Source of the DNA: Anaerolineae bacterium
GTDB lineage: Bacteria > Chloroflexota > Anaerolineae > Aggregatilineales > J027
Reading direction: 5' to 3'
DNA length: 64,000 bases
NCBI GenBank assembly: GCA_019913005.1
Contig: JAIOHL010000249.1
Coordinates: forward strand, 5,615 to 69,614
Within the stretch, counting starts at the first letter, position 1. Each line of letters starts with the position of its first letter. Made by a program: the position numbers and the translations under genes. Under the pieces are notes generated by a model. It saw only the letters and a list, made by a program, of their open reading frames with translations, ran no database searches and was not told where the DNA came from. This document shows positions 1 to 64,000 of this stretch, piece by piece.

Positions 1-628
1 GAATATCAACGAGCATCTTTTTGCTGCGGCGGGGTTTTTCAATCGCGCCATTGAGCAGGGTATCCACCAAGAGACCGATGCTGGTAATGGGGGTGCGGAG
101 TTCGTGTGAGATATTCGCCACCATTTCGCGGCGTGCCCGGCCCAAACGTACCATCTCGGTCATGTCACGCAGGGTCATTAACTCAAGCGGAGTATGTTCA
201 TTAGGTTCAGTTTCGCTAATAAAAGCACGCACCCGCAGCATTTTCCCATCCAAATCAACCAATTGTTCGGGAATTTCGTCGGTTGCTTCGCGGGCTTCGT
301 CGAGTATTGCTTCCATCTCATGATCTTGAGTGGCGCGGATCAGGGTTTTGCCGACTAGATTGCTGCCCAGTAGCTTTTCTGCCGCTGGGTTGACATGTAA
401 AATCTGATGCTTTTGGTTCATCACCAAAACCGCGTCATCTACAATCTGCAAAAGGGCATCCCGCAAAACGATAGTCTCTTGCAACTGGTTGGATATGCCT
501 TGTCGCAAAAGCTCCGTTTGCTGAAGTTTCTTTTCCAACAGTCGAAGATGTTGGCGTGATTTCCAAAGCAGTGCTCCCAAACTGCCCGCAATGAGCAGTA
601 AGGGAATGATGATGAGTAGGTTCTCCAT
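1..628 (-). CDS. sensor histidine kinase, N-terminal part only (TM + PAS-like + HisKA); C-terminus lies beyond window start
   Basis: Minus-strand frame from ATG (626-628) stays open to position 1. It is absent from the ORF track because no stop falls inside the window. My translation gives MENLLIIIPLLLIAGSLGALLW (TM helix), a PAS-like middle and ANISHELRTPITSIG (H-box). It sits 20 nt downstream of the OmpR-type regulator. Confidence 0.85.
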   Translation of the reverse strand, partial: MENLLIIIPLLLIAGSLGALLWKSRQHLRLLEKKLQQTELLRQGISNQLQETIVLRDALLQIVDDAVLVMNQKHQILHVNPAAEKLLGSNLVGKTLIRATQDHEMEAILDEAREATDEIPEQLVDLDGKMLRVRAFISETEPNEHTPLELMTLRDMTEMVRLGRARREMVANISHELRTPITSIGLLVDTLLNGAIEKPRRSKKMLVDI

Positions 629-648
629 CGTGGAATATCACATTTCCA

Positions 649-1326
649 CTATTTTTCGAAGCGATAACCGACGCCACGCACTGTGACTAAACGGGCCGGA
701 CGCGACGGGTCTTCTTCGATTTTTTCACGCAGCCAGCGCACATGGACATCCACCGTTTTGGTCTGTCCACTGTATTCGTAACCCCAAACACGCTCTAGTA
801 ACAAATCGCGTGAGAGTACCGCTCCTTTGTTCCGCATCAGGGCCGCCAAAAGGTCAAATTCTTTGTGGGTGAGGTGGAGTTCTTTGTCAGTGCGGGTGGC
901 ACGACGGGCGATTAAATCCAACGTGAGGTCGCCTGATTCTAATTTGTCAGTGACGGTATGACCAGAAGGGGCACGCCGCAGCACAGCCCGGATACGCGCT
1001 AAAAATTCACCGAGATTAAACGGCTTGACGATATAGTCGTCTGCCCCGATTTCAAGTCCGATAATACGATCTACATCGCTGTCGCGGGCGGTCAACATTA
1101 CAATCGGCACACTCGATTCATTGCGTAGAATGCGACAGATGGAGATGCCATCCAGCGAAGGCAGCATCAAATCTAGCACAATTAAATCGGGCTGATTCTC
1201 ACGGGCCATATCCAGACCCTCAGCGCCGTCACCCGTGTGCAGTACCTTATAACCTTCTTTCGACAGGTTATACACGAGAGTCTCGCGCATCGTGGATTCG
1301 TCTTCGACCACCAATATTTTTTTCAT
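649..1326 (-). CDS. OmpR/PhoB-family response regulator (REC + winged helix)
   Basis: MKKILVVEDE...DLIVLDLMLP (acceptor Asp)...MLTARD...DDYIVKPF, then C-terminal LTHKEFDLL...TVDVHVRWLREKIE...VRGVGYRF. GGGAGG RBS just upstream on the minus strand. Confidence 0.93.
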   Translation of the reverse strand: MKKILVVEDESTMRETLVYNLSKEGYKVLHTGDGAEGLDMARENQPDLIVLDLMLPSLDGISICRILRNESSVPIVMLTARDSDVDRIIGLEIGADDYIVKPFNLGEFLARIRAVLRRAPSGHTVTDKLESGDLTLDLIARRATRTDKELHLTHKEFDLLAALMRNKGAVLSRDLLLERVWGYEYSGQTKTVDVHVRWLREKIEEDPSRPARLVTVRGVGYRFEK

Positions 1327-1496
1327 ATACAGTATCCTCCCAGATACATTTTGCTTGCATCTTTAAAGCCTAGCACACGTGCGATTAAGTTTCCATTAGA
1401 TTGTTTAAATTTGCCTTTTGGCGTGACTTGCATGTATCCTAAGAGGCCATTATCAAACGGTTTCCCAAAAAATGTTTGTGCAGATGGCGGCCCCAA

Positions 1497-3152
1497 ATGA
1501 GCACCGATTTATCAGGACAGGTTTTAAATCAGTATGAATTATTAGATGTCCTCGGCAAGGGGGGGATGGCAGTGGTCTATCGCGCTCGCCAGACCAATAT
1601 CAACCGTTATGTAGCCATAAAGGTCATGTCCAATGCTCTGCCGGGTGATGATAATTTTTTAAGCCGCTTTAAGCACGAAGCTGACTTGATTGCAACACTG
1701 GAACACCCCAATATTCTGCCCATTTACGATTATGGCAGCGCAGGGGAGTATTTTTATCTGGTGCTGCGCTTGATGGATGGGGGTAGCTTGGACAGCTACA
1801 TGGGTGGGAATCCACTGGCTCTACAAGATGTGGATCGTTTTCTGACCCAGATTGCCAGCGCGTTGGATTTTGCTCATCAGCACCGTGTAGTGCATCGTGA
1901 TCTTAAGCCCAACAATGTGCTGCTAGACCGACATGGCAATGCCTATTTGATGGATTTTGGGATTGCCAAAGTTATTTCCGATTCGAACCTGACGACAACC
2001 AATACCATTATGGGGACGCCGGGGTATATGGCCCCGGAGCAGTGGAAACTGACGCCATTTGACCATCGCATTGATGTGTACAGCCTCGGTATCATGACGT
2101 ATGAGATGCTGACAGGCAGCACGCCGTTTATTGGTCAAACCCCACTGCAATACATGTATGCCCATCTGCATGAACAGATTCCCCGCCCCAGTAATTTTGT
2201 TTATGGACTGTCGGCGGAAGCGGATAAGGTGTTGATGCGGGCGACGGCCAAAGACCCTAAACGCCGTTATGCCACTGCGGGTGAATTCGCGGCGGCATTT
2301 TCGGCAGCACTGCGGGGTGAAAAGGTGAGTGCTGAGGGTGTGCCTGTTTCGGTCAAACCATCACGGACAGGGAAGCCTGCCCAGAATGCATTGCAAGATG
2401 TCTTGGTGGACTTGGAATTATCCTCTGACAAATCACCAAGTCCAGTTCCCAAGTTGAATCAGATGTTGGGAAAACCTGATGACGCCGCGAATGTGGAGCA
2501 TATGGATGACAGTGATCTCGCCCAACTATTGGAGGACGTGCTTGATGTCTTGGGCGAACCGTCGGCTGTATCACCTAATCAGCCCGTTGCTAAACTCCAT
2601 GAAGCAGAAGAGAGCGGAAAATCCCAGCGGCGTATCCCCGCGATTCGCTTACACGATTTATTGTCCGATTTGGCGGATTTACCGTCGCGTTCGAGTCCCA
2701 AAGTCGGAGACTTACTTCAAGCTGCGACAGGTACAGCGTCAACAGAACCCAAAACGCCTCCTAAACGCTCCGAACGGATGGAAAATTTACTTTCGCAATT
2801 GGTGGAACAGCCCGATGAAAAAAAAGTGCGGGTGCATCTCAATTTGGTGGACTTGTTATCCTATGGGGGCAAAAAACATCGCTCGCTGGGGGTGAATGCC
2901 CAACAAGTGCGCCTGCCACCCTCGTTAGAGGCACTGGTGGGTCAATCTACTGGGCTGATGCTGTTGGGGGTGGATATGGACGGCGTGGCGGAACGTGCCG
3001 GACTCTTTATGGGAGATATTTTGGTGTCGGCGGATGGTCAGCGGTTGCAGCATTTGGATGATTTGAATCGTGCTTTTACTAAATCTGCAACGGAAATTCA
3101 GGTCATCCGCGCTGGACAATTGCAGAACATTCAAGTGATGCTTGATTCGTAA
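1497..3152 (+). CDS. Hanks-type Ser/Thr protein kinase with C-terminal PDZ-like domain, no TM helix seen
   Basis: GKGGMAVVYRA, VAIKV, HRDLKPNNVLL, DFGIAK, GTPGYMAPE. Acidic low-complexity linker. Last ~85 aa (GLMLLGVDMDGVAERAGLFMGDILVSADGQRL...) read as PDZ. ATG 1497 preferred over the TTG at 1476 that opens the ORF. Confidence 0.9.
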   Translation: MSTDLSGQVLNQYELLDVLGKGGMAVVYRARQTNINRYVAIKVMSNALPGDDNFLSRFKHEADLIATLEHPNILPIYDYGSAGEYFYLVLRLMDGGSLDSYMGGNPLALQDVDRFLTQIASALDFAHQHRVVHRDLKPNNVLLDRHGNAYLMDFGIAKVISDSNLTTTNTIMGTPGYMAPEQWKLTPFDHRIDVYSLGIMTYEMLTGSTPFIGQTPLQYMYAHLHEQIPRPSNFVYGLSAEADKVLMRATAKDPKRRYATAGEFAAAFSAALRGEKVSAEGVPVSVKPSRTGKPAQNALQDVLVDLELSSDKSPSPVPKLNQMLGKPDDAANVEHMDDSDLAQLLEDVLDVLGEPSAVSPNQPVAKLHEAEESGKSQRRIPAIRLHDLLSDLADLPSRSSPKVGDLLQAATGTASTEPKTPPKRSERMENLLSQLVEQPDEKKVRVHLNLVDLLSYGGKKHRSLGVNAQQVRLPPSLEALVGQSTGLMLLGVDMDGVAERAGLFMGDILVSADGQRLQHLDDLNRAFTKSATEIQVIRAGQLQNIQVMLDS

Positions 3153-3251
3153 CGGTATTCTTAGGTCTACTCACGCTTGCTCTAAGTACCTCTCAACGGT
3201 TATGCTTATGCCTGTTCTAAATTCCATCATGAGGACGAAGCGTAAAAGCTC

Positions 3252-5495
3252 ATGAATCCAAATCTTGCTGGACAAGTTATTGATAACTATCAACTCATCG
3301 AAGTCATGGGTCGGGGTGGGATGGCGGTGGTTTATCGCGCCCGCCAACTCAATATCGAGCGTAACGTTGCCGTCAAGGTGATGTCCTCGGCATTAGCAGG
3401 CAGTCCCGACTTTATTGCCCGCTTCAAACGTGAGGCCGACCTGATTGCCAAATTGGAACATCCGCATATCCTGCCAATTTACGATTATGGACAGGTGGGG
3501 GAATATGTCTATTTGGTGGTGCGCTTGATGGAAGGGGGTAGCCTAGATCGGCGGATTCGGGGCAAACCACTGCCGCTGCCGGATATTGAAAAATTGATGA
3601 CCCAGATTGCGGGTGGGTTGGATTATGCCCATCAACATGGCATTGTGCATCGTGACCTCAAGCCGAATAATGTGCTGCTGGATAATTTGGGCAATGCCTA
3701 TTTGATGGACTTTGGCATCGCCAAGATTATGCAAGGCACGCAGATGACCGCGACGGGTACAATGATGGGCACGCCTGCCTATATGGCCCCCGAGCAGTGG
3801 AAAGCCGAAGCTATTGACCAGCGGGCTGATATTTATAGCTTGGGCATTATTCTATACGAGTTGCTGACGGGTGATGTGCCATTCCATGCCGAAACGCCCC
3901 ATCAATTAATGTTCGCGCATTTGGAAAAAGAGATGCCGCGTGCCAGCCTTAAAGTGCCGGGACTGTCGTCGGCGATTGATGATGTGGTTTTGAAAGCGAC
4001 CTCCAAGAAACCTGAAGAGCGTTATCAAAAAGCGCTTGATCTAACCAAAGATCTGCTTGAGGCTATTAAGGGCCAGAAAGAGGATTTGCGCGGTGATCTG
4101 ATTCCATTGACGGTGCGCTTGGAACGTCCCCCAACCACAGAACCGACTGCCCCACCTGCACCTGCCAAACCCACCCCTGAACAGGCCATGCGAACGGTGT
4201 TGGATGCGATGCCTCCCACACAGACACAGATGCCGCAGTATACGCCGCCTGCGCCACAGCCCCCTGTGCCAACCCCAATGCCGCAGTATACACCCCCCCA
4301 AACTGGAATGGGGCAGATGCCACCCCCGCAGACCGGCATGGCACAAGGGCCATATCCACCCTATCAGACCTCCTATCCGCAGCAAGCGCCGACCTTCCCG
4401 CCACCGGCAGGATATACGATGCAGCCTGTGTATACTCCTAAGAAAAAAGGCCCGAATGTTTTGGGCATCATTGGCAGCCTTCTCGTGCTGCTCATTCTAT
4501 TGGGTGGCGCAGTGGGCATTGTCTTGTTCGCGCTGAGTCAGGACGATGACAAGGGAGACGGCGATGAGACGAGAGCCGCTGATGTCAATCAATCCCCAGA
4601 GGCATCCGCCGAAGTGACAGAAGTCGCAACCGAAGTTGGCACACCTGAAGATACGGCCACACCGACACAAACCGCTACGGCAACTAACACCGCCACACCC
4701 GAACCACCTAAAGTTGTGGAAGTGCCTGTTTTGACAGCACAACCTTCGATGCTTTGCCCCGCAACAATGGATAGCCAGCTTGCAGTGGGGATGCACGGAC
4801 GCACTACCCTGATTGGCTCAGGGACGACCAATGTCCGGGCCAATCCCGATGGTGATGTCATCACTCGTATCAACAATGGTACAGAATTTAATGTCATTGG
4901 TGGGCCAGATTGTGCGGGTGGCCGCTTTACATGGTGGCAGATTCAACTCGACAGCGGGACGCAGGGCTGGGTTGCAGAGGGTGAAGGTAATTATTTTGTC
5001 GAGCCATGGCCCACCGTCACGCTGACCGAAAAAGTGTTGCAGGTCGTGGATGGCATTGAAAGCATTGACGTTCGTGCTGAGGCCGATGAGTCCTCGGGCA
5101 CCATTGCTACGTTGTTCCCCGGTGATCGCGTGGGATGGGATGGCACATTGGAAGAAGCAGGCGGTATTCAATGGGCCAAAGTGACCACCTATGATGGCGC
5201 AACAGGCTATCTACTCTTTGACGGCAATTTTGTAGCGCAAATTGATCCTCGTAAGGTCACAGCGGGTATATTCATCAGCAAGACGCTAGAAGTGCTTTCG
5301 GCGGGCGATGGAGCCAACCTCCGCGAAAATTTTGACACTGCTTCGACTCGTCTTCAAACGGTTGCGGAAGGGGTCAAAATTGAAGTAATTGGCGGGCCAG
5401 AATTTGCCGACTATTTTGTGTGGTGGCAGGTTCGCCTGACTGACGGCACCGAGGGCTGGATTGCTGACCATCCTACATGGTTTAACGTAGAATAA
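3252..5495 (+). CDS. Hanks-type Ser/Thr protein kinase, Pro/Gln-rich linker, one TM helix, three extracytoplasmic SH3b-like modules
   Basis: GRGGMAVVYRA, VAVKV, HRDLKPNNVLL, DFGIAK, GTPAYMAPE. TM helix VLGIIGSLLVLLILLGGAVGIVLFAL. Three modules of the form NVRANP...FTWWQIQLDSGTQGWVAEG / IDVRAEA...IQWAKVTTYDGATGYL / ANLRENF...FVWWQVRLTDGTEGWIADH. Confidence 0.9.
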   Translation: MNPNLAGQVIDNYQLIEVMGRGGMAVVYRARQLNIERNVAVKVMSSALAGSPDFIARFKREADLIAKLEHPHILPIYDYGQVGEYVYLVVRLMEGGSLDRRIRGKPLPLPDIEKLMTQIAGGLDYAHQHGIVHRDLKPNNVLLDNLGNAYLMDFGIAKIMQGTQMTATGTMMGTPAYMAPEQWKAEAIDQRADIYSLGIILYELLTGDVPFHAETPHQLMFAHLEKEMPRASLKVPGLSSAIDDVVLKATSKKPEERYQKALDLTKDLLEAIKGQKEDLRGDLIPLTVRLERPPTTEPTAPPAPAKPTPEQAMRTVLDAMPPTQTQMPQYTPPAPQPPVPTPMPQYTPPQTGMGQMPPPQTGMAQGPYPPYQTSYPQQAPTFPPPAGYTMQPVYTPKKKGPNVLGIIGSLLVLLILLGGAVGIVLFALSQDDDKGDGDETRAADVNQSPEASAEVTEVATEVGTPEDTATPTQTATATNTATPEPPKVVEVPVLTAQPSMLCPATMDSQLAVGMHGRTTLIGSGTTNVRANPDGDVITRINNGTEFNVIGGPDCAGGRFTWWQIQLDSGTQGWVAEGEGNYFVEPWPTVTLTEKVLQVVDGIESIDVRAEADESSGTIATLFPGDRVGWDGTLEEAGGIQWAKVTTYDGATGYLLFDGNFVAQIDPRKVTAGIFISKTLEVLSAGDGANLRENFDTASTRLQTVAEGVKIEVIGGPEFADYFVWWQVRLTDGTEGWIADHPTWFNVE
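4230..4350 (+). repeat. in-frame low-complexity Pro/Gln repeat inside the kinase linker
   Basis: The 14-nt string atgccgcagtatac occurs at 4230-4243 and 4278-4291 (peptide MPQYTPP twice). PQTGMGQ / PQTGMAQ follow. Confidence 0.6.
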
Positions 5496-5502
5496 TTTTC
5501 AG

Positions 5503-5531
5503 AAGGGCGGTTGATAAAAAATCGCCCTTTT
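5503..5531 (+). terminator. candidate intrinsic terminator after the second kinase
   Basis: AAGGGCG (5503-5509) pairs with CGCCCTT (5523-5529), followed by a short T run (TTTT 5528-5531). The loop is long (13 nt), so this is only moderate. Confidence 0.4.
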
Positions 5532-5550
5532 ATCAAAGAATAATGCCCCA

Positions 5551-6816
5551 ATGAGTATTTCAGAGTCACTTGATACCACCCATCCCATTGATATTCCTGA
5601 GCAGAGGCCACCCTCTTTATTGGAAGCACCGCCGGAGGAGTCTCATAAAGAGCGCTTTCGCCAAATTGTTCAAGCCTATATGACAATTGAGGAAGATGAT
5701 CTGGCAACTGCCCCCGCCGCCAAACGCACCGCATTGGTGTTTCGGGGGAAACTGCTTCAATCAGCAGCGGAGACCTATCCACCGCTTAGTGAAAAAATTG
5801 AAGCGGAGGGGTGTACCCTCTTTTTGCAGCGTGGGCCTGAAAAGAAGGATGAAGTGCTGATTGTTGAGGGACAAGTGGTTCAGCGTGCCGTCAAAACGCG
5901 CTGGTGGTTTCACTTGGGCTTGTTGATTGTGACAGTCTTTACCACACTGGTCGCGGGTGCAACCTTTGTGGGTTATGATCTTGACTCCATACGTGCGGCG
6001 GTGGCTGAACAAAACACTGTGACTTTGCGCGAAATGTACAATGGTGGACGGCAGTTCGCTTTTCCGTTGCTGCTGATTTTGGGCGTGCATGAAATGGGGC
6101 ATTATGTGGCGGCCCGTTTGCATAAAGTCAAAGTTACGCTGCCGTTCTTTATCCCCCTGCCGCTGTCCAGTTTAATGCCCTTATCACTGGGTACGATGGG
6201 TGCGGTGATTTTTATCACCAGCCCATTCAAAAACCGCAAAATGCTGTTTGATATTGGCTTGGCTGGGCCATTAGCCGGGTTATTGGTAGCGATTCCATTC
6301 TTTATCACAGGTCTAAAAGCACAGCCGACCATCGGGATTCCGCTGGAATGGCTACAACAACTTCGGGTTGATCGGGTGAGCGTGCCGCTTTTTCTGGAGT
6401 GGGTTGCCCGCTCCGTCTATACCGAGCAGCAAGTTGCCCGTATTGACAGCACGGTCTTTTTTCGTCACCCACAAGCACTAGCGGCGTGGTTTGGAACATT
6501 ATTGACTTTCCTCAATTTACTACCCCTCGGCCAATTTGATGGCGGGCATGTGGCCTATGCGCTGTTTGGGCGTCGGGTCGCATGGCCGCTGGCATTCTCG
6601 GTTGCTGCCATCTGCATCCTGCTTGGCCTTATGGGTTTTTGGGCGGCATGGTTAATCTGGCCTTTGTTTGCAGTCCTGACAGGTCTGCGCCACCCGCCAC
6701 CACACGATGATATTACCCCGTTGGGATTGCCCCGCATGATTTTGGGTGGAATTACGGTGGCCCTGTTCTTCAGTCTGATTGTGATCACGCCGTTTTATAC
6801 TTCCATCACTCGCTAA
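5551..6816 (+). CDS. M50 family (site-2 protease-like) membrane metalloprotease
   Basis: LGVHEMGHYVAARLH (HExxH) and NLLPLGQFDGGH second motif. Multiple hydrophobic helices. Confidence 0.88.
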   Translation: MSISESLDTTHPIDIPEQRPPSLLEAPPEESHKERFRQIVQAYMTIEEDDLATAPAAKRTALVFRGKLLQSAAETYPPLSEKIEAEGCTLFLQRGPEKKDEVLIVEGQVVQRAVKTRWWFHLGLLIVTVFTTLVAGATFVGYDLDSIRAAVAEQNTVTLREMYNGGRQFAFPLLLILGVHEMGHYVAARLHKVKVTLPFFIPLPLSSLMPLSLGTMGAVIFITSPFKNRKMLFDIGLAGPLAGLLVAIPFFITGLKAQPTIGIPLEWLQQLRVDRVSVPLFLEWVARSVYTEQQVARIDSTVFFRHPQALAAWFGTLLTFLNLLPLGQFDGGHVAYALFGRRVAWPLAFSVAAICILLGLMGFWAAWLIWPLFAVLTGLRHPPPHDDITPLGLPRMILGGITVALFFSLIVITPFYTSITR

Positions 6817-6923
6817 AATATTTGGTGAATCTGGCAGGCAACACGGTTGCCGTTTTTTGCGTTTCATCGCATAATTGGCGGCAAAAAGCGTATCCCGGAC
6901 GGCATTTAGGAGCATGTTTTACC

Positions 6924-8126
6924 ATGATTAGTATTCCAATGACGATTGGTATTGAAGAAGAATATCAAATTATTGATCCCCAAACCCGCGAACTAACTTC
7001 CTACGTCCAACAACTCATGAATCGAGGCCGGGTCACGCTTGGTAATCAATTAAAACCTGAATTTATGCAATCCCAAATTGAGGTTGGTAGCCGTGTTTGT
7101 GCCAATATTCAGGAGGCCCGTCAAGAGATTATCCATTTGCGACGGACGGTTTTTGAGGCTGCTGAAGAAAATGGTCGAGCGATTGCCGCCGCTGGAACCC
7201 ATCCATTTTCGCGCTGGCAGGATCAGCGTTTTTCGGAAGGGGAGCGGTACGACGACTTACAATCCACCATGCAAGACGCCGCTCGTCGCTTGTTAATCTT
7301 CGGGATGCACGTTCATGTCGGTTTTGGGCAGGATCGCCGTGCTTTTGAGCTGATTGTGGATGTCATGAACCAAATCCGCTATTTTCTGCCGCATATTTTG
7401 GCGCTTTCAACCTCCTCCCCGTTTTGGCATGGACGCGACACGGGTATGAAGAGTTACCGCTGTCTGGTTTTTGAGAACATGCCCCGCACGGGTATTCCCC
7501 CTATTTTTGGTGGATTTGCGGATTATGATCGTTATGTAGATGTGATGGCAGCGGTGGGGTCATTGGGGCCAAAGGGCACAGGCAAGCCGTCGGGTGAAGC
7601 CTCGCCCAAAGATGCGACCAAGATTTGGTGGGACGCACGGCCTCATCCGAACTGGGGCACGCTTGAAATCCGCATCTCGGATATGTGTACGACTGTGGAT
7701 GAGTGTATGTGTGTGGCAGCGCTGATTCAGTCGTTCGTTGCCAAATTTATCAAACTCCGCAATCAAAATCTCAGTTGGCGCATTTATCCTTCACATATGA
7801 TTAGCGAAAACAAATGGCGGGCGGTTCGTTGGGGCATTGATGGCAAACTCATTGATTTTGGTATCGAAGATGAAGTGCCTATGCGCCTATTGGTACAGGA
7901 AATTTTGGAAATTATTGACGACGTGGTAGACGAGCTTGGCACGCGCCAAGATGTCGAATATGCCAAAACGATTTTGGAAAAAGGGACGAGCGCGGATCGT
8001 CAACTTGCCACCTTCCGCCGTGCGTTGAATGAAGGGGCGGATACTCAAGAAGCCTTAAATGCGGTGGTGGATCAATTGATTCGGGAGACACAACTGGGCT
8101 GGCGTGAACCTGCCATGCACCCGTAA
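6924..8126 (+). CDS. carboxylate-amine ligase, YbdK / glutamate-cysteine ligase family 2
   Basis: N-terminus MISIPMTIGIEEEYQIIDPQTREL and overall length fit GCS2. ATG 6924 preferred; the ORF opens 34 codons earlier at 6822. Confidence 0.85.
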   Translation: MISIPMTIGIEEEYQIIDPQTRELTSYVQQLMNRGRVTLGNQLKPEFMQSQIEVGSRVCANIQEARQEIIHLRRTVFEAAEENGRAIAAAGTHPFSRWQDQRFSEGERYDDLQSTMQDAARRLLIFGMHVHVGFGQDRRAFELIVDVMNQIRYFLPHILALSTSSPFWHGRDTGMKSYRCLVFENMPRTGIPPIFGGFADYDRYVDVMAAVGSLGPKGTGKPSGEASPKDATKIWWDARPHPNWGTLEIRISDMCTTVDECMCVAALIQSFVAKFIKLRNQNLSWRIYPSHMISENKWRAVRWGIDGKLIDFGIEDEVPMRLLVQEILEIIDDVVDELGTRQDVEYAKTILEKGTSADRQLATFRRALNEGADTQEALNAVVDQLIRETQLGWREPAMHP

Positions 8127-8323
8127 TTGATTATGCGACGAAATTTTATCTTGATGTCTTTGGTGGCGATGATGGGGCGGGCGCTCATTGTCTGGTTGCG
8201 CGTCCGTCCAATTGTTCCTGCTGTGCGTTGGCTTCTGCGGGTACGCCCGGAGGTTGTGGCCTATCTGCGCGAAATTAACCAAATTCGCTCCCTAACAAAG
8301 CCGCCGTCGTAGAGCTTACTCCT

Positions 8324-9232
8324 CTAACACGTTCCATAGCCGCGCTGTTCAAAACTGAGCGGGTCAACAGGGCCGTCGTTGATACGTGTTTCATAATGGA
8401 CATGCGGGCCAGTGCTGTTGCCCGTACTGCCACTCCACCCGATCACTGAAAATCGTCCCACCGACTGCCCCGATGACACATTAAACGAGGTTAGATGGGC
8501 ATAGTAGGTGATGAATCCTCCACTTTGAATGATGACCAGATAGCCGTAACCGATTTCACTCCAACCCGCAAAGGTGACGGTCCCGCTGTGGGTGGCTTGG
8601 ACAGGTGTGCCAATCGGAATCCCCAAATCTATGCCAATATGATATTGATGAAAACGCTGCGTCAAAATGCCAGAGACGGGTAAACCCGCTGGCCCACATC
8701 CCCCCTCTGGCACATCTGCATTGGCAACAATCGTTGGGCCTGCTTGACCGGACGGGTCAAAAAAATCCGGTGGTGTGGCGGTGATAATCCCCTGATCTTC
8801 GGACTGGACATAGGTAGGGACGATGGGAGCAGTGGTGGGGAAAATTGGAGGCAATGCCGATAGAGGCGTAGGGGTGATTAAGGAAAATTGCGAGTTGCCT
8901 GTCATTGGTAGATAGACGCCAACAGGGGGAATTCCCGGCACAGCGATGGGCAGCCCGGCAGGATTATCCACCAAATTATCATTCCATAGAGCTTGTTCGA
9001 CACCGGGGAGCACCGCCGCATAATAGCTCGATGGCGGAAGTTCGGCAGATAAATCTGGGGTAGCAACCGTTGGAATGGCGTGCAGTTGACGATTGGGTTG
9101 ATTCCATGCCGCTGTCCATGCAAAGTAGGTAGTGCTGAGAATAAGCAGAATCAATACCAGCCCCCACAGCCAATGATTGAGGCATTGACGAGAACGAGCC
9201 GGCAAGGAAACGGACTGAGTTTGTTTTGGCAT
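8324..9232 (-). CDS. M23/LytM family peptidoglycan endopeptidase with N-terminal membrane anchor
   Basis: HIGIDLGIPIGTPVQA (HxxxD) and GSTGNSTGPHVHYE (HxH). TM WLWGLVLILLILSTTYFAW. ATG 9232 with AGAGG upstream preferred over TTG 9250. Confidence 0.88.
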   Translation of the reverse strand: MPKQTQSVSLPARSRQCLNHWLWGLVLILLILSTTYFAWTAAWNQPNRQLHAIPTVATPDLSAELPPSSYYAAVLPGVEQALWNDNLVDNPAGLPIAVPGIPPVGVYLPMTGNSQFSLITPTPLSALPPIFPTTAPIVPTYVQSEDQGIITATPPDFFDPSGQAGPTIVANADVPEGGCGPAGLPVSGILTQRFHQYHIGIDLGIPIGTPVQATHSGTVTFAGWSEIGYGYLVIIQSGGFITYYAHLTSFNVSSGQSVGRFSVIGWSGSTGNSTGPHVHYETRINDGPVDPLSFEQRGYGTC

Positions 9233-9286
9233 AACCTCTATTGTACTCAATCAGCAACGGACTGAAACAACGGGTAGATTGACATT

Positions 9287-9314
9287 AAAAAAGAGCGTAC
9301 CGGGTGGCACGCTC
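9287..9314 (-). terminator. intrinsic terminator downstream of the DUF4397 gene
   Basis: On the minus-strand RNA: GAGCGUGCC-ACCC-GGUACGCUC (9 bp including one G.U) followed by UUUUUU. On the plus strand the same position would be an A.C mismatch, so the element is directional. Confidence 0.7.
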
Positions 9315-9344
9315 TTGAAAAAAGAGGCATTACGGAGTACAGAG

Positions 9345-11213
9345 TTAAGGCTGGACTTGAATGAGGATGTAACCGAAGGTTGTTGGGTCAGCGGCGTCAC
9401 CCACTACAATGAAGGTGTAGTAGTTGCCTTTGACCAGTTCAAAACTTTCAATGCGATAGTAGACATTGCCCTGCCCATCGCTGAAATTGAAAGTCCGGGT
9501 ATTGGCATTCAAATTGAGATTATCGCTGCCTTGCCCGTAGGCCAAGATGCCAGCCAAAACGTCGCCGCTGGCTGAATTGATGACTGACATGCCCGGTACA
9601 TTACGGACGGCATGAATAAAGCGGACACGCGCTTGGTCAAGTGGAATCAATTCGATATTGTCAGCAAAGGCATTGACGCGGAAGTTATCGGTGCCGAGGG
9701 CGACCAATGTGAGCGGGAAATTATTGGCGGTGATGGTCAACTGGTCACGCCAAATCGGTTCAACGCCTTCGGCAGGGGTGACATCGCCGGGATAAACGGT
9801 CAGTTCATAGCTTCCTGCTGACAGGGTTAGATAGTCGGTGAAGTCGAGATAGTTCAGATTATTGAGCACCAAATCGCCATTGAGATAGAAGTCGAGCGAG
9901 GGTGAATCTGGGGCGGCATGGGCAAAACGAACCGAGGCGACCTGTTCTACGGGTTCATTAAACCACGTCCAACGTTGGCGATCTGTACCATAGATAATCA
10001 AGGTAGCAATGGAGCCAGCCGGGGCGTTTACTTCAGCCCGACCTACCGTGGCACTGGGATCGCTGGAGTCTACAAGTGTCAGGTCGTATAGACCACCGGG
10101 AACATTAGCAGAGGCAAGACTGCCCTGTGACACTTCTTCAATCAAGGTAATGCCATTTTGGGAGACGAGGCCAAAATTCGGGATGATACTGGTGAGGTTC
10201 ATGACCTGTAAACGGGCAGTATTGACCGGAACAGGGGTGAGATCATCAGCGAACAGATCAAGGTTCACGTCTTCGGGTGTCCCGGTGAGGAGCATGAACA
10301 GGCTTTGGTCTTCGGCGATGTCGAGAGTGGTAGTTACAACGGGGGTACCACCATCGGGCGAAGTACCAGTCGCGTAGACTTCAAAGGTGTAGTTGCCGGG
10401 AGTCACGACGACTTCATTGGTGGCTTCCCCATAGCGAATGCCAGCGTAAACCGCAATAGGATCGGCATTGACATACACGTCATAGGTGACTTCTTCGGCA
10501 CCTTCAGAGACATCTACCAAATTCATAAAGCGGAAACGATTGGTACCGCTAACACGATAGGGCCGACCTATTAACTGGACAATGCGTGGGGCAGGGCTGG
10601 CAGAATCGCCAACGAGAAATACCAGATAGTACCGTCCGGGCGAAAGCACAATGTCCGAAGCAGGGCTGCTGCCGAGGGCTACAGAATAGCTGCCTGCGAC
10701 GACTTCAGTGGCTTCGCTGACTTCACCAAATCCGAGACTGGCAACCGATTCGCTGTTGACGCGGATGTCTTGATCACCACTGCCCTGTACGGCGTTGACA
10801 TAGGCCACGCGGGTCAGATTACGGACAGGTGGCGCGGCATTGTCTACCGTAACCACAACTTGGCTGTCTGCTCCCGCGCCAATCAATGCCGCTGTCATAC
10901 GGGTCGCATTGGCGAGGCTCAGGGTAGCACTGGCAATTTCAGCACCTGCTGGCGTGGTAAAGACTACAGTATGGTCGCCACTGTAGAAAGTGAAATAGCC
11001 CACGACATTGAACAATTTATTGGCGATGAGACGGTTATCGAAATAGACATCAACGTCCCCCCCTGTCACGGTGGCGTTGGCAAAGCGGATAAACCCAACA
11101 CCTGTTTGGGTCTCTGGGGATGCTTCAACAGGTGATTGCATCGCGCCAAACGCGGTTAGGGCGATGATCCCGATTAAGCAGAGACTGATAAAACGTTGGA
11201 GATGCTTTCGCAT
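9345..11213 (-). CDS. secreted DUF4397 repeat protein
   Basis: Signal/anchor FISLCLIGIIALTAFGAMQSPVEA, then about 6 modules of the DUF4397 type (GFIRFANATV..DVDVYFDN, ASVRFAHAAPDSPSLDFYLNG, ARVRFIHAVRNVPGMSVIN...). ATG 11213 preferred. Confidence 0.8.
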   Translation of the reverse strand: MRKHLQRFISLCLIGIIALTAFGAMQSPVEASPETQTGVGFIRFANATVTGGDVDVYFDNRLIANKLFNVVGYFTFYSGDHTVVFTTPAGAEIASATLSLANATRMTAALIGAGADSQVVVTVDNAAPPVRNLTRVAYVNAVQGSGDQDIRVNSESVASLGFGEVSEATEVVAGSYSVALGSSPASDIVLSPGRYYLVFLVGDSASPAPRIVQLIGRPYRVSGTNRFRFMNLVDVSEGAEEVTYDVYVNADPIAVYAGIRYGEATNEVVVTPGNYTFEVYATGTSPDGGTPVVTTTLDIAEDQSLFMLLTGTPEDVNLDLFADDLTPVPVNTARLQVMNLTSIIPNFGLVSQNGITLIEEVSQGSLASANVPGGLYDLTLVDSSDPSATVGRAEVNAPAGSIATLIIYGTDRQRWTWFNEPVEQVASVRFAHAAPDSPSLDFYLNGDLVLNNLNYLDFTDYLTLSAGSYELTVYPGDVTPAEGVEPIWRDQLTITANNFPLTLVALGTDNFRVNAFADNIELIPLDQARVRFIHAVRNVPGMSVINSASGDVLAGILAYGQGSDNLNLNANTRTFNFSDGQGNVYYRIESFELVKGNYYTFIVVGDAADPTTFGYILIQVQP

Positions 11214-11352
11214 TATGCTGGCTCCTTGATTCATACAAAAAAGGAAAAGCTGAGTTATCAAAATTGTAAAGTGAATACCCTACCAGTATACGAGAATGTC
11301 GAAATTAGGAAATTAGCCCAATGGAGCTACCCGTGTTGTATTAATTGAAATA

Positions 11353-12456
11353 TTACGACTCGTTATCGAATTGGATGCTGCGGATCATGCGGCGAGCGGT
11401 TCTGGCTTGACCGCCGGGGGATTCTTCAAGTGCGAGCATGAAAAATGCGTAGGCTTGCCCGTTATGTTGGGTCGTCGCAAGGTAGTAGCTAATGTTGATT
11501 TCGTTTACATCAAGTGTGCCGGATTCGGCAAATTCGTCGGGGAATTTGAGCGATAGGTTAAATGAAGTCATTGTGGCCTCTTCGCCGTCAATTTCGACCT
11601 CTTTTGTTTCAGTATTGATGTCAAAATGAATCCCAAAAAATTCAAGAGACTCCATGTTTTCGGCATTGCTCTCGAACTGGGCTTGGATTTGAGCAAGCTG
11701 CTCCGGCGATACTGGTGAAAAAATAACCAGCCCAAAGGATTGGAGCAACTCCCTTGATTCTTCTTCAGATAAATTGCTGTCGTTCTGATTTACGATGCTT
11801 GGATTGAGTCCGATAGGTTCATCGCCAATTAGCACACTGATGGCAGCATCGGCAGAAGGTTGATTTGCCAGAAGCGGAACGATGGAATCAATGCCATAAC
11901 TAGCGGCGACTGTGACCTTATCCACGACCTGATTTTGGGTCTGGAAATTGATGATTTTCCCTTCCCAATCTTCAGGATAATGGATGGTATACTGGGCGGT
12001 GGTCGCCTTGTTCGACAAATCAGGGCCAAATAAGCCGAATAACCCACTGTGCTGATAGGTATAGGCGTACCATCCAACAGCCAACACAAACAGCACCACG
12101 ATGAGCAGTGCGCCTCCAACCAACAATAAATCAGCCGGGCGAATTTGGATTTTGGAACGGTTGAGATTTTTGTGGAGGGGACTGCTTGGTGGTGGCAGAT
12201 CGGCAATACTGAATACCGCGTCAATCTCCAATTCTTCTAACATGGCACGGGCTTTGGCATTGTCGGGTTTCAATTCCAAGACGTGTTTGAGAGCAGTCTG
12301 TTTGAGGGCACGATCCTCAACGATATTTGCCATAACCCACCATCCCCTTGCATCCAAAGGGTTCTGGCGGGTGTACTCTTCGACCAACTGACGTGCCTGT
12401 CCATGTTGGCCTTCTTTTGACAACTGGACACTTTTGAGCAAAAGCTCTTCAGACAT
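11353..12456 (-). CDS. membrane protein: cytoplasmic TPR-like N-terminus, one TM helix, extracytoplasmic domain of unknown function
   Basis: N-terminal TPR-like helices (NPLDARGWWVMANI...LELKPDNAKARAML). TM LLLVGGALLIVVLFVLAVGWYAY. No motif recognised in the C-terminal ~220 aa. Confidence 0.7.
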   Translation of the reverse strand: MSEELLLKSVQLSKEGQHGQARQLVEEYTRQNPLDARGWWVMANIVEDRALKQTALKHVLELKPDNAKARAMLEELEIDAVFSIADLPPPSSPLHKNLNRSKIQIRPADLLLVGGALLIVVLFVLAVGWYAYTYQHSGLFGLFGPDLSNKATTAQYTIHYPEDWEGKIINFQTQNQVVDKVTVAASYGIDSIVPLLANQPSADAAISVLIGDEPIGLNPSIVNQNDSNLSEEESRELLQSFGLVIFSPVSPEQLAQIQAQFESNAENMESLEFFGIHFDINTETKEVEIDGEEATMTSFNLSLKFPDEFAESGTLDVNEINISYYLATTQHNGQAYAFFMLALEESPGGQARTARRMIRSIQFDNES

Positions 12457-12504
12457 TCAGCCGTTCACACTTTCCCACAGATCATGAATAGATTCGATAA
12501 CCTA

Positions 12505-12837
12505 TCAGCTTTTGATAGCGGCGTCCAACGTTGGATACACATGGAAGAATTTGTCGAACCCGATGATTTCCAATACTCGCATAATTTTGAGGTTAGGAGC
12601 AGCCAATTGTACATCGCCACCATTTTGGCGGCATTGCGTCAACACATCGGCTAAGATGCGTAACCCGGCGCTGTTCAAGTAATTAGTTTGTGAAAGATCG
12701 AGTACCAAATGATGATGCCCGGTGTTCACTGCATCACGCAATATATCTTCCATCTTGGTCGCCCCATCACCATCTACACGACCATCTACCTGAAAAACTA
12801 TCTTGTCACCCTGCTGTGTTTGGGAGATGTTGAGCAT
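12505..12837 (-). CDS. STAS domain protein (anti-sigma-factor antagonist, SpoIIAA-like)
   Basis: LVLDLSQTNYLNSAGLRILADVL...LAAPNLKIMRVLEIIGFDKFFHVY. ATG 12837 with AAGGGG upstream. Confidence 0.85.
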   Translation of the reverse strand: MLNISQTQQGDKIVFQVDGRVDGDGATKMEDILRDAVNTGHHHLVLDLSQTNYLNSAGLRILADVLTQCRQNGGDVQLAAPNLKIMRVLEIIGFDKFFHVYPTLDAAIKS

Positions 12838-12960
12838 CGGAAACCGCCCCTTTATGTTAATACCACTACTGCTGTTCAATGATACTAGGAATATTTTGAA
12901 AGTGAAAATTTTGCCATATGTGAAGGGGCAATATGGCTGAATTTATCGTCTGCCATGAGT

Positions 12961-12991
12961 TTGTGTCAAAATTTTGGCCCGCTGTTATAAT
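12961..12991 (+). promoter_or_regulatory. possible sigma-70-type promoter for tgt
   Basis: Perfect TATAAT at 12986-12991. The best -35 is only TTGTGT at 12961-12966, with a 19-nt spacer. Confidence 0.3.
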
Positions 12992-13050
12992 GACCCCTTG
13001 TGCTTTATTCAGAGTATCAAGACTGTGCTTTTAAGCCGATAAATCAACCT

Positions 13051-14232
13051 ATGAGTTTTAGATTTTCATTGGAAGCTACTGCGGGACGTGCGCGTGCGGG
13101 TGTGTTTACAACTCCGCATGGAGACCTTTTGACACCTGTGTTTGCTCCGGTGGGAACACAGGCAACCGTCAAAGCGATTCTTCCCCGTGATCTACATGAC
13201 CTCAAAGCCACTCTCATCCTCGCCAATACCTATCATTTACATTTACGCCCCGGTGATGATTTAGTTGCTGCGATGGGTGGCTTGCATCACTTTATGGCGT
13301 GGGATGGTCCAATGTTAACGGATTCGGGCGGCTTCCAAGTCTTTAGCTTGGCAGAATTACGCCGCATTGATGATAACGGCGTGCGCTTTCGCAGCCATTT
13401 GGATGGTGCCTCCTATTACCTGACCCCCGAAAAGTCCATTGCGATTCAGCATAATCTGGGTGCGGACATTATTATGGCATTTGATGAATGTGCCGTTCCG
13501 AATGATAGGGCCTATTCCGAGGCTGCCATGCACCGGACTCATGCGTGGGCCAAACGTTGTGTGGAATATCATGCCACACATGGGGACGTGAATCGTCAGG
13601 CACTTTTTGGAATAGTGCAGGGCGGCATTTTCCCCGATTTGCGTGCCCAATCGGTTGAGGCTATTACATCGTTGAATCTTCCCGGCTATGCCATTGGGGG
13701 TTTAGCCGTTGGGGAAACCAAAAAAGAAATGCTGGCGACACTTGATGCCACCATGCCCTTGATGCCAACAGATCGCCCTCGGTATTTGATGGGGGTGGGT
13801 CGTGCTGAGGACTTGGTACAGGGAGTGGCGCGGGGCATAGATATTTTTGACTGTGTGCTGCCTACCCGCGAGGCCCGTCATGGAGCGGCGCTGACGCGGT
13901 TTGGGCGCTATAATATGCGAAACCAACAATTTGCACATGACCCGGAACCAATTGAGGTGGGCTGTGAATGTTACACCTGCCAACATTTTTCACGGGCTTA
14001 CATCCGGCATCTGATTAAAGCGAAAGAATTGATTGCACACCAATTGTTGAGCATCCATAACCTGCACTTTTTGTTAAAACTGGTGCGGGATATGCGGGCC
14101 ACAATTGTTAAGGGCGAGTCCGAATTTAGGATATTTGCTGAGGCATTTTTGACCGATTGGCATTCCGGGGCCGGCGAGCAAGTCGTCGAGGAGGCCAAGC
14201 GGTCATTGGGAGCAATCAACCTGTCAGGATAA
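13051..14232 (+). CDS. tgt: queuine tRNA-ribosyltransferase (tRNA-guanine transglycosylase)
   Basis: TPVFAPVGTQATVK, TDSGGFQV, MAFDEC, GGLAVGE and zinc motif CECYTCQHFSRAYIRHL. Confidence 0.95.
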   Translation: MSFRFSLEATAGRARAGVFTTPHGDLLTPVFAPVGTQATVKAILPRDLHDLKATLILANTYHLHLRPGDDLVAAMGGLHHFMAWDGPMLTDSGGFQVFSLAELRRIDDNGVRFRSHLDGASYYLTPEKSIAIQHNLGADIIMAFDECAVPNDRAYSEAAMHRTHAWAKRCVEYHATHGDVNRQALFGIVQGGIFPDLRAQSVEAITSLNLPGYAIGGLAVGETKKEMLATLDATMPLMPTDRPRYLMGVGRAEDLVQGVARGIDIFDCVLPTREARHGAALTRFGRYNMRNQQFAHDPEPIEVGCECYTCQHFSRAYIRHLIKAKELIAHQLLSIHNLHFLLKLVRDMRATIVKGESEFRIFAEAFLTDWHSGAGEQVVEEAKRSLGAINLSG

Positions 14233-14239
14233 TCACTGG

Positions 14240-15094
14240 ATGAAGTGCGCTGCTGGTCGTAAAACCAAAAGAACCCTCGTCGTAGTGACATTAGCACTCG
14301 CTAGTTGTCGTGCGCCAATGCAAGCCCCGACTTCGACCCCCGAAGTAGTTCCCCTTTACTTTGTAACCTCGAGTAGTACCGATAGCCTCCTCCGAAGCCT
14401 AGCAGCGACCTATACCCGTGAAAATTCACTAGTGGCGATTGTTGACCAAGCCGCCAACGGAACCTCGATTGCCCTAGCACTAGACCCTTCCCAGTCCACT
14501 GATCCTCCCCTCTATGCCCTAACCACCTTTCTACCCAGTTTGGAAAACCTGTGGGCTGCCCCGCTCGGCCAAGACGGTATTGCTATTGTAGTACACCCTC
14601 GTTTGAATATCCCTCAATTAAGTGCCGATGACTTGCGGCGGATTTTTACTGGGGCAGTCGAAAATTGGCTCGAATTGGGTGGGCCGGATCTGGCGATTAC
14701 CGTTGTAAGCCGTGATGCCGAGTCAGATACCCGTCGTGTCTTTGAACAGTTGGTTTTGGGGCAACGCCAAATCACCTATAATGCACTCTTAGCCCTAACC
14801 GACAGCGCAATGTTGGATGTATTGGCACAAACACCGGGGGCGATTGGGTTTATGAGTATGGCGTTGGTGTCGGGGCAGGTACGAGTGGTGCCGTTGGTTG
14901 GGGAGCTTGGGGATACTCCGGTGTTGCCGACACCGCTGACGGTTGCGGAGGGAACATATCCACTGCGAACACCCCTCTTGATTGTTGGGTCTAAACCCCC
15001 TGAACCGGGGGATGGGTACTATGAGTTTATTGTTTGGGCACAGCAGCGGCAGGCCCAACAGATTATTGGTGAACGATATGCGCCACTGCCCTAG
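14240..15094 (+). CDS. PstS-like periplasmic binding lipoprotein (PBP_like_2), no pstCAB adjacent
   Basis: Lipobox-like TLALASC. LSADDLRRIFTGAVENWLELGG...VVSRDAESDTRRVFEQ. Confidence 0.7.
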   Translation: MKCAAGRKTKRTLVVVTLALASCRAPMQAPTSTPEVVPLYFVTSSSTDSLLRSLAATYTRENSLVAIVDQAANGTSIALALDPSQSTDPPLYALTTFLPSLENLWAAPLGQDGIAIVVHPRLNIPQLSADDLRRIFTGAVENWLELGGPDLAITVVSRDAESDTRRVFEQLVLGQRQITYNALLALTDSAMLDVLAQTPGAIGFMSMALVSGQVRVVPLVGELGDTPVLPTPLTVAEGTYPLRTPLLIVGSKPPEPGDGYYEFIVWAQQRQAQQIIGERYAPLP

Positions 15095-15136
15095 TCCCCT
15101 AATCACACGCGGGGATAAATCCATTGTTTAGGGCGG

Positions 15137-15826
15137 TTGAATGGAAATTGCTATCCTATGAATCAACCTACTTCCACAATTGAAACGGCTTGGTGGAAAC
15201 TCGTGACTTTTGGTTTCCGCCTGTTGTATAACGAGATGGCGTGGACTTATGATGCCGTGTCATGGGTGGTCAGTTTGGGTCAATGGCGCAGTTGGCAGCG
15301 GGCCGCCCTGAAACATTTGGGGACTCAACCGGGGGAGTTGGTACTCGAATTGGCGCACGGCACGGGCAATCTGCAATTGGATTTGTATGCGGCTGGTTAT
15401 CAACGGGTCGCCTATGATTTAAGTCCGTATATGGGGCGGATTGCGCGACGCAAATTGCTTCGGCATCACGTGGCTGCGCCATTGGTGCGAGGCCGTGCCC
15501 AACAGCTTCCCTTTCCCGATCAAACATTTGACGCAATAGTCAGCACCTTCCCCACGCCATTCATCATCGAAAAAGATACGCTACAAGAAGTCTATCGGGT
15601 ATTGAAACCGGGCAGGCGCTTGGTGATTGTCCCCAATGGTATTTTGACCGGGGGTGGGGTTGCTAAAGATGCCCTCGAAGCGGCCTATCGTGCGACGGGC
15701 CAGCGCGGACCATGGCCCGTGGATTTGGAGCAACGATTCGAAGAGGCCGGATTTGCCGTGCAGTCATTGATTGAGCAGTGTCCCTATAGCATTGCACAGG
15801 TGGTCGTTGCTACCCGGCAGGATTAG
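15137..15826 (+). CDS. class I SAM-dependent methyltransferase
   Basis: VLELAHGTGNL (motif I), FDAIVSTF, VLKPGRRLVIV. Confidence 0.8.
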   Translation: MNGNCYPMNQPTSTIETAWWKLVTFGFRLLYNEMAWTYDAVSWVVSLGQWRSWQRAALKHLGTQPGELVLELAHGTGNLQLDLYAAGYQRVAYDLSPYMGRIARRKLLRHHVAAPLVRGRAQQLPFPDQTFDAIVSTFPTPFIIEKDTLQEVYRVLKPGRRLVIVPNGILTGGGVAKDALEAAYRATGQRGPWPVDLEQRFEEAGFAVQSLIEQCPYSIAQVVVATRQD

Positions 15827-15959
15827 ACCCCGTGTCAGGTTTTTGTCAGATTGCCTTCATCCATCCGTAGTATAACCATCCGTTGACCGTCCGGCGTGGG
15901 TTTGCCCGCCTATCGTATACTTGTCTGTATCACAGCAGTCTTTTTCGGAGGTCTATTGC

Positions 15960-17060
15960 ATGTTTTCGTTGAAACGCCTGACTGGTTTGTTGCTGATTGC
16001 AGCCATCGTCATTACCATTACTCCGTGCGGTACGCAGGTCAATGCACAGGATGACGGCGCATTGCCGACCAGTTTTAAACTTGACATCACTCGCCTGCGT
16101 CATGAATATCAGGGTTGGAATAATTGTGGCCCGACTACCTTGACGATGGGCTTAACGTATTTTGGCTATACCGATAATCAACTTCCCGCTGCCCATTTTT
16201 TGAAACCCAATGGCGAAGATAAAAATGTCAATCCATGGGAGATGGTGGATTATGTCAATAATGTTGCCAGCCTCATGACCAATGTGCGGGCGTTGTATCG
16301 TCCCGGCGGCGATTTTGAACTTATCAAGCGGCTACTGGTGGCGGATTTTCCGGTCATCATTGAAAAAGGCTTTGATGTAGAAGACCTTGATTGGATGGGT
16401 CACTATTTGCTTCTGATTGGCTACGATGACAATGAGAGCGTCTTCTATACCTACGACAGTTATCTGGGACATGGCAATTTTCAGGGGCTAAAAGAACCCT
16501 ATGCAACAGTGGAAAGCTATTGGTGGAATTTCAGCAATACTTTCATTGTCCTCTATGCTCCCGAACGCGAAGTCGAAGTGATGCAAATTTTGGGGGAGCG
16601 GGCCGATTTGAACCAAGCCTACCAGTTAATGTCACAGATGGCCCAAGAGCGGGCTGCCGCTGATGGTCAAGACGCATGGGCATGGTTTAATATTGGCGAC
16701 GCGCTGACCCAACTGGGCTATTATGCTGAAGCGACAGGTTTCTTCCGGGTAGCGTTTGATCTTGGCTTGCCATGGCGGGCGCTCTGGTATCGCCATACAC
16801 CGTTGGAAGCCTTTTACCGAACAGGCGAGTTTAATACCGTGTTGGAATTGGTACAGCAAGCCAAATTGACCACACCCTATGTTGAAGAATGGGACTACTA
16901 TCATGGACTAGTGTTTGCATCACAAGGTCGAACCGCCGATGCTAAAGCCCAATTGAATGAGGCCCTGCAATATAATGTCAATTTCCAAGCCGCCAAAGAT
17001 GTCATTGCCCAATTAGACGCGGGTACATTTGTCGCAGTGGCCCAAACCGACGTGCAGTAA
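15960..17060 (+). CDS. secreted C39-like cysteine peptidase domain fused to TPR repeats
   Basis: Signal peptide MFSLKRLTGLLLIAAIVITITPCG. YQGWNNCGPTTLTMG (Cys) and WMGHYLLLIGYDD (His). TPR-like C-terminus. ATG 15960 with GGAGG upstream. Confidence 0.75.
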   Translation: MFSLKRLTGLLLIAAIVITITPCGTQVNAQDDGALPTSFKLDITRLRHEYQGWNNCGPTTLTMGLTYFGYTDNQLPAAHFLKPNGEDKNVNPWEMVDYVNNVASLMTNVRALYRPGGDFELIKRLLVADFPVIIEKGFDVEDLDWMGHYLLLIGYDDNESVFYTYDSYLGHGNFQGLKEPYATVESYWWNFSNTFIVLYAPEREVEVMQILGERADLNQAYQLMSQMAQERAAADGQDAWAWFNIGDALTQLGYYAEATGFFRVAFDLGLPWRALWYRHTPLEAFYRTGEFNTVLELVQQAKLTTPYVEEWDYYHGLVFASQGRTADAKAQLNEALQYNVNFQAAKDVIAQLDAGTFVAVAQTDVQ

Positions 17061-17061
17061 T

Positions 17062-17679
17062 TTAGTTTCGTGTATAAGTGACCCCTGCTTGAACTAATCG
17101 GTTATGCAGATGAACCGGGCGGGGGTCAATATATTTGCCTCGTTCGATCAGATAGCGTAGTGTAAAATCAGTCGCCATCAGAGTCACCCCCTCCAAACTC
17201 ACTTGAGCCGCTGTTCGCAACGCATCTACCCCGGGAAAATCACGGGTCGGCTCGATCAAATCCGCGACGTACACAATCATATCGAGCGCGTTCATAGTCG
17301 GGTCGCCTGTGGTGTGATAGGCACAGGCCGTTTGCAGTTGAGGGTCATCCAAGCCAAATTCCTGCGCCGCCAATAGATAGCCTGCCACGCCATGCAACAA
17401 CATGGGTACCATTTTTTCACCTTCACTGATGGGTAGATGATGAAGTTCAGCTAGTCGCATTAGCTCCTCATCCGGTAGGCGTTTGGCAGCATCGTGAATC
17501 CATGCGGCCAACCGTGCCCGCATTCGTTGATGAGGCACGTAAAGTTGAGCCATCCAATCGGCGGTTTCGACGACCCCGCGTACATGGGGGATGCGTTTGG
17601 GTTTGAGTCGTGTTTCGGCCCATGCCTGTACACGGGCTTCAAATTCGGGAGTGTATTCAAGTGGCATAGATTTTTCCAT
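17062..17679 (-). CDS. yqeK: HD-domain bis(5'-nucleosyl)-tetraphosphatase, YqeK family
   Basis: RIPHVRGV...AAWIHDAAK...LLHGVAGYLLA...AYHTTGDPTM..IVYVADLIEP. A shortened start (ATG 17679 or 17667) leaves a divergent promoter gap to the PNP gene. Confidence 0.8.
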   Translation of the reverse strand: MEKSMPLEYTPEFEARVQAWAETRLKPKRIPHVRGVVETADWMAQLYVPHQRMRARLAAWIHDAAKRLPDEELMRLAELHHLPISEGEKMVPMLLHGVAGYLLAAQEFGLDDPQLQTACAYHTTGDPTMNALDMIVYVADLIEPTRDFPGVDALRTAAQVSLEGVTLMATDFTLRYLIERGKYIDPRPVHLHNRLVQAGVTYTRN

Positions 17680-17728
17680 CTGTAGGAAACTGTCAGAGAA
17701 CAGCCCAATTTTAATCGCTTGCCCACCG

Positions 17729-17756
17729 TTGGCAAATGCGCTCAGGATGCTAGAAT
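17729..17756 (+). promoter_or_regulatory. candidate sigma-70-type promoter for the PNP gene
   Basis: TTGGCA (17729-17734), 16-nt spacer, TAGAAT (17751-17756). It lies 52 nt upstream of ATG 17808. Confidence 0.4.
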
Positions 17757-17807
17757 AACATTGTACAAGGTAAGCACCCTTTTCATTTCGACATTTGGAG
17801 AGCAATC

Positions 17808-18671
17808 ATGTTGACACCCGCGTTCACCCGCGCTGATTATGAAGTTGCCGCTGATGAAGTCCGCCGCCGGACCCATCAGACCCCTAAGATAGCCATAATT
17901 CTTGGTTCGGGCTTAGGGCCACTGGCCGATAGTGTCTCGAACGCGACCATCATCCCCTACCGGGAAATCCCCAATTGGCCGCAAGCCCCACATGGCGGGC
18001 ATGTGCAGGGTCATAAAGGGCAGTTGGTGATTGGGGAGATTGAAGGCCAAAGTGTCTTGATGATGCAGGGGCGGTTGCATTTTTATGAAGGGTACTCCAT
18101 GCACCAAGTCACTTTCCCGGTGCGGTTGATGCGGGTATTGGGCGTGGAGACCTTGATTGTGACCAACGCGGCAGGCGGATTAAACCCAAATTTTCGGGCC
18201 GGGGATTTGATGCTCATTACCGACCACATTAATTTGTTGGGCCAAATGGGTCAAAATGGCTTAATGGGACCAAATGAGGAGAGCTTTGGAGATCGTTTCC
18301 CGATTTTTACACAAGCCTATGACAAAAAACTGCGGAACAAGTCACTCGAAATTGCCCAACGCGAAAATATTACCCTGCGGCAAGGCGTGTATATCGCACT
18401 GTCTGGCCCAGCGTTTGAGACCCCTGCCGAAATCCGCATGTTCCGCATGTGGGGTGCGGATGCGGTTGGGATGTCTACCGTGCCGGAAGTGGTCGTGGCG
18501 CGACATGCCGGAATGCGTGTCATGGGGGTATCGAGCATCACCAATGAAGCGATTGACGATCAGGATTCGGTGAAAGATGTAAGCCATGAAGAAGTGTTGG
18601 CGGTTGGCGCCAAGATTGTGCCGAATCTAATCACCATCCTGCGGGGGGTCTTACGCGAATTTCCTGAGTAG
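17808..18671 (+). CDS. punA: purine nucleoside phosphorylase (trimeric PNP family)
   Basis: ILGSGLG, GRLHFYEGY, LIVTNAAGGLN, GADAVGMSTVPEV. Confidence 0.9.
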   Translation: MLTPAFTRADYEVAADEVRRRTHQTPKIAIILGSGLGPLADSVSNATIIPYREIPNWPQAPHGGHVQGHKGQLVIGEIEGQSVLMMQGRLHFYEGYSMHQVTFPVRLMRVLGVETLIVTNAAGGLNPNFRAGDLMLITDHINLLGQMGQNGLMGPNEESFGDRFPIFTQAYDKKLRNKSLEIAQRENITLRQGVYIALSGPAFETPAEIRMFRMWGADAVGMSTVPEVVVARHAGMRVMGVSSITNEAIDDQDSVKDVSHEEVLAVGAKIVPNLITILRGVLREFPE

Positions 18672-18696
18672 GACGGAGAAATGAGGATGAGGGATT

Positions 18697-19485
18697 ATGG
18701 GCGACTTTTTCTTTTTTATTGAAAGCATCGCCGTTGGGCTGTATGTGTTCACAGGCTTGGGACTGCTGTGGAGTTTTCGTAATTTTTTGCGGGCACGGCG
18801 TGAACTGCGAGAGTCCCAATTTCGGCTGGAACGTGAGCAAGCCCAACAGCACGGCGGCAAGGCCCTGACGCTGGTCTTTTTGAGCGTCAATATCCTCGTG
18901 ACGGTGTGGGGTACAGCAAATCTAGCGGCCCCAACATGGCGCGAGGGACTGCCTGCCACGCTAGACCCTAATTTTGCGCGGAATCGAGCATATCAGACCA
19001 GCACTGCCGAGAGGGGTGGTGGTTTTCAATTGACCCCGGTTAATCCGAATGAGGACATTATCCCGATTACCGCGCCGCCGCCGAGTACCCCCAAAGGCAC
19101 AATTTTGCCAAGCAGCCCTCGTGAAGGCTGTATCCGCGATCAGGCGTGGATTGATTTTCCCGATAATGGGCAGGTGGTGTTTGATGTGATTCCAATTCGA
19201 GGGACAGCGAATATTCAAGATTTCGCTTTCTACCGTTTTGAAATCCGCCCTGAGACGGGTTCATCTGATGCGACTTTCAGCACCATTGGCGGGCCGCAGG
19301 GCGATTACGTGCAGCCTGTGGTTGATGGCGAATTGGGCCAACTCGTTCCGCTGAATTATCTGCCGGGTACGTACCGCTATCGTTTGGTTGTGTTCGATAG
19401 CACCAGCGCGATGAAGGCAAGCTGCGAAATCAGCATTATCATTAGTGACCCCATTCCGACGGCGACCCCGATTGGAGCAAACTAA
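18697..19485 (+). CDS. hypothetical membrane protein (two N-terminal TM helices, beta-rich extracytoplasmic domain)
   Basis: Helices FFFIESIAVGLYVFTGLGLLW and ALTLVFLSVNILVTVWGTA. No motif recognised. The stop abuts the next start (TAAATG). Confidence 0.65.
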   Translation: MGDFFFFIESIAVGLYVFTGLGLLWSFRNFLRARRELRESQFRLEREQAQQHGGKALTLVFLSVNILVTVWGTANLAAPTWREGLPATLDPNFARNRAYQTSTAERGGGFQLTPVNPNEDIIPITAPPPSTPKGTILPSSPREGCIRDQAWIDFPDNGQVVFDVIPIRGTANIQDFAFYRFEIRPETGSSDATFSTIGGPQGDYVQPVVDGELGQLVPLNYLPGTYRYRLVVFDSTSAMKASCEISIIISDPIPTATPIGAN

Positions 19486-19884
19486 ATGCCCCCGCGTAAA
19501 AGAGCACCGTCGCCCTTGCAAGACTTGTTGACCAACGAGGCCCAGGATGCCGGATTGTTGGCGGCTTTGTTGGTCAGCCCAAAAGATGAACTGGTGGCGT
19601 CTTATGTTGCAGCAGGCTTGGACAAGGCGACTGCTGAGACTCCCCTGCTGACGACCCGACGCATTTTTGGTAATGCCGAAAGTCGAGCGCAGTTGGCTCA
19701 ATTGCAGGAAAGTGTTTTTTACGATTTGGACGGACGGCGCTTAATTTGTCGCCCCTTGATGCTGCCCACTTTGGATGATACTGCCCCGCATTTGTTGTTG
19801 GTGCTGACCACTGCCGAACAAACCTATCGAAGGGCGCTCAATAAATTGATTCGGGCCATTGAAAATGCGACAGGTGGTTTTTAA
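19486..19884 (+). CDS. hypothetical protein, possibly Roadblock/LC7 (MglB-like) fold
   Basis: The pattern AGLLAALLVSPKDELVASYV...LICRPL...LLLVLTT resembles Roadblock proteins. The assignment is by eye only. Confidence 0.5.
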   Translation: MPPRKRAPSPLQDLLTNEAQDAGLLAALLVSPKDELVASYVAAGLDKATAETPLLTTRRIFGNAESRAQLAQLQESVFYDLDGRRLICRPLMLPTLDDTAPHLLLVLTTAEQTYRRALNKLIRAIENATGGF

Positions 19885-20840
19885 ATCTCGCTGGCTTCGA
19901 CGATGCGCGTAATCTTGGCGGCAAGATGTCGCAGAACCTTACACAGTTCGGGCGGGTGGCAGATTTGAAAATTATGGTCGAGACCTGCCAGAAAATGGCC
20001 CACCCAATCCAATTTCTGGGTGTAGATCGTCAGATATACCCCCTCCCCAAATGTCTCCATCAAACCGAGATAGGGCGGAATTTGTTGGACGGCTTGTTCA
20101 ATCGTCATCTCCAAAATCACCTCCACGCGCCATGTCCCCGGTGTACTGGCAATGCCTTTCATAACCTGCCCGACAGTATCAAAATTCGCGGGTGGGGTAA
20201 ACGATTCCGTCAACATTTCCGCGTTTGTTACACGGTCTAAACGAAAGGTACGGAGATCGTCGCGTAGACGACAATATCCCACTGTGTACCAAAATCCACC
20301 GTGCATCACCAAGCCATACGGGTCAAAGGGTCGGGTTGAAATTTCGCCATTCCAAGCCATATAGGTTAACTGCACCCGGCGCTTTTGTTGAATGGCGGTG
20401 CTGAATAAGACAATCAGGTCGCTGGCAGGGGCGGCATGGTGAATATTGAGGTGAATCAGCAGGGATTCTTGCACCGCTTGCACCTGTTCTCGCAGGGCAT
20501 CTGGCAAAACACGCTCAATTTTGGCAAGTGCCCCTTCAATGGCGGGAGCTTCAATGGATAAACCCAGCCGTCGGGTAATCAACAGCCCCAGTGTTAGCCC
20601 CAATGCCTCCTCATCAGTAAACATCATCGGTGGCAACTTAAAACCGGGCATCAGGCGATAAGCCCCATGTCGTCCACGCTCCCCTTCAATCGGAATTCCC
20701 AAATCTTGCAGCATGACAATGTAACGTCGCACGGTTCGCACATCCACTTCTAATCGTTGGGCAATTTCTGGCCCACTGAGTTGGGGATGGGCTTGCAGTA
20801 ATTCCAAAACGGTCAGCAGTCGGGTGGTGGGGTGGTACAA
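19881..20840 (-). CDS. YafY-type transcriptional regulator (wHTH + WYL domain)
   Basis: RLLTVLELLQAHPQLSGPEIAQRLEVDVRTVRRYIVMLQDLGIPIE. WYL-like core GGFWYTVGYCRLRDDLRTFRLDRV. Confidence 0.88.
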   Translation of the reverse strand: MYHPTTRLLTVLELLQAHPQLSGPEIAQRLEVDVRTVRRYIVMLQDLGIPIEGERGRHGAYRLMPGFKLPPMMFTDEEALGLTLGLLITRRLGLSIEAPAIEGALAKIERVLPDALREQVQAVQESLLIHLNIHHAAPASDLIVLFSTAIQQKRRVQLTYMAWNGEISTRPFDPYGLVMHGGFWYTVGYCRLRDDLRTFRLDRVTNAEMLTESFTPPANFDTVGQVMKGIASTPGTWRVEVILEMTIEQAVQQIPPYLGLMETFGEGVYLTIYTQKLDWVGHFLAGLDHNFQICHPPELCKVLRHLAAKITRIVEASEI

Positions 20841-20935
20841 AAAAGTTCTCCAGCAAAATCAGGGCGGATAATGTCCTGTATAGATGATACGCTAAAAGTA
20901 CAAAGTTGAAACGATCCAATCTATGAGGAACATCC

Positions 20936-21781
20936 ATGAATATCACCAAAGGGTTTGCTGAGGTCGAAAATTCCAAGCTGTATTATGAAGTGGCGGGCGA
21001 GGGGCATCCACTGCTGTTGATTCACCCTATGCTGACTAGTCATAAGTATTGGGACGACCAATTCAGCGAATTTGCAGAGCAGTATCGGGTCATTCGTTAT
21101 GATGTGCGCGGCTTCGGGCAGTCGCCAATCTCCAAAGAAACCTTCTCCGATAGCCAAGATATTGTCGAACTGCTGGATTTTCTGGGTATCACCAAAACCT
21201 ACATCTTAGGACTTTCGTTCGGTGGCGAAATCGCCATGCACTTTACGTTGGAGCATCCCGAACTGGTAGATGGTTTGGTGATGTCGGGGGTTGGTTTGGA
21301 AGGTTATGAATATTCAGCAGAGGGGACAGCAGAATTTGAACCCAAGTGGATGGCGTTTATCGAACACATTCAGAAGCACGATTTCGATGGGGCACGCGAA
21401 CGGTTTATGGAATTTGCAGTGGATAGCCCGGTGGGGCGGGCCGATGAAAAAGTGCGTGAGCGAGCACGAGCACTGATGCAGGATTACACCTTTCCCCACT
21501 TTTTTCCACCAGAGGAAGTGATTGCTGTGGCAGAGGATTCTGCATCCGCCGGGGCCGAGAATGTGCCAGTTATTCAGCGCCTTCATGAAATTCAAGTGCC
21601 GACGCTGGTGATGTCGGGGGGATATGAAGCAAAGGACATTCAGGGTATCGTGGATGTATTGGTGCGAGACATTCCCCATGCCCAAAAAGCCGTAATCCCG
21701 AATGCGGGCCATTTTGTCAGTCTTGAGAAACCTGCCGAATTTAACCGCGCAGTATTGGATTTCTTGGGCAATTTGGGCTAG
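20936..21781 (+). CDS. alpha/beta-fold hydrolase
   Basis: HPLLLIHP, nucleophile elbow GLSFGG, C-terminal NAGHFV. Confidence 0.85.
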   Translation: MNITKGFAEVENSKLYYEVAGEGHPLLLIHPMLTSHKYWDDQFSEFAEQYRVIRYDVRGFGQSPISKETFSDSQDIVELLDFLGITKTYILGLSFGGEIAMHFTLEHPELVDGLVMSGVGLEGYEYSAEGTAEFEPKWMAFIEHIQKHDFDGARERFMEFAVDSPVGRADEKVRERARALMQDYTFPHFFPPEEVIAVAEDSASAGAENVPVIQRLHEIQVPTLVMSGGYEAKDIQGIVDVLVRDIPHAQKAVIPNAGHFVSLEKPAEFNRAVLDFLGNLG

Positions 21782-21786
21782 GACTA

Positions 21787-23139
21787 TCACTCCAATCCAG
21801 CAAGGCGTTTTTCGGCAGCATATTGTTCAGGGGTGTCAATATCACGCAAAATGCTGTCGTTATCCACCGGAAAGGTATAGACCGGATTACGATTGATGGC
21901 ATCTCGTGGGGCACTCCCAAACGGCAAGTCTAGAATATCGGGCCAGTGGCGGCGCTGAATCAAAATCGGGTGTCCACGCTGCCCTTGATACATTGGGGCG
22001 ATAATTGACCCCTTGCCCTCGGCATAGAGGTTTAGAATTTGGCGGATGAGTTTGGCGCGGATTTGGGGTTGATCGCCCATCATCACCATGCAGGCGTCTA
22101 TATCACTGCTCATCGTTTTTAACCCCACTTGCAGCGATGACAGCATTTCCCCGACCTTAAATTGTGGATTAAAGGCGATTTTGACCGGGCTGTTTTGTAA
22201 GGTGCTGGCGACCTGACCGGATTTATAGCCTGTCACTACCACGATTTCGGGCAGGCGGAAGGGTACAAGGGTATTGACGATGGTTTCGATCACTGTATGC
22301 CGCCCCCATTTCAGCAGGGCTTTGGGATGTCCGCCCATGCGCGAGGACAGCCCTGCCGCCAAAATGATGACCCCCACCCGCCGCTGCACCTCAAAAACGG
22401 GATTTTTGGCTTGCATTGCGCCAATCGCTACAGCATTAATTTTGGGAGAGGCAAGGATAATTTGAGCAATGCGCCGTGCCCGACCCCGGCTTAACCCCTC
22501 GCCCGCCTTATTAAGCAGCACCACGACTCGCGCAGTGGGGGGCAAAGCTTTGAGACCGATTTGCTCATCGCGCACGATTTGGGCCAGCCACGCGGGTTGA
22601 ATGGGTTGTCCAAGTGGGAATCCATATCGTTCAAAAATCGGTTCGGGGTTATAGACCGTCGTTTCATCAAAGGGCATACCCAGGGCATCCAACCCCGCAA
22701 CCGGCACCAGCAGGGTGGTGTCTTGCGGGATCACGGGTTCGTGGAGACGCGGCGCTTTGAGGGGGAGGCGACGTGACCCATCGGCTTCGACCAACAGCAA
22801 ATCGGCATTCATTTCATCCACTAAGCGTGAAATGGATTCGCTTGGCAGCCCGATGACCTTATCACCGCGAATTTCTTGGTAGACGAATACAAGGCGTTTT
22901 TTATCCAACAGGGTCGCTAGTTCGCGCTTGCCCTGCAAAAGATTGGATTGCCAATGAACCGTATGGGGAAATTGTTCGAGTTCAGACGTGGCAATACGGG
23001 TGGTGGTCGTTGCCAATACTCGCAAATCTTGTGTCGCTAATTCACGCCCCAAACGCACCATTGCGGAGGTTTTCCCACCCGCCCCGGTAAATGCCACGAC
23101 ATCCCCGCGCTGAACATTCAACGCCTCATGTAAACGCAT
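21787..23139 (-). CDS. yqeC: fusion of selenium-dependent hydroxylase accessory protein YqeC with a MocA/MobA-like molybdenum-cofactor nucleotidyltransferase
   Basis: N-terminus VVAFTGAGGKTSAM (YqeC P-loop). C-terminal half VGVIILAAGLSSRMGGHPKALL (MobA-like NTP-transferase motif). Confidence 0.8.
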   Translation of the reverse strand: MRLHEALNVQRGDVVAFTGAGGKTSAMVRLGRELATQDLRVLATTTTRIATSELEQFPHTVHWQSNLLQGKRELATLLDKKRLVFVYQEIRGDKVIGLPSESISRLVDEMNADLLLVEADGSRRLPLKAPRLHEPVIPQDTTLLVPVAGLDALGMPFDETTVYNPEPIFERYGFPLGQPIQPAWLAQIVRDEQIGLKALPPTARVVVLLNKAGEGLSRGRARRIAQIILASPKINAVAIGAMQAKNPVFEVQRRVGVIILAAGLSSRMGGHPKALLKWGRHTVIETIVNTLVPFRLPEIVVVTGYKSGQVASTLQNSPVKIAFNPQFKVGEMLSSLQVGLKTMSSDIDACMVMMGDQPQIRAKLIRQILNLYAEGKGSIIAPMYQGQRGHPILIQRRHWPDILDLPFGSAPRDAINRNPVYTFPVDNDSILRDIDTPEQYAAEKRLAGLE

Positions 23140-23998
23140 CAGCCTCGTCCCTTACCCGGTTTTGTTTGTGCAATGGCAAAATGCCCCGGCTGAGGACGGC
23201 TTCCAACACACCGCCCCCAATTGCCAGCGCCTTATCGGAAATGGTGAAGCAGTGTTCACGGATACCACGCGGGTCTAAATCTCCGACTTTCAAGCCTGCC
23301 CATACCTCGACACTTTCATGAATCAGGCCGCGCAACATACCGGAAAATGGGGCGATAATCGGCTCACCTTCGACGGTGGCGATAATCGTGCCTTCTTCAA
23401 GAGAATCGCCAATCTCGGCGTTTGGTTTGACATGGCCCGCACGCGGCGCACGCAGCACCCTCTGACCGTCTTTACCGCCAATCGTGCCGGGAATACCCGT
23501 ATTGGGAATGGCGCTGCCCTGCGAGATGACCCGACCTAGCGAGTGTCCACGCTGGGTTTCCACAATGGCATGACAATCTGTTCCCACCGTAAAGCCGGGG
23601 CCGAGAGCCAAGACAAATTCGGCATCATCCAGTGTGGTATCAATGTTCCGCTTCGCCACCCGTGCATCAATCACGACCTGCGTGTTGATATTGCGCCATG
23701 CCCCATCAGTATCCACGAGAATGGGAATTTCGCCGCCGCGCATTGCCAACCAGACGGCTGAATCAGCTTTGATGACACGTGAGGTAATCCCCTCGACGTG
23801 ATAAACACCCCCCGGCTCAAAAATCGCACTGCCAAACGAAACAGTGCGCCGAACTAGCAAGGGGGTCGGCAAATCCACCATAATCACGGGATAGCCTGCA
23901 TGATATAAGCGAAAAGCGACCCCTGAACCGAGGTCGCCTGCGCCGCGAATGAGGACGATAGGCAGTGGGTCAGACGATGGCACCGAGTCCATGCTCAC
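23126..23998 (-). CDS. yqeB: selenium-dependent molybdenum hydroxylase system protein, YqeB family
   Basis: VLIRGAGDLGSGVAFRLYHAGYPVIMVDLPTPLLVRRTVSF. Overlaps both neighbouring genes (14 nt and 29 nt). Confidence 0.78.
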   Translation of the reverse strand: MSMDSVPSSDPLPIVLIRGAGDLGSGVAFRLYHAGYPVIMVDLPTPLLVRRTVSFGSAIFEPGGVYHVEGITSRVIKADSAVWLAMRGGEIPILVDTDGAWRNINTQVVIDARVAKRNIDTTLDDAEFVLALGPGFTVGTDCHAIVETQRGHSLGRVISQGSAIPNTGIPGTIGGKDGQRVLRAPRAGHVKPNAEIGDSLEEGTIIATVEGEPIIAPFSGMLRGLIHESVEVWAGLKVGDLDPRGIREHCFTISDKALAIGGGVLEAVLSRGILPLHKQNRVRDEADAFT

Positions 23999-26201
23999 GT
24001 AATCCTTCCACTATCCGGTCTGGGATGAAGGGCAGATGGTCGAACCAAATGCCTGTGGCGTCATGAATGGCGGCGGCAATGGCCGGGGCAAGGGGGATAA
24101 AAGGCATTTCAGCCATACCCCGCGCACCCCAAGGGCCAATCGGCACGGGATTTTCGAGCAAAACGGATTTGACTTCTAGTGGAATGTCATAGACCGTCGG
24201 AATGAGGTAGGTGGATAGGAAGGGATTGAGAACACGCCCTTCTTTGCTAATCAAGTGCTCCATAATAGCGTAGCCTTGTGCTTGAACTACCGCGCCTTCG
24301 ACCTGCCCTTCGACCAGCATCCGATTGAGTACCTTGCCAACATCATTGGCACAGGTGACACGCATCAGATTGACCATGCCCGTTTCCAAGTCCACCTCAA
24401 CTTCAGCGACCTCGGCGACATACCCATAGGCAAAATTGGGCGTGCCATAGCCTGTTTCTTTGTCGAGCGTCGTGGTGGCGGGGGGACGATATTGATAGGT
24501 GGCAATAGCAGGCCGTTCTTCATCCAGCCACTTTTTGAGGGCCAGTTCCGCCGCGCCCCGAATGGCATTACCTGTCATAAAGGTCATACGCGAGGCCGAT
24601 GAACTGCCGGAAGTTTGGGTTTCGGCGGTGTCGTGCCCAATCAGCCTAACTTTTTCAACCGGAACACCGACTGCCTCGGCTGTCATTTGGACAAAAATCG
24701 TGTGGGCGCCTTGCCCTACATCCGCTCCGGCTGCACGGACAATGACTTCTTCAATTACACCCGTCCCGCGTAGTTCAATGGTGGCCCAATTTTGTTCGGG
24801 GAAGCCAAAACTATAGCCGATATTTTTGAACCCACAGGCAAACCCAATGCCGCGCCGTTTATAGCTTTCACGCGGCTGCTGGGTGACGGATTTTTGCCAA
24901 CCCTGCCCGTTTTGTGTCCAAGCACCACTTTCGATAGCCCCCGCTTCAATGGTCTGTTGAATGGTGACACCGGGCGGTGGGGGAGTGCCTGTCGTCATGA
25001 TGCTGCCTTCGTGAATAACATTCCGTAGGCGGAAATCCACCGGGTCGAGGCCGAGCGCTTCCGCTAATTTATTCATCATGCCCTCGGCAGCAAACGCACC
25101 TTGTGGCCCCCCAAACCCACGAAACGCCCCGGTCATGATGTTGTTGGTATAGACGCCATAGGTATCCACCTGCACATAGGGGATTTCATAAGGGCCTGTC
25201 ACCATCAAATGGGCATTACCCATCACCTTATTGGTGGTGTAATTATATGCCCCGGCATCGCCAATCACGGTGGCTTCGGCGGCAACCAACTTGCCATCAC
25301 GGGTTGCGCCCCATTTGGCTCGAATTTTGACCGGGTGGCGTTTGTGATGATAGAGGATAGACTCTTCACGACTCCAAATAATTTTGACGGGGCAACCCAA
25401 TTTCCATGCTGCCAATGCAAGGACAATTTGCACACTCATGTCTTCACGTCCGCCGAATGCGCCGCCAATCGCCGGGTAGATCACTCGTACTTGGTCGGGG
25501 GGCAGATTCAAGGCATGATAAATCTGTTCCTGATCTTCATGCACCCATTGGCCCGCCACCACCACTGTGATCCGGCCCTGCTCATCTATATAACCGAGAC
25601 CCGCTTCGGGTTGCAGATAGGCGTGTTCTTGATACCCGGTGGAGAATTCGCCTTCTAAGATGACATCCGATCTAGCCCAGCCTTCCGACATCTCGCCCTT
25701 GCGGATTTTGTAATGCACAATGACGTTATTGGGTTTATCGTGATGCAGTTGGGGCGCATCAGCTTGCATCGCCTCTTCGGGGTCAAAAACGGTAGGCAGG
25801 TCTTGATATTCAATCTCAATTAACTGGGCAGCAGCAGCGGCATTTTCTTCGGTATCGGCAACGACCACTGCGACCACATCGGCCAGACAACGCACCACAT
25901 CTGCGCCGGGGATGGTGCTGCCGGGGCCACAAATTACAGGCTGGTCTTTCATCACCAAACCATATTCATTAACCGGCACATCGCGGGCCGTAAAAATCCT
26001 GACCACACCCGGATAGGCTTCGGCGCGGTGTGTATCAATCGAAACGACCCGCGCATGAACACGGTCTGAAAATCGCATTTTCATCCATAACTGACCATCC
26101 ATATTAAAGTCACTCGGATAAAGTGTTTGACCCGTCACCTTACCAAAGGCATCAATGCGTTTCATGCTTACGCCGATTGCAGGCGTTTGATTATCCGACA
26201 C
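23970..26201 (-). CDS. xanthine dehydrogenase / aldehyde oxidase family molybdopterin-binding large subunit
   Basis: 743 aa. RIDAFGKVTGQTLY N-terminus, PAIGGAFGGRED, FRGFGGPQG, GQGAHT. Confidence 0.92.
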   Translation of the reverse strand: MSDNQTPAIGVSMKRIDAFGKVTGQTLYPSDFNMDGQLWMKMRFSDRVHARVVSIDTHRAEAYPGVVRIFTARDVPVNEYGLVMKDQPVICGPGSTIPGADVVRCLADVVAVVVADTEENAAAAAQLIEIEYQDLPTVFDPEEAMQADAPQLHHDKPNNVIVHYKIRKGEMSEGWARSDVILEGEFSTGYQEHAYLQPEAGLGYIDEQGRITVVVAGQWVHEDQEQIYHALNLPPDQVRVIYPAIGGAFGGREDMSVQIVLALAAWKLGCPVKIIWSREESILYHHKRHPVKIRAKWGATRDGKLVAAEATVIGDAGAYNYTTNKVMGNAHLMVTGPYEIPYVQVDTYGVYTNNIMTGAFRGFGGPQGAFAAEGMMNKLAEALGLDPVDFRLRNVIHEGSIMTTGTPPPPGVTIQQTIEAGAIESGAWTQNGQGWQKSVTQQPRESYKRRGIGFACGFKNIGYSFGFPEQNWATIELRGTGVIEEVIVRAAGADVGQGAHTIFVQMTAEAVGVPVEKVRLIGHDTAETQTSGSSSASRMTFMTGNAIRGAAELALKKWLDEERPAIATYQYRPPATTTLDKETGYGTPNFAYGYVAEVAEVEVDLETGMVNLMRVTCANDVGKVLNRMLVEGQVEGAVVQAQGYAIMEHLISKEGRVLNPFLSTYLIPTVYDIPLEVKSVLLENPVPIGPWGARGMAEMPFIPLAPAIAAAIHDATGIWFDHLPFIPDRIVEGLREHGLGAIV

Positions 26202-26233
26202 GGTTTTCTGCTTTCAAGATGCTAAGAGCGCCA

Positions 26234-26713
26234 CTAACCTTGACCACGTTTCCGCATTTCGCGGTCTTGTATCTCTTTAAGCCGTTTGACCTCTTTGATT
26301 TTTTGCTGGCGAATTTTGTCGCGTTTTTTCTCATATTTACGAATGGCCCTTGGGTCATTGCTGTTCGGGGGTAATACAGCCTCTTCTTTGCGAGTGAAAT
26401 CACCACCGAGGGCGGCGGCAACAATCATAAAGGAGATAGCCAGCAAGACGATGGATAGGAAAACGGCGGCGGCAACATCCACTCGGCTATAACTATTACC
26501 AGCAAATTTGAAGAGTTCGTTCTGTTTTAATTCGGCTTCCAACACCCGCTGGTTAAAATCTTCGTTCTTTTCCTTACCGGTGTCTACGATCAACGGTGCA
26601 GCGAGAAATGAAATCGCTATGACAGAGAGTACCAGTACGAAGGCCAAAACCGGGACAAGCTGGCTTCGCTTTTTTAGTTTTTCTTTTTCGGCTTCACGGC
26701 GGGCGACACTCAT
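26234..26713 (-). CDS. small two-TM protein with Lys/Glu-rich tails, embedded in the Mo-hydroxylase operon
   Basis: Helices LVPVLAFVLVLSVIAISFLAAPLIV and VAAAVFLSIVLLAISFMIVAAAL. Charged tails (AEKEKLKKR; KYEKKRDKIRQQKIKEVKRLKE). 4-nt overlap with the upstream gene. Confidence 0.65.
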   Translation of the reverse strand: MSVARREAEKEKLKKRSQLVPVLAFVLVLSVIAISFLAAPLIVDTGKEKNEDFNQRVLEAELKQNELFKFAGNSYSRVDVAAAVFLSIVLLAISFMIVAAALGGDFTRKEEAVLPPNSNDPRAIRKYEKKRDKIRQQKIKEVKRLKEIQDREMRKRGQG

Positions 26714-28152
26714 GGGCTGACTTGCTCCTTCTGTTGTGCTATTTCGCTTGCAAGTTCAAAAGCATCAATGATTTTATAGTAGCCAGTGCAACGACACAGA
26801 TTACCCGAAATACTTTGGGCAATTTGCTCGTGGGTGGGGTGGGGATGTTCCTCCAATAATTTCGCGCCGGACATCAGAAACCCGGGGGTGCAAAATCCGC
26901 ACTGTACACCACCCGTCTCCATAAAGGCTTGTTGAATCGGGTGTAAAGCAGTCTCTTCAGCTAATCCTTCTACCGTTACGATATCCGCCCCATGTGCGCG
27001 GGGGGCTGGAACCATACACGCCATGACCGCGACGCCATCCAGATAAATGGTACATGCGCCGCATTCGCCTTCGGCACAGCCTTCTTTCGTTCCTGTTAAG
27101 CGAATATCATCGCGCAAAAATCGCAACAGGGTCTTATTGGACGCGCCAGTTACCGTATGTTTTTTGCCATTGACCGTCGTCACAATGGTATCGCTGGCAT
27201 CATCCTCATGGCGGACAGACGCAGGTAGGGAACTATGGTGTGCCTTATAGTTTGTACCCCACAGCATCGTCGGATTTTCAGGCCACTGGGCACGCTCTTG
27301 ATGGTCACGCAGCATTCGCAGGGCACGGGCCGTCAACACCTTGACCATCTCGGTTCGATAGGTAGCGGTGGCGCGGACATCACTAATTGGCTTGGGGGTT
27401 GCCGCCGAACGGTTGGCTGCTTCCACAATCGTGGCATCAGTCAGGGTACACCCTTGTAGATAGGTTTCTGCATCCGGTACGCGGATAATCGTTGGGGCAA
27501 CACTGCCGAGTGTGATCCGTGCATGGGTAATCTGATCCCCGTCAAAACCGAGAATCACCGCGATATTGACGACGGAAATGGCTTGGGCGCGGCGTAAACC
27601 TAATTTAAGGAAGACTCCCCGTTCATTTTCTGCCATCGGCTTGAAGCGAATGGAGGTGAGCAGTTCATCAGGTTGCATGGCGGTTTTGCGCACGCCCTTA
27701 TAAAAATCGGCAAAACTCAGCGTGCGTGTGCCAGCCGTCGAGGTAAGTGTAACCGATCCATCTAAAGCCCACAGCGGGGTAATCGTATCATTGGCAGGGC
27801 TGGCGGTGATAAGATTGCCTGCAACGGTGGCCCGATTACGAATTTGCGGCGCACCGACCTCCCAACAGGCTTGTGCCAATGGAAAGGCCTGCTGCACGAT
27901 CATATCACTGGCGACGACCTGATTATGTGTCACCAATGGGCCAAGCTGAATGGATTGCCCATCGAATGTAATCGTGTCGAGACTGGGCAGACGGGTAATA
28001 TCAATCAACGTCTCAACGTCGGGCCGCTGGTTACGCTCAATCTCGATCAAAATATCGGTTGCGCCAGCGATAATTCGGGCACTTTCACGGTGCTGAGCCA
28101 GCAGTACTAATGCTTCATCCAGATGCGTTACACTAAAATAGTTTTTCCACAT
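26710..28152 (-). CDS. fused FAD-binding (CoxM/XdhB-like) and [2Fe-2S] (CoxS/XdhC-like) subunit of the Mo hydroxylase
   Basis: N-terminal half HLDEALVLLAQH..AGATDILIE. C-terminal half GCAEGECGACT, CGFCTPGF, NLCRCTGY. ATG 28152 (MWKNYF) preferred over TTG 28299. Confidence 0.9.
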   Translation of the reverse strand: MWKNYFSVTHLDEALVLLAQHRESARIIAGATDILIEIERNQRPDVETLIDITRLPSLDTITFDGQSIQLGPLVTHNQVVASDMIVQQAFPLAQACWEVGAPQIRNRATVAGNLITASPANDTITPLWALDGSVTLTSTAGTRTLSFADFYKGVRKTAMQPDELLTSIRFKPMAENERGVFLKLGLRRAQAISVVNIAVILGFDGDQITHARITLGSVAPTIIRVPDAETYLQGCTLTDATIVEAANRSAATPKPISDVRATATYRTEMVKVLTARALRMLRDHQERAQWPENPTMLWGTNYKAHHSSLPASVRHEDDASDTIVTTVNGKKHTVTGASNKTLLRFLRDDIRLTGTKEGCAEGECGACTIYLDGVAVMACMVPAPRAHGADIVTVEGLAEETALHPIQQAFMETGGVQCGFCTPGFLMSGAKLLEEHPHPTHEQIAQSISGNLCRCTGYYKIIDAFELASEIAQQKEQVSP

Positions 28153-28172
28153 GAAATTCCCTACCGTAGAAG

Positions 28173-28230
28173 GTCGCAAATGCGACAAGTACGCTAATGG
28201 TAGCACATCCAGCGACCTGTTGCGACAAAA
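28173..28230. promoter_or_regulatory. TGCGAC-type repeats in the divergent xdh / prsW intergenic region
   Basis: Perfect palindrome GTCGCAAATGCGAC at 28173-28186. AGCGAC at 28211-28216. TTGCGACAAAA at 28220-28230. Confidence 0.35.
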
Positions 28231-28300
28231 TTTATCTGTTTTTACGAGAGGCCGTATTCCATTATAATCAACGGATAAAACCCTATCTTGAAAGCGCAAT

Positions 28301-30115
28301 ATGGATTTTTCAACCCTGATCGCTCATGTAATTGCGATTGCGATACCCGCCCTAACCATCTACCTTTTCTATGCGTTTGACCTCTATGGCACGGGTCGAA
28401 TTAGCACGGTTTTGGTGAGTTTTGGGTGGGGAGCAATTGGGGCTTTTGGCATCGCCAACCTGACCTATCAACTGGTGTTTGCGGGTGTCGAATTTGATAC
28501 CCTAACCACGCGGGTTGCACCCACGCTTGAAGAACTGCTCAAGTCGGCGGTACTAATTTATCTCGTCTACCAACCACGTTTTCGCTACATTGTAGATGGT
28601 ACAATCTATGGAATCGCCGTTGGAATAGGCTTTGCGATGTCGGAAACCATCTTGATTTATCTACCCGATGCGGGTGATGCGGCCCTCTCGACTGCCATCA
28701 GCCGGGTGCTTTCGACCTCTTTAATGCACGCCACCGCCAGCGCAATGGTCGGGATTTTGTTTGGACGTTATCGGCGGGCGACCTCCCAAAATAAGCACAT
28801 TTTCCCTATTGTGGGCATCTTGCTTGCTATTGGGGTTCACACCATTTACAACGCAGGCCTCATCCAAATTGAAGGCTACAGCGATGGGCGATTTTTGCTG
28901 CTATTTGCCATTACGCTGGGTTTTTCGGGCAGTGCCTTCATTGCATTTGTCATGAATCAGGGGTTGAAGGAAGAAAAACGACGCTTTGAACAGACCCTCG
29001 GTTTGGACGTGGGGGTTTCGGCAGGCGAACGCAAGGCCGTTCAGCGTCTCGGTGGAAATGGTATCGAGCAGATTTTGGGCGAGATGAAAGAATTTTTCGG
29101 ACAAGAAAACATCACCCTCATTCGCCGTTTGCTGGTGGTGCAGGCCAATATCGGAATTTTGCAGAATAATCTGAAAAGCCAAGTCAGTGATCGGTTGAAA
29201 CGGGCATGGCAGGAAGAAATCGCCGAATATCAGCGCGAAAATGATGAAATCCGCACTCAATTAGGCGTCTACGTTACTAGCTTTATGCGCCGGGTGTTTC
29301 CGGCTGAAGATCAAGCGCTTTGGGATACGGTGAATGCTGAATTAGCCGATTATGACCCAACACTGGTGCATACCTTTGATATGTTCATGCGCGTTTCCGA
29401 ATTGGCCGAGACTTTTACGGTGGAGCAGTTGTCCGCGATGGCCGAGCGCCTGAGCCATATGGAAATATTTCGGAATGTGTCGCTGACTAATCTGGAAAAT
29501 CTTTGCCGGGCGATTGTGGTTGAAAATTATCCTGATGGCGCGGTTATTTTCGATCAGGGCGCGACGGGCGATTCCATGTATATGATTGAAGAGGGCAATA
29601 TCAATGCCTATGTGACCTCGCACCGGGACGGCGAAGATAAGTTTTTGCGGGCTTTCCGGGCCGGAGATGTGGTGGGCGAATTTTCCTTACTGGATGGGCA
29701 GCCCCGTTCGGCACGTGCGCTCGCGGTGGGGGGGGTCAAAGTTTTGGTGTTAAAGCGGCAGGCGTTTATGATGTTTATGCAAAGCCGTCCTCAGGTCGTC
29801 CTCGCTATGCTGCAATATCTGGCTGAAAAACTGCGCTACACCACCGTGTCGGTTGAGGCCAGCACCAGTTGGGCCACCCGCATCGCACAGGGGCAGTATG
29901 ATGAACCCTATGTCTTTAATCCACCCACGTCTACCATTGCTATTCCCGATGAACCTCCCCCCGCCTTAGAACCGCATGAACTTTCGGAAGACACCCCTGA
30001 AATTATCGGTACGTTATTGCTACGAGCAGCGGGTGTTCTCAAAGAACGGGAACGTCTCTTACGGAAACGCATTAGTGATACATGGAAGCGTGTCACCATC
30101 ACCGAGAAATCATGA
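28301..30115 (+). CDS. PrsW-family intramembrane protease fused to a cyclic-nucleotide-binding (CAP_ED) domain
   Basis: N-terminal ~215 aa are polytopic with EELLK (EExxK), FAMSE, SLMHAT and HTIYN motifs as in PrsW. The C-terminus carries FRNVSL...GAVIFDQGATGDSMYMIEEG...GEFSLLDGQPRSARALA (phosphate-binding cassette with RSA). Confidence 0.8.
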   Translation: MDFSTLIAHVIAIAIPALTIYLFYAFDLYGTGRISTVLVSFGWGAIGAFGIANLTYQLVFAGVEFDTLTTRVAPTLEELLKSAVLIYLVYQPRFRYIVDGTIYGIAVGIGFAMSETILIYLPDAGDAALSTAISRVLSTSLMHATASAMVGILFGRYRRATSQNKHIFPIVGILLAIGVHTIYNAGLIQIEGYSDGRFLLLFAITLGFSGSAFIAFVMNQGLKEEKRRFEQTLGLDVGVSAGERKAVQRLGGNGIEQILGEMKEFFGQENITLIRRLLVVQANIGILQNNLKSQVSDRLKRAWQEEIAEYQRENDEIRTQLGVYVTSFMRRVFPAEDQALWDTVNAELADYDPTLVHTFDMFMRVSELAETFTVEQLSAMAERLSHMEIFRNVSLTNLENLCRAIVVENYPDGAVIFDQGATGDSMYMIEEGNINAYVTSHRDGEDKFLRAFRAGDVVGEFSLLDGQPRSARALAVGGVKVLVLKRQAFMMFMQSRPQVVLAMLQYLAEKLRYTTVSVEASTSWATRIAQGQYDEPYVFNPPTSTIAIPDEPPPALEPHELSEDTPEIIGTLLLRAAGVLKERERLLRKRISDTWKRVTITEKS

Positions 30116-30163
30116 ATCTCCGTATTTTTGATCTAAACTGGACAGCACAGCACAATAGAGAGA

Positions 30164-30523
30164 TCAGGGTTTCTTAAGGTTTTCGAATTCCCAATGCCCC
30201 AACTCGCCAACCTTAAGGCCTACTTCATGCCATGTGTCGGCATCGCAGCGCCGCAAAAAACGTTCAATCTTGCCCATAATGCGCTTATAGTCATATTCAA
30301 AAACAATGAGATGATGTCGTCCAACTATGACATCATCTTTTGGATATTGATCCATCAACCATTGTGGGGTGCAGATAGTTAGGCCAAAAATCTCTTCCCC
30401 TATGCTGCCTTTTGGCCCGATTCCTAGTTCAAGATAGAAACAGAAGTTATCAGGTGGGTCAGGATAATAGGCCTCTAAATCGGGTATATCTGCACAATGG
30501 ATGCTTTTGATAACGGCTCTCAT
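30164..30523 (-). CDS. Imm8-like polymorphic-toxin immunity protein (orphan)
   Basis: IKSIHCADIPDLEAYYPDPPDNFCFYLELGIGPKG...EIFGLTICTPQWL...GRHHLIVFEYDY...GHWEFEN matches my memory of the Imm8 (PF15586) pattern. Hand-counted GC is about 37-43%. The ATG abuts the stop of the upstream gene (TAAATG on the coding strand). Confidence 0.6.
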   Translation of the reverse strand: MRAVIKSIHCADIPDLEAYYPDPPDNFCFYLELGIGPKGSIGEEIFGLTICTPQWLMDQYPKDDVIVGRHHLIVFEYDYKRIMGKIERFLRRCDADTWHEVGLKVGELGHWEFENLKKP

Positions 30524-31717
30524 TTAGACCTTCACAATAATTGGCTCAGTTTGAGGTTTGGCAAGCCATTCCATGCCCTTTTCAGTCACAATCACGTCTT
30601 CTTCCAGCGCTACCAGCCCATAGTTAGGCACTTGAACACCAAGTTCGAGGGTATAGGCATTGCCGACTTCGAGCAGGCCCATTGGACTCTGCCCATATTT
30701 TTCCCACATCGGCCCTAACAAGGTTGAGCCATCATGCACAGTGCGGCCAATTTGATGTCCAGTGGCGTGTAAAAATTCGGGATAGCCGTTCCGGATGATA
30801 TGGTGACGGGCGGCGGTGTCCACTGCGTTGCCTGTTACCCCCGGTTGCATGACATCGGCGGCGGCTTGAATCGCGCCACTGACGACCTTAAACCCGTTCA
30901 AAATCGGTTGGGGGATGCTGGTTTCGTTAGCAGGCTGCAAATACCACACGCGCTGCATATCGGAAACGTAATCCTCAAAATAGACCCCCAAATCCACATG
31001 AACCAACTGTCCGACCTGCGAGATATATTTTTCCGATGGGGCCGCATGTCCAATCGGTGAATCCGGGCCACAGTTGACAATCGGGCAATATTCGGGTTCC
31101 CACGCCGGAGTAAGACCGCGCTTGCTCATTTCGGCATGAATAAAGGCGGCAATTTCCCTTTCATGCAGACCGGGGCGGAGATAGCCGGTGATCTGGTCAA
31201 TAATTTCTTCGGTGAGTTTGACGGCTTGGCGAATGCGGGCGATTTCGGTGGCAGATTTGCGACCTCGCAGCGAATTCAAAATGCTCTCGGCGGAGATCAA
31301 TTCATAGGGTGTGCCTTGTAGATAACGCTTCAAAATGAGATACATCCCGTGCGAAAGGCCATCGGCGGCAGAATCGTTTTCGGAATAATTAAGGGCGATC
31401 TGGCGGGGATTTAGCCGTTTCAAAATCCGCTGCAATTCGGGCTGGATGCTCTGGTCATAGCCAATGATTTCGGTAAACCCCCCAATGCGTTCAACATTTT
31501 CCGCATCATAGCGCCCCACGATGGCGATTTTTTCGCCGCTGCGGATAATAATAAAGACCGATTGCCACGTCAAATTCATGCCCACTATAAGGCCAAGTGC
31601 CGGGTCAGCATTATGGGATGTTTCACGTACAAAGGTCATCCAAGCATCAATTTGTTTTTCTTGGAGAATTTCAACTGCCTGATTTAATTTTTCAAGCTGA
31701 ATGCTAAAATGGGTCAT
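30524..31717 (-). CDS. M24 family Xaa-Pro aminopeptidase/dipeptidase
   Basis: VHVDLGVYFEDYVSDMQR, HATGHQIGRTVHDG, TLELGV, LEEDVIVT (metal ligands). ATG 31717 preferred; an alternative ATG lies at 31765. Confidence 0.88.
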   Translation of the reverse strand: MTHFSIQLEKLNQAVEILQEKQIDAWMTFVRETSHNADPALGLIVGMNLTWQSVFIIIRSGEKIAIVGRYDAENVERIGGFTEIIGYDQSIQPELQRILKRLNPRQIALNYSENDSAADGLSHGMYLILKRYLQGTPYELISAESILNSLRGRKSATEIARIRQAVKLTEEIIDQITGYLRPGLHEREIAAFIHAEMSKRGLTPAWEPEYCPIVNCGPDSPIGHAAPSEKYISQVGQLVHVDLGVYFEDYVSDMQRVWYLQPANETSIPQPILNGFKVVSGAIQAAADVMQPGVTGNAVDTAARHHIIRNGYPEFLHATGHQIGRTVHDGSTLLGPMWEKYGQSPMGLLEVGNAYTLELGVQVPNYGLVALEEDVIVTEKGMEWLAKPQTEPIIVKV

Positions 31718-31793
31718 TCTGCTATCATCCTTCGATGTTGATTTGGAACGGCGCAAGTATACCATTATTCACCCTACAGATGAGGTCAAGTGT

Positions 31794-32636
31794 ATGACTG
31801 GGAAGCGAATGCTGCTCTCTTTTGCCCATCCTGATGATGAAACGTTTGGCATGGGCGGCGTGATTGCCAAATATGCCCAAGCGGGTGTTGAAATTTCCTT
31901 GATTTGTTCTACTGACGGGGATCGCGGAACGATTCCGTCTGAATTTTTGGAAAAGCACGGCTCGGTTGGGGCAGTGCGTGTTGCCGAGTTGGAGTGTGCC
32001 GCACATAAATTAGGGATTCAGCGTTTGTTCCGCTTTGGCTACAGCGACAGTGGCATGATGGGAACCGATAACAATCACCACCCCGAATGCCTGTGGCAGG
32101 CAAAGGACGAAGAGGTCGTTAGCAAGATTGTAGCGGTCATTCGAGAGGTCAGGCCGCAAGTCGTGGTGACGTTTGATGAATATGGCGGTTATGGACACCC
32201 CGATCATATTGTCATGTGCCGGACGACGACCAAAGCCTTTTTTGCAGCGGGTGACGCGGCTCAATATCCCGAAGCTGGCCCAGCCTATACGCCCCAAAAA
32301 CTTTACTATATGCCAGCCAAAAAGCTGATGATTTCACTGGGGATTGTGCGTTCCTTTGCCCAACGCCAAAATCCACGCAAAATTGGCGCAAACCGTGATC
32401 TTGATTTGATTGCCATCTATCAAAATGTGCCGCCAACACACACAACAATAGAGGTCGGGGAGTTTCTGGATATTTGGGATGAGGCCAACCAATGCCATGC
32501 TAGTCAATGGCAAGCCCCACCCATGCGAAAATGGCTGCGACGCCGCTTGTTTGCGAGTCAGCATTTCGTCCGCGTGTCGCCAAAAGCCACTCGATGGGCG
32601 CGACGGGAGACGGACTTTTTTGCAGGAGTTCAGTAA
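31794..32636 (+). CDS. PIG-L/LmbE family N-acetylglucosaminyl deacetylase
   Basis: LLSFAHPDDETFGMGG and GGYGHPDH motifs. ATG 31794. Confidence 0.85.
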   Translation: MTGKRMLLSFAHPDDETFGMGGVIAKYAQAGVEISLICSTDGDRGTIPSEFLEKHGSVGAVRVAELECAAHKLGIQRLFRFGYSDSGMMGTDNNHHPECLWQAKDEEVVSKIVAVIREVRPQVVVTFDEYGGYGHPDHIVMCRTTTKAFFAAGDAAQYPEAGPAYTPQKLYYMPAKKLMISLGIVRSFAQRQNPRKIGANRDLDLIAIYQNVPPTHTTIEVGEFLDIWDEANQCHASQWQAPPMRKWLRRRLFASQHFVRVSPKATRWARRETDFFAGVQ

Positions 32637-32682
32637 TAGCTCAACGAGATTTATGAGAAATTTTGCGGTTCTGAAAAGGGAT

Positions 32683-32715
32683 TGGTATAGTTGGAGTAAG
32701 GTGGACTAGTCCACC
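32683..32715. promoter_or_regulatory. candidate GntR/HutC operator: perfect 16-bp palindrome plus an adjacent half-site
   Basis: GGTGGACTAGTCCACC at 32700-32715 is a perfect inverted repeat centred on CTAG. TGGTATAG at 32683-32690 looks like a left half-site. The element is 41 nt upstream of the binding-protein ATG. Confidence 0.5.
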
Positions 32716-32755
32716 CTATACCACTCACACCTAAATTTTTTAGGAGAACCACAGC

Positions 32756-34531
32756 ATGAAACGATATTTGCTTTTGTTCGTGGCCTTTATTTTAGTATTT
32801 AGCGTAGTGGGCACCTTTAGCTCGGCTAAACCCGTTGCGAAAGCGCAAGATGCTCCCTCTGGAACGTTTCTCGGCACATGGCCCTATACTCTGCCACCCG
32901 ACCATCACCTGAACGGGTTTGACGCGAGTGGTTTGGATACCAACCTCGGCGTGGTGTATCGCCAAATTGTTGAACTGACTCCGGCCTACTATATGTGGGC
33001 GACCAATGAATATCTCCCCATGTTGGCAACCGAATGGGGTTTTACGGAAGATAATTCTGCTTACTACATCAAACTACGTGAAGACGCCCTATGGAGTGAT
33101 GGCACTCCCATCACCGCCGATGATGTGATTGCGACCTATGCGCTGGCACGCATTACCAATTACTTCTCGGTGTTCAGCGGTGGCTATATCTCCGATGTCG
33201 TAAAAGTAGACGATTACACTGTCAATTTCGTATTCGCAGGTGAACCCTCTTTGGTGGCCGAGCGTGGTATTCTCAAGAGCAGCATTAGCGCCGCTGCCAG
33301 CTATGGTGACCTGCCCCAACGCGCCCTCGATATGATTGCGAGTGGCGCCGCCTCGGATAGTGAAGAATGGGCAGCCCTCAAGACCGAAATCACTGAATTC
33401 CGTCCCGCTCAACTGCTCGCCAGCGGCCCCTATACCTATACGCTGGATGATGTCAGTGACAGCTATATGACACTGCATTGGCAGCCCAACAGCATTTTCT
33501 CCAGCAGCGTCAAATTTGGTGAAATCCGCCTGTGGGCAGGTGAAACCGAAGCGACGACCCCGTTGGTGCTGAGTGGTGATATTGCCCACTCAACCAATGT
33601 GTATCCGCCTTCAACCCAACAGGCGTTTGCCGATGCTGGCATCCGCTTGCTGATTATGCCGCGCATGTACGGCCCGGCTTTGTTGTTTAATTTCGACGTA
33701 CACCCCTTTGAAGTCAAGGAAGTTCGTCAGGCGATTGCTTACTTGATTGACCGCAGCGAAAATGCCTTCTTGACCAACGGCCTCGGCGCGACGGCTACCG
33801 TTTATATGTGTGGACTGCTCGATTCATCAGTGCCAGTGTTGATGAACCAAGAAGACATTGACAAGCTGAATCGCTATGAACTCAACCGGGATAAAGCCGC
33901 CGAACTGCTGGAAAGCGTTGGTTTTGCCAAGAACTCTGATGGAAAGTGGGCGGATGCCGATGGCAATGTGATCGCCGCCGAATATAAGTTCCCGGCTGAA
34001 TTTGCCGACTTCTCCGCCGCTGCCCAAAACGCGATTGACCAGATGAACGAATTTGGTTTCGACATCACCCCGGTTGCGACCCCATGGCAGCAGACGGCTC
34101 AAGACATCCGCGATGGAAACTTTGAACTGTCAGTGTGGAGTTGGGCTTCTGGTTCGCCGTTTTCCAGTCGTCAATTCTTTGGCCCGATCCAACGCTTTAA
34201 CTATGTTGGTCTGACCGATGGTCAAAAGGGTATGAATTTCCCGATGGAATTCGAGTACAACGGCGAAACGATTAACCTTGACCAAATGATTAAGGACGCC
34301 AGCAACGGTCTCGATATCGAAGTACAAAAGCAGCGTGCCGGTCAAATCGCTCTCATCATCAATGACCTGATGCCGTTCATCCCCTTGAATGTCATTCTCA
34401 GCACGGAGCCATGGAATGAGGACTTGCTTGCAGGTGGGCCTGCCGATGATGATCCTATCTTGCAGAACCCCAGTGCTGACCACTTTATTGTGCTCTACCT
34501 GTTGAACGGGACGATTGGCCCCGCCAACTAA
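32756..34531 (+). CDS. ABC transporter substrate-binding protein, family 5 (peptide/oligosaccharide type)
   Basis: Signal peptide MKRYLLLFVAFILVFSVVGTFSSA. Family-5 hallmarks (YYIKLREDALWSDGTPITADDV). Confidence 0.88.
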   Translation: MKRYLLLFVAFILVFSVVGTFSSAKPVAKAQDAPSGTFLGTWPYTLPPDHHLNGFDASGLDTNLGVVYRQIVELTPAYYMWATNEYLPMLATEWGFTEDNSAYYIKLREDALWSDGTPITADDVIATYALARITNYFSVFSGGYISDVVKVDDYTVNFVFAGEPSLVAERGILKSSISAAASYGDLPQRALDMIASGAASDSEEWAALKTEITEFRPAQLLASGPYTYTLDDVSDSYMTLHWQPNSIFSSSVKFGEIRLWAGETEATTPLVLSGDIAHSTNVYPPSTQQAFADAGIRLLIMPRMYGPALLFNFDVHPFEVKEVRQAIAYLIDRSENAFLTNGLGATATVYMCGLLDSSVPVLMNQEDIDKLNRYELNRDKAAELLESVGFAKNSDGKWADADGNVIAAEYKFPAEFADFSAAAQNAIDQMNEFGFDITPVATPWQQTAQDIRDGNFELSVWSWASGSPFSSRQFFGPIQRFNYVGLTDGQKGMNFPMEFEYNGETINLDQMIKDASNGLDIEVQKQRAGQIALIINDLMPFIPLNVILSTEPWNEDLLAGGPADDDPILQNPSADHFIVLYLLNGTIGPAN

Positions 34532-34547
34532 TCAGCTAACTTGAGCT

Positions 34548-34600
34548 AAAGCTGGGGGTGGGGGCGATTTTTTAATCAACCGCCCCCAGCTTTATTTCCA
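34548..34600 (+). terminator. strong intercistronic hairpin / attenuator between binding protein and permease genes
   Basis: AAAGCTGGGGG (34548-34558) pairs perfectly with CCCCCAGCTTT (34583-34593), followed by ATTTCCATTTT. Confidence 0.5.
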
Positions 34601-34616
34601 TTTTGAGGGGATTCCT

Positions 34617-35711
34617 ATGGGTGCCATTCCATTCCGCCGCACTGACCAACCCGTAAGCCAGCCAAGTTTATGGTCGTTGAGCAAAAGACTTTTGCGGGCG
34701 GTCTATAGAAGTTACATCTTTCGGGTCACGGTTCAGGGCATATTGACCCTGTGGGTAGTCACGACCTGCACCTTTTATATGATCCGCAAAATGCCCAATA
34801 ACCCGATTGAGGTCAAGATTGATGAATTTCAGACCAAGCAGAACTTGACCTATGAGGAGGCTAGGTCGAAGGTGGCAGGCCTGTTCGATTATGACCCCGA
34901 CGCACCTTTTATCGAGCAGTACACCGACTATATGGGGAATTTGGTGCAGGGCGATTTGGGCCGTTCGATCACCACCGGGCGCACCCCCGTGTCGCAACAA
35001 ATTGCCAAATACCTGCCTTGGACCCTATTTGCGGTGGGCTTGGGTCTATTGATTAGTTTTGTGATCGGCATGATAGCTGGTGCAGCGATGGCCTATTGGC
35101 GGGGCACCGTTTTTGATAACGTGATGACGGCCTTTGCTTCGATTAGTTATGGCATCCCCGACTTTGTAATCGCTTTTATGATTCTCCTGATTGGGGGCAT
35201 CCAACTCGAATTATTTCAAGTGGGCGATTATATTGGGTCGGTTGATCCCGAAATAAAGGCGGGCTTCAATCCCGAATATATCCGAAGCCTGCTGCAACAC
35301 GTGCTGCTGCCTGTGACAACCTATGTTTTAGCCAGCGTAGGCGGATGGATGCTCACGATGAAAAGCAGCACTATCTCAACACTTGGCGAAGACTATATCA
35401 CGGTGGCCCATGCACGCGGCTTAAGCCAGCGCCGCATCTTGTTTGGCTATGTGGGCCGCAATGCGATGCTGCCGTTGATGACCCGTCTGGCGATCAGTGT
35501 AGGGTTTGTGCTGAGTGGCAGCATCATCATTGAGTATATTTTTATTTATCCCGGACTTGGAAAATATCTTTTTGAAATGACGGGCAAACGCGATTACACC
35601 ACGATTCAAGGCATTTTTCTGGTGACATCCGCCGCAGTAGTAATCTCTAATATCCTAGCCGATTTGCTCTACGGGGTTCTAGACCCGCGTGTACGGGTAG
35701 GGAGCAAATAG
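34617..35711 (+). CDS. ABC transporter permease (DppB/OppB type)
   Basis: Six hydrophobic helices and the EAA-type loop TVAHARGLSQRRILFGYVGRNA. Confidence 0.9.
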   Translation: MGAIPFRRTDQPVSQPSLWSLSKRLLRAVYRSYIFRVTVQGILTLWVVTTCTFYMIRKMPNNPIEVKIDEFQTKQNLTYEEARSKVAGLFDYDPDAPFIEQYTDYMGNLVQGDLGRSITTGRTPVSQQIAKYLPWTLFAVGLGLLISFVIGMIAGAAMAYWRGTVFDNVMTAFASISYGIPDFVIAFMILLIGGIQLELFQVGDYIGSVDPEIKAGFNPEYIRSLLQHVLLPVTTYVLASVGGWMLTMKSSTISTLGEDYITVAHARGLSQRRILFGYVGRNAMLPLMTRLAISVGFVLSGSIIIEYIFIYPGLGKYLFEMTGKRDYTTIQGIFLVTSAAVVISNILADLLYGVLDPRVRVGSK

Positions 35712-35713
35712 GT

Positions 35714-36901
35714 ATGGGCTTTTTAATTGCAGTTGCCACTATCCCCGGCCTGATTATTGGCATTCTATGTGGCTTCGTGCCATTGGGTATTGGTCTGCGT
35801 TACCAGCAATTGAAATGGGGCATCGTTGGGCTGGCCTTGTGTGGACTGGCAGGTTTTTCGTTTGGCCTCATCGGTGGCTTTATCATGTTGGTGCTCACAA
35901 CGGCTGTGGTGATTTCTTATGCCTTTGTTGACCGCGAAGACCCCTTTACTTCCCGTGCATCCATTGAGGCTGTCAATTTTGAGGAATCGCAGCTTGAATT
36001 TTTGATGCGACAGATGGCGGCTCTAGGTCGAACCATTCGCCAGAGCGTGCGTGCCCTCATCCGTAACAAAGCAGGTTTTTTAGGCTTTATCGGCATCCTG
36101 TTTTTTGTGGGCATCTCGGTATTCGGCCCGTTGTTTATCGAATATGACGGCGATACCCATGTCGAGCGCCTTCAACCGGGAGCGCGTACCCTATTCCAAA
36201 AGCCTTCAAGTGAATTTATTTTGGGGCTGGATTGGAAAGGGCGTGATATTTTCTCCCATATGGTACATGGGGGTCAGAATCTAATTATCACCTCCATTGA
36301 AGCGGGCCTGATTGCAACGCTCGTTGCGGTGGTGGTCGGGGCGATGGCGGCGATGATCGGTGGTGTGGTTGACCAAATATTATCTGCTATCGCCAATTTC
36401 ATTTTGACCATTCCCCAATTCCCGCTGCTGCTGGTGCTGGCTTCGATTTTGAGTTTCAGCAACCGCTTCTATCTCGCATTTCTGTTTGCGGCCTTAAGTT
36501 GGCCTGCTCTGATGCGGGCTGTGCGTGCCCAAGTGTTGAGTTTACGCGAACGGGACTATGTGCAAGCTGCCGTCGCGCTGGATTTGGGACTGCCCCATAT
36601 CATTATTCGGGAAGTGCTGCCCAATCTGATGAGCTATATTGTGGTCAATATGATTTTTTCCATCCGATCCGCCATGTATTACATCGTCGGTCTCGTTTTT
36701 TTGGGTCTCGTGCCGCTGGAAGAGCCGGATTGGGGGGTCATGATCTATGTGGGTCGTCAGCAGGGGGCCATTTTTAATTCCGATGGTGCCAGCATGATTT
36801 TGTCACCTGTCGTCGCTATCGCCTTGTTTCAATTGTCCCTGATCCTCTTCACCCGTTCGCTCGAAGAGGTCTTTAACCCACGTCTGCGCTCAGGTCTATA
36901 G
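35714..36901 (+). CDS. ABC transporter permease (DppC/OppC type) with extended N-terminus
   Basis: YVQAAVALDLGLPHIIIREVLPN loop. Extra N-terminal TM helices. Confidence 0.9.
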   Translation: MGFLIAVATIPGLIIGILCGFVPLGIGLRYQQLKWGIVGLALCGLAGFSFGLIGGFIMLVLTTAVVISYAFVDREDPFTSRASIEAVNFEESQLEFLMRQMAALGRTIRQSVRALIRNKAGFLGFIGILFFVGISVFGPLFIEYDGDTHVERLQPGARTLFQKPSSEFILGLDWKGRDIFSHMVHGGQNLIITSIEAGLIATLVAVVVGAMAAMIGGVVDQILSAIANFILTIPQFPLLLVLASILSFSNRFYLAFLFAALSWPALMRAVRAQVLSLRERDYVQAAVALDLGLPHIIIREVLPNLMSYIVVNMIFSIRSAMYYIVGLVFLGLVPLEEPDWGVMIYVGRQQGAIFNSDGASMILSPVVAIALFQLSLILFTRSLEEVFNPRLRSGL

Positions 36902-36907
36902 GAGAAC

Positions 36908-37960
36908 ATGATGGCAGGCAAAGAAGTTGTCCTAAGTGTGCAAGACCTATCCATTACCTATCTGACACGGCGCGGACGATTACAAGCGGTCAGCCATGTT
37001 TCCTTTGATTTGCACCGGGGCGAGACATTGGCCCTGATCGGTGAAAGTGGCTGTGGAAAATCCACCCTGAATTTTGGCTTGATGCGCTTGCTGCCCAAAA
37101 ATGCCAACACGGACACAGGCAAGATTGTGTATACAGATCGGGCCGGACAAAAAATTGATGTGCTGGCCTTAAATACACGCTCCCTACGAAAATTCCGCTG
37201 GTCAGAATGTGCGATGGTGTTTCAAGGGGCGCAAAATTCACTGAATCCGGTGATTCATGTGCGCGACATGATTTATGACACGGCCAACGCGCATGGCCTG
37301 AATAATCGGGGCGAAGTGCGCGAACGGGCTTTAGAACTCTTTCGTAAAGTGCGCCTTGACCCGGAACGTGTGTTTAATTCCTATCCGCATGAACTCAGCG
37401 GGGGGATGCGCCAGCGGGTGCTGATTGCATTGGGGTTGCTGTTGAATCCGCAGGTCGTCATTTTTGATGAGCCGACTACTGCCCTTGATATTTTGACACA
37501 ACGCAGCATCTTGAACGTTCTGCGTGATCTCAAAGAGGAACTTGGCTTTAGTTCGATTTTTATCAGCCATGACCTTGCAGTGGCGGCGGAAATTGCTGAT
37601 ACCGTTGCGACCATGTACGCGGGCGAAATTGTCGAGATGGGGCCGGTCAATGATATTTTCTATGAGCCGCGCCATGCTTATACATTGGGATTGATGGAAG
37701 CCTCGCCACGATTGAGCGTCGGACGGGAAGAATTGGACGGAATTCCCGGCAGTCCGCCTGATTTGGTGGAACTGCCAACAGGGTGCAAATTTCATATCCG
37801 CTGCCCATTTGCTATAGAAACTTGCAAGACAACCCCGCCACAGCTTGAACAAGCCAGTATCGGGCACATCGTCGCCTGTTATAAGAGCAGCGAAGTATTG
37901 GAAAAAGGCAAGGAATTGCGCTCAGTTTCCTCGACGGCACGGGTAGCGCGTTTATCCTAA
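36908..37960 (+). CDS. ABC transporter ATP-binding protein (DppD/OppD type)
   Basis: GESGCGKST, LSGGMRQR, VIFDEPTTALD. C-terminal oligopeptide-type extension with CKFHIRCP. Confidence 0.93.
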   Translation: MMAGKEVVLSVQDLSITYLTRRGRLQAVSHVSFDLHRGETLALIGESGCGKSTLNFGLMRLLPKNANTDTGKIVYTDRAGQKIDVLALNTRSLRKFRWSECAMVFQGAQNSLNPVIHVRDMIYDTANAHGLNNRGEVRERALELFRKVRLDPERVFNSYPHELSGGMRQRVLIALGLLLNPQVVIFDEPTTALDILTQRSILNVLRDLKEELGFSSIFISHDLAVAAEIADTVATMYAGEIVEMGPVNDIFYEPRHAYTLGLMEASPRLSVGREELDGIPGSPPDLVELPTGCKFHIRCPFAIETCKTTPPQLEQASIGHIVACYKSSEVLEKGKELRSVSSTARVARLS

Positions 37961-37979
37961 AACGGAAACGATTATTTTT

Positions 37980-39005
37980 ATGACAACTCAGCAACCATTG
38001 ATTGAATTACGGCATGTGCATCGACATTTTAAAAAAGGGCGCACCGACATCCCGGTATTGCAGGACATCAGCTTGGCAGTCCACCCCGGCGAGATTTTGT
38101 GTCTTGTGGGAGAAAGCGGCTGTGGCAAGACGACCACTGGCAAAATTATGGTGGGTTTATTGGCCGAGTCGTCTGGTGAGGTGTTATATGAAGGTCAGCC
38201 GATTCATGGACGCGGACGCAAAGAGAAATCGGAATATCGGCGGTCATTGCAGATCGTTCATCAAGACCCCTTTGCCTCGTTGAATCCTTCGCACACCATC
38301 GGGCAAATTTTGGGCTATCCACTCAAGCGGCATCATCTGGTCAGCAATCGGGCCGAACTGCGCCGTCGGATCTGGGAAATACTGACACTGGTGGATTTAA
38401 CCCCCCCCGGCGATATTGTCAACAAATATCCCCATCAACTCAGTGGGGGGCAGCGCCAACGGGTCAGTATTGCCCGCGCCTTGTCGGTCAATCCGCGATT
38501 GATTGTGGCGGATGAGGCGGTCAGTATGGTGGATGTCAGCATCCGCATCAGCTTGCTCAAAACGCTGCAAAACCTACGCGATAGATTCGGGATTGCGGTG
38601 GTGTTTATCACCCACGACCTCGCCCTTGCCAAATACTTTGCATGGGAGGGCCGGGTGGCGGTGATGTATTTGGGGCGAGTGGTCGAAATTGGCAGCACGC
38701 CGGAAATTATCGGCAGTCCATCCCACCCTTATACTAAAGCCTTGATTTCGGCCATCCCTGAAGCCGACCCGATTGTGACCCGGCGCAAAGAAACCCTGCC
38801 CTTGCGGAGTGATGACATCCCCAGCTTGATCAATATTCCGGCGGGGTGTGCCTTCCATCCACGCTGTCCATTTTTTGTGCCGGGGGTGTGCGATCAGGAA
38901 GTGCCCGCGTTGGAGCCACTCAATGGCTATGGGCAGGAAGTCGCCTGTATACCGTTGACACAAGGAATGGGACTAAGCATCCGTGAATCCACCGCCGCGT
39001 CGTGA
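37980..39005 (+). CDS. ABC transporter ATP-binding protein (DppF/OppF type)
   Basis: GESGCGKTT, LSGGQRQR, LIVADEAVSMVD, CAFHPRCP. Confidence 0.93.
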   Translation: MTTQQPLIELRHVHRHFKKGRTDIPVLQDISLAVHPGEILCLVGESGCGKTTTGKIMVGLLAESSGEVLYEGQPIHGRGRKEKSEYRRSLQIVHQDPFASLNPSHTIGQILGYPLKRHHLVSNRAELRRRIWEILTLVDLTPPGDIVNKYPHQLSGGQRQRVSIARALSVNPRLIVADEAVSMVDVSIRISLLKTLQNLRDRFGIAVVFITHDLALAKYFAWEGRVAVMYLGRVVEIGSTPEIIGSPSHPYTKALISAIPEADPIVTRRKETLPLRSDDIPSLINIPAGCAFHPRCPFFVPGVCDQEVPALEPLNGYGQEVACIPLTQGMGLSIRESTAAS

Positions 39006-39195
39006 ACCCGATGCTATTGAAGTTTTTTTACGTACTTTTTTGGGGTTAGGGGCGTTCATTGCCCTGTGCAGTGTGGTAACGTGGTTAAGCGCCGAGCCGG
39101 ACTCGCCGGAATATACCTTGAGCATCTGCAATATTTTTATTGGGCTGGCGCTGATAGTGGGAGTTGCTGTTTTTGTCAAAGTGTTTCGGCGCTAA
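38983..39195 (+). CDS. possible small two-TM membrane protein (70 aa)
   Basis: GTG start overlaps the end of the ATPase gene. Helices FLGLGAFIALCSVVTWL and NIFIGLALIVGVAVFV. No homology recognised. Confidence 0.35.
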   Translation: MNPPPRREPDAIEVFLRTFLGLGAFIALCSVVTWLSAEPDSPEYTLSICNIFIGLALIVGVAVFVKVFRR

Positions 39196-39208
39196 GGGAG
39201 ACAAGGTG

Positions 39209-39943
39209 ATGATAACCCGCGACTCAGCCGTGCCATTGTATATCCAGATAAAAGAATATATTCGCCATAATATTTTGTCGGGGGCGTATTCCGAAAACAC
39301 CCGGATTCCCTCCGAACGCCAGCTTTCGGAGCAGTTCGAGGTCAGCCGATTGACCGTGACCAAAGCGATTACGGAATTGGTGATGGAAGGGCTGCTGCAT
39401 ACCCGTGTGGGCAAGGGAACGTTTGTCACGCCGGGCAAAATTAACCAAGAACTGCGCACCCTGACCAGCTTTACCGAAGAAATGCAACGACGTGGGCAGG
39501 CCGCCGCTAGTCGTGTTCTTTATGCCAGTGTTGACCCTGCTGAGGAAGAAGTGGCACGGGCATTGGCGTTGGTGCCGGGGGCAAAAGTCATGGTACTCAA
39601 GCGGCTTCGCCTTTCGGACGGTCAGGCCATTGCGCTCGAAATCAGCCATATTATTGACGCGCTGTGCCCGAATATTTTGGACAATCATGATTTTGGTTAT
39701 GAATCGTTGTATCAGGTGCTGCGCGAAGAATATGGCCTGAATATGACCCATGCCCAACAAACCATTGAGGCCCGCCGCGCCACCGCCACCGAACTGGAAC
39801 TGCTCAAAATTGACTCGCATACACCCATTTTGAGTATGACCCGTATTACCTTTAATGAACAAGACGCCCCTTTTGAATATGCACGCTCCGCCTATCGGGG
39901 GGATCGTTATAAATTTAACGCCGTGCTGCACAGCGTAGGATAA
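39209..39943 (+). CDS. GntR family, HutC/NagR-like transcriptional regulator (wHTH + UTRA)
   Basis: LYIQIKEYIRHNILSG...RIPSERQLSEQFEVSRLTVTKAITELVMEGLL. UTRA-like C-terminus. AAGGGAG RBS at 39194-39200. Confidence 0.9.
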   Translation: MITRDSAVPLYIQIKEYIRHNILSGAYSENTRIPSERQLSEQFEVSRLTVTKAITELVMEGLLHTRVGKGTFVTPGKINQELRTLTSFTEEMQRRGQAAASRVLYASVDPAEEEVARALALVPGAKVMVLKRLRLSDGQAIALEISHIIDALCPNILDNHDFGYESLYQVLREEYGLNMTHAQQTIEARRATATELELLKIDSHTPILSMTRITFNEQDAPFEYARSAYRGDRYKFNAVLHSVG

Positions 39944-39946
39944 ACC

Positions 39947-41500
39947 ATGTACCCAACAACTCTTGAAGAAAAAATTGGGCAGATGTTGGTCGTAGGTTTT
40001 CATGGCTATGAAGCCCCCGAATATCTATTGCAATGGCTGACCGAGGGCCGCATTGGTGGGGTCATTCTGTTTGGGCGCAATATTCAAAACCCACAGCAGG
40101 TTGCCAAGCTCACCCAAGCCTTTCATCAAGCGTCGAAATACCCCCTGTTGATTTGTATTGACCAAGAAGGCGGCACAGTGGCCCGTCTGCGCGATGGTTT
40201 CACCGAAAGCCCCGGCGCGATGGCATTGGGCGTGGCGGATTCAGAATCGCTGGCGGAGGATGTTTCCGAAATGCTGGCAACCGAACTGCGGGCACTTGGC
40301 ATCAATTGGAATCTCGCCCCGGTGGTGGACATTACCCATGATATTTCCAATCCGAGTGTAGGCACACGCTCGTTGGGGCGCGATAAGACACGGGTAGCCC
40401 AGTTGGCAGCGGCAGAAGTGCGCGGATTTCAAAAGGCCCATGTCGCGGCGAGCGCCAAACATTTTCCCGGTTTGGGCAATACCCCGGTGGATACTCATTT
40501 GGCGCTGGCGGTCATTGATGGCTCACTCGATTATTTGTGGGAGCATGATCTCGTGCCATTTCGGGCGGTGGTGGACGAGGGCACAGCGACGGTGATGATT
40601 AGCCATGTCAAATTCACCGAACTCGACCCTGCCTATCCGGCAACCCTATCTCCCCGCATAATTCAAGACCTGCTGCGCCGCGAAATTGGTTTTACGGGCG
40701 TGGCCTGTACTGATTGCATGGAGATGAAAGCGATTGCTAACCATTACGGGTCGGGCCAATCGGCAGTGTTGGCGGCATTGGCAGGGGTGGATTTGATTTT
40801 GTTCTCGCACAGTTTCACCGATCAGCACCCCCTCAGTGTTGAGGTCTATTATTCATTATTGGACGCGGCACAGTCCGGGCATCTGCCGATGGCTCGCATT
40901 GATGAAGCTACTTCGCGGGTGACGGCACTCAAAGAGAAATACGCGATTTCTAATGCGCCGCAACTAGATGTAATTCGCAAACCAGAGCATCTGCAATTAG
41001 CCCATCAAGCGGCCCGTGCGGGGGTCGTGCTGGTGAAATCCGAACCGGATATTTTCCCGCTGCGTGAGGGAGCAAAAATTGGGGTGGTCGAATTTGCCTC
41101 GATTATAGATTCGGAAATTATGGAGCAGGGCGGCCTTAGCGGATTTGCCCATCTTTTGCACCAATATGCCCCCCATATACCAAGTGTCAGCCTGCGCCCA
41201 ATGGAGTATCGCCCCGAAGATTTGGCCCGTGCGCGGGAATTAGCCGCGCAGTCGGATGTATTGGTGCTGGCGACGCGAAATGCCCATTTAATTACCGATC
41301 AGTTGAATGTGGCCCGTGATTTATTGACCCTTTCCAAACGGGTAATTTTGATGGCCCTGCGTAATCCGTATGATGTTGAGGTTTTGTCAGAAAGTGGGAC
41401 GATTCTGTGTACCTGCGGTGACAGCAAGCCATCCTTAGCAGCCGGGGTTGAGGCTTTGTTGGGACTTTTTGTGCCGATCACAATGGATCGGACAGCATGA
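39947..41500 (+). CDS. nagZ: beta-N-acetylhexosaminidase, GH3
   Basis: IGQMLVVGF, DQEGGTVARL, KHFPGLGNTPVDTH. Confidence 0.9.
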   Translation: MYPTTLEEKIGQMLVVGFHGYEAPEYLLQWLTEGRIGGVILFGRNIQNPQQVAKLTQAFHQASKYPLLICIDQEGGTVARLRDGFTESPGAMALGVADSESLAEDVSEMLATELRALGINWNLAPVVDITHDISNPSVGTRSLGRDKTRVAQLAAAEVRGFQKAHVAASAKHFPGLGNTPVDTHLALAVIDGSLDYLWEHDLVPFRAVVDEGTATVMISHVKFTELDPAYPATLSPRIIQDLLRREIGFTGVACTDCMEMKAIANHYGSGQSAVLAALAGVDLILFSHSFTDQHPLSVEVYYSLLDAAQSGHLPMARIDEATSRVTALKEKYAISNAPQLDVIRKPEHLQLAHQAARAGVVLVKSEPDIFPLREGAKIGVVEFASIIDSEIMEQGGLSGFAHLLHQYAPHIPSVSLRPMEYRPEDLARARELAAQSDVLVLATRNAHLITDQLNVARDLLTLSKRVILMALRNPYDVEVLSESGTILCTCGDSKPSLAAGVEALLGLFVPITMDRTA

Positions 41501-41616
41501 AGATGTGACATTGGGGCATATCTAAGGTCATATGTTAACTGGCGATGAACTCAATTGAATTTATAATGGATACAAATTCCAACGTTAACGCTTTGTATTG
41601 ATGGAGTTATATTGCC

Positions 41617-42939
41617 ATGCCCTCCAACAAAAGCATCCCCAAAACCGCCACCAAGACTATGCCGGCTGTCCCGCCTCCCAACTATCCGGATTTAATTGGA
41701 CTTGTCACCAATAAGAAACCCATCAATATTGATATAGTCCAATGCGCTGTCGCTACTCGTCCGACCCAAGTGATTGCCGGACAAAATTTTGAACTAATTG
41801 TACTGCTGCAAAACCCGTCTGATATGCAGATCAACGTGGTGATCATGCCCAAGCTACCCGAAGAAGACGCCGCCAAACATCCGCATATGTTTGCCACGCC
41901 TTCGCAGCGGATTCGGGTTGTCCTGCAACCTGCTGAGGTCGGTTATGTGATTATTCCAGCAGTGTGTTTACGCAAGGCCGCCCCCGGCCATTACCCGCTG
42001 ATCACCGAAATCCATGCCGAATTGATGGACAAAACCCAAAAACCCGCTCGTGTGCGTTTGCCAGAGGGTGGAGGTGATCCCAATTTGGGCAGTCTAGCGG
42101 AAGAGGTACGTTTAAGCCTGCTGAGTTTACGCAAGCTCCGTTGGGATGCACATGTGGACACGTGGCGCAAACATAACCTCAATTCCAGTTTTGATGTCAT
42201 CACAGCGGCGGAAGTGCCAGCTATTGCGGTCAAAGGAAGCTGGAACAGCCTGTGGACAATGCGCGATTACCTAGATGAAAATGTGCTGCGAGAGCGGGTC
42301 AAGCCCCAAGTGGATGCTTTTTTGGTAAAACTGGTTGCCCCAGAACTTATCAAGAGTATCAACGAAGCCACTTTAGAGTGGTTCAACAAGACTGGTTATG
42401 TGTTGCAGGCGGTTGAGGCGCTTTATGTTTCCAAAGTGCTGACCCATGTGCTGTGCGAACTTAAAGTCGAGCAACCGACCAAAATCAATCCGAACCCGAC
42501 ATTCCCTGATTGGTATAACAAACTGACGTGGGTGTTTTTTGATGACCCACGCCTCGTGGATTACCCAGATCGTGTAATCAAAGGGCATTTATACCCCGAA
42601 CTCATCAAAGACGCGGTACGCCATTCTTTCAGAATGCTCACGACGGTCTTAAAAGAGGATTTTGGGACGGTTGACGAAATTAACGATTACGCCGAAAACA
42701 TCAGTTCTGCGCTGCAAAACAATACGGAATTGACCTACGCGCAGGTCTATTTACCGCTGATTGCTGCCGGGATCATTATCGCCAATCGCTTGACCATGAG
42801 TGGCGAAAATGTCACCAATTCCCTGCATCAGATTTCGGAAGCACAGACCAAACGCAAAGGCGAATTTAATGAAGACAATGCCTTTATTGTTGAAATTATC
42901 AACAAACTCGTAGACCGTTCGCTGGAGTACAAATTCTAA
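41617..42939 (+). CDS. hypothetical protein, 440 aa, no recognisable motif (beta-rich N-terminal ~130 aa, helical remainder)
   Basis: Long clean ORF with an ATG start, preceded by a 116-nt AT-rich gap and followed by a hairpin plus T-run. Hand-counted GC is about 43-47%, versus mid-50s in nagZ and namZ. Confidence 0.75.
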   Translation: MPSNKSIPKTATKTMPAVPPPNYPDLIGLVTNKKPINIDIVQCAVATRPTQVIAGQNFELIVLLQNPSDMQINVVIMPKLPEEDAAKHPHMFATPSQRIRVVLQPAEVGYVIIPAVCLRKAAPGHYPLITEIHAELMDKTQKPARVRLPEGGGDPNLGSLAEEVRLSLLSLRKLRWDAHVDTWRKHNLNSSFDVITAAEVPAIAVKGSWNSLWTMRDYLDENVLRERVKPQVDAFLVKLVAPELIKSINEATLEWFNKTGYVLQAVEALYVSKVLTHVLCELKVEQPTKINPNPTFPDWYNKLTWVFFDDPRLVDYPDRVIKGHLYPELIKDAVRHSFRMLTTVLKEDFGTVDEINDYAENISSALQNNTELTYAQVYLPLIAAGIIIANRLTMSGENVTNSLHQISEAQTKRKGEFNEDNAFIVEIINKLVDRSLEYKF

Positions 42940-42948
42940 GCATTAGCG

Positions 42949-43002
42949 ACACTCTGGTGTTTCTAATGCTCTATCGTTTTGGACAACACCGGAGTGTTTT
43001 TT
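42949..43002 (+). terminator. 13-bp hairpin plus T-run ending at the namZ start codon
   Basis: ACACTCTGGTGTT (42949-42961) pairs with AACACCGGAGTGT (42985-42997) with one G.U pair, then TTTTT (42998-43002). The 3' arm contains the GGAG that would serve as the namZ RBS. Confidence 0.6.
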
Positions 43003-44169
43003 ATGCCTATCTCAACAGGCCTAGAAGTCCTGCGTGCCGATCATTATCGCCCCCTACAGGGCAAACGGGTTGGTTTGATGACCAATCCCAGTGCTACCGA
43101 TGCTCAATTCAACACCACCTATCAAATTTTCACCCATGCCCCTGAGATTCAACTGACCACTCTGTTTGGCCCGGAACATGGCTTTGTCGGTGCGGCGGCA
43201 GATGGGGCAGAGGTCAATTCCAGCCCTGACCCACGCACCGGAATTCCAATCTACAGCCTCTATGGAGAGACTTTCCGACCTACCGCCGAGATGTTGAGAA
43301 ATATAGATATGCTGGTCTGCGATATTCAAGACATCGGCGTGCGCTTCTATACCTATCTCTGGACGATGTCCTATATTTTGGAGGCGGCAGGCGAATATGG
43401 GGTGGAAGTTATGATTTTAGACCGCCCCAATCCTCTTGGGGGGGTAATTGTCGCTGGCCCGCCCCTCGATCCCTCCGTAGCCTCATTTGTGGGGCGATAT
43501 TCCATCCCTGTGCAGCATGGTATGACGTTGGGTGAGATGGCCCAGTTCTTAAATTCGCACTACAACCCCTATCCCGCTCAATTGACGGTGATTCCGTGCG
43601 AGGGATGGCGGCGGGCGATGACATGGCAGGACACCGGACGGTCATGGGTGCCGACTTCCCCCGCGATTGGTCATCTCAGTGCGGTGCAACATTACCCCGG
43701 TGCGTGTTTTTTGGAGGGCACAACACTTTCGGAGGGACGCGGCACAACATTACCCTTTGAGGTGGTTGGCGCACCCTACATAGATGGTATCACGCTTGCC
43801 GAATCGCTGAATGCCCAAAATTGGCCCGGTGTACTCTTTCGACCCCATAGCTTTCAACCGACTACCAGTAAATGGGTGGGGCAGGAATGTCAGGGCGTAC
43901 AGGCCCATATCACGGATTTTTCACTCTGGCGGCCTATCGAAACATGGCTCGGTGTGATTTGCCATATTCGGGCGCTGTATCCTGAACAATTTGGGTGGTC
44001 GCCCATCAATCCCAAAATGGGTCACTGCCATTTTGATTTATTGACGGGTTCCCCCACCATGCGCGACGCAATTGAGGCCGGGGCGACGATTGAGCAATTA
44101 ACGGCGGGGTGGTCGAAATTTTGTGCCGAATTTGAACGCCGTCGTCAGCCATTTTTATTGTACGAATAG
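43003..44169 (+). CDS. namZ: DUF1343 protein, exo-beta-N-acetylmuramidase NamZ (YbbC) family
   Basis: LQGKRVGLMTNPSATD, LFGPEHGF, VCDIQDIGVRFYTYLWT. Confidence 0.8.
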   Translation: MPISTGLEVLRADHYRPLQGKRVGLMTNPSATDAQFNTTYQIFTHAPEIQLTTLFGPEHGFVGAAADGAEVNSSPDPRTGIPIYSLYGETFRPTAEMLRNIDMLVCDIQDIGVRFYTYLWTMSYILEAAGEYGVEVMILDRPNPLGGVIVAGPPLDPSVASFVGRYSIPVQHGMTLGEMAQFLNSHYNPYPAQLTVIPCEGWRRAMTWQDTGRSWVPTSPAIGHLSAVQHYPGACFLEGTTLSEGRGTTLPFEVVGAPYIDGITLAESLNAQNWPGVLFRPHSFQPTTSKWVGQECQGVQAHITDFSLWRPIETWLGVICHIRALYPEQFGWSPINPKMGHCHFDLLTGSPTMRDAIEAGATIEQLTAGWSKFCAEFERRRQPFLLYE

Positions 44170-44178
44170 GGGGAACGG

Positions 44179-45384
44179 GTGGTACACAAATTTTCATCAA
44201 CTTTAGAAGCACGCCTTGATGAAATCATCACATCTCGCTTGGCTACCGTCGCCCCCGCAGTGACTCTTATGGCGATTTTGCGAGGCGAGATCATGCTGCA
44301 TCGGGCGTGGGGATGGATTGACCCTGATACGAAGCAAATTCCCGTGACGACGGATACCCTGTTTGATTTGGCTTCTGTGACCAAGTTGTTCACGGTGACG
44401 GCCTTTTTGCAGCAGGTCAGTGCAGGACGGGTGGCACTCCATACCCCACTGGTTGAGGTTATCCCCGAATTTGGTGTTTTGAATCCGCGCCCGATGGATG
44501 GAGGGCAAGACCCACACAGCAAAGAAGTGCTGCCGATTCCCGACGCGGTTAAAGGGAAATCGGTTAACCCCTCGCAGGTGAACCTTTTCCATTTATTGAC
44601 CCATACCTCTGGCCTTCCGGCGTGGCGCGATGTGTTTAATGTCGCTGGCCCTGCACCCATGCCACCGACGCAGCGCGACCCTATTGCGCGAGCCGAACGA
44701 TGGTCACGCAGCTTGAGCGCAATTTATAACTATGCGTTTGTGGCCCAACCCGGCGAAAAAGTCATTTACAGCGACATTGGGCTAATGCTGCTCGGAGAGG
44801 CCGTGACCCGATTAACAAAGCGACCTTTAGATGGTGCCATTCGTGAGCATGTCACCGTGCCATTGGATTTATCATCACCTACCTTTAATCCCCCACAAAA
44901 TAATTTTGCGCGTGAATATATTGCCCCGACGGAAAATGACCCCAAATGGCGACAGCGACGGTGTTGGGGAGAGGTGCATGATGAAAATGCCTGCGGGGTC
45001 GGCGGGGTGGCGGGTCACGCCGGGTTATTCGCCAACGTTCGAGATATCGCAGTGTTTGGGCAGGCGTGGTTAAGTCATGACTCCCATCTCAAAATTGACC
45101 CAACCCTCATGGCGGAGGCGGTGCGAGAACAGGCCGAAACCGATGGCAACCGCAAAGGCTTAGGCTGGATGATTAAAGCCCCCGAGGGGTCATCCGCTGG
45201 GGAATATATGGATATTTCGACGTATGGGCACACCGGATTTACGGGGACATCGCTGTTTATTGACCCGATCAAGCAGTTGGTTGTCGCGCTGTTGACCAAT
45301 TCGGTCTATCCGGGTCGGGACGCCCCCGGAAAATTTGAACTGCGCCGCGATGTGCATAACCTGATTGGAAAGGCGGCGGGCTGA
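44179..45384 (+). CDS. beta-lactamase-fold serine hydrolase, AmiE (YbbE)-like candidate MurNAc-L-Ala amidase
   Basis: LASVTK (SxxK), YSDIG, HTGFTG. Position next to nagZ and namZ mirrors the B. subtilis amiE-nagZ-ybbC arrangement. GTG start. Confidence 0.7.
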   Translation: MVHKFSSTLEARLDEIITSRLATVAPAVTLMAILRGEIMLHRAWGWIDPDTKQIPVTTDTLFDLASVTKLFTVTAFLQQVSAGRVALHTPLVEVIPEFGVLNPRPMDGGQDPHSKEVLPIPDAVKGKSVNPSQVNLFHLLTHTSGLPAWRDVFNVAGPAPMPPTQRDPIARAERWSRSLSAIYNYAFVAQPGEKVIYSDIGLMLLGEAVTRLTKRPLDGAIREHVTVPLDLSSPTFNPPQNNFAREYIAPTENDPKWRQRRCWGEVHDENACGVGGVAGHAGLFANVRDIAVFGQAWLSHDSHLKIDPTLMAEAVREQAETDGNRKGLGWMIKAPEGSSAGEYMDISTYGHTGFTGTSLFIDPIKQLVVALLTNSVYPGRDAPGKFELRRDVHNLIGKAAG

Positions 45385-46568
45385 TGCGAATCATTGGTTT
45401 GATGTCCGGCACGTCAGCCGATGGCATTGACGCAGCGTTGTGTGAAATCGAAGGCCAGCCCCCCCAATTACGGGTGAAAATCTTGGCGGCCCTCACGCTG
45501 GATTATCAGCCTGACCAGCGCCAGCGCATCCTTGACGCCTGTCAACCCGCTACCGGGCATGTGGATACATTATGCCGCCTCAATTTCGACTTGGGAGAGT
45601 GGTTCGCACAGGCAGTCCTGAAATTGGTTACACAGGCCGGATTAACTCCCGCCGATATTGACCTCATTGCGTCGCATGGGCAAACCGTGTGGCATCAAGT
45701 CGAGAGTGATGGGCATGTCAGCGCGACACTGCAAATTGGGGAGGCGTCTGTGATTGCCGAACGGACGGGCATTACCACCCTCCACAATTTTCGTCCGCGT
45801 GATGTAACCGCCGGGGGGCAGGGAGCACCACTGACCGGATATGCCGATTGGTTGCTGCTGCGTCACCCCGAACATTGGCGGGCCGTGCAAAATATTGGCG
45901 GCATGGGTAATGTCACCTTTTTGCCGCCTCTGTGTGACGAAAACAGCTTGCCCTTAGCCTTCGATACTGGCCCCGGTAATGTCTTGATTGATATTGCCAC
46001 GACGGTTTTGACCGATGGGGCGCAAACATATGACCGCGATGGGGCATTGGCGGCAAAGGGTCAAATTGATGAGGGGTGGTTGGCGGAATTGATGACCCAT
46101 TCCTATTTTGAACGCCGTCCCCCCAAAACGACGGGTCGGGAGTTATTTGGTTCGGCGATGGCGCAACAATTGGTACGGGTAGGTCAAACACGCGGTTTGA
46201 ATCGAGAGGCGATTATTGTCACTCTGACGGCCCTCACTGCCAGCAGCATTGCCGATGCTTACCGTCTATTCGCCCCTCATCCCCCTGCGGAAGTCATTTT
46301 GGGCGGCGGGGGTCAACATAACCGCACTTTGGTGGCCTATCTGCAAAATTTTATGCCGAATACAAAAATTCTGCGCCATGAGGATATTGGCCTCAGCAGC
46401 GATTTTAAAGAGGCACTTGTTTTTGCGATCTTGGCCTATGAAACATGGCACAACCGCCCCGGTAATATGCCTGCACTGACGGGGGCATCCCACCCGGCGA
46501 TCTTGGGCCAAATCACCCCCGGCAGAAAATATGCGACATTGGTTCAACGAACATGGGGCGCCCCATGA
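45384..46568 (+). CDS. anmK: anhydro-N-acetylmuramic acid kinase
   Basis: MRIIGLMSGTSADGIDAAL, FDTGPGN, length about 390 aa. Confidence 0.92.
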   Translation: MRIIGLMSGTSADGIDAALCEIEGQPPQLRVKILAALTLDYQPDQRQRILDACQPATGHVDTLCRLNFDLGEWFAQAVLKLVTQAGLTPADIDLIASHGQTVWHQVESDGHVSATLQIGEASVIAERTGITTLHNFRPRDVTAGGQGAPLTGYADWLLLRHPEHWRAVQNIGGMGNVTFLPPLCDENSLPLAFDTGPGNVLIDIATTVLTDGAQTYDRDGALAAKGQIDEGWLAELMTHSYFERRPPKTTGRELFGSAMAQQLVRVGQTRGLNREAIIVTLTALTASSIADAYRLFAPHPPAEVILGGGGQHNRTLVAYLQNFMPNTKILRHEDIGLSSDFKEALVFAILAYETWHNRPGNMPALTGASHPAILGQITPGRKYATLVQRTWGAP

Positions 46569-47485
46569 GTCAGTATGTGATGGGCATTGACGGTGGGGGC
46601 AGCAATCTCCGCGTGGTGGTAGCGACCCAAGATTTGCGGGTCGTGGGTGAAAGCCATGCCGGAACGATCAACCCCAGTGTGATTGGACACGAGACAGCGG
46701 CGGGATTGATTCGTCAGCATATGCAGGCCGCAATCGAAAATGCCCATTTGCAGCCTGCCGACATTCGGGCCGTTTGTATTGGGGTGGCGGGGGCATCGGC
46801 TGACCATTCGGCGGATTGGCTGTGTGAGGTCGTTGGCTCCATCACCCCGAATGCCAAAATCCGCCCCAGTGCCGACCAAGAAATCGCGTTGGTGGGGGCA
46901 CATGGCAAGCGCGAAGGGATATTGATTTTGGCGGGGACGGGCAGTATTGCCTATGGGGTCAATCCGGCGGGGCAGGTGGCTGTTGTCGGCGGGTGGGGCT
47001 ATTTGCTTGGCGATGAGGGTAGCGGCTATTGGTTGGGGCTGTCTGCCTTAAAAGCCATCTCGCAGGCCAGTGAGCGCCGTGCGGCAAAAACCACCCTTAC
47101 CGAAAGCGTGCTGCATGAACTGAATTTAGAGAAGCCGCGTGATCTTATTCGCTGGTTGTATGCGGAACCCCGCAACGCTGCAATTGCTCAATTGGCCCCA
47201 GTGGTGATCGAACAGGCCGACGTGGGGGATGCCGTATCCAGTGATCTTGTTGCGGATGCCGTACAGCATTTAGTAGGCCATATCACCGCCCTGCGCGAAA
47301 CGCTCAATTTTCCTGATGCGCCCATTGCCTTCGCGGGTGGATTGTTGACCCATCCCAACGTGCTTAGTTTAGGTTTATGTCGCCACCTTCAACTACCCGC
47401 CATTCCTGTTCCCCGCTATCCTCCGGTGATAGGGGCGGTGCTGTTGGCGCTGGACATGCTTGCACCATCAGAAAAGGAATCCTAA
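46565..47485 (+). CDS. BadF/BadG/BcrA/BcrD-type ATPase, candidate MurNAc/GlcNAc kinase (MurK/NagK-like)
   Basis: VMGIDGGGSNLR, AGTGSIAYG, LGDEGSGYW. ATG 46565 overlaps the anmK stop (ATGA). Confidence 0.8.
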   Translation: MSQYVMGIDGGGSNLRVVVATQDLRVVGESHAGTINPSVIGHETAAGLIRQHMQAAIENAHLQPADIRAVCIGVAGASADHSADWLCEVVGSITPNAKIRPSADQEIALVGAHGKREGILILAGTGSIAYGVNPAGQVAVVGGWGYLLGDEGSGYWLGLSALKAISQASERRAAKTTLTESVLHELNLEKPRDLIRWLYAEPRNAAIAQLAPVVIEQADVGDAVSSDLVADAVQHLVGHITALRETLNFPDAPIAFAGGLLTHPNVLSLGLCRHLQLPAIPVPRYPPVIGAVLLALDMLAPSEKES

Positions 47486-48378
47486 TGCAGCCATTGACGG
47501 AATCGCGTAATCTACGTACTCAGCAAATAGACCGTCTTTCGACGCTGGAAATTTTGGAGGTCATCAATGACGAAGATGCCTCTATTGCCGGGGTAATTCG
47601 TAGCCTACTGCCCGAAATCGCCCAAGCAGTGGAGGTCATTACGGCCCAATTTCGGCTGGGAGGTCGCTTGATTTATGCTGGGGCAGGCACGAGTGGTCGC
47701 TTGGGGGTACTGGATGCAGTAGAATGCCAACCCACTTTTAGTACCTCACCGGAAATGGTGCAGGCCCTTTTAGCCGGGGGTGATCCTGCGCTGACCCAAG
47801 CGGTAGAAGGCGCGGAAGATCGCTATGAGGGGGGCAAAACCGATTTCTTGGCTCTCAACCCAACGCCGTATGATGTCGTGGTAGGCATTGCCGCCAGTGG
47901 CACCACGCCCTATGTACTAGGGGTGTTGGATGCGGCCAATGAAATTGGGACAAAGACCATCGCCATTGCTTGTAACACCCCGGCCCCGATTTTAGACCGG
48001 GCCAGTATCAAGATTGCCGCATTGGTTGGGCCAGAGGTCATTACGGGTTCGACGCGCATGAAAGCAGGCACGGCGCAAAAGATGATCCTCAACATGCTTT
48101 CGACAGCCAGTATGATTAAGCTCGGCAAGGTTTATGGCAATCTCATGGTGGATGTGCGGGTTACCAATCAAAAACTCGCCAATCGCGCACGGGGCATTGT
48201 GGCGGAGGTGGTTGGTTTGGGCCAAGACGAAGCGGCCCGTCTGCTCCAATTGAGTAATAACGAAGTCAAGACCGCCATCGTGGTTGGCCTGCTGAATATT
48301 TCCGTTGAAGAAGCCCGCCAGCGCCTAGCGGAGAATCGCGGGATGCTACGTAACGTGATAGAATTGCCGCTTGAATAG
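47485..48378 (+). CDS. murQ: N-acetylmuramic acid 6-phosphate etherase
   Basis: LSTLEILEVINDED, GRLIYAGAGTSGRLGVLDAVECQPTF, GSTRMKAGTAQK. The ATG shares one nt with the upstream TAA. Confidence 0.93.
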   Translation: MQPLTESRNLRTQQIDRLSTLEILEVINDEDASIAGVIRSLLPEIAQAVEVITAQFRLGGRLIYAGAGTSGRLGVLDAVECQPTFSTSPEMVQALLAGGDPALTQAVEGAEDRYEGGKTDFLALNPTPYDVVVGIAASGTTPYVLGVLDAANEIGTKTIAIACNTPAPILDRASIKIAALVGPEVITGSTRMKAGTAQKMILNMLSTASMIKLGKVYGNLMVDVRVTNQKLANRARGIVAEVVGLGQDEAARLLQLSNNEVKTAIVVGLLNISVEEARQRLAENRGMLRNVIELPLE

Positions 48379-48390
48379 GGAGGATTACCT

Positions 48391-48870
48391 ATGCCGGATA
48401 TGCTGGTCAAACTCTACGAACTTCCCGAACTAGACCCTATTCTCAAAGAACAGACCGCCAGTGGTGTTACCATTCGGCGGGCCATCACGCCTGAAAAGTA
48501 TTTTGTCGTGGATTGGGTGGGCGAAAAATTTAGCAAGTTTTGGCAAAGCGAGTGCGAGGTTGCCTTTTCGCACCAGCCCGTCTCGTGTTTTATCGCCACT
48601 GAAAAAGATTCATTGGTCGGTTTTGGGTGTTATGACACTACCCGCAAGGGCTTTTTTGGGCCGACGGGGGTCAGCGAGACGGTGCGTGGGCGCGGGATTG
48701 GCAAGGCCCTGCTGCTGGTGTGTTTGCACAGCATGTGGTGGGAAGGCTATGGCTATGCCATTATCGGAGGGGTTGGGCCAGCCGATTTTTATGCTAAGGC
48801 GGTAGGTGCCACCCTGATTGAAGGCTCTGTTCCCGGCGTTTACAAAGGGCTGCTGCGGAAATCTGATTGA
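48391..48870 (+). CDS. GNAT family N-acetyltransferase
   Basis: VSETVRGRGIGKALLLVCL (acetyl-CoA pocket motif). Confidence 0.75.
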   Translation: MPDMLVKLYELPELDPILKEQTASGVTIRRAITPEKYFVVDWVGEKFSKFWQSECEVAFSHQPVSCFIATEKDSLVGFGCYDTTRKGFFGPTGVSETVRGRGIGKALLLVCLHSMWWEGYGYAIIGGVGPADFYAKAVGATLIEGSVPGVYKGLLRKSD

Positions 48871-49902
48871 ATGACGCGCATGACACTAGAGACAACTCCT
48901 AATATAACCCCCCGTAAACCGACCTCGCGTCGGTCTTTAGTGTTAGCGATAGGTTTGGCGGCGCTGCTGTTGTTTTTGGCGCTGCGGGGTGCGGATTGGG
49001 ACAAGATGCTGGAAACGGTACGCCGAGGGGAACCCCTATCTCTTTTGGCGGCAGGTCTGCTGTTGGTTGCAACCTATTTTCTGCGTTCCTTGCGCTGGCG
49101 AGTCTTGTTGACGGCAGAAAAACCGATTTCGGTAGTGACCGTGTTTTGGGCAATGGTGATTGGGTATCTGGGGAACAGCTTTTTGCCAGCCCGTCTGGGT
49201 GAATTGATGCGCTCGACCATGATTGGTCGCAAAACAGGAGTCAGCACCAGCTTTGCATTGGCGACGGCCTTGACCGAACGAATTTTGGATGCGCTGTCGC
49301 TAGTCTTGTTTAGTTTGATCGCCATCCCGTTTTTGGATGCCGATATTCCCGATTGGCTGAATACGGCGGCGGCAGTTATGGCGGTTTTGGGGGTGGTGGG
49401 ATTAACCGGATTTGCGGTAGCCCATCGGTTTGAAAAAATTATTCATACCATTATCAGGCGCCTGCCATTTCCGCAGCGTTTTCAAGAACGACTGATTCAT
49501 TTGGTCGGTGAATTTTTGCTGGGCACACGCGCTTTTCATCATCCCCAACGCGCGTTGTTATTTGCCATCATGACGCCGATTATCTGGTCGGTAGATATGC
49601 TGATGTCCGTTATTGTGGCAGGAGCGTTTGACTTGACCCTGTATCCTGCCGAGGCGATTCTGCTATTAGCCGCGTTAGGGTTAGCGAGCGCTGCCCCTTC
49701 AACCCCCGGCTATGTCGGCATTTTCCAATTTGTCGCGGTGACGGTACTTGTGCCTTTTGGTTTTTCCCGCGATGAAGCGTTGGTCTATATCATCAGCTTT
49801 CAGGCCATCACCTATGTTGTTGTACTGACGTGGGGGCTAACGGGGTGGTGGTGGCTAAATCGCGCCGCTCCTATGGTCATACCAGCGGAAAGTCCAAGTT
49901 AA
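48871..49902 (+). CDS. polytopic membrane protein, UPF0104 / lysyl-PG-synthase-TM (flippase-like) family
   Basis: About 8 predicted helices. LRSLRWRVLL and GNSFLPARLGE motifs as I recall for this family. Confidence 0.65.
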   Translation: MTRMTLETTPNITPRKPTSRRSLVLAIGLAALLLFLALRGADWDKMLETVRRGEPLSLLAAGLLLVATYFLRSLRWRVLLTAEKPISVVTVFWAMVIGYLGNSFLPARLGELMRSTMIGRKTGVSTSFALATALTERILDALSLVLFSLIAIPFLDADIPDWLNTAAAVMAVLGVVGLTGFAVAHRFEKIIHTIIRRLPFPQRFQERLIHLVGEFLLGTRAFHHPQRALLFAIMTPIIWSVDMLMSVIVAGAFDLTLYPAEAILLLAALGLASAAPSTPGYVGIFQFVAVTVLVPFGFSRDEALVYIISFQAITYVVVLTWGLTGWWWLNRAAPMVIPAESPS

Positions 49903-51008
49903 GCCATATCATTGTTATCCTCATCGGTTTCTTCATGCTCCCATGCGTGATAGCGATAAATCAACGGCTCAATCGGTTTACCATCGAACATCGCAAAAAG
50001 ATAACCTGCAAGATCACGCTGATTGGCTTGCACCCACAGCGCAAAATCTTTACGGGTGGTTTTGGGAGCGGCTTCAAATGCAGCTTGCACTCTAGCTCTG
50101 GTGGAGTTTAATACCCCTTCAATTTCCGCAATCCACGCCTTGACCTCATTCAAGAATTCATCGGGAACAGCATCCAGAATGTCTTGAACCGTGCCAGTCT
50201 GCATGGCTTCAAGGGTGTTTTTGAAACTCAGCCCAAAAACCAACTTATGCAGTTCAAGATAACGCGCCCCTTTGAATTTGAAGCGATTGCCATCGGCAAA
50301 CTCAATGACATAACCTTCGTGGTTGGCATCCAATGTGGCGAGGTGCTTCAGTACATCTTCAACCGACTGGAATTCGGGATAGGTGGCAGGTAGTGAAAAC
50401 CCAAAACGACTGGCGAGGTTGATGACATCCGGCGCAAAAGGCAAGTAGTCGCCTGTATGACGATTTCGTGCTGCTAACAGCACAAGGTCTTGCCGGTCGC
50501 CATAATTTACAATGACGCGGTTTTCGGGATAGATGATCTCAAAAATGAGCGTCAGGTCATCAGGCAAACCGGTCAAATTATAGTGGCTGTTCAGAAATTG
50601 CGTCGCCCAAACCCCTTGTGTACTGGTGAGGTTGCCACGTGTACTGATACGATAACCGTCAGGTGTGCGATAGAGCAGACCCAGTGAGCCATCCATTTTT
50701 TCGGTGACGGCCACCAGCGGCGCGGTGGTATAGCGCCCGCCTTCCAGCCAGCCGAAAAATTTATCAAACCCGCGTGCCACGACCTCGCCTGTTTGGGCAT
50801 GAAGTATCAGGCCACGACTGACCCTCTCGAAAAAATTCCAACGACCTTCAAATTGGGCAAAGGAATTGTAGTTGAAAATAATGAGGTCGCCATGTCGTCG
50901 TGCGCTGACGTTGCCGTACTGCTGCCAATCGGTGAAACCCTGTTTTACAAGATTTTGAATATCGCTAATGGTGGTGATTTCATTCATGGGCTGAATTGTA
51001 ACAGACAC
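49899..51008 (-). CDS. ATP-dependent RNA ligase, T4 Rnl1-like nucleotidyltransferase
   Basis: Motif I EKMDGSLG (KxDG), RGFDKFF, FEIIYPENR, HEGYVIEF, FKFKG. GTG 51008 or ATG 50987. Confidence 0.75.
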   Translation of the reverse strand: MSVTIQPMNEITTISDIQNLVKQGFTDWQQYGNVSARRHGDLIIFNYNSFAQFEGRWNFFERVSRGLILHAQTGEVVARGFDKFFGWLEGGRYTTAPLVAVTEKMDGSLGLLYRTPDGYRISTRGNLTSTQGVWATQFLNSHYNLTGLPDDLTLIFEIIYPENRVIVNYGDRQDLVLLAARNRHTGDYLPFAPDVINLASRFGFSLPATYPEFQSVEDVLKHLATLDANHEGYVIEFADGNRFKFKGARYLELHKLVFGLSFKNTLEAMQTGTVQDILDAVPDEFLNEVKAWIAEIEGVLNSTRARVQAAFEAAPKTTRKDFALWVQANQRDLAGYLFAMFDGKPIEPLIYRYHAWEHEETDEDNNDMA

Positions 51009-51050
51009 AAGTAAACCTTATCCAGCGACAAGCAGTTTTAGAATCCGCTG

Positions 51051-53129
51051 TTATCCGATAGGAACGGTGATGCTCACCCGCGTGCCACCGCTCACGACAG
51101 GCTCCAACGCCAATTCGCCTCCTACAATCGCCAATAGCGTGCTGTGGAGGGCTAATCCGTTGCCGCTTCCTTCTGTACTATTGCCAGAAAGGTGCTGTGG
51201 CCCGACGCCATTATCGGTCACTTCGACGCAGAGACGGTCAGCCGCGATGATATGAATGTCCAAACAGACCTTCGCATCCCTTTGCCCGTGAATGGCGGCA
51301 TTCCGCACGACCTCACGCACCGCATGAATCAAAATTTCCTGCGTATCCTCTTTCAGTTTGGGGGGCGTCCCATCTACCTGCCAGTGAATTTCGGCAAACA
51401 CACCGGTGAATTCGTGTTCGATGATGGAACGCAGGCCATCTACAAAATTGGCGGTAAGGGCAATGGGTGGTGGTTGGAGGGCACTGTGAATTAACTCGGC
51501 GATTTGTCCATGTATATCGGTGAGGGTTTGCAGGAGGGGTGTTAAATTGGGGGTGGTGCGGGTAGCGGCGCTGGTTTGCAACGCAGCGAGGTGAATGGTG
51601 GGCAAAATTTCGTCGTGCAGCACGCGGCGGGTTCGTAAATCATTTAGGCGATTTTCGGATTGGCGCTGGCGCTGCAATTCGATTAAGCGTCGCCCCATCT
51701 CCTCACCTGCGAGCAAATCAATAATACGCTCGGCACTAGCGCCAGCAGCATCAATTTCCTCTTGGGCATAGAGACCATCGTCTACTTTTGGCCCTAGCAG
51801 GAGCACCCCAATTAATCCGCGTTCGGCCCATAGTGGCACAGCCCAATCAAAGCCTTGAATAGTGTTGATGGGACGCAATCCACTACCAGTGGTAAATGAG
51901 GAGGGCGCGATGGTTGGGAGGGTGATGTTGGCGGAAGGGGGATACAGCAGGGGTTTACCGACCAACGGAGCTAGTCGGCCAAGCGGGATAAGGCAGGCGG
52001 TGCGGGTATTGAGCATGTCACGGCATACGATTTCAAAAAGTGGGCGAATGCTGGCTTGGGCATCAGAAGCGGGTTCGGTTAGGTTTTGAAGCATTCGTGG
52101 ACTGCTTACAAAAGGCCGCAAACGCGAGATGAGATAATCCCGATGGACAAACGAGCGCCAACTAATTAGCGCATAAAACGCCATGTTAATCGCGGCTAGG
52201 AACATCAGACTGTAGATGGGCGAAGGCTGAATCACCAAAACGATACTGATAAAAATGGCAATCCCCCACGCCAAAATCATGGCATTGCGCCAGTGCCGCA
52301 GCAAACCGCGCCTCGGCAGGGTCTTGCCCGTGAATATCTCATAGGAGACGACGGCCCGCCCTAGAAAAATAATGGCAATTGAAATAAGAGTAGTCAGTCC
52401 AAAATCTAGCACCACCACGCCGGGGGAGGTTAGTGGATCATCAATGAAGGCAATATTGGCTTCCACGACGTACAGCACCAAGACTAAAAACCCCGCCACC
52501 AAGACCGTCACTGCCAATAGCAAAATCGAGACCGCCAATAAAAAGGGACGTGAACGTTCGCGGGCCAAATCGCCTAACATGCGCTGCGAGGGCATGGGAT
52601 GGAGCAGGGCATCAAATGGTAAGATGATGCACGCAAGGACATAGGGCGGATAGAAAACAAACATTAACGGGATGCCCTCTAGTAAATCCGCATGTTGTAG
52701 ATTGAGGATGATGACTTCAGTATAGGAGGGCAGCGGGTGGGCAATAATGAGCAGGATCAATAACACCAAACTGAAAAGCCCCAATAGCACGGTTGGGATG
52801 CGGTGACGTTTGGGCCAGCCCGTGTACCATAAAATCACTAGGTACCATAGCAGCGGAATGCTCACGACAGGTAGCCAGCCTGCGTACCACCAAAAATTCA
52901 GATAGGGTTCAAGGTCAGGAGTAAATTGACTTGTCAAGATGATGGCGTGACTGGTAAAAAACAGTGCCCCAAGCAACATCCCCGCCAAAATCAGATATAG
53001 GCCTTCACTGCGCCGCTCTGCCGATAAAAATATGGTCAACCCTAACCAAAGCAACAGGGCAATATTAAAGATGGAGAGGGCAATCGAAAACGTTAGGAGG
53101 AGGGCAATGCCTGTAATCAAAACTGCCAT
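51051..53129 (-). CDS. sensor histidine kinase, polytopic N-terminus + GAF-like + HisKA_3 + HATPase_c
   Basis: About 10 hydrophobic helices in the first 330 aa. H-box RRVLHDEILPT. VTDNGVG and GNGLALHS. Confidence 0.88.
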   Translation of the reverse strand: MAVLITGIALLLTFSIALSIFNIALLLWLGLTIFLSAERRSEGLYLILAGMLLGALFFTSHAIILTSQFTPDLEPYLNFWWYAGWLPVVSIPLLWYLVILWYTGWPKRHRIPTVLLGLFSLVLLILLIIAHPLPSYTEVIILNLQHADLLEGIPLMFVFYPPYVLACIILPFDALLHPMPSQRMLGDLARERSRPFLLAVSILLLAVTVLVAGFLVLVLYVVEANIAFIDDPLTSPGVVVLDFGLTTLISIAIIFLGRAVVSYEIFTGKTLPRRGLLRHWRNAMILAWGIAIFISIVLVIQPSPIYSLMFLAAINMAFYALISWRSFVHRDYLISRLRPFVSSPRMLQNLTEPASDAQASIRPLFEIVCRDMLNTRTACLIPLGRLAPLVGKPLLYPPSANITLPTIAPSSFTTGSGLRPINTIQGFDWAVPLWAERGLIGVLLLGPKVDDGLYAQEEIDAAGASAERIIDLLAGEEMGRRLIELQRQRQSENRLNDLRTRRVLHDEILPTIHLAALQTSAATRTTPNLTPLLQTLTDIHGQIAELIHSALQPPPIALTANFVDGLRSIIEHEFTGVFAEIHWQVDGTPPKLKEDTQEILIHAVREVVRNAAIHGQRDAKVCLDIHIIAADRLCVEVTDNGVGPQHLSGNSTEGSGNGLALHSTLLAIVGGELALEPVVSGGTRVSITVPIG

Positions 53130-53857
53130 GCGGCCTGTTCACCTCGTTCATTGAGGACAAACGCATTGCCATCTATGTCCCATTCAATCAATTGACCGAT
53201 ATGGACAATCAAAGCGGCACGGGTGCGGGCGACTTTTTCATCTGTCGTACTGGTATCCAGCCCCCATGCGGTATAGATTTGCCCATTAATCCGGCTGATG
53301 GTGCGTTTATCCCGAAACCCCAAACGACCCGCGATTTGTTCATTGGTCATGCCTGCGGCGATCATTTGGGCCACCACCTGCTCATTTGGCTCTAACCAAT
53401 CCATCGGGGCGTGTTCGTCACGGTGACGGACTTGCTGCACACGGGTTTCGATTTCGGGGTCAACATAACTGCGTCCGACGATGGCATCTTTGAGCAGTGG
53501 CAGCAACATTTCGGGCAGCAGATAATTGGATTTCCGCACATAGGCATAGTGGCTGAGGATACGGGCATGAAGGAAGGCCCGATAGTAAGCATCATCGTCT
53601 TGGATGGAATAAAACACAATTGGCAGGCGGGGAAACTCGCGGCGGATAGCGACGGCGGCTTCAATGCCGTTCATCGGCCCAGCCAACGCCACATCCATCA
53701 AAATGACCTGCGGTGGCTCGTGGGTAAAACAGAAATCAACAGCCGCCTCACCGGTAGTACAGGCCGCGATGACTTGAATTTCACCTGTAGCCTCAAAACC
53801 AAGTTTTAGACCGTCTTGCAGACGTAGATTATCCTCAACCAGCAGTATATTCATCAT
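53117..53857 (-). CDS. NarL/LuxR-family response regulator
   Basis: NILLVEDN...VILMDVALAG (Asp)...HTH MTNEQIAGRLGFRDKRTISRINGQIY. 13-nt overlap with the kinase gene. Confidence 0.88.
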   Translation of the reverse strand: MMNILLVEDNLRLQDGLKLGFEATGEIQVIAACTTGEAAVDFCFTHEPPQVILMDVALAGPMNGIEAAVAIRREFPRLPIVFYSIQDDDAYYRAFLHARILSHYAYVRKSNYLLPEMLLPLLKDAIVGRSYVDPEIETRVQQVRHRDEHAPMDWLEPNEQVVAQMIAAGMTNEQIAGRLGFRDKRTISRINGQIYTAWGLDTSTTDEKVARTRAALIVHIGQLIEWDIDGNAFVLNERGEQAAWQF

Positions 53858-53995
53858 ATTCGTAGGCTAACACACCCTTCAAAGAGTCGGCAAGCACCTG
53901 AGTGCAGCGATCTCTACACCTAAGCCGTCGAATCCAACCGTCACTTTTCAGTATAGTGACTTTTACGATGACCAGTGCGTAAAGGAGCCTCTCTG

Positions 53996-55411
53996 ATGAA
54001 AGTCAAAATGATTTTGCCTGCCCTGACCGAAGCCAAAAGCCCCTTTTTTCGCCCGATTAAATATTCGCTTTTCCCGCCGCTCGGCCTTGCTACTCTCGCA
54101 GGCTATTTGGATGTAGATGATGAGATTGATTTGCAGGATGAGCATGTGGAAGTGCTCGATTTGGACGATGAACCGGAGTTAGTCATTATTCAGGTCTACA
54201 TTACCTCCGCCTATCGTGCCTATCAAATCGCCGACCACTACCGAGCGCAAGGGGCCCATGTCATCTTAGGTGGGCTACATGTCACCTCGCTGCCAGATGA
54301 AGCCGCCCAACACGCCGACAGCATTTTTCTTGGCCCCGGTGAAGATACCTTTCCCGCGTTTTTGCAGGATTTTCGACAGGGCCACCCCGCCAAACGTTAT
54401 GAATCCAAAATCCGCACGCTGATTGGCCTGCCCCCCATTCGCCGCGATTTGATTAAGCGTCATCTGTATCTTGTCCCCAATTCAATTGTGGTATCGCGCG
54501 GTTGCCCACATAGCTGTGATTTTTGTTATAAAGATGCCTTTTTTCAGGGAGGCAAAGGCTTTTATACTCAGACGGTAGATGATGCCCTAGCCGAAATCGA
54601 GCGACTGCGGGGACGCCATCTTTACTTTTTAGATGACCATCTTTTTGGCAATGCCCATTTTGCTAGTGAGCTTTTTGAAGGAATGCGCGGCATGGGGCGG
54701 CTGTGGCAGGCGGCGGGTACGGTACAGTCCATTTTAAAACCACGCTTGTTGGAAAAAGCAGTCGAGGCGGGGTTGCGAAGTTTGTTCGTCGGTTTTGAAA
54801 CGCTTAATCCCGACAGCCTGTTGGAGCAAAACAAGAAACAAAACCTCAATCGAGACTACACCGCCGCCATTCGTCGTTTGCATGATCTGGGGGTGATGGT
54901 GAATGGCAGTTTTGTGTTTGGCATGGACGCGGACGACGAAAGCGTGTTTGACCGTACCATAGAATGGGCTATTTCACAGGGCCTCGAGACCGCAACCTTC
55001 CATATTCTGACCCCCTATCCCGGTACCGCCTTATATGAACGAATGGCGGCGCAAAATCGTATCCTGCATAGCAATTGGGATTTGTATGATACACGCCATG
55101 TCGTCTATCGGCCCGCCAAAATCAGCCCCGAAGCATTGGAAGCGGGATACTGGCGAGCCTATCAGGAGTTTTATCGTTGGTCGGCAATTTTAAAGGGCGC
55201 GGCTACTAAAGATACTCTAACAGGCAAAATGCGCCATATCGCCTATGCAGGGGGATGGAAGAAGTTTGAGCCGATGTGGGATGCGATGATTCGCCTCAAG
55301 CGAGTGGCTCGGATGCGTCCAGTCTTGGAAGGCGTATTAACGGGTTTTGGTCAACATCGGCCCACTCAAAAACGTCTTGGCCTCACACATCAAGCACCGG
55401 AGAAGGCATAA
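53996..55411 (+). CDS. B12-binding-domain radical SAM protein, substrate unknown
   Basis: N-terminal Rossmann-like B12 domain (VIIQVYITSAY...HVILGGLHVT). CPHSCDFC cluster motif. AAAGGAG RBS at 53981-53987. Confidence 0.85.
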   Translation: MKVKMILPALTEAKSPFFRPIKYSLFPPLGLATLAGYLDVDDEIDLQDEHVEVLDLDDEPELVIIQVYITSAYRAYQIADHYRAQGAHVILGGLHVTSLPDEAAQHADSIFLGPGEDTFPAFLQDFRQGHPAKRYESKIRTLIGLPPIRRDLIKRHLYLVPNSIVVSRGCPHSCDFCYKDAFFQGGKGFYTQTVDDALAEIERLRGRHLYFLDDHLFGNAHFASELFEGMRGMGRLWQAAGTVQSILKPRLLEKAVEAGLRSLFVGFETLNPDSLLEQNKKQNLNRDYTAAIRRLHDLGVMVNGSFVFGMDADDESVFDRTIEWAISQGLETATFHILTPYPGTALYERMAAQNRILHSNWDLYDTRHVVYRPAKISPEALEAGYWRAYQEFYRWSAILKGAATKDTLTGKMRHIAYAGGWKKFEPMWDAMIRLKRVARMRPVLEGVLTGFGQHRPTQKRLGLTHQAPEKA

Positions 55412-56178
55412 CGTAGCGAGAGGCAGGTAACGCCGCCATCCATCTTTTCAAATTCACTCAGCGGGATTTCGATCACCCTCAGATAATAATGGTGTGCCAA
55501 ATCGCGTACTTTGGGATTGCCCGCGTGGATGAGTACAGCATCATTGAGCGGTAAAACATGTCCGCTATGTTTCTCGGCTTCTGGGACAACGTAGACATCG
55601 GCAAAATCAAAAACATAGTCAGTCTCAAAATCGGGAGATTGAAGAATCACTCCGGGGGTGAGTTCGGTGATTCCAGTTTTGAGGTGCAGCACCCCGCCAA
55701 CATTGACAAAATCCACTCGCAGCGAGGTATCATAATCTTGCAGTACATTTTTCAGCAAGGTGGCTCCCTGCCAATTGGTGCGTTGTGAAAGGCCGATCAG
55801 AACGCGATCCGCACAAAACAGGACATCGCCACCATCCAAAAATTCGTCGTCTTGCATTTGAACGACAGGCTGATGACTGAAGGCTTGTTGGATGGCGACT
55901 GTTTCACCCCGCCGTGAACGCGCCCCCGGCTGGGTGATGACTACCAGATCACCATAGATGACGGCAGCATCTTCCACAAAACACCCGTCAGGATAGGCCT
56001 CATCGCCAGAGAGAAGCGTGACTTTGAGGCCGCACCAACGTAGAGCTTCACAATAGGCCGCATGTTGCGTTAGGGCCAATTCAAAATCGGGTACACCAAG
56101 CTGTTGGGTAGTGATGCCCTCACCCATATTTGCGGTGGGGACACGGACAAGGGCATGGCTAAACGTGTTATATGGCAT
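55390..56178 (-). CDS. dimethylarginine dimethylaminohydrolase (DDAH)/amidinotransferase-fold enzyme
   Basis: FVEDAAV, LDGGDVLF, HLKTG, catalytic MDGGVTCLSLR. The 3' end overlaps the radical SAM gene by 22 nt. Confidence 0.82.
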   Translation of the reverse strand: MPYNTFSHALVRVPTANMGEGITTQQLGVPDFELALTQHAAYCEALRWCGLKVTLLSGDEAYPDGCFVEDAAVIYGDLVVITQPGARSRRGETVAIQQAFSHQPVVQMQDDEFLDGGDVLFCADRVLIGLSQRTNWQGATLLKNVLQDYDTSLRVDFVNVGGVLHLKTGITELTPGVILQSPDFETDYVFDFADVYVVPEAEKHSGHVLPLNDAVLIHAGNPKVRDLAHHYYLRVIEIPLSEFEKMDGGVTCLSLRYAFSGA

Positions 56179-56222
56179 ATCATCTCCCTTTCATCCACCC
56201 AACAGCAGGTTCTATTTGGTGA

Positions 56223-57419
56223 TTACATTATCCCCGGCAGCAGGGCATAAAATTCGGTGGCCCGTACTACGTCATCCAGCGACACTTGGTCAAGAACAGT
56301 ATGAGCATGGATTTCATCCCCCGGCCCAAAACCAATACTCGGAATCCCGGCCTTGCCACACCAATAGGTGCCATTGGTTGAGAAGTCCCATTTACCTGTC
56401 TTGGGTTCGCCACCCCACAGCGCCTTGGCGGTTTTGACCCCGGCCTGTACAAAGGGGTTGGATTCTTCCAATAACCAAGCCGGATAGATTTTTTCGAGTG
56501 GGAACACAAAGCCAGTATAGCTGGGTTCTTCATAGAGCAACAAATCAACTTTAATGTCAGGCCGATCTCCCACTACTTGTCGCACCTGTTCAATCACGGC
56601 TTCGGGGGTTTCGCCCCATGTGATACGGCGGTCAATGTAAATAATGGCTTCATTCGGCACAGCATTAATGCTAGGGGTCGTGACTTCCATATCGGTCACG
56701 GTAATACGTCCATGCCCCAAAAACTCATGATCGCCCAACTGTGGTTCCATATCACGGATGGCAGCAATTACGGGCAGCATCTTATAAATCGCGTTGTCTC
56801 CTAAGAAATTGCTGGCGGCATGGGCGCTTTTGCCTTTGGCAGTGACTTTCATTTCGACACGGCCCTTATGCCCACGATAGACCATCATCTTGGTTGGCTC
56901 TCCCACCACCACAAAATCGGGTTTAATGCCTTCGGTCTCAACAAAAGCATTCGGAGCACTGCCGTCGTTCCATTCTTCCATATTGCCAAAATAATAGGCC
57001 GTGAAGCCTTTCAGCAACCCTAATTTATGGGCAATTGCCAAGCCATAAATCATGCCGGGGGTGCTGCCTTTTTCATCACAGGCCCCGCGTGCATACAGAA
57101 TGCCATCTTCAACCTTGCCCTCAAATGGATCCCATTTCCATTCCGCTGGGTCGCCAATACTTACCGTGTCAATGTGACTGTCATAGAGCAGTTTTTTGGG
57201 GCCATTGCCAATCTGCCCGACGATATTGCCCATTTTGTCGAACCAGATGCGCTCGTAGCCAAGTTTTCGCATCTCGTTGGCACAGCGTTCCCCAACATCT
57301 TTAATTTGGCTTTCCATACTGGGGATCGCGCAAAGTTCACGCATGAATTGGATAATGACATCACGATTTTTTTCGACTTCCGCTTTAATCGCCGCAACCA
57401 CAGCTTGTGTATCGGTCAT
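56223..57419 (-). CDS. ygeY: YgeY family M20 peptidase (selenium-metabolism-linked hydrolase)
   Basis: Collinear with my memory of E. coli YgeY (FMRELCAIPSMES...MGNIVGQIGNGPKKLLYDSHIDTV...ARGACDEKG). ATG 57419 with AAGGA upstream. An alternative GTG at 57443 overlaps the HAD stop. Confidence 0.8.
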   Translation of the reverse strand: MTDTQAVVAAIKAEVEKNRDVIIQFMRELCAIPSMESQIKDVGERCANEMRKLGYERIWFDKMGNIVGQIGNGPKKLLYDSHIDTVSIGDPAEWKWDPFEGKVEDGILYARGACDEKGSTPGMIYGLAIAHKLGLLKGFTAYYFGNMEEWNDGSAPNAFVETEGIKPDFVVVGEPTKMMVYRGHKGRVEMKVTAKGKSAHAASNFLGDNAIYKMLPVIAAIRDMEPQLGDHEFLGHGRITVTDMEVTTPSINAVPNEAIIYIDRRITWGETPEAVIEQVRQVVGDRPDIKVDLLLYEEPSYTGFVFPLEKIYPAWLLEESNPFVQAGVKTAKALWGGEPKTGKWDFSTNGTYWCGKAGIPSIGFGPGDEIHAHTVLDQVSLDDVVRATEFYALLPGIM

Positions 57420-57439
57420 AGTAGCTTTCCTTTTGATTT

Positions 57440-58099
57440 TCACGCATTTAATTCAGACCACAGTGCCACATCAAAATGGGCCAATGTGGGGATTACCTTA
57501 TCTGCAATACTGAGACGTGGATCGCCTGCTAATGAAGGGTCTGGCACACAAACACATTTCATCTCGGCGGCTTTGGCAGCCAACAGTCCACGAAACGAAT
57601 CCTCGAATACGAGACATTTTAGACGTGACACACCTAATTTATCAGCGGCACTTAAATAGACGGAGGGGTTGGGTTTGCCATAGGGTTCATGTTCCGCCGA
57701 ACACAGCACCGTGAGGTATGGCCCGATGGCTAACCGTTCGACTACACATTCAATCAGTTCCATATAGGACGATGATGCGATTGCCATTGGGATATTGTGG
57801 GTCTGCATGAAACGCAGTATTTCCATAACACCTGTCTTGGCCTCACCGCGCTCTCGGACGAGTTCCAGATAACGGGTTTTGATGGCGTCCTCAATCTCTT
57901 TTTTGGAATAATGATTCCACGACTGGTAGCGATACCAAAATTCCACGACTTCATCCAGCCGCAGGCCCATTGTTTTGGTGCAATCCTGCTCGATGAGATG
58001 GAGGCCCACTTTGGCAAAGGTGGTGATTTCTGCCTCTTGCCAGAAAGGTTCTGAATCAATGAGTAGGCCGTCCATATCAAAGATGACTGCTTCGATCAT
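57440..58099 (-). CDS. HAD-superfamily phosphatase (beta-phosphoglucomutase-like subfamily)
   Basis: MIEAVIFDMDGLLIDSE (DxDG), IASSS, VFEDS. ATG 58099 preferred over TTG 58111. Confidence 0.85.
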   Translation of the reverse strand: MIEAVIFDMDGLLIDSEPFWQEAEITTFAKVGLHLIEQDCTKTMGLRLDEVVEFWYRYQSWNHYSKKEIEDAIKTRYLELVRERGEAKTGVMEILRFMQTHNIPMAIASSSYMELIECVVERLAIGPYLTVLCSAEHEPYGKPNPSVYLSAADKLGVSRLKCLVFEDSFRGLLAAKAAEMKCVCVPDPSLAGDPRLSIADKVIPTLAHFDVALWSELNA

Positions 58100-58781
58100 G
58101 CTGTTCCTCAATTTCGTCGGTGATTCCCTCTAATTCCAGTTCTTCAATGGAGGGAACTTGATGGTAGGTGTCTATTTCTTCGTAACTTTCCAAAATGTCG
58201 TCCAGTTGCAGCATGAGGCGGTCAATGCTTTCGCCTAATTGGTCAAGTTTGCGGCGCGTTTTGCTGGTATTAAAACTGACGACCTTGGCTGGTATGCTGG
58301 CTTGTAAATTTAAGGCTTCTTCAATTCGGCTGACCAGCCATTGCCGGGATTCTGCCATTGTTTTCGCTTCGTCGGAAGCTGGATTTTTGTACAAGGTAGC
58401 GATTTCGTCAATGTCTTCCAGTTGCTCCACCAGCGCCACAATTCTGGCACTGAGTTGCTGCGTCTGGCTTAAAATGTCATAACTGGTCGAGCCGCGAATA
58501 TTGCGGGTTGCCCGTACCACCAGTCGTTCAGTGGAAAGCATCCGGTCATAATAGTCATAGTTCTTTTTATGCACATGCCCACGCAGTATATCCCGCACCT
58601 GCCGATAGGTCGTGTTGATTTGGGGGTCGCTGTAATAAATCCTGCGTAAACGACGTAGCCGGGTGTCCGCCGTATTCGAGGCCGTCGGTAAATCCAAAAT
58701 CATTAGCAGTTGGTCGAATAATGCTTTGATGCCCTGCCACAGCAATTTGATAAAGCCGGGTTGATGTTCATGTTCAGCCAT
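58077..58781 (-). CDS. hypothetical coiled-coil protein, 234 aa
   Basis: ATG with GGGGAG RBS. Heptad-like helical sequence and acidic C-terminus. No motif recognised. Hand-counted GC about 40-42%. Confidence 0.65.
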   Translation of the reverse strand: MAEHEHQPGFIKLLWQGIKALFDQLLMILDLPTASNTADTRLRRLRRIYYSDPQINTTYRQVRDILRGHVHKKNYDYYDRMLSTERLVVRATRNIRGSTSYDILSQTQQLSARIVALVEQLEDIDEIATLYKNPASDEAKTMAESRQWLVSRIEEALNLQASIPAKVVSFNTSKTRRKLDQLGESIDRLMLQLDDILESYEEIDTYHQVPSIEELELEGITDEIEEQHDRSSHL

Positions 58782-58868
58782 AGTTTTCTCCCCACGATGG
58801 ACGGTTATCAGTATGCCGTCTGTGCCGGAAATTTGCCAGACGGACTCTGATTAATTGCGAATCGCCAC

Positions 58869-58897
58869 TTGCGACAAAACTATAACAATGGTATATA
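58869..58897 (+). promoter_or_regulatory. candidate sigma-70-type promoter for tRNA-Arg
   Basis: TTGCGA (58869-58874), 17-nt spacer, TATATA (58892-58897). The tRNA starts 17 nt later. Confidence 0.5.
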
Positions 58898-58913
58898 TAA
58901 GGAAGTAGGGAAT

Positions 58914-58985
58914 GCCCCATTAGCTCAGTGGATAGAGCGTTGCCCTCCGGAGGCAGAGGCCCGCGTTCGAGTCGCGGATGGGGTA
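58914..58985 (+). tRNA. tRNA-Arg (anticodon CCG), CCA not encoded
   Basis: Hand-folded cloverleaf. Acceptor GCCCCAT/ATGGGGT (G1.U72 wobble). D arm GCTC-AGTGGATA-GAGC. Anticodon arm TTGCC-CTCCGGA-GGCAG. Variable loop AGGC. T arm CCGCG-TTCGAGT-CGCGG. Discriminator A. Confidence 0.9.
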
Positions 58986-59009
58986 CAGCTATGTAGTTCT
59001 GACGAAACG

Positions 59010-59040
59010 CCAGCAGGAGAAATCTTGCTGGTTTTTGTTT
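59010..59040 (+). terminator. intrinsic terminator after tRNA-Arg
   Basis: CCAGCAGG (59010-59017) pairs with CTTGCTGG (59024-59031) with one G.U pair and a 6-nt loop, then TTTTTGTTT. Confidence 0.75.
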
Positions 59041-59462
59041 CCATACTATCGTTATCGGAAAGAGTGGCTTGTCCGTCGCTCTCGCCAGCGGGTCGAACGC
59101 TGGATGAATATCCAAACGGAGGCCGCAAATCCATTCTTACAATCAACCCCTCACGGTTAACAACAACACGCTCAATGAGCTAGAGTAGTAACTGACGTTT
59201 CTGTTTTGGCTCCAATCTCTTATGGAGTATACCAATTTTTGCAAGCAGTCGAACTGCCTTGTCTCTCCCTTAATAAGTATTCCTTTTCCTGTCCCAAATG
59301 CTCCAATGCGGCGCGGGTTTTCCGATACTGGCCGTTAAAATCGCGCCAGAGTTCGGTATTGAGTTCCTCAGTTTACCTAGAAGCCTTACTGTCTTGGACA
59401 AAGAGCCAAAAGTAACCATTGATGCAGTATAAAAATATTAAGATATGTACGCTGAAATAACC

Positions 59463-59582
59463 TTAAAAATCACTATAGGTTAATTCATTCTTTGTTTTCC
59501 GAGTAACCTTCGTAACAGTAACCCTATCTTCAGAGCTGATTCTTCGACAGTTTATTTTGTATTCTATATCTGAATCTTTCAT
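59463..59582 (-). CDS. possible 39-aa small ORF in the AT-rich spacer
   Basis: My translation: MKDSDIEYKINCRRISSEDRVTVTKVTRKTKNELTYSDF. AAGGA sits 7 nt upstream of the ATG. It is below the ORF-track size cutoff and I recognise no homology. Confidence 0.25.
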   Translation of the reverse strand: MKDSDIEYKINCRRISSEDRVTVTKVTRKTKNELTYSDF

Positions 59583-59870
59583 GAATTTTTCCTTCATTAT
59601 TCAGAAAAAATAAATTTTATCGTCTATACTAAATATAACTTGTACATGTATAAGGGTCTTATCTAGTTTCCTGCTTGTACAATTTTTACCAATTATCAAT
59701 AAATTTATTTATCTATTACTCATATGATGAGAATAATTGCTCAATGCGAGAGGTGTTGTATTAGGCTTGTTCCACCCTTTCTTCCATCGCTGAACACATC
59801 AACTGTAACTTCATAAGAATCTGTGACTTTAAGCAGCTCAACACTCGTCTCCATTGATCGGGGATTCACA

Positions 59871-61904
59871 ATGAAGAAAAACGTCCTTAACCGACTTTCC
59901 TTCAAGATTGGCAGTATGATCGTCTTGACGGAAATTGTCATTCTGAGTCTTGTTAGTTTTCTCTATGTACAACGATTCTCGAACCAGATTGACAAACGTA
60001 TTGAAGACCGAGTGAAACTTGTCGGAACTCTCGTTGAAAGTTCACTTGTGCGCCTTATCTCGATCCGGGATTCAGAGTCGCTTCAGTTACTGGTTGGGGA
60101 AGAAATTGTTGATGCACTCATTGTAGACGCCAAAAATCAGAATGTGATTTTTGCTTTTAATTCTGAAAACACAGGGGCTTCAGTTCAAGACGTCTCAGGG
60201 GTCGAGCAAAACTGGTTTGGTGCCGAACAGCCCCATGAAACGTTGAAGCGCACTAAAGAAGGGGATAACAGCTACATGGTTAGCGTGACTCCTCTCTCAG
60301 ACCCCAATAGCGGGGCAACAACCTATTTCCTATACATCAAGACCAGTACAAATGAAGCCGAAGCTGAAAAGGCAAGCCTTATCAGGCTATTAATTTTGGG
60401 TTCAATCGGTACAGTTTTAGGAACCTTTGTGGTGCTCTTCCTTTCCTTCCGTTTTATGATCTTGGTCAGAATAGCGGATGCTCTTGGTATTCTGGGGTTG
60501 ATTGAACAAGGCGATCTATCGGCTCGCATTACCCGATTCACCACCCCTGACGAAATCGGCGTTTTACAAAGTGGTGTGAACTCGATGGCTGAAAAACGCG
60601 AGCGAGCAGAAAAGGAACTGACCCAACTCAATCAGGAACTTGAGAAGCGTGTAGAAGACCGCACACGCGAATTGCAGGTTGCTGCGGATGTATCAAAACG
60701 AATCACAGTAGTTTTAGAAATCGAAAAGCTGCTGCAAGAAGTTGTAACTCTCGTTGTAGATGGTTTTGCCCTTGATGGTGCGTTTATTTTTCGCCTAGAT
60801 GAAGAGAAGCAGGTTTTGAACATGGCGGCTGGGGCAAACGCCGCAGGTGATGCTGTGCCCCACGAGACGATTGGCGACTTACCGATGAATACTGCGCCAA
60901 GTATCGTGACCAAAGCAGCCCGCACGCATTCGGCAGTAGTGGTTAATGATGTGTCTCAATCACCAGATTATTTGCTTCACTCATCAATGCCGGAAACTCG
61001 ATCTGAAGTTGCCTTGCCAATTCTGTTAGGAGATCACCTGATCGGTATTCTGGATCTTCAATCGCATAAGCCAAAACATTTTGGATCGAACGAATTACGG
61101 GTTTTGCAATCGTTGGCTGAACAACTGGCCGTCGCTATGCGTAATGCAGAACTCTACTCTCAAGCTCAGATTGCACGCGAAGCTGCCGAGTCCGCGAACC
61201 ATGTAAAATCACAATTCCTCGCCAGTATGTCGCACGAACTTCGCACCCCATTAAACGGCATCATCAACTTTACCCGCCTAGTCGCCGATGGTGTGCTGGG
61301 TACGGTAAACGAGAAACAGACCGAAATATTGCTCAAATCGGTTGCTAACAGCAAACACCTGCTGGCCCTGATCAACGACGTGTTGGACATTTCCAAAATC
61401 GAATCTGGCTCTCTGACGCTGCTCATTGAAGATAATGTCAATATCAACCAAGAACTAGAAGCCGTGATTGGCAATGCCGGTAGTTTGCTTCAGGGAAAAC
61501 CTGTGGAGCTTATTGTTGACATAGAAGAAAATTTGCCGTTGGTCCGAGCAGACCGCCGACGTGTTCGACAGATACTTCTCAACCTCGTCTCGAATGCGTG
61601 CAAATTTACCGATACAGGCTCGGTGATAATTAGTGCTCATCATCAAAATGAGCAAATCCTTTTTGCAGTCAAAGATACTGGCCCGGGTATAGCCCCAGAA
61701 GATCATGATGCCGTTTTTGAAACCTTCCGGCAGACTGAAACCGGACTTCGTAAAGGTGGAGGAACGGGATTGGGTTTGCCCATTTCCAAACGCCTAACAG
61801 AAGCGCATGGAGGCAAGTTGTGGCTAGAAAGTGTTCCCGGCGAAGGATCAACATTTTACGTGTCCTTGCTGGTGAAGTCTGAGGCGCTACAGCCCACAAT
61901 ATAG
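59871..61904 (+). CDS. sensor histidine kinase: extracytoplasmic sensor + HAMP + GAF + HisKA + HATPase_c
   Basis: Two TM helices bracket about 150 aa. HAMP (LIEQGDLSARI...PDEIGVLQSGVNSMA). GAF (GILDLQSHKP). H-box SHELRTPLNGI. DTGPGI and GTGLGL. ATG 59871. Confidence 0.9.
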   Translation: MKKNVLNRLSFKIGSMIVLTEIVILSLVSFLYVQRFSNQIDKRIEDRVKLVGTLVESSLVRLISIRDSESLQLLVGEEIVDALIVDAKNQNVIFAFNSENTGASVQDVSGVEQNWFGAEQPHETLKRTKEGDNSYMVSVTPLSDPNSGATTYFLYIKTSTNEAEAEKASLIRLLILGSIGTVLGTFVVLFLSFRFMILVRIADALGILGLIEQGDLSARITRFTTPDEIGVLQSGVNSMAEKRERAEKELTQLNQELEKRVEDRTRELQVAADVSKRITVVLEIEKLLQEVVTLVVDGFALDGAFIFRLDEEKQVLNMAAGANAAGDAVPHETIGDLPMNTAPSIVTKAARTHSAVVVNDVSQSPDYLLHSSMPETRSEVALPILLGDHLIGILDLQSHKPKHFGSNELRVLQSLAEQLAVAMRNAELYSQAQIAREAAESANHVKSQFLASMSHELRTPLNGIINFTRLVADGVLGTVNEKQTEILLKSVANSKHLLALINDVLDISKIESGSLTLLIEDNVNINQELEAVIGNAGSLLQGKPVELIVDIEENLPLVRADRRRVRQILLNLVSNACKFTDTGSVIISAHHQNEQILFAVKDTGPGIAPEDHDAVFETFRQTETGLRKGGGTGLGLPISKRLTEAHGGKLWLESVPGEGSTFYVSLLVKSEALQPTI

Positions 61905-61916
61905 GAGAAGAGTCCG

Positions 61917-62324
61917 ATGTCAGAAAACCCTTTTATTCTGTATGTAGAAGATGATCCAACGAGTCGGGAAGTGATGGAGATGACCCTGATGTATAGAATG
62001 GGATGCTCCAGTTTCCAAGTCTTTGAGGATAGCGAGAATTTCATCTCGAAGGTCAAAAGCCTGCCCCAAAAACCGGACGTTATCTTTCTTGATATCCATA
62101 TGAAACCCTATGATGGATTCCAGATGCTCCAGATGCTACGTAATGAACCGGATTACGCCCAAGCAAAAATCATCGCCTTAACGGCCAGCGTTATGAACGA
62201 AGAAGTAGCGGCACTCGAAACTGCTGGCTTCGACGGCACAATTGCCAAACCGATTGATGCCGATGCCTTTCCAAATTTGCTAAATCGGATAATCAGCGGT
62301 GAGCGGGTTTGGTTCATCGTATGA
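61917..62324 (+). CDS. single-domain response regulator (REC only)
   Basis: ILYVEDDP, VIFLDIHM (Asp), ALTAS, AKP. Confidence 0.88.
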   Translation: MSENPFILYVEDDPTSREVMEMTLMYRMGCSSFQVFEDSENFISKVKSLPQKPDVIFLDIHMKPYDGFQMLQMLRNEPDYAQAKIIALTASVMNEEVAALETAGFDGTIAKPIDADAFPNLLNRIISGERVWFIV

Positions 62325-62380
62325 TGGATGAGTTTAGTTATCTGAAAGTGGGATTATCTGACTACTGTAAAGGAAACACT

Positions 62381-62770
62381 ATGGGCGGAATTCATGCACT
62401 TATCATTGACGATAGCGCAACCGGACTAGATGTCCTAAAAGAACTGCTTCATTCTATCGGCGTAGCTGCAACCACTGTTCAGCAACCATCAAAGGTTGAT
62501 CAAACAATCGCTGAGATGGAAAGAATTGATGTGGTTTTTTTGGATCTTGAGATGCCGCACACGGATGGCTATGTGATGCTTCAAAAACTCCGCGACTCTT
62601 TGGGCGTTACTGCACCAATTATCGCGTATACGGTCCATACCAGCGAGATAGATACCGCTAAAAGATTGGGGTTTGATGGTTTCTTAGGTAAGCCCGTAGA
62701 TATTGATCATTTCCCGGAACAGTTTGAGCGTATTATGACAGGCGGCACAGTCTGGGAAACAGGGAGCTAA
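62381..62770 (+). CDS. single-domain response regulator (REC only), paralog of the preceding gene
   Basis: ALIIDDS, VVFLDLEM, AYTVH, GKP. AAGGAAA RBS at 62370-62376. An alternative ATG at 62321 overlaps the upstream stop. Confidence 0.85.
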   Translation: MGGIHALIIDDSATGLDVLKELLHSIGVAATTVQQPSKVDQTIAEMERIDVVFLDLEMPHTDGYVMLQKLRDSLGVTAPIIAYTVHTSEIDTAKRLGFDGFLGKPVDIDHFPEQFERIMTGGTVWETGS

Positions 62771-62793
62771 TCTCTCTACAGAGGTTCTCAATT

Positions 62794-63207
62794 ATGAATA
62801 GGGAAAAGATGCCTTCTAAACGTGTGTTGATTGTTGAAGACAATCCGGATAACTGCCAACTTTTGTCTATCATCTTTGGTAATCCGGTTTACGAAGTCCA
62901 TGAGGCTCGGACGGGAGCCGATGGCCTTACGTTAATTCGGGACGCCAGCTTTGATCTTGGCCTTTTCGACATCCAATTGCCTGATGCGAACGGCCTGACC
63001 TTGGCTAGATATCTGCATAAGCAAAACCCCGAAGCAAAGATTGTCGTGCTTTCCGCGCTGGATGATACACACCTGATAGAACAAAGCGCCGAGCTTGGGG
63101 CACGCGCTTATGTGGTCAAACCTTTTGATTTGCCGGTTCTGATTCAGTTCTTCCGTGAAATAGAAACTTATCCGCCCAATGATAGGATAAAGATTTTTAG
63201 AGCCTAG
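62794..63207 (+). CDS. single-domain response regulator (REC only)
   Basis: VLIVEDNP, GLFDIQLP, VLSAL, VKP. Confidence 0.88.
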   Translation: MNREKMPSKRVLIVEDNPDNCQLLSIIFGNPVYEVHEARTGADGLTLIRDASFDLGLFDIQLPDANGLTLARYLHKQNPEAKIVVLSALDDTHLIEQSAELGARAYVVKPFDLPVLIQFFREIETYPPNDRIKIFRA

Positions 63208-63344
63208 CGGGTGAAAGATTTTATTTTGAGCTACATTCCACTTGGCTTTAGTTTTTTGAATTGAGATGGATGTACTACGTACCCTCGTAGTTGAAATCAA
63301 ATACAAGACTTGACCGCAATATTATCCTGAGCCTAGGAGGTTCT

Positions 63345-64000
63345 ATGTATACGAGGAAATTGGGGGGAAATCTAATTCTCCTAATCGCGCTGTTAGCCCT
63401 GTTTTCCGCCTCTTATTCCGCACCGATAATTCACGCCCAAGACAGCCAATATCACGAAGCCCCGATGCTGGCTGAACGTGTAGCCTCCGGGGAATTGCCT
63501 CCGGTAGATGAGCGTCTACCTGAAGATCCTTTAGTGATCAAACCCACCGAAGAAATTGGTGTTTACGGTGGCACTTGGCATATGGGTATGCGTGGACGCA
63601 ACGATCATGCGCTTATTATTCGAACAGCGGGGTATCAGGGCCTAGTTCGATGGACGCCCGATTGGACGGATATTGAGCCTAATCTAGCAGTAAACTGGGA
63701 AATTAGCCCAGATGCATCGGAATATACCTTCTATCTGCGCCAAGGCGTAAAATGGTCTGATGGTACCCCCTTTACAGCTGATGACGTTCTTTTTTGGTAT
63801 GAAGCCATTGCGCGTAACACCGATCTATTCCCTTCTCCGCCTTCATGGATGGTCATAGATGGTCAAGTTGGTGTCGTCGAAAAAATTGATGACTATACCG
63901 TGAGGTTTACTTTTAGTGGACCTCATGGTCTCTTGCTTCAATACCTCTGTCTTCCCGAAGGAACTTCACCTGTCTCATACCCAGAGCACTACCTGTCTCA
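63345..64000 (+). CDS. ABC transporter substrate-binding protein, family 5, N-terminal part (runs off window end)
   Basis: AGGAGG RBS. Signal peptide LILLIALLALFSASYSAPIIHA. YTFYLRQGVKWSDGTPFTADDV. Confidence 0.85.
   Translation, partial: MYTRKLGGNLILLIALLALFSASYSAPIIHAQDSQYHEAPMLAERVASGELPPVDERLPEDPLVIKPTEEIGVYGGTWHMGMRGRNDHALIIRTAGYQGLVRWTPDWTDIEPNLAVNWEISPDASEYTFYLRQGVKWSDGTPFTADDVLFWYEAIARNTDLFPSPPSWMVIDGQVGVVEKIDDYTVRFTFSGPHGLLLQYLCLPEGTSPVSYPEHYLS

Follow-up and report, generated by a model that had tools for sequence, protein, structure and literature searches.

The gene at positions 28301..30115 (+) of the window, as we call the whole stretch of 64,000 nucleotides that was analysed, codes for a PrsW-type intramembrane protease that runs on into a helical domain, a cyclic-nucleotide-binding (CNB) domain and a tail. 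The best explanation, which we consider probable, is that this PrsW-CNB protein is an intact, selected modular protease of site-1-type signalling that would be gated by cAMP; cAMP binding, gating, the identity of the substrate and the position of the cut are what we infer. Proteolysis gated by a cyclic nucleotide had been proposed in an earlier note on this DNA, and the proposal is strengthened by the genetic context of relatives, in which an ECF sigma factor, a protein with two transmembrane (TM) helices and an adenylate cyclase are found. The features of the gene and of its predicted product are as follows.

28241..28268, + strand: promoter-like TTTACG-16 nt-TATAAT, 33 nt 5' of the ATG (10/12 consensus)
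28301..30115, + strand: complete gene, PrsW protease, helical domain, CNB domain and tail (open reading frame, both Pfam domains)
28301..28960, + strand: 7-TM PrsW-type intramembrane protease domain, aa 1-220 (PF13367, AlphaFold2 helices, loop charges)
28529..28543, + strand: motif 1, EELLK, aa 77-81, E77-E78-x-x-K81 (motif position, family alignment)
28631..28645, + strand: motif 2, FAMSE, aa 111-115, F111-x-x-x-E115 (motif position, family alignment)
28724..28735, + strand: motif 3, MHAT, aa 142-145, with H143 (motif position, family alignment)
28838..28852, + strand: motif 4, HTIYN, aa 180-184, H180-x-x-x-N184 (motif position, family alignment)
28961..29464, + strand: conserved cytoplasmic helical domain, aa 221-388 (invariant residues, pLDDT, dN/dS)
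29465..29890, + strand: CRP/PKA-type CNB domain with C-helix, aa 389-530 (PF00027, PDB, Foldseek)
29675..29725, + strand: phosphate-binding cassette GEFSLLDGQPRSARALA, aa 459-475 (conservation, CRP alignment)
29840..29845, + strand: C-helix T514-T515, equivalent of CRP T127/S128 (BLASTP to E. coli CRP)
29891..30112, + strand: C-terminal tail, aa 531-604 (AlphaFold2 secondary structure, pLDDT)

The open reading frame starts with ATG and comprises 604 aa plus the stop codon, and its homologues have 568-620 aa and align over 97-100% of the window protein. When the 148-bp intergenic region that separates the gene from its divergent neighbours was scanned for promoters and terminators, promoter-like sites were not above shuffled controls and, therefore, the TTTACG/TATAAT site is weak evidence. 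An Rfam scan of positions 27800-30700 gave nothing beyond one miRNA match at chance level. The full-length AlphaFold2 model, made as the earlier note had suggested, consists of seven TM helices, an all-helical region (aa 241-385) and a CNB beta-barrel, with a mean pLDDT of 82.8 and a pTM of 0.50, which leaves the geometry between the domains uncertain. In this model, the tail is predicted to be disordered and Pro-rich at first and then to form an amphipathic helix (aa 565-603), and it is the least constrained segment of the gene (dN/dS of 0.09-0.2).

A survey of how far the fusion has spread found the same architecture in no fewer than 120 sequence clusters and 272 species genomes; almost all of these belong to Chloroflexota/Anaerolineae. 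These clusters come from NCBI, ENA, JGI and Logan assemblies, with contigs of up to 1.9 Mb. An artefact of assembly or gene calling, or a decaying pseudo-enzyme, to which only the lack of partner genes beside the window copy could point, deserves next to no credence. Many independent assemblies from several sources, contigs longer than 1 Mb included, have the fusion, the synteny of the window is common to six orthologous loci, the catalytic and ligand-binding residues are all intact, and the dN/dS of the whole gene versus orthologues is 0.04-0.07. An assembly artefact, which had been named as a possible weakness of the proposal, is thus ruled out, and a pseudo-enzyme is refuted as well.

Both Pfam domains that the earlier note had led us to look for were recovered well above their cut-offs. 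PF13367 (PrsW-protease; the family is also MEROPS M82) matches aa 35-194 with 90.5 bits versus a gathering threshold of 23.5 (E=1.4e-25), and PF00027 (cNMP_binding) matches aa 408-495 with 69.6 bits versus 27.5 (E=2.3e-19). In the protease half, the four PrsW motifs that had been read from the sequence all lie where they had been placed, and none of the catalytic Glu/His residues has been lost in the family: E77, E78, E115, H143, H180 and N184 are invariant in an alignment of 91 sequences and also in 71 genomic loci, and in the same alignment F111 is invariant and K81 at least 90% conserved. The motifs of B. subtilis PrsW are E75E76xxK79, F110xxxE114, H138 and H175xxxD/N179, and its function is affected by the mutations E75A/E76A and H175A (PMC12943098). 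The window protein shares PF13367 with this enzyme and has the four motifs at nearly equal positions (E77E78xxK81, F111xxxE115, H143, H180xxxN184). Its score with the PrsW equivalog model NF033739 of NCBIfam was 59.1 bits versus a cut-off of 225 bits, so that it is a member of the family and not an orthologue of B. subtilis PrsW.

TM helices were predicted by AlphaFold2 at aa 3-25, 34-58, 65-89, 97-123, 125-159, 163-194 and 199-234, and the charges of the loops obey the positive-inside rule. The predicted topology has the N-terminus outside, as in the 7-TM core of B. subtilis PrsW, and the C-terminus of the protease domain in the cytoplasm. Taken together, the HMM match, the motifs and this predicted topology indicate that the window protein is a PrsW-family intramembrane protease. 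The motifs of PrsW have distant relatives in the CPBP and APH-1 families; a mechanism based on Glu and His is expected for it, as for Rce1/CPBP (type II CAAX) glutamate proteases (PMC3482391). When the profile of the TM domain was compared with PDB sequences, there were 0 matches at E<=10; no relative is thus detectable by sequence in the PDB. In the predicted topology, the catalytic residues are placed towards the outer leaflet and the CNB sensor lies in the cytoplasm and, therefore, a long-range coupling between them must be assumed.

The claim that a complete CAP-type domain with an intact phosphate-binding cassette follows held up in full. Sequence matches of the CNB domain in the PDB are PKA-R, PKG and CRP/GlxR. 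In Foldseek searches, GlxR and M. tuberculosis CRP were found at E~1e-9 with a probability of 1.0, PKA-R also reached a probability of 1.0, and the TM-score to the bacterial CNB-only structure 2pqq, normalised to target length, was up to 0.85; when the full-length model was compared with the PDB, the CNB domain dominated the matches. Residues G459, E460, R469, S470 and A471 align to G71, E72, R82, S83 and A84 of E. coli CRP, and T514 and T515 align by BLASTP to T127 and S128, which in CRP lie on the dimer helix and contact N6 of adenine. In the 91-sequence alignment, G459, R469, S470, A471 and T514 are invariant, and the conservation of T515 is 90% or higher; E460 is replaced by D in some clades and the other equivalents of CRP contacts are conserved throughout the family. 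Judged by these alignments, every cAMP-contact position of CRP is kept in the CNB domain, either identical or conservatively replaced, which points to cAMP as its probable ligand. These residues and the fold are shared with CRP/GlxR receptors; unlike them, the window protein has its CNB domain tethered to a membrane protease and, after the C-helix, the Pro-rich stretch and amphipathic helix in place of a DNA-binding domain. No HTH family was detected in the window protein with Pfam or NCBIfam, and the CRP-family models of NCBIfam match only its CNB part, far below their cut-offs.

Between TM7 and the CNB domain, the earlier note had seen a helical linker of ~170 aa. The AlphaFold2 model agrees that this region is helical; that it is a passive linker does not hold, since it is the most constrained segment of the protein and is also found in PrsW proteins that have no CNB domain. 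Its dN/dS (0.013-0.039) is the lowest of any segment, and its residues invariant in the 91-sequence alignment include K226, F229, E243, G251, Q281, N283, G285, L287, N290, R298, W303, R318, D352, F359, D360 and F362. Residues 260-340 have a pLDDT of ~85-94 in the full-length model, and the isolated domain was modelled poorly, its pLDDT of 59 being too low for a comparison of folds. No Pfam family matches aa 221-388. With the linker as sole query, a word-indexed search for homologues gave 2 fragments only; an exhaustive profile search, used in its place, found the first ~130 aa of the domain in CNB-less PrsW proteins of ~375 aa. The region is, therefore, a conserved domain in its own right, occurring with PrsW alone, with PrsW and CNB, and with PrsW, CNB and a receiver. 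The presence of the same helical domain with differing sensors fits a transducer between variable sensors and the protease.

The gene neighbourhoods were compared in 71 related loci. In 31 of them the PrsW-CNB gene follows a gene for an ECF sigma factor on its upstream side, and about 40 of the 71 are sigma-free contexts; the linkage to sigma persists between clades of only 30-50% identity. In 29 of the 31 sigma loci, a gene for the 2-TM protein, which we call c3, lies between the sigma and protease genes, mostly with gaps of 0-12 bp after the sigma gene, and c3 was never found without sigma in the 71 loci. Many family members thus resemble B. subtilis PrsW in adjoining an ECF sigma factor and a small membrane protein. 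In c3 (~146 aa), a conserved soluble domain of ~75 aa at the N-terminus is followed by two TM helices, and the short loop between these helices carries a conserved GTA-G motif. The c3 protein has no Pfam match and no detectable likeness to known anti-sigma domains, and its homologues are all annotated as "hypothetical protein"; the linked protein thereby differs from the B. subtilis system in having no detectable similarity to the anti-sigma domain of RsiW.

A cyclase gene is present in 21 of the 71 loci; 20 of these also have sigma, and there the cyclase gene precedes the cluster. The cyclase is a tandem-domain enzyme of the soluble-AC type fused to a STAND-type NTPase (AAA_16/NB-ARC-like), and its best matches are adenylate cyclases, namely P. 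aeruginosa CyaB and, over both catalytic domains, human ADCY10. A regular expression for the specificity residues of cyclases (K/D) did not match in this divergent enzyme, so its type was judged by similarity to PDB entries and not by these residues. Directly downstream of the PrsW-CNB gene, most loci have a free-standing CNB gene whose product is a paralogue of the whole C-terminal half, equivalent tail included; the junction of both genes is often a 4-bp overlap, which suggests a hetero-oligomer. Altogether, the linkage of cyclase, sigma, c3, PrsW-CNB and CNB-only genes in relatives suggests that cAMP could control the release of sigma by proteolysis.

The surroundings of the window copy are different from such loci. 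The upstream divergent genes code for a Mo-hydroxylase, with FAD_binding_5/CO_deh_flav_C/Fer2_2 domains in the first and Ald_Xan_dh_C/MoCoBD in the next, in agreement with the operon described before. The lack of an adjacent sigma/anti-sigma pair, also noted before and a difference from B. subtilis PrsW, extends to the entire 64-kb window, in which no sigma factor, candidate anti-sigma or c3, cyclase of the type seen in the family, CNB-only protein or ParA-like triad was found. In the same genomes, a second copy lies beside sigma and the 2-TM protein (loci L028-L031 and L063). The window copy is an orphan paralogue, whose partners were lost or never present nearby. Its substrate would be encoded elsewhere, possibly at or near the sigma locus of the second paralogue in the same genome. 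Since the orphan gives no clue to its own substrate, its practical value is lower. Toxin or immunity genes occur near some copies: Imm8 in the window, and Barstar, PIN and Uma2 in L028.

The mechanism that we propose starts from a PrsW core acting as a glutamate/histidine intramembrane protease of the Rce1/CPBP kind, with TM7 running on into the helical domain. cAMP would bind to the CNB domain. This domain probably dimerizes as in CRP or, where a CNB-only paralogue is encoded downstream, may pair with that protein. The conformational change would reach the protease core from the CNB domain by way of the helical domain and TM7, in a coupling akin to that of the C-linker between CNB domain and pore in CNG/HCN channels. 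Once activated, the core would cut a small regulator anchored in the membrane, in the manner of a site-1 protease. For relatives, c3, encoded with the ECF sigma factor immediately upstream, is the likely substrate, and the adjoining soluble-AC-type cyclase with its STAND NTPase is probably the source of cAMP. As a more far-reaching version, we tentatively put forward that PrsW-CNB may be the protease step of a full second-messenger-to-sigma pathway in Anaerolineae, made up of cyclase, PrsW-CNB, c3 and ECF sigma. Here, cAMP would bind PrsW-CNB together with its co-translated CNB-only partner, c3 would be a new type of 2-TM anti-sigma, possibly cut in the GTA-G extracytoplasmic loop, and its cleavage would release the sigma factor; a ParA-like ATPase, a Cys-rich protein of 60-72 aa and a winged-helix-like protein might be further conserved components.

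An alternative that we regard as unlikely is that the protease is constitutive or gated otherwise, and that the CNB domain is not an allosteric switch but a module for cAMP-dependent docking or localisation, which might, for instance, bind the CNB-only partner or recruit the substrate. The overlapping downstream paralogue of the C-terminal half, the low pTM of the model and the presence of the helical domain in CNB-less relatives would all be compatible with docking. However, the strong constraint on the helical domain is better explained by signal transmission than by a simple tether, and the swapping of sensors (none, CNB, or CNB and receiver) on one core is typical of allosteric input modules. 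Less probable still is that the PrsW domain cuts its own chain and frees the helical-CNB module as a soluble cAMP receptor. Autoproteolysis has been proposed by Zhang et al. (2012) for PrsW-toxin fusions, but the same authors set signalling-domain fusions apart from these by sequence and architecture (PMC3482391). The residues after TM7 (aa 235-247) have low confidence in AlphaFold2 and are probably flexible, and a soluble C-terminal half exists as a separate gene; nevertheless, this candidate cut region is cytoplasmic while the catalytic residues are near the outer leaflet, and the freed fragment would have no recognisable output domain, HTH included.

We also considered an anti-phage abortive-infection effector like PycTM of Pycsar, in which the STAND-cyclase would sense infection and the CNB-fused membrane protein would damage the cell, and we give this very little weight. 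PADLOC models of Pycsar/TIR effectors do match the CNB domain (E=1e-7 to 3e-9), the linked cyclase bears a STAND-type NTPase, and some copies have the toxin or immunity genes mentioned above. The PADLOC matches, however, do not extend beyond the generic CNB domain and are less strong than those to PKA and CRP, so the defence reading was rejected as main explanation: there is no effector-specific match and no pyrimidine cyclase in the window, whose copy has no cyclase nearby, and the cyclases linked in relatives belong to the soluble adenylate cyclase type and are not PycC-like. Moreover, the conserved association with an ECF sigma factor and an accompanying membrane protein is a typical mark of signalling systems, and the family is conserved vertically within one class, is under strong purifying selection and has two paralogues in each genome.

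B. subtilis PrsW has ~218 aa and no cytoplasmic sensor domain; the window protein differs from it by the additional helical domain, CNB domain and tail. Fusions of PrsW to receptors of second messengers have been mentioned before. Zhang et al. (2012) named, in one sentence, "cyclic nucleotide binding domains" as partners in PrsW fusions, and predicted that fusions with signalling domains are "signaling peptidases" (PMC3482391). In Leptospira, LIC_20173 is predicted to combine an active PrsW with a PilZ domain that binds c-di-GMP (PMC12943098); like the window protein, it joins a PrsW core to a second-messenger receptor, but it has two extra TM helices and PilZ in place of CNB. Both are computational mentions; in the accessible text of the two papers, there is no description of the helical domain, of the CNB-only partner, of a linkage to cyclase, sigma and c3 or of the spread in Anaerolineae. 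A literature search on PrsW or intramembrane proteolysis with cyclic nucleotides found no paper characterising the fusion or a proteolytic route from cAMP to sigma. The statement that the fusion is not known to be characterised stands in this sense, while the architecture itself is not new, being named in PMC3482391 and present in JGI annotations.

In the order of their parts, CNG/HCN/SthK channels and plant AKT/GORK channels resemble the window protein, with a membrane domain, a cytoplasmic helical connector and a C-terminal CNB domain. Whole-length Foldseek alignments to CNG/AKT channels fit poorly (~23 A rmsd), so that the part order alone is similar; unlike these channels, the window protein has a protease and no pore, and homology was found in the CNB domain only. 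These channels are a plausible analogue of how a ligand signal might reach an active centre embedded in the membrane, and not kin.

In B. subtilis, PrsW itself is presumed to sense the inducing signal, which is undefined (PMC4183432). A fused domain keeping all the cAMP contacts of CRP is a tractable model for signal sensing by PrsW, and the helical domain may serve as a general transducer throughout a PrsW subfamily that takes no sensor, CNB, or CNB and receiver. If the full pathway from second messenger to sigma is real, it would be the first case in which cAMP directly switches regulated intramembrane proteolysis, and it would provide a defined ligand for the PrsW class.

It had been proposed in an earlier note that the gene at 28301-30115 encodes a PrsW-type intramembrane protease fused to a cyclic-nucleotide-binding (CNB) domain, and that it is divergent from a Mo-hydroxylase operon. 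Both statements were confirmed: PF13367, the PrsW model for the N-terminal half, and PF00027 matched far above their curated Pfam thresholds, each of the claimed motifs was recovered in the window protein, and the upstream genes encode molybdenum hydroxylase subunits in the opposite orientation.

28301..30115, + strand: PrsW-CNB gene, ATG start, 604 codons (ORF call)
aa 35-194: PF13367 PrsW-protease, 90.5 bits against a threshold of 23.5, E=1.4e-25
aa 77-81: motif EELLK
aa 111-115: motif FAMSE
aa 142-145: motif MHAT
aa 180-184: motif HTIYN
aa 408-495: PF00027 cNMP_binding, 69.6 bits against a threshold of 27.5, E=2.3e-19
aa 459-475: phosphate-binding cassette GEFSLLDGQPRSARALA
26713-28152, - strand, upstream and divergent: Mo-hydroxylase subunit, fused FAD_binding_5/CO_deh_flav_C/Fer2/Fer2_2
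23973-26201, upstream and divergent: Mo-hydroxylase subunit, Ald_Xan_dh_C/MoCoBD
downstream: M24 peptidase, PIG-L deacetylase, ABC transporter

In the fused subunit, FAD-binding (CoxM-like) and 2Fe-2S (CoxS-like) parts are joined in one 480-aa protein. Its mechanical ORF reaches 49 codons more, to a TTG at 28299; translation probably begins at ATG 28152, which would leave a 148-bp divergent intergenic region before PrsW-CNB. Between the two subunit genes lies a 159-aa ORF without Pfam match (26234-26713, - strand), which shares 4 nt with the upstream gene and shows, by eye, two hydrophobic stretches and highly charged termini rich in Lys and Glu. It belongs to protein cluster c37, kept in 7/7 clade-A loci covering the region, and a small membrane protein within a Mo-hydroxylase operon is unusual. 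Directly downstream of PrsW-CNB is an orphan Imm8 immunity-protein gene of the polymorphic-toxin type (30164-30523, - strand; PF15586, E=2.7e-35), with no toxin gene seen next to it. Among close relatives this slot varies, holding a tocopherol-cyclase-like gene at locus L003, other small ORFs at L005 and L008, and nothing at L007.

A search of 5.8 billion proteins recovered 229 relatives of the window protein. PF13367 and PF00027 were found in all of the best 120 of these, which came from NCBI, ENA, JGI and Logan assemblies, on contigs of up to 1.9 Mb, so that an assembly artefact is ruled out. When one genome per species was scanned, 272 relatives were obtained, and the retrieved loci were nearly all from Chloroflexota of the class Anaerolineae, including Aggregatilineales, Anaerolineaceae, Ardenticatenia and Phototrophicaceae. 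The window protein is 95-96% identical at the protein level to those of the MAGs CFX5, CFX10 and DTUCFX7. In an alignment of 91 sequences, the invariant residues included E77, E78, F111, E115, H143, H180, N184, G459, R469, S470 and A471, and the same residues were invariant across 71 genomic loci; the catalytic Glu and His residues are thus not lost. The gene is under strong purifying selection, with dN/dS of 0.04-0.07 against six orthologues. An artefact or a pseudo-enzyme was rejected on the independent assemblies, the intact residues and these dN/dS values, and the gene is real and intact, not decaying. Three loci (L036, L070 and L071, including a 1.02-Mb scaffold) lie on contigs labelled Oceanobacillus sp. 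and Pleurocapsa and bear the typical Anaerolineae cluster of cyclase, sigma factor, c3 (see below) and PrsW-CNB; these are likely mis-binned or mislabelled MAGs, horizontal transfer being less likely.

The full-length protein was modelled with AlphaFold2 using the family alignment (mean pLDDT 82.8, pTM 0.50). Seven transmembrane (TM) helices were predicted (3-25, 34-58, 65-89, 97-123, 125-159, 163-194 and 199-234), and by the positive-inside rule the loop charges agree with an N-out, C-in topology. With this topology, E77/E78, E115 and H180/N184 would lie within the outward-facing half of the membrane, the side on which a site-1 type protease would cut. The motifs correspond one-to-one to E75E76xxK79, F110xxxE114, H138 and H175xxxD/N179 of B. 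subtilis PrsW, whose function is affected by E75A/E76A and H175A mutations according to a passage of PMC12943098. On HMM score, motifs and topology the window protein is a member of the PrsW family; however, with 59 bits against a cut-off of 225 bits, it does not qualify as a B. subtilis PrsW equivalog.

The region between protease and CNB domain, described previously as a helical linker, is confidently helical (residues 260-340, pLDDT about 85-94), but it is more than a linker: aa 221-388 form a domain with many invariant residues in the 91-sequence alignment and the lowest dN/dS among the segments (0.013-0.039). No matching Pfam family was found for it. In an exhaustive search of 1.84 billion representatives, its profile retrieved 152 proteins, among them the PrsW-CNB type of ~600 aa and many proteins of ~375 aa, whose residues ~215-345 match the first ~130 positions of the domain and which by Pfam consist of PrsW and helical domain without CNB. 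Further variants of ~675 aa carry PrsW, helical domain, CNB and receiver. Since it is shared by all these variants, the helical module is the cytoplasmic part that stays constant in a PrsW subfamily, while the attached sensor varies. Modelled in isolation, the domain reached a pLDDT of only 59, which suggests that it is stabilised by packing on the rest of the protein. At L082 (6001-8028) and L083, the gene for the 675-aa variant with a C-terminal response-regulator receiver follows those for a weakly FecR-like/SH3 protein, a CHASE2 histidine kinase and a 321-aa protein, and this arrangement suggests dual input by cNMP and phosphorylation.

The sensor domain is complete and its cassette intact, as had been claimed: G71, E72, R82, S83 and A84 of E. 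coli CRP align with G459, E460, R469, S470 and A471, and T127 and S128, the adenine-N6 contacts on the dimer C-helix of CRP, with T514 and T515. Foldseek grouped the domain with GlxR, M. tuberculosis CRP and PKA-R (E~1e-9), and a PDB sequence search with the window protein matched PKA regulatory subunits, PKG and CRP/GlxR in the CNB part only. No HTH was found in the window protein, whose C-terminal end in the AlphaFold2 model consists of a disordered Pro-rich stretch and then an amphipathic helix (565-603). E460 (window 29678-29680) stays Glu in the window clade and nearest relatives and is Asp in most sigma- and cyclase-linked clades, which might change nucleotide affinity or specificity.

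ORFs were called and clustered at 79 loci and the recurrent clusters annotated. In clades at only 30-50% identity to the window protein, a sigma-linked context was found, in this order:

ParA-like ATPase
c30: Cys-rich protein, 60-72 aa
c5: about 140 aa, weak winged-helix similarity
cyclase/STAND protein: ~1030 aa, two cyclase-homology domains and AAA_16/STAND NTPase
ECF sigma factor
c3: ~146 aa, without Pfam match
PrsW-CNB
CNB-only protein: ~200 aa, free-standing CNB
c17: ~209 aa, single-TM protein

Linkage to adenylate cyclase, ECF sigma factor, a co-occurring two-TM protein (c3) and a CNB paralogue is conserved in relatives. The absence of an adjacent sigma/anti-sigma pair, reported in the earlier note, holds for the window locus (none in 64 kb) but not for the family, where tblastn among 71 loci detected the sigma factor in 31, c3 in 29, never without sigma, and the cyclase in 21, of which 20 also have sigma. 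The gap from sigma to c3 is mostly 0-12 bp, and the PrsW-CNB stop often overlaps the CNB-only start by 4 bp. In c3, a conserved soluble N-terminal part of ~75 aa precedes two TM helices, which are joined by a short loop bearing a conserved GTA-G motif, and a basic tail closes the protein. It has the position and the topology of a membrane anti-sigma factor, yet no homology to known anti-sigma domains was found, and its homologues, from the same taxa, are all "hypothetical protein". In the PDB, the cyclase best matched P. aeruginosa CyaB and the human soluble adenylyl cyclase ADCY10, whose match covers both catalytic domains. The CNB-only protein is paralogous to PrsW-CNB over the entire C-terminal half of the latter, RYTT helix and tail included. 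A bicarbonate-activated sAC-like cyclase of Chloroflexus (Kobayashi et al.) is cited in a passage of PMC11006738.

In the clade closest to the window protein (52-58% identity), a second context runs HtrA, DnaJ, DUF2207, c23, PrsW-CNB, CNB-only protein, a secreted ~460-aa protein and PP2C. The gene immediately 5' of PrsW-CNB encodes c23 (170 aa; 13/71 loci, e.g. L001 7457-7972), in which two N-terminal TM helices are followed by a winged-helix-like region and, at the C-terminus, a zinc ribbon (CPNCG...CRFCG). This domain order is the reverse of that in c3, and c23, also small and anchored in the membrane, is a further candidate for a substrate or regulator. In a CNB-less relative, the same ParA-c30-c5 triad follows the gene. 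This triad of ParA/MinD-like ATPase, Cys-rich protein (CxxC...CRFCG...CGxCRPQ) and a third member of ~120-150 aa accompanies the PrsW subfamily with or without CNB, at loci including L002, L038, L041, L050, L058, L068 and L080.

The window clade (window, L003-L008 and L010) has the Mo-hydroxylase/M24/PIG-L context without any partner, the L004 contig being too short for context, and tblastn with every partner cluster found none in the full 64-kb window besides the PrsW-CNB gene itself. A second PrsW-CNB paralogue of about 49% identity is present in CFX5, CFX10, DTUCFX7, NC_groundwater_1614 and JTS-AC430, where it comes after sigma and c3. The loci concerned, L028-L031 and L063, are second contigs from the MAGs that also gave L005-L008 and L010. 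Here the paralogue is preceded by an unannotated 350-aa ORF as well as by sigma and c3; the neighbourhood also contains Barstar-like, Uma2 and PIN genes and one for a giant PD40 beta-propeller protein (about 2500-3000 aa). The substrate of the window copy may be that of the paralogue or another.

The interpretation given earlier, proteolysis gated by a cyclic nucleotide, is supported. The CNB domain would bind cAMP and dimerise through its C-helix as CRP does, possibly with the CNB-only partner; the helical domain and TM7 would relay the signal to the protease core, which would cleave a small regulator anchored in the membrane, close to the outer membrane surface of the cell, and, in sigma-linked clades, free the ECF sigma factor. 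Alternatively, the CNB domain could be a docking module and not a switch, or the protein could free its own cytoplasmic module by autoprocessing. A Pycsar-like defence effector is a further rival, with CNB matches of a generic kind only in its favour.

The architecture is not new: a passage of Zhang et al. 2012 (PMC3482391) mentions PrsW fused to PilZ, "cyclic nucleotide binding domains", FHA and Zn-ribbon, likely as "signaling peptidases", both halves are already annotated by JGI, and a Leptospira PrsW-PilZ fusion was described computationally in 2026, as a passage of PMC12943098 reports. We found no paper on PrsW-CNB biochemistry, the helical domain or the operon. Judged by its sequence, the window gene encodes a PrsW-type signalling protease with a predicted CRP-like cAMP sensor and a putative, undescribed transducer domain. 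As an orphan, the window copy gives little handle on its own substrate, and the family-level operon is the more interesting object. Since B. subtilis PrsW is thought to be its own sensor of the inducing signal (PMC4183432), a PrsW with a defined ligand domain would be a useful model.

Follow-up and report, generated by a model that had tools for sequence, protein, structure and literature searches.

Gene neighborhood and conservation of the locus

The window, i.e., the entire 64-kb stretch of DNA analyzed in this study, contains a cluster of MurNAc-recycling genes in which nagZ and namZ are separated by a gene encoding a protein of 440 amino acids. This gene, referred to below as the target gene, belongs to one of the two types of a protein family, and it and its immediate neighbors are located as follows.

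41617–42939, plus strand: target gene, type A of the family, 440 amino acids; solo copy between nagZ and namZ
39947–41500, plus strand: nagZ, GH3 beta-N-acetylhexosaminidase; upstream neighbor
43003–44169, plus strand: namZ, exo-beta-N-acetylmuramidase family; downstream neighbor

The flanking genes encode a GH3 NagZ, a NamZ_N/NamZ_C protein, a beta-lactamase-fold AmiE-like protein, AnmK, a BadF-type kinase, and MurQ, and the cluster additionally encodes a GntR/UTRA regulator and an Opp-type ABC importer. The neighbors were all assigned by Pfam, and most of them by NCBIfam as well, which agrees with the identities given to the flanking genes in a preliminary description of this DNA. The 440-amino-acid ORF that it placed between nagZ and namZ is also confirmed, as is the gap of 116 nt upstream of it, which contrasts with the tight junctions elsewhere in the block; between gntR and murQ, the genes otherwise overlap or are separated by 3 or 9 nt. 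Downstream, the target gene is separated by 63 nt from the start codon of namZ, which is the ATG at 43003 and is conserved in relatives, while the longest ORF begins at the TTG at 42979. Judged from the N terminus of NamZ, the enzymes of the cluster appear to be cytoplasmic.

The recycling operon of B. subtilis has the order murQ-murR-murP-amiE-nagZ-namZ, in which nagZ and namZ are direct neighbors (PMC8054146). The cluster in the window has NagZ, NamZ, the beta-lactamase-fold AmiE-like protein, and MurQ in common with this operon, whereas in the window a 1.5-kb unit (leader, family gene, and hairpin) parts nagZ from namZ, and the family gene has no counterpart in the operon. The two systems also differ in uptake, which is assigned to an ABC importer in the window cluster and to a PTS in B. 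subtilis, and in the location of the enzymes, which appear to be cytoplasmic in the former and are secreted in the latter (PMC8054146).

The position between nagZ and namZ is also occupied in two relatives, L001 (GCA_016234595.1) and L088 (a bin of ERZ13693045), one with 86% and the other with 78% identity, and all three genomes are collinear over the full 18 kb. Synonymous sites between the window and the relatives are near saturation (dS >1). The dN/dS of the target gene is 0.056–0.073, compared with 0.05–0.10 for the flanking genes, and its amino acid identity tracks that of its neighbors. The GC content of the target gene is 48.7%, which is 4.7 to 4.8 points lower than that of the immediate neighbors (53.4–53.5%), and in this respect the lower GC reported in the preliminary description holds. 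Against the 57 ORFs of at least 100 amino acids in the window (51.1 ± 2.9%), on the other hand, it does not (z = −0.84), and the GC3 is native (54.4% versus 53.5%, i.e., 0.544 versus 0.535 ± 0.042; z = +0.22); the dip is confined to codon positions 1 and 2, i.e., to amino acid composition. The exact position is thus kept in two relatives, and the composition at the third codon position matches that of the neighbors, two observations that the preliminary description itself had named as arguments against its proposals. As flanking repeats, only one 10-mer direct repeat was found, where approximately 1.4 are expected by chance according to our estimate. The neighbors are all pathway genes, with no integrase, transposase, or adjacent tRNA among them, and the sole tRNA is located at 58914.

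The protein and the paired A/B family

The segments of the protein that are used in the following description are listed here with their coding positions.

41617–41676, plus strand: N-terminal tail, residues 1–20; specific to the window clade, pLDDT 53–57
41680–41700, plus strand: signature motif N-Y-P-D-x-x-G, residues 22–28; P24 and D25 invariant in both paralog types
41710–42255, plus strand: Ig-like beta-sandwich with excursion, residues ~32–213; similar to MG, CARDB, and PapD/MSP at the fold level only
42259–42936, plus strand: all-alpha domain of 10 helices, residues 215–440; domain model pLDDT 95.4, pTM 0.92

In the full-length AlphaFold model (pLDDT 90), the strands of the beta-sandwich lie at residues 36–136 and 187–213 and are followed by a helical C-terminal half (residues 215–439; pLDDT of the helical domain, 95), an arrangement that the preliminary description had anticipated. 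The N-terminal tail is probably disordered, as indicated by its low pLDDT. The N terminus does not, by eye, resemble a signal peptide or a membrane segment, and the protein is presumably soluble and cytoplasmic.

The Foldseek matches of the full model come only via the beta-sandwich. This N-terminal domain aligns to the MG domains of E. coli alpha-2-macroglobulin and of C3, C4, and CVF, and to CARDB and PapD-like/MSP domains (E = 2e-5 to 1e-4, probability 0.9–1.0, query-normalized TM ~0.2, identity 8–15%); CARDB, PapD, and MSP domains match as well as MG domains do, and there are viral matches of the same kind. None of the 51 aligned members of the family is matched by a Pfam model for such domains, and the target protein appears to be cytoplasmic, whereas most domains of the MG, CARDB, and PapD types are extracytoplasmic. 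The long alignments to alpha-2-macroglobulin and complement pointed to an MG-plus-TED architecture, which was rejected, as the isolated helical domain finds no TED/C3d and there is no CxEQ motif. Searched alone against the PDB with Foldseek, the helical domain matches nothing significantly (best E = 0.53, TM ≤0.28).

Searches of the PDB by sequence and by profile gave 0 matches at E values up to 10, and those of Pfam, NCBIfam, PADLOC, and PHROGs gave only noise for the target protein (E = 0.003 or weaker), as did Pfam for all 51 aligned members. Likewise, none of the MurNAc-recycling families in Pfam and NCBIfam (NagZ, NamZ, AmiE, AnmK, MurK/NagK, MurQ, and MurR) includes the target protein. 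The protein therefore stands outside every described family in Pfam, NCBIfam, PHROGs, PADLOC, and the PDB sequences, as had been suspected from its sequence.

The gene is not the orphan that the preliminary description took it to be. The first homolog search yielded 51 clusters, the family now comprises 279 cluster representatives at the 50% identity level (HMMER), and a scan of the GTDB species genomes gave 115 matching stretches, nearly all of which are from MAGs of Anaerolineae/Aggregatilineales/Phototrophicaceae. The matches are all unannotated and are approximately 420–460 amino acids long, and where the source is named, it is Anaerolineae, Aggregatilineales, Phototrophicaceae, or Ca. Flexifilum. 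A search with the combined A and B profiles found no remote annotated relatives.

The family consists of two paralog types, A and B, with 25% identity between the types, 39% within A, and 49% within B. When the subfamily HMMs were applied to all stop-to-stop ORFs, the genes were found on the same strand as A-B in 48 loci and as A-A-B in 18, and A was alone, with adequate flanks, in 15; the commonest junction within the arrays is a 4-nt overlap. The target protein scores 468 bits against the A profile and 233 bits against the B profile, covers profile positions 4–443, and matches its nearest member outside the window clade with E = 1e-126. It keeps all the invariants of the family, i.e., P24, D25, P49, Q65, R147, E267, W299, P380, and the YPD-x-x-G motif, of which D25, Q65, R147, E267, and W299 are invariant in both paralogs. 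The occurrence of the same invariant polar and aromatic residues in both paralogs suggests a common site for binding a ligand or partner rather than one active and one degenerate subunit. The fixed A-then-B order, the common strand, the frequent 4-nt overlaps, and the shared invariants resemble those of tandem paralogs that form hetero-complexes, and A and B most likely act as such a complex.

The target gene, on the other hand, is a solo A, as are its counterparts in both relatives. The A and B queries match only 41.5–43 kb, and no type B paralog is present in the 64-kb window; among the 8000 candidates sharing most words that were scored in the search with the type B profile, no B was listed from the MAG of the window (K8L91) or from HY862. 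The hetero-complex thus cannot operate at this locus unless B lies elsewhere in the genome. Across the family there is no universal neighbor; Clp ATPase, SDR, Sua5, SBP, TIR_2, and SLATT genes are each limited to subsets of the loci.

The leader and the hairpin before namZ

The elements on either side of the target gene, and one at the head of the cluster, are as follows; strand is given where it applies.

41501–41616, plus strand: leader between nagZ and the target gene; AT-rich, 82% identical across the three genomes
41562–41567, plus strand: perfect TATAAT −10 box; invariant in three of three syntenic genomes
41534–41539: first GTTAAC hexamer, within the conserved block CATATGTTAACTGGC; exact in two of three genomes
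41584–41589: second GTTAAC hexamer, window specific; CGCCAT and CACCAT in the relatives
41603–41606, plus strand: GGAG ribosome-binding site of the target gene, 10 nt before its ATG, in the invariant block CTTTGTATTGATGGAGTTAT
42948–43002, plus strand: terminator-like hairpin and T6, −27.7 kcal/mol; ends directly at the namZ ATG
42991–42994, plus strand: GGAG ribosome-binding site of namZ; part of the hairpin's 3′ arm and 8 nt upstream of the namZ start codon
32700–32715: perfect dre-like palindrome GGTGGACTAGTCCACC, upstream of the first transporter gene of the cluster

The 82% identity of the leader is found although the synonymous sites of the same three genomes differ at 59–70%. The TATAAT sits in a leader block, TTTATAATGG, that is invariant in the three syntenic genomes, and the window copy shares a trait of the family in having a leader that is AT rich and carries a −10 box matching the consensus; family-wide, the leader is at 49.8% versus 57.9% GC, and in 33 of 81 loci the first family gene is preceded by a TATAAT, compared with approximately 3.2 expected. 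No good −35 hexamer was found for the TATAAT in the window, which is not listed by the promoter consensus scan because that scan demands a −35 match. It is likely the promoter of the target gene itself.

The two GTTAAC hexamers pointed out in the preliminary description are present where it placed them. The first, however, reads GTTAGC in L088, and the second is missing from both relatives, so that the 50-nt pairing is incidental; the hexamer is not enriched in the window (6 occurrences versus 10 expected), and we rejected the pair as an operator. The palindrome GGTGGACTAGTCCACC, on the other hand, is conserved in both relatives and is a candidate operator for the GntR/UTRA regulator of the cluster. 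It occurs at the cluster head only and is absent from the leader of the target gene, and a comparison of this leader with the cluster head revealed no operator common to both. Most likely, the target gene has a conserved promoter of its own, and its transcription would not depend on the dre-like operator at the cluster head.

The hairpin that follows the target gene (42948–42998) begins 9 nt past the stop codon and has a core 12-bp stem formed by 42950–42961 and 42985–42996, followed by T6 at 42997–43002. With an energy of −27.7 kcal/mol (z = −5.85), it folds better than all 200 shuffled sequences (0/200 fold as well), and the sequence features of an intrinsic terminator, i.e., a stable GC-containing stem-loop followed directly by six U, are present, which agrees with the terminator proposed at this site in the preliminary description. 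Across the three genomes, identity is 94% over the 63-nt intergenic region and its coding flanks, compared with a pS of 0.59–0.70. The hairpin sequence is almost invariant, including the loop, and one change in the stem, seen in L001, still allows pairing, as G-U.

The hairpin sits in the middle of the operon, without room for a promoter of namZ. A strong terminator at this site would leave namZ through murQ without an obvious promoter, so that any role given to the hairpin is tentative. Some expression platforms combine termination with translational masking. With its GC-containing stem, its U6, and the GGAG of namZ in its 3′ arm, the hairpin resembles both intrinsic terminators and hairpins that sequester the Shine-Dalgarno sequence; unlike the expression platforms that work by such sequestration, it has no recognized sensor element (an Rfam search of 41300–43200 gave no matches), lies in the middle of a catabolic operon, and is nearly invariant in sequence. 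We infer that it is a leaky terminator or an attenuator that also hides the ribosome-binding site of namZ, and it would thereby set the amount of transcription and translation reaching namZ through murQ. We do not claim that the hairpin is melted by ribosomes that terminate on the target gene, as the stem starts 9–11 nt past the stop codon, at the edge of the ribosome footprint.

Function of the lone type A gene

We consider it rather probable that the target gene is a solo type A member of an undescribed family of the Aggregatilineales/Phototrophicaceae type that forms its own transcription unit and has a lineage-specific role in binding or as a scaffold, and not in a specific muropeptide step. 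The arrival of a lone A copy between nagZ and namZ would date from the ancestor that the window organism shares with the two relatives, and the copy would since have been inherited vertically under strong purifying selection. As the cellular role, a lineage-specific binding or scaffold function is most likely. The choice of such a function over that of an enzyme follows solely from the absence of a recognizable catalytic fold; an enzyme or a carbohydrate-binding site would be just as compatible with the many invariant D, E, R, Q, W, and Y residues.

The preliminary description offered, as one of its two readings, that the gene is an undescribed component of muropeptide processing or sensing. 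At the family level this is not borne out, as, of approximately 83 distinct family loci examined, just those of the window and of its two close relatives lie in a MurNAc cluster, none of 80 other namZ loci carries a family member (the closest retrievable namZ loci compared are 33–51% identical and differ in gene order), and the leader contains no dre-like palindrome. Within the window clade, a muropeptide role is still conceivable because the gene has been retained there, at its position, under strong purifying selection. The solo A would then have been co-opted in this clade into the MurNAc pathway for the binding or sensing of muropeptides or for an extra hydrolysis, with the hairpin coupling the expression of namZ to it, which we regard as unlikely. 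The position is kept in three species-level lineages, and this retention at near-saturated synonymous divergence, together with the almost invariant junction in which the namZ ribosome-binding site is buried, could reflect functional integration with the pathway. The proteins of the window clade also have the lowest scores against the type A profile (464–468 bits, versus 482–659 bits for the other full-length type A genes), which is consistent with divergence following the loss of B. A glycan-binding site would be in keeping with the invariant W, Y, D, E, R, and Q, and some other family loci adjoin envelope-related genes (a PMT_2 glycosyltransferase, a LysM/SH3 protein, and GT4 genes). The general lack of a link between the family and the namZ/MurNAc genes speaks against such co-option, as does the cluster itself, which already encodes what we take to be the known steps of the recycling pathway, and the leader is without the operator-like palindrome of the cluster. 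Moreover, the full 18-kb region is collinear, and the kept position may only reflect an absence of rearrangement. The reference operon of B. subtilis needs no such component (PMC8054146).

More doubtful is a wider form of this explanation, in which A and B are the two subunits of an unrecognized cytoplasmic apparatus that has a new alpha-helical fold and is core to the lineage, and in which the solo A was recruited to muropeptide catabolism for binding, sensing, or catalysis, with the hairpin gating namZ-murQ.

A role of the A/B pair as adaptor, regulator, or dedicated substrate of an adjoining ClpB/ClpC-like AAA+ chaperone is improbable. In Firmicutes, the adaptor genes mcsA-mcsB lie upstream of clpC, an arrangement that we treat as a lead only; similarly, a protein with Clp_N, AAA, AAA_2, and ClpB_D2-small domains is encoded directly downstream of the family genes, on the same strand, in 16 of 70 loci, beside A-only, A-B, and A-A-B architectures alike. 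This adjacency, however, occurs in only ~23% of the loci, all of which are from one order, and can be explained by shared ancestry; the gaps of 95–300 nt do not indicate tight coupling, and no clp gene is near the window copy. A and B are, furthermore, unrelated in sequence and fold to the known adaptors McsA, McsB, MecA, and ClpS.

We give still less weight to a conflict or defense module, in which the family would act as sensor or effector alongside effectors of the TIR or SLATT type, with the window copy as a stray member. A TIR_2 protein is encoded directly upstream in four distinct loci (L003, with L020 on the same contig, L005, L022, and L023), with gaps of 15 nt in L003 and 56 nt in L005, SLATT_1/DUF4231 proteins are encoded directly upstream in L071 and L078 and one nearby in L007, and the neighborhoods are variable. 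Against this, TIR or SLATT neighbors occur in only approximately 7 of 84 loci and are absent from the window locus, and the family appears broad and stable across the lineage rather than patchy. PADLOC-DB 2.0 gave no match for A, B, the TIR_2 protein of L003, or the PMT_2 and SLATT neighbors, and only a weak bSEFIR match for the TIR protein of L005.

Of the other reading in the preliminary description, that of an unrelated cassette acquired horizontally and sheltered by the operon, the self-contained unit with its own leader, TATAAT, and hairpin stands, whereas a recent foreign origin, for which the lower GC than in both flanking genes would speak, is hardly credible and is already contradicted by a GC3 indistinguishable from that of the window genes, by an overall GC within their range (z value above), by codivergence with the neighbors at the same site in relatives with dS >1, by homologs from the same bacterial lineage, and by the lack of flanking repeats beyond chance and of an integrase, transposase, or adjacent tRNA.

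The favored interpretation, a solo type A gene with a lineage-specific binding or scaffold role, implies that the label of an orphan gene in a catabolic operon is misleading here, as it is the family-wide context, and not the local one, that informs function. The protein is new: half of it is a confidently predicted fold without a Foldseek match in the PDB, and it belongs to none of the sequence collections searched. We found no description of the paired A-B architecture in the literature searched. Uncharacterized lineage-specific families are common, and the finding is therefore of specialist interest rather than a cause for astonishment. Two conserved regulatory elements, the dre-like palindrome and the hairpin masking the namZ ribosome-binding site, are described for a cell wall recycling cluster of Chloroflexi, and they make the regulation of this pathway testable. 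The 279 representatives define a sizeable two-type family in poorly studied filamentous Chloroflexi that are abundant in MAGs from wastewater and sediment; the family gives annotators a handle on these proteins, and the interaction between A and B is a clear first experimental question.

The gene between nagZ and namZ

41617-42939, + strand: family gene studied here, ATG start, 440 aa

Gene and domain assignment in the window places an Opp-type ABC importer, a 70-aa mini-ORF, a GntR/UTRA regulator, and the GH3 NagZ on the 5' side of this gene, and NamZ, a beta-lactamase-fold (AmiE-like) protein, AnmK, a BadF-type sugar kinase, MurQ, and GNAT on its 3' side; these genes are a peptidoglycan/MurNAc recycling set. 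The nagZ and namZ genes directly adjoin each other in the reference operon of B. subtilis, murQ-murR-murP-amiE-nagZ-namZ (PMC8054146), whereas in the window the 440-aa gene lies between them. It is set off by 116 nt on the 5' side and by 63 nt up to the conserved namZ ATG at 43003, while genes elsewhere in the block overlap or are 3 or 9 nt apart; the measured ORF, neighbors, and spacing thus bear out the anatomy given in the preliminary description. The 70-aa ORF (38983-39195, + strand) is located between the second ABC ATPase gene, whose end it overlaps, and gntR, and contains two hydrophobic stretches, MNPPPRREPDAIEVFLRTFLGLGAFIALCSVVTWLS...IFIGLALIVGVAVFVKVFRR. Both syntenic relatives of the window, L001 (7342-7560) and L088 (7357-7569), have a called gene of 70-72 aa at this position, with no Pfam match. 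An exact 13-nt repeat, GATCATTATCGCC, occurs inside the family gene (42771-42783) and near the namZ 5' end (43039-43051), with a chance expectation of approximately 0.02 in 1.7 kb by our own estimate, and the 10-mer GTGCCGATCA is common to the nagZ 3' end (41471) and namZ (43034); both are probably coincidence.

The gene had been called lower in GC, which holds relative to its two neighbors (48.7% versus 53.4-53.5%) but not relative to the window's 57 called ORFs (51.1 +/- 2.9%, z = -0.84). Its GC3 is 54.4% versus 53.5 +/- 4.2% (z = +0.22); i.e., the dip is confined to GC1 and GC2 and reflects amino-acid content, and neither GC nor GC3 gives any sign of foreign origin against these ORFs. No meaningful flanking repeats, mobility genes, or adjacent tRNA were found at the locus. 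The whole 18-kb regions of the window, L088 (86% identity), and L001 (78% identity) are collinear. Among these three genomes, synonymous sites are near saturation (pS 0.59-0.70), the dN/dS of the family gene is 0.056-0.073, compared with 0.05-0.10 for the flanking gntR, nagZ, namZ, amiE-like gene, and anmK, and its amino-acid identity of 78-86% tracks the 82-94% of its neighbors. The gene is functional and native, and it has been at its present site since before the three lineages split.

Family distribution, paired architecture, and predicted structure

The gene is not an orphan, as it had been labeled: the first homology search returned 51 homolog clusters, an exhaustive HMMER search over 1.84 billion representatives returned 279 proteins with an E-value of 1e-3 or better, of which 110 reached 1e-30 or better, and a scan of GTDB species genomes gave at least 115 matching stretches, its search pattern not having picked up the window's own clade. 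Most of the best 150 of the 279 HMMER matches are 420-470 aa long. The records are labeled Anaerolineae, Aggregatilineales, Aggregatilineaceae, Phototrophicaceae, Ca. Flexifilum, or generic Chloroflexi, and all of them are unnamed and have no Pfam domain. The earlier remark that the protein fits no family agrees with our searches, in which Pfam, NCBIfam, PADLOC, and PHROGs did not recognize the family and neither the single sequence nor the profile matched any PDB sequence. Three family loci (L059, L073, and L085) are in MAGs labeled Bacteroidetes, Pleurocapsa, and Oceanobacillus; because the family is otherwise exclusive to Chloroflexi, the contigs have probably been mis-binned and do not reflect transfer. 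Two MAGs hold two separate loci each (L032 and L081 in MAG_04; L076 and L086 in MAG_06), so some genomes may have more than one array.

Subfamily HMMs applied to all stop-to-stop ORFs in 88 loci resolved two paralog types, A and B, with identities of 39% within A, 49% within B, and 25% between them. A always precedes B on a single strand, most commonly with a 4-nt overlap between tandem genes, in the following arrangements.

A-B arrays: 48 loci
A-A-B arrays: 18 loci
Split-B array: one locus
Solo A (flanks of 1.4 kb or more on each side): 15 loci, including one duplicate contig

Pro24, Asp25, Pro49, Gln65, Arg147, Glu267, Trp299, and Pro380 are invariant in both types, and approximately 25 others reach a conservation of at least 90%. 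We infer from these sequences that A and B would form a hetero-complex, with one functional site retained alike in both subunits. The protein of the window belongs to type A (468 bits versus 233 for B) and has all invariants; no type-B partner lies within the 64-kb window, and nonexhaustive searches for one from the same MAG found none. In higher-GC loci, antisense ORFs of up to approximately 1350 aa overlie family genes (L014, 9947-13999, - strand; "cluster 3" ORFs in 15 loci); their mutual similarity comes solely from mirroring homologous genes, and they can mislead gene calling by longest ORF.

The AlphaFold2 model, built on a 51-sequence alignment (pLDDT 89.7), takes the shape of a beta-sandwich (residues about 32-213), on which the YPD motif packs, followed by a 10-helix domain; the preliminary description had outlined a sandwich and a helical remainder. 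Residues 1-20 are a low-confidence, probably disordered tail. Foldseek matches in PDB and BFVD are via the sandwich only (TM about 0.2), to MG domains of alpha-2-macroglobulin and complement, CARDB, and PapD/MSP-like domains. The helical domain modeled alone (pLDDT 95.4, pTM 0.92) has no significant Foldseek match in the PDB (best E = 0.53, TM at most 0.28). An MG-plus-thioester-domain assignment was rejected because the helical domain is unmatched there and the CxEQ motif is missing.

Leader, hairpin, and cluster palindrome

41562-41567, + strand: perfect TATAAT, inside invariant leader blocks
41603-41606, + strand: GGAG ribosome-binding site of the family gene, inside invariant leader blocks
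42948-43005, + strand: terminator-like hairpin region, its T-run abutting the namZ ATG
42991-42994, + strand: GGAG of namZ, within the hairpin 3' arm
32683-32732 (core 32700-32715): perfect 16-bp palindrome GGTGGACTAGTCCACC, nested in TGGTATAG...CTATACCA

The leader is 82% identical and the trailer/hairpin region 94% identical in the three genomes, against the pS of 0.59-0.70. Both GTTAAC hexamers reported in the leader are present at their sites, but the hexamer shows no enrichment (6 copies across the window versus 10.1 expected), and conservation fails: the second copy is absent in both relatives and the first is GTTAGC in one. Across the family, the 300-nt stretch preceding the first type-A gene is AT-rich (49.8% versus 57.9% GC) and contains TATAAT in 33 of 81 loci versus 3.2 expected, which points to an own promoter as a family trait; the arrays seem to carry a strong one. 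In these 81 loci (L003-L087), the -10 box often appears as CTATAATG (18-19 loci versus approximately 1 expected), and AAATTTA-type AT tracts are also enriched.

The hairpin noted earlier behind the gene is stable (-27.7 kcal/mol, z = -5.85) and is followed by six T; Rfam matched it to no family. Since the T-run touches the namZ ATG, there is no room for a namZ promoter. We infer a leaky terminator or attenuator that would also mask namZ translation, and the region may act in this way on namZ through murQ.

The palindrome lies approximately 40 nt upstream of the SBP_bac_5 gene, the first transporter gene heading the MurNAc/Opp cluster, and is unique in the window. Both relatives have it at the corresponding position (L001, 1087-1100; L088, 1069-1082), and neither the leader of the family gene nor any of the other 166 loci contains it. 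It resembles DasR/NagR-type GntR operators.

Genomic context and possible role

Apart from the "orphan" and "lower-GC" labels, the earlier observation was largely right. We consider it reasonably probable that the gene encodes a solo type-A subunit, belonging to an A/B family that is undescribed and restricted to one lineage. The gene would have been inherited vertically at the nagZ-namZ site and would be transcribed from a promoter of its own, and its product would most likely serve in binding or as a scaffold, without being specific to muropeptide catabolism. Clade-specific recruitment into the muropeptide pathway, consistent with the position between nagZ and namZ, is the next candidate, at a distinctly lower probability. 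That position is found only in the window, L088, and L001, and none of 80 metagenome namZ loci (NamZ 33-51% identical) has a member; the muropeptide-gene link is therefore clade-specific and not a family property.

Beyond the A-B pairing, the family has no universal neighbor; SDR, Sua5, or solute-binding genes are upstream in some branches. A Clp-linked role is suggested by a ClpB/ClpC-type AAA+ gene immediately downstream on the same strand in 16 of 70 loci, at a distance of 95-300 nt (L006, 12191-17353, and 15 others, e.g., L009, L012, L013, L064, and L076), and appears improbable. An S1-domain gene is flanked by two such clp genes in L006, L064, and L076.

A role in a conflict system, to which the tightly spaced TIR_2 upstream and PMT_2 downstream in one branch might point, is slightly more doubtful still; PADLOC matched this trio to no system, except for a weak bSEFIR match of the L005 TIR protein. 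The same-strand trio consists of TIR_2 (355-366 aa), solo type A, and a PMT_2 membrane glycosyltransferase in L003 (8918-13129; 15 nt between TIR_2 and A, 3 nt between A and PMT_2), L005 (6844-11240), L022, and L023. A SLATT_1/DUF4231 protein, a predicted 2-TM effector, is directly upstream of the A-B array in L071 (7904-9331) and L078 (7966-9329) and near solo A in L007 (12256-12825). The recently acquired foreign cassette, an option of the preliminary description, is refuted, on the criterion set in that description, by the kept site, co-diverged neighbors, and native composition, and we give it hardly any credence.

Unknown families specific to one lineage are common; the A/B family is unclassified, and so is half of its fold.
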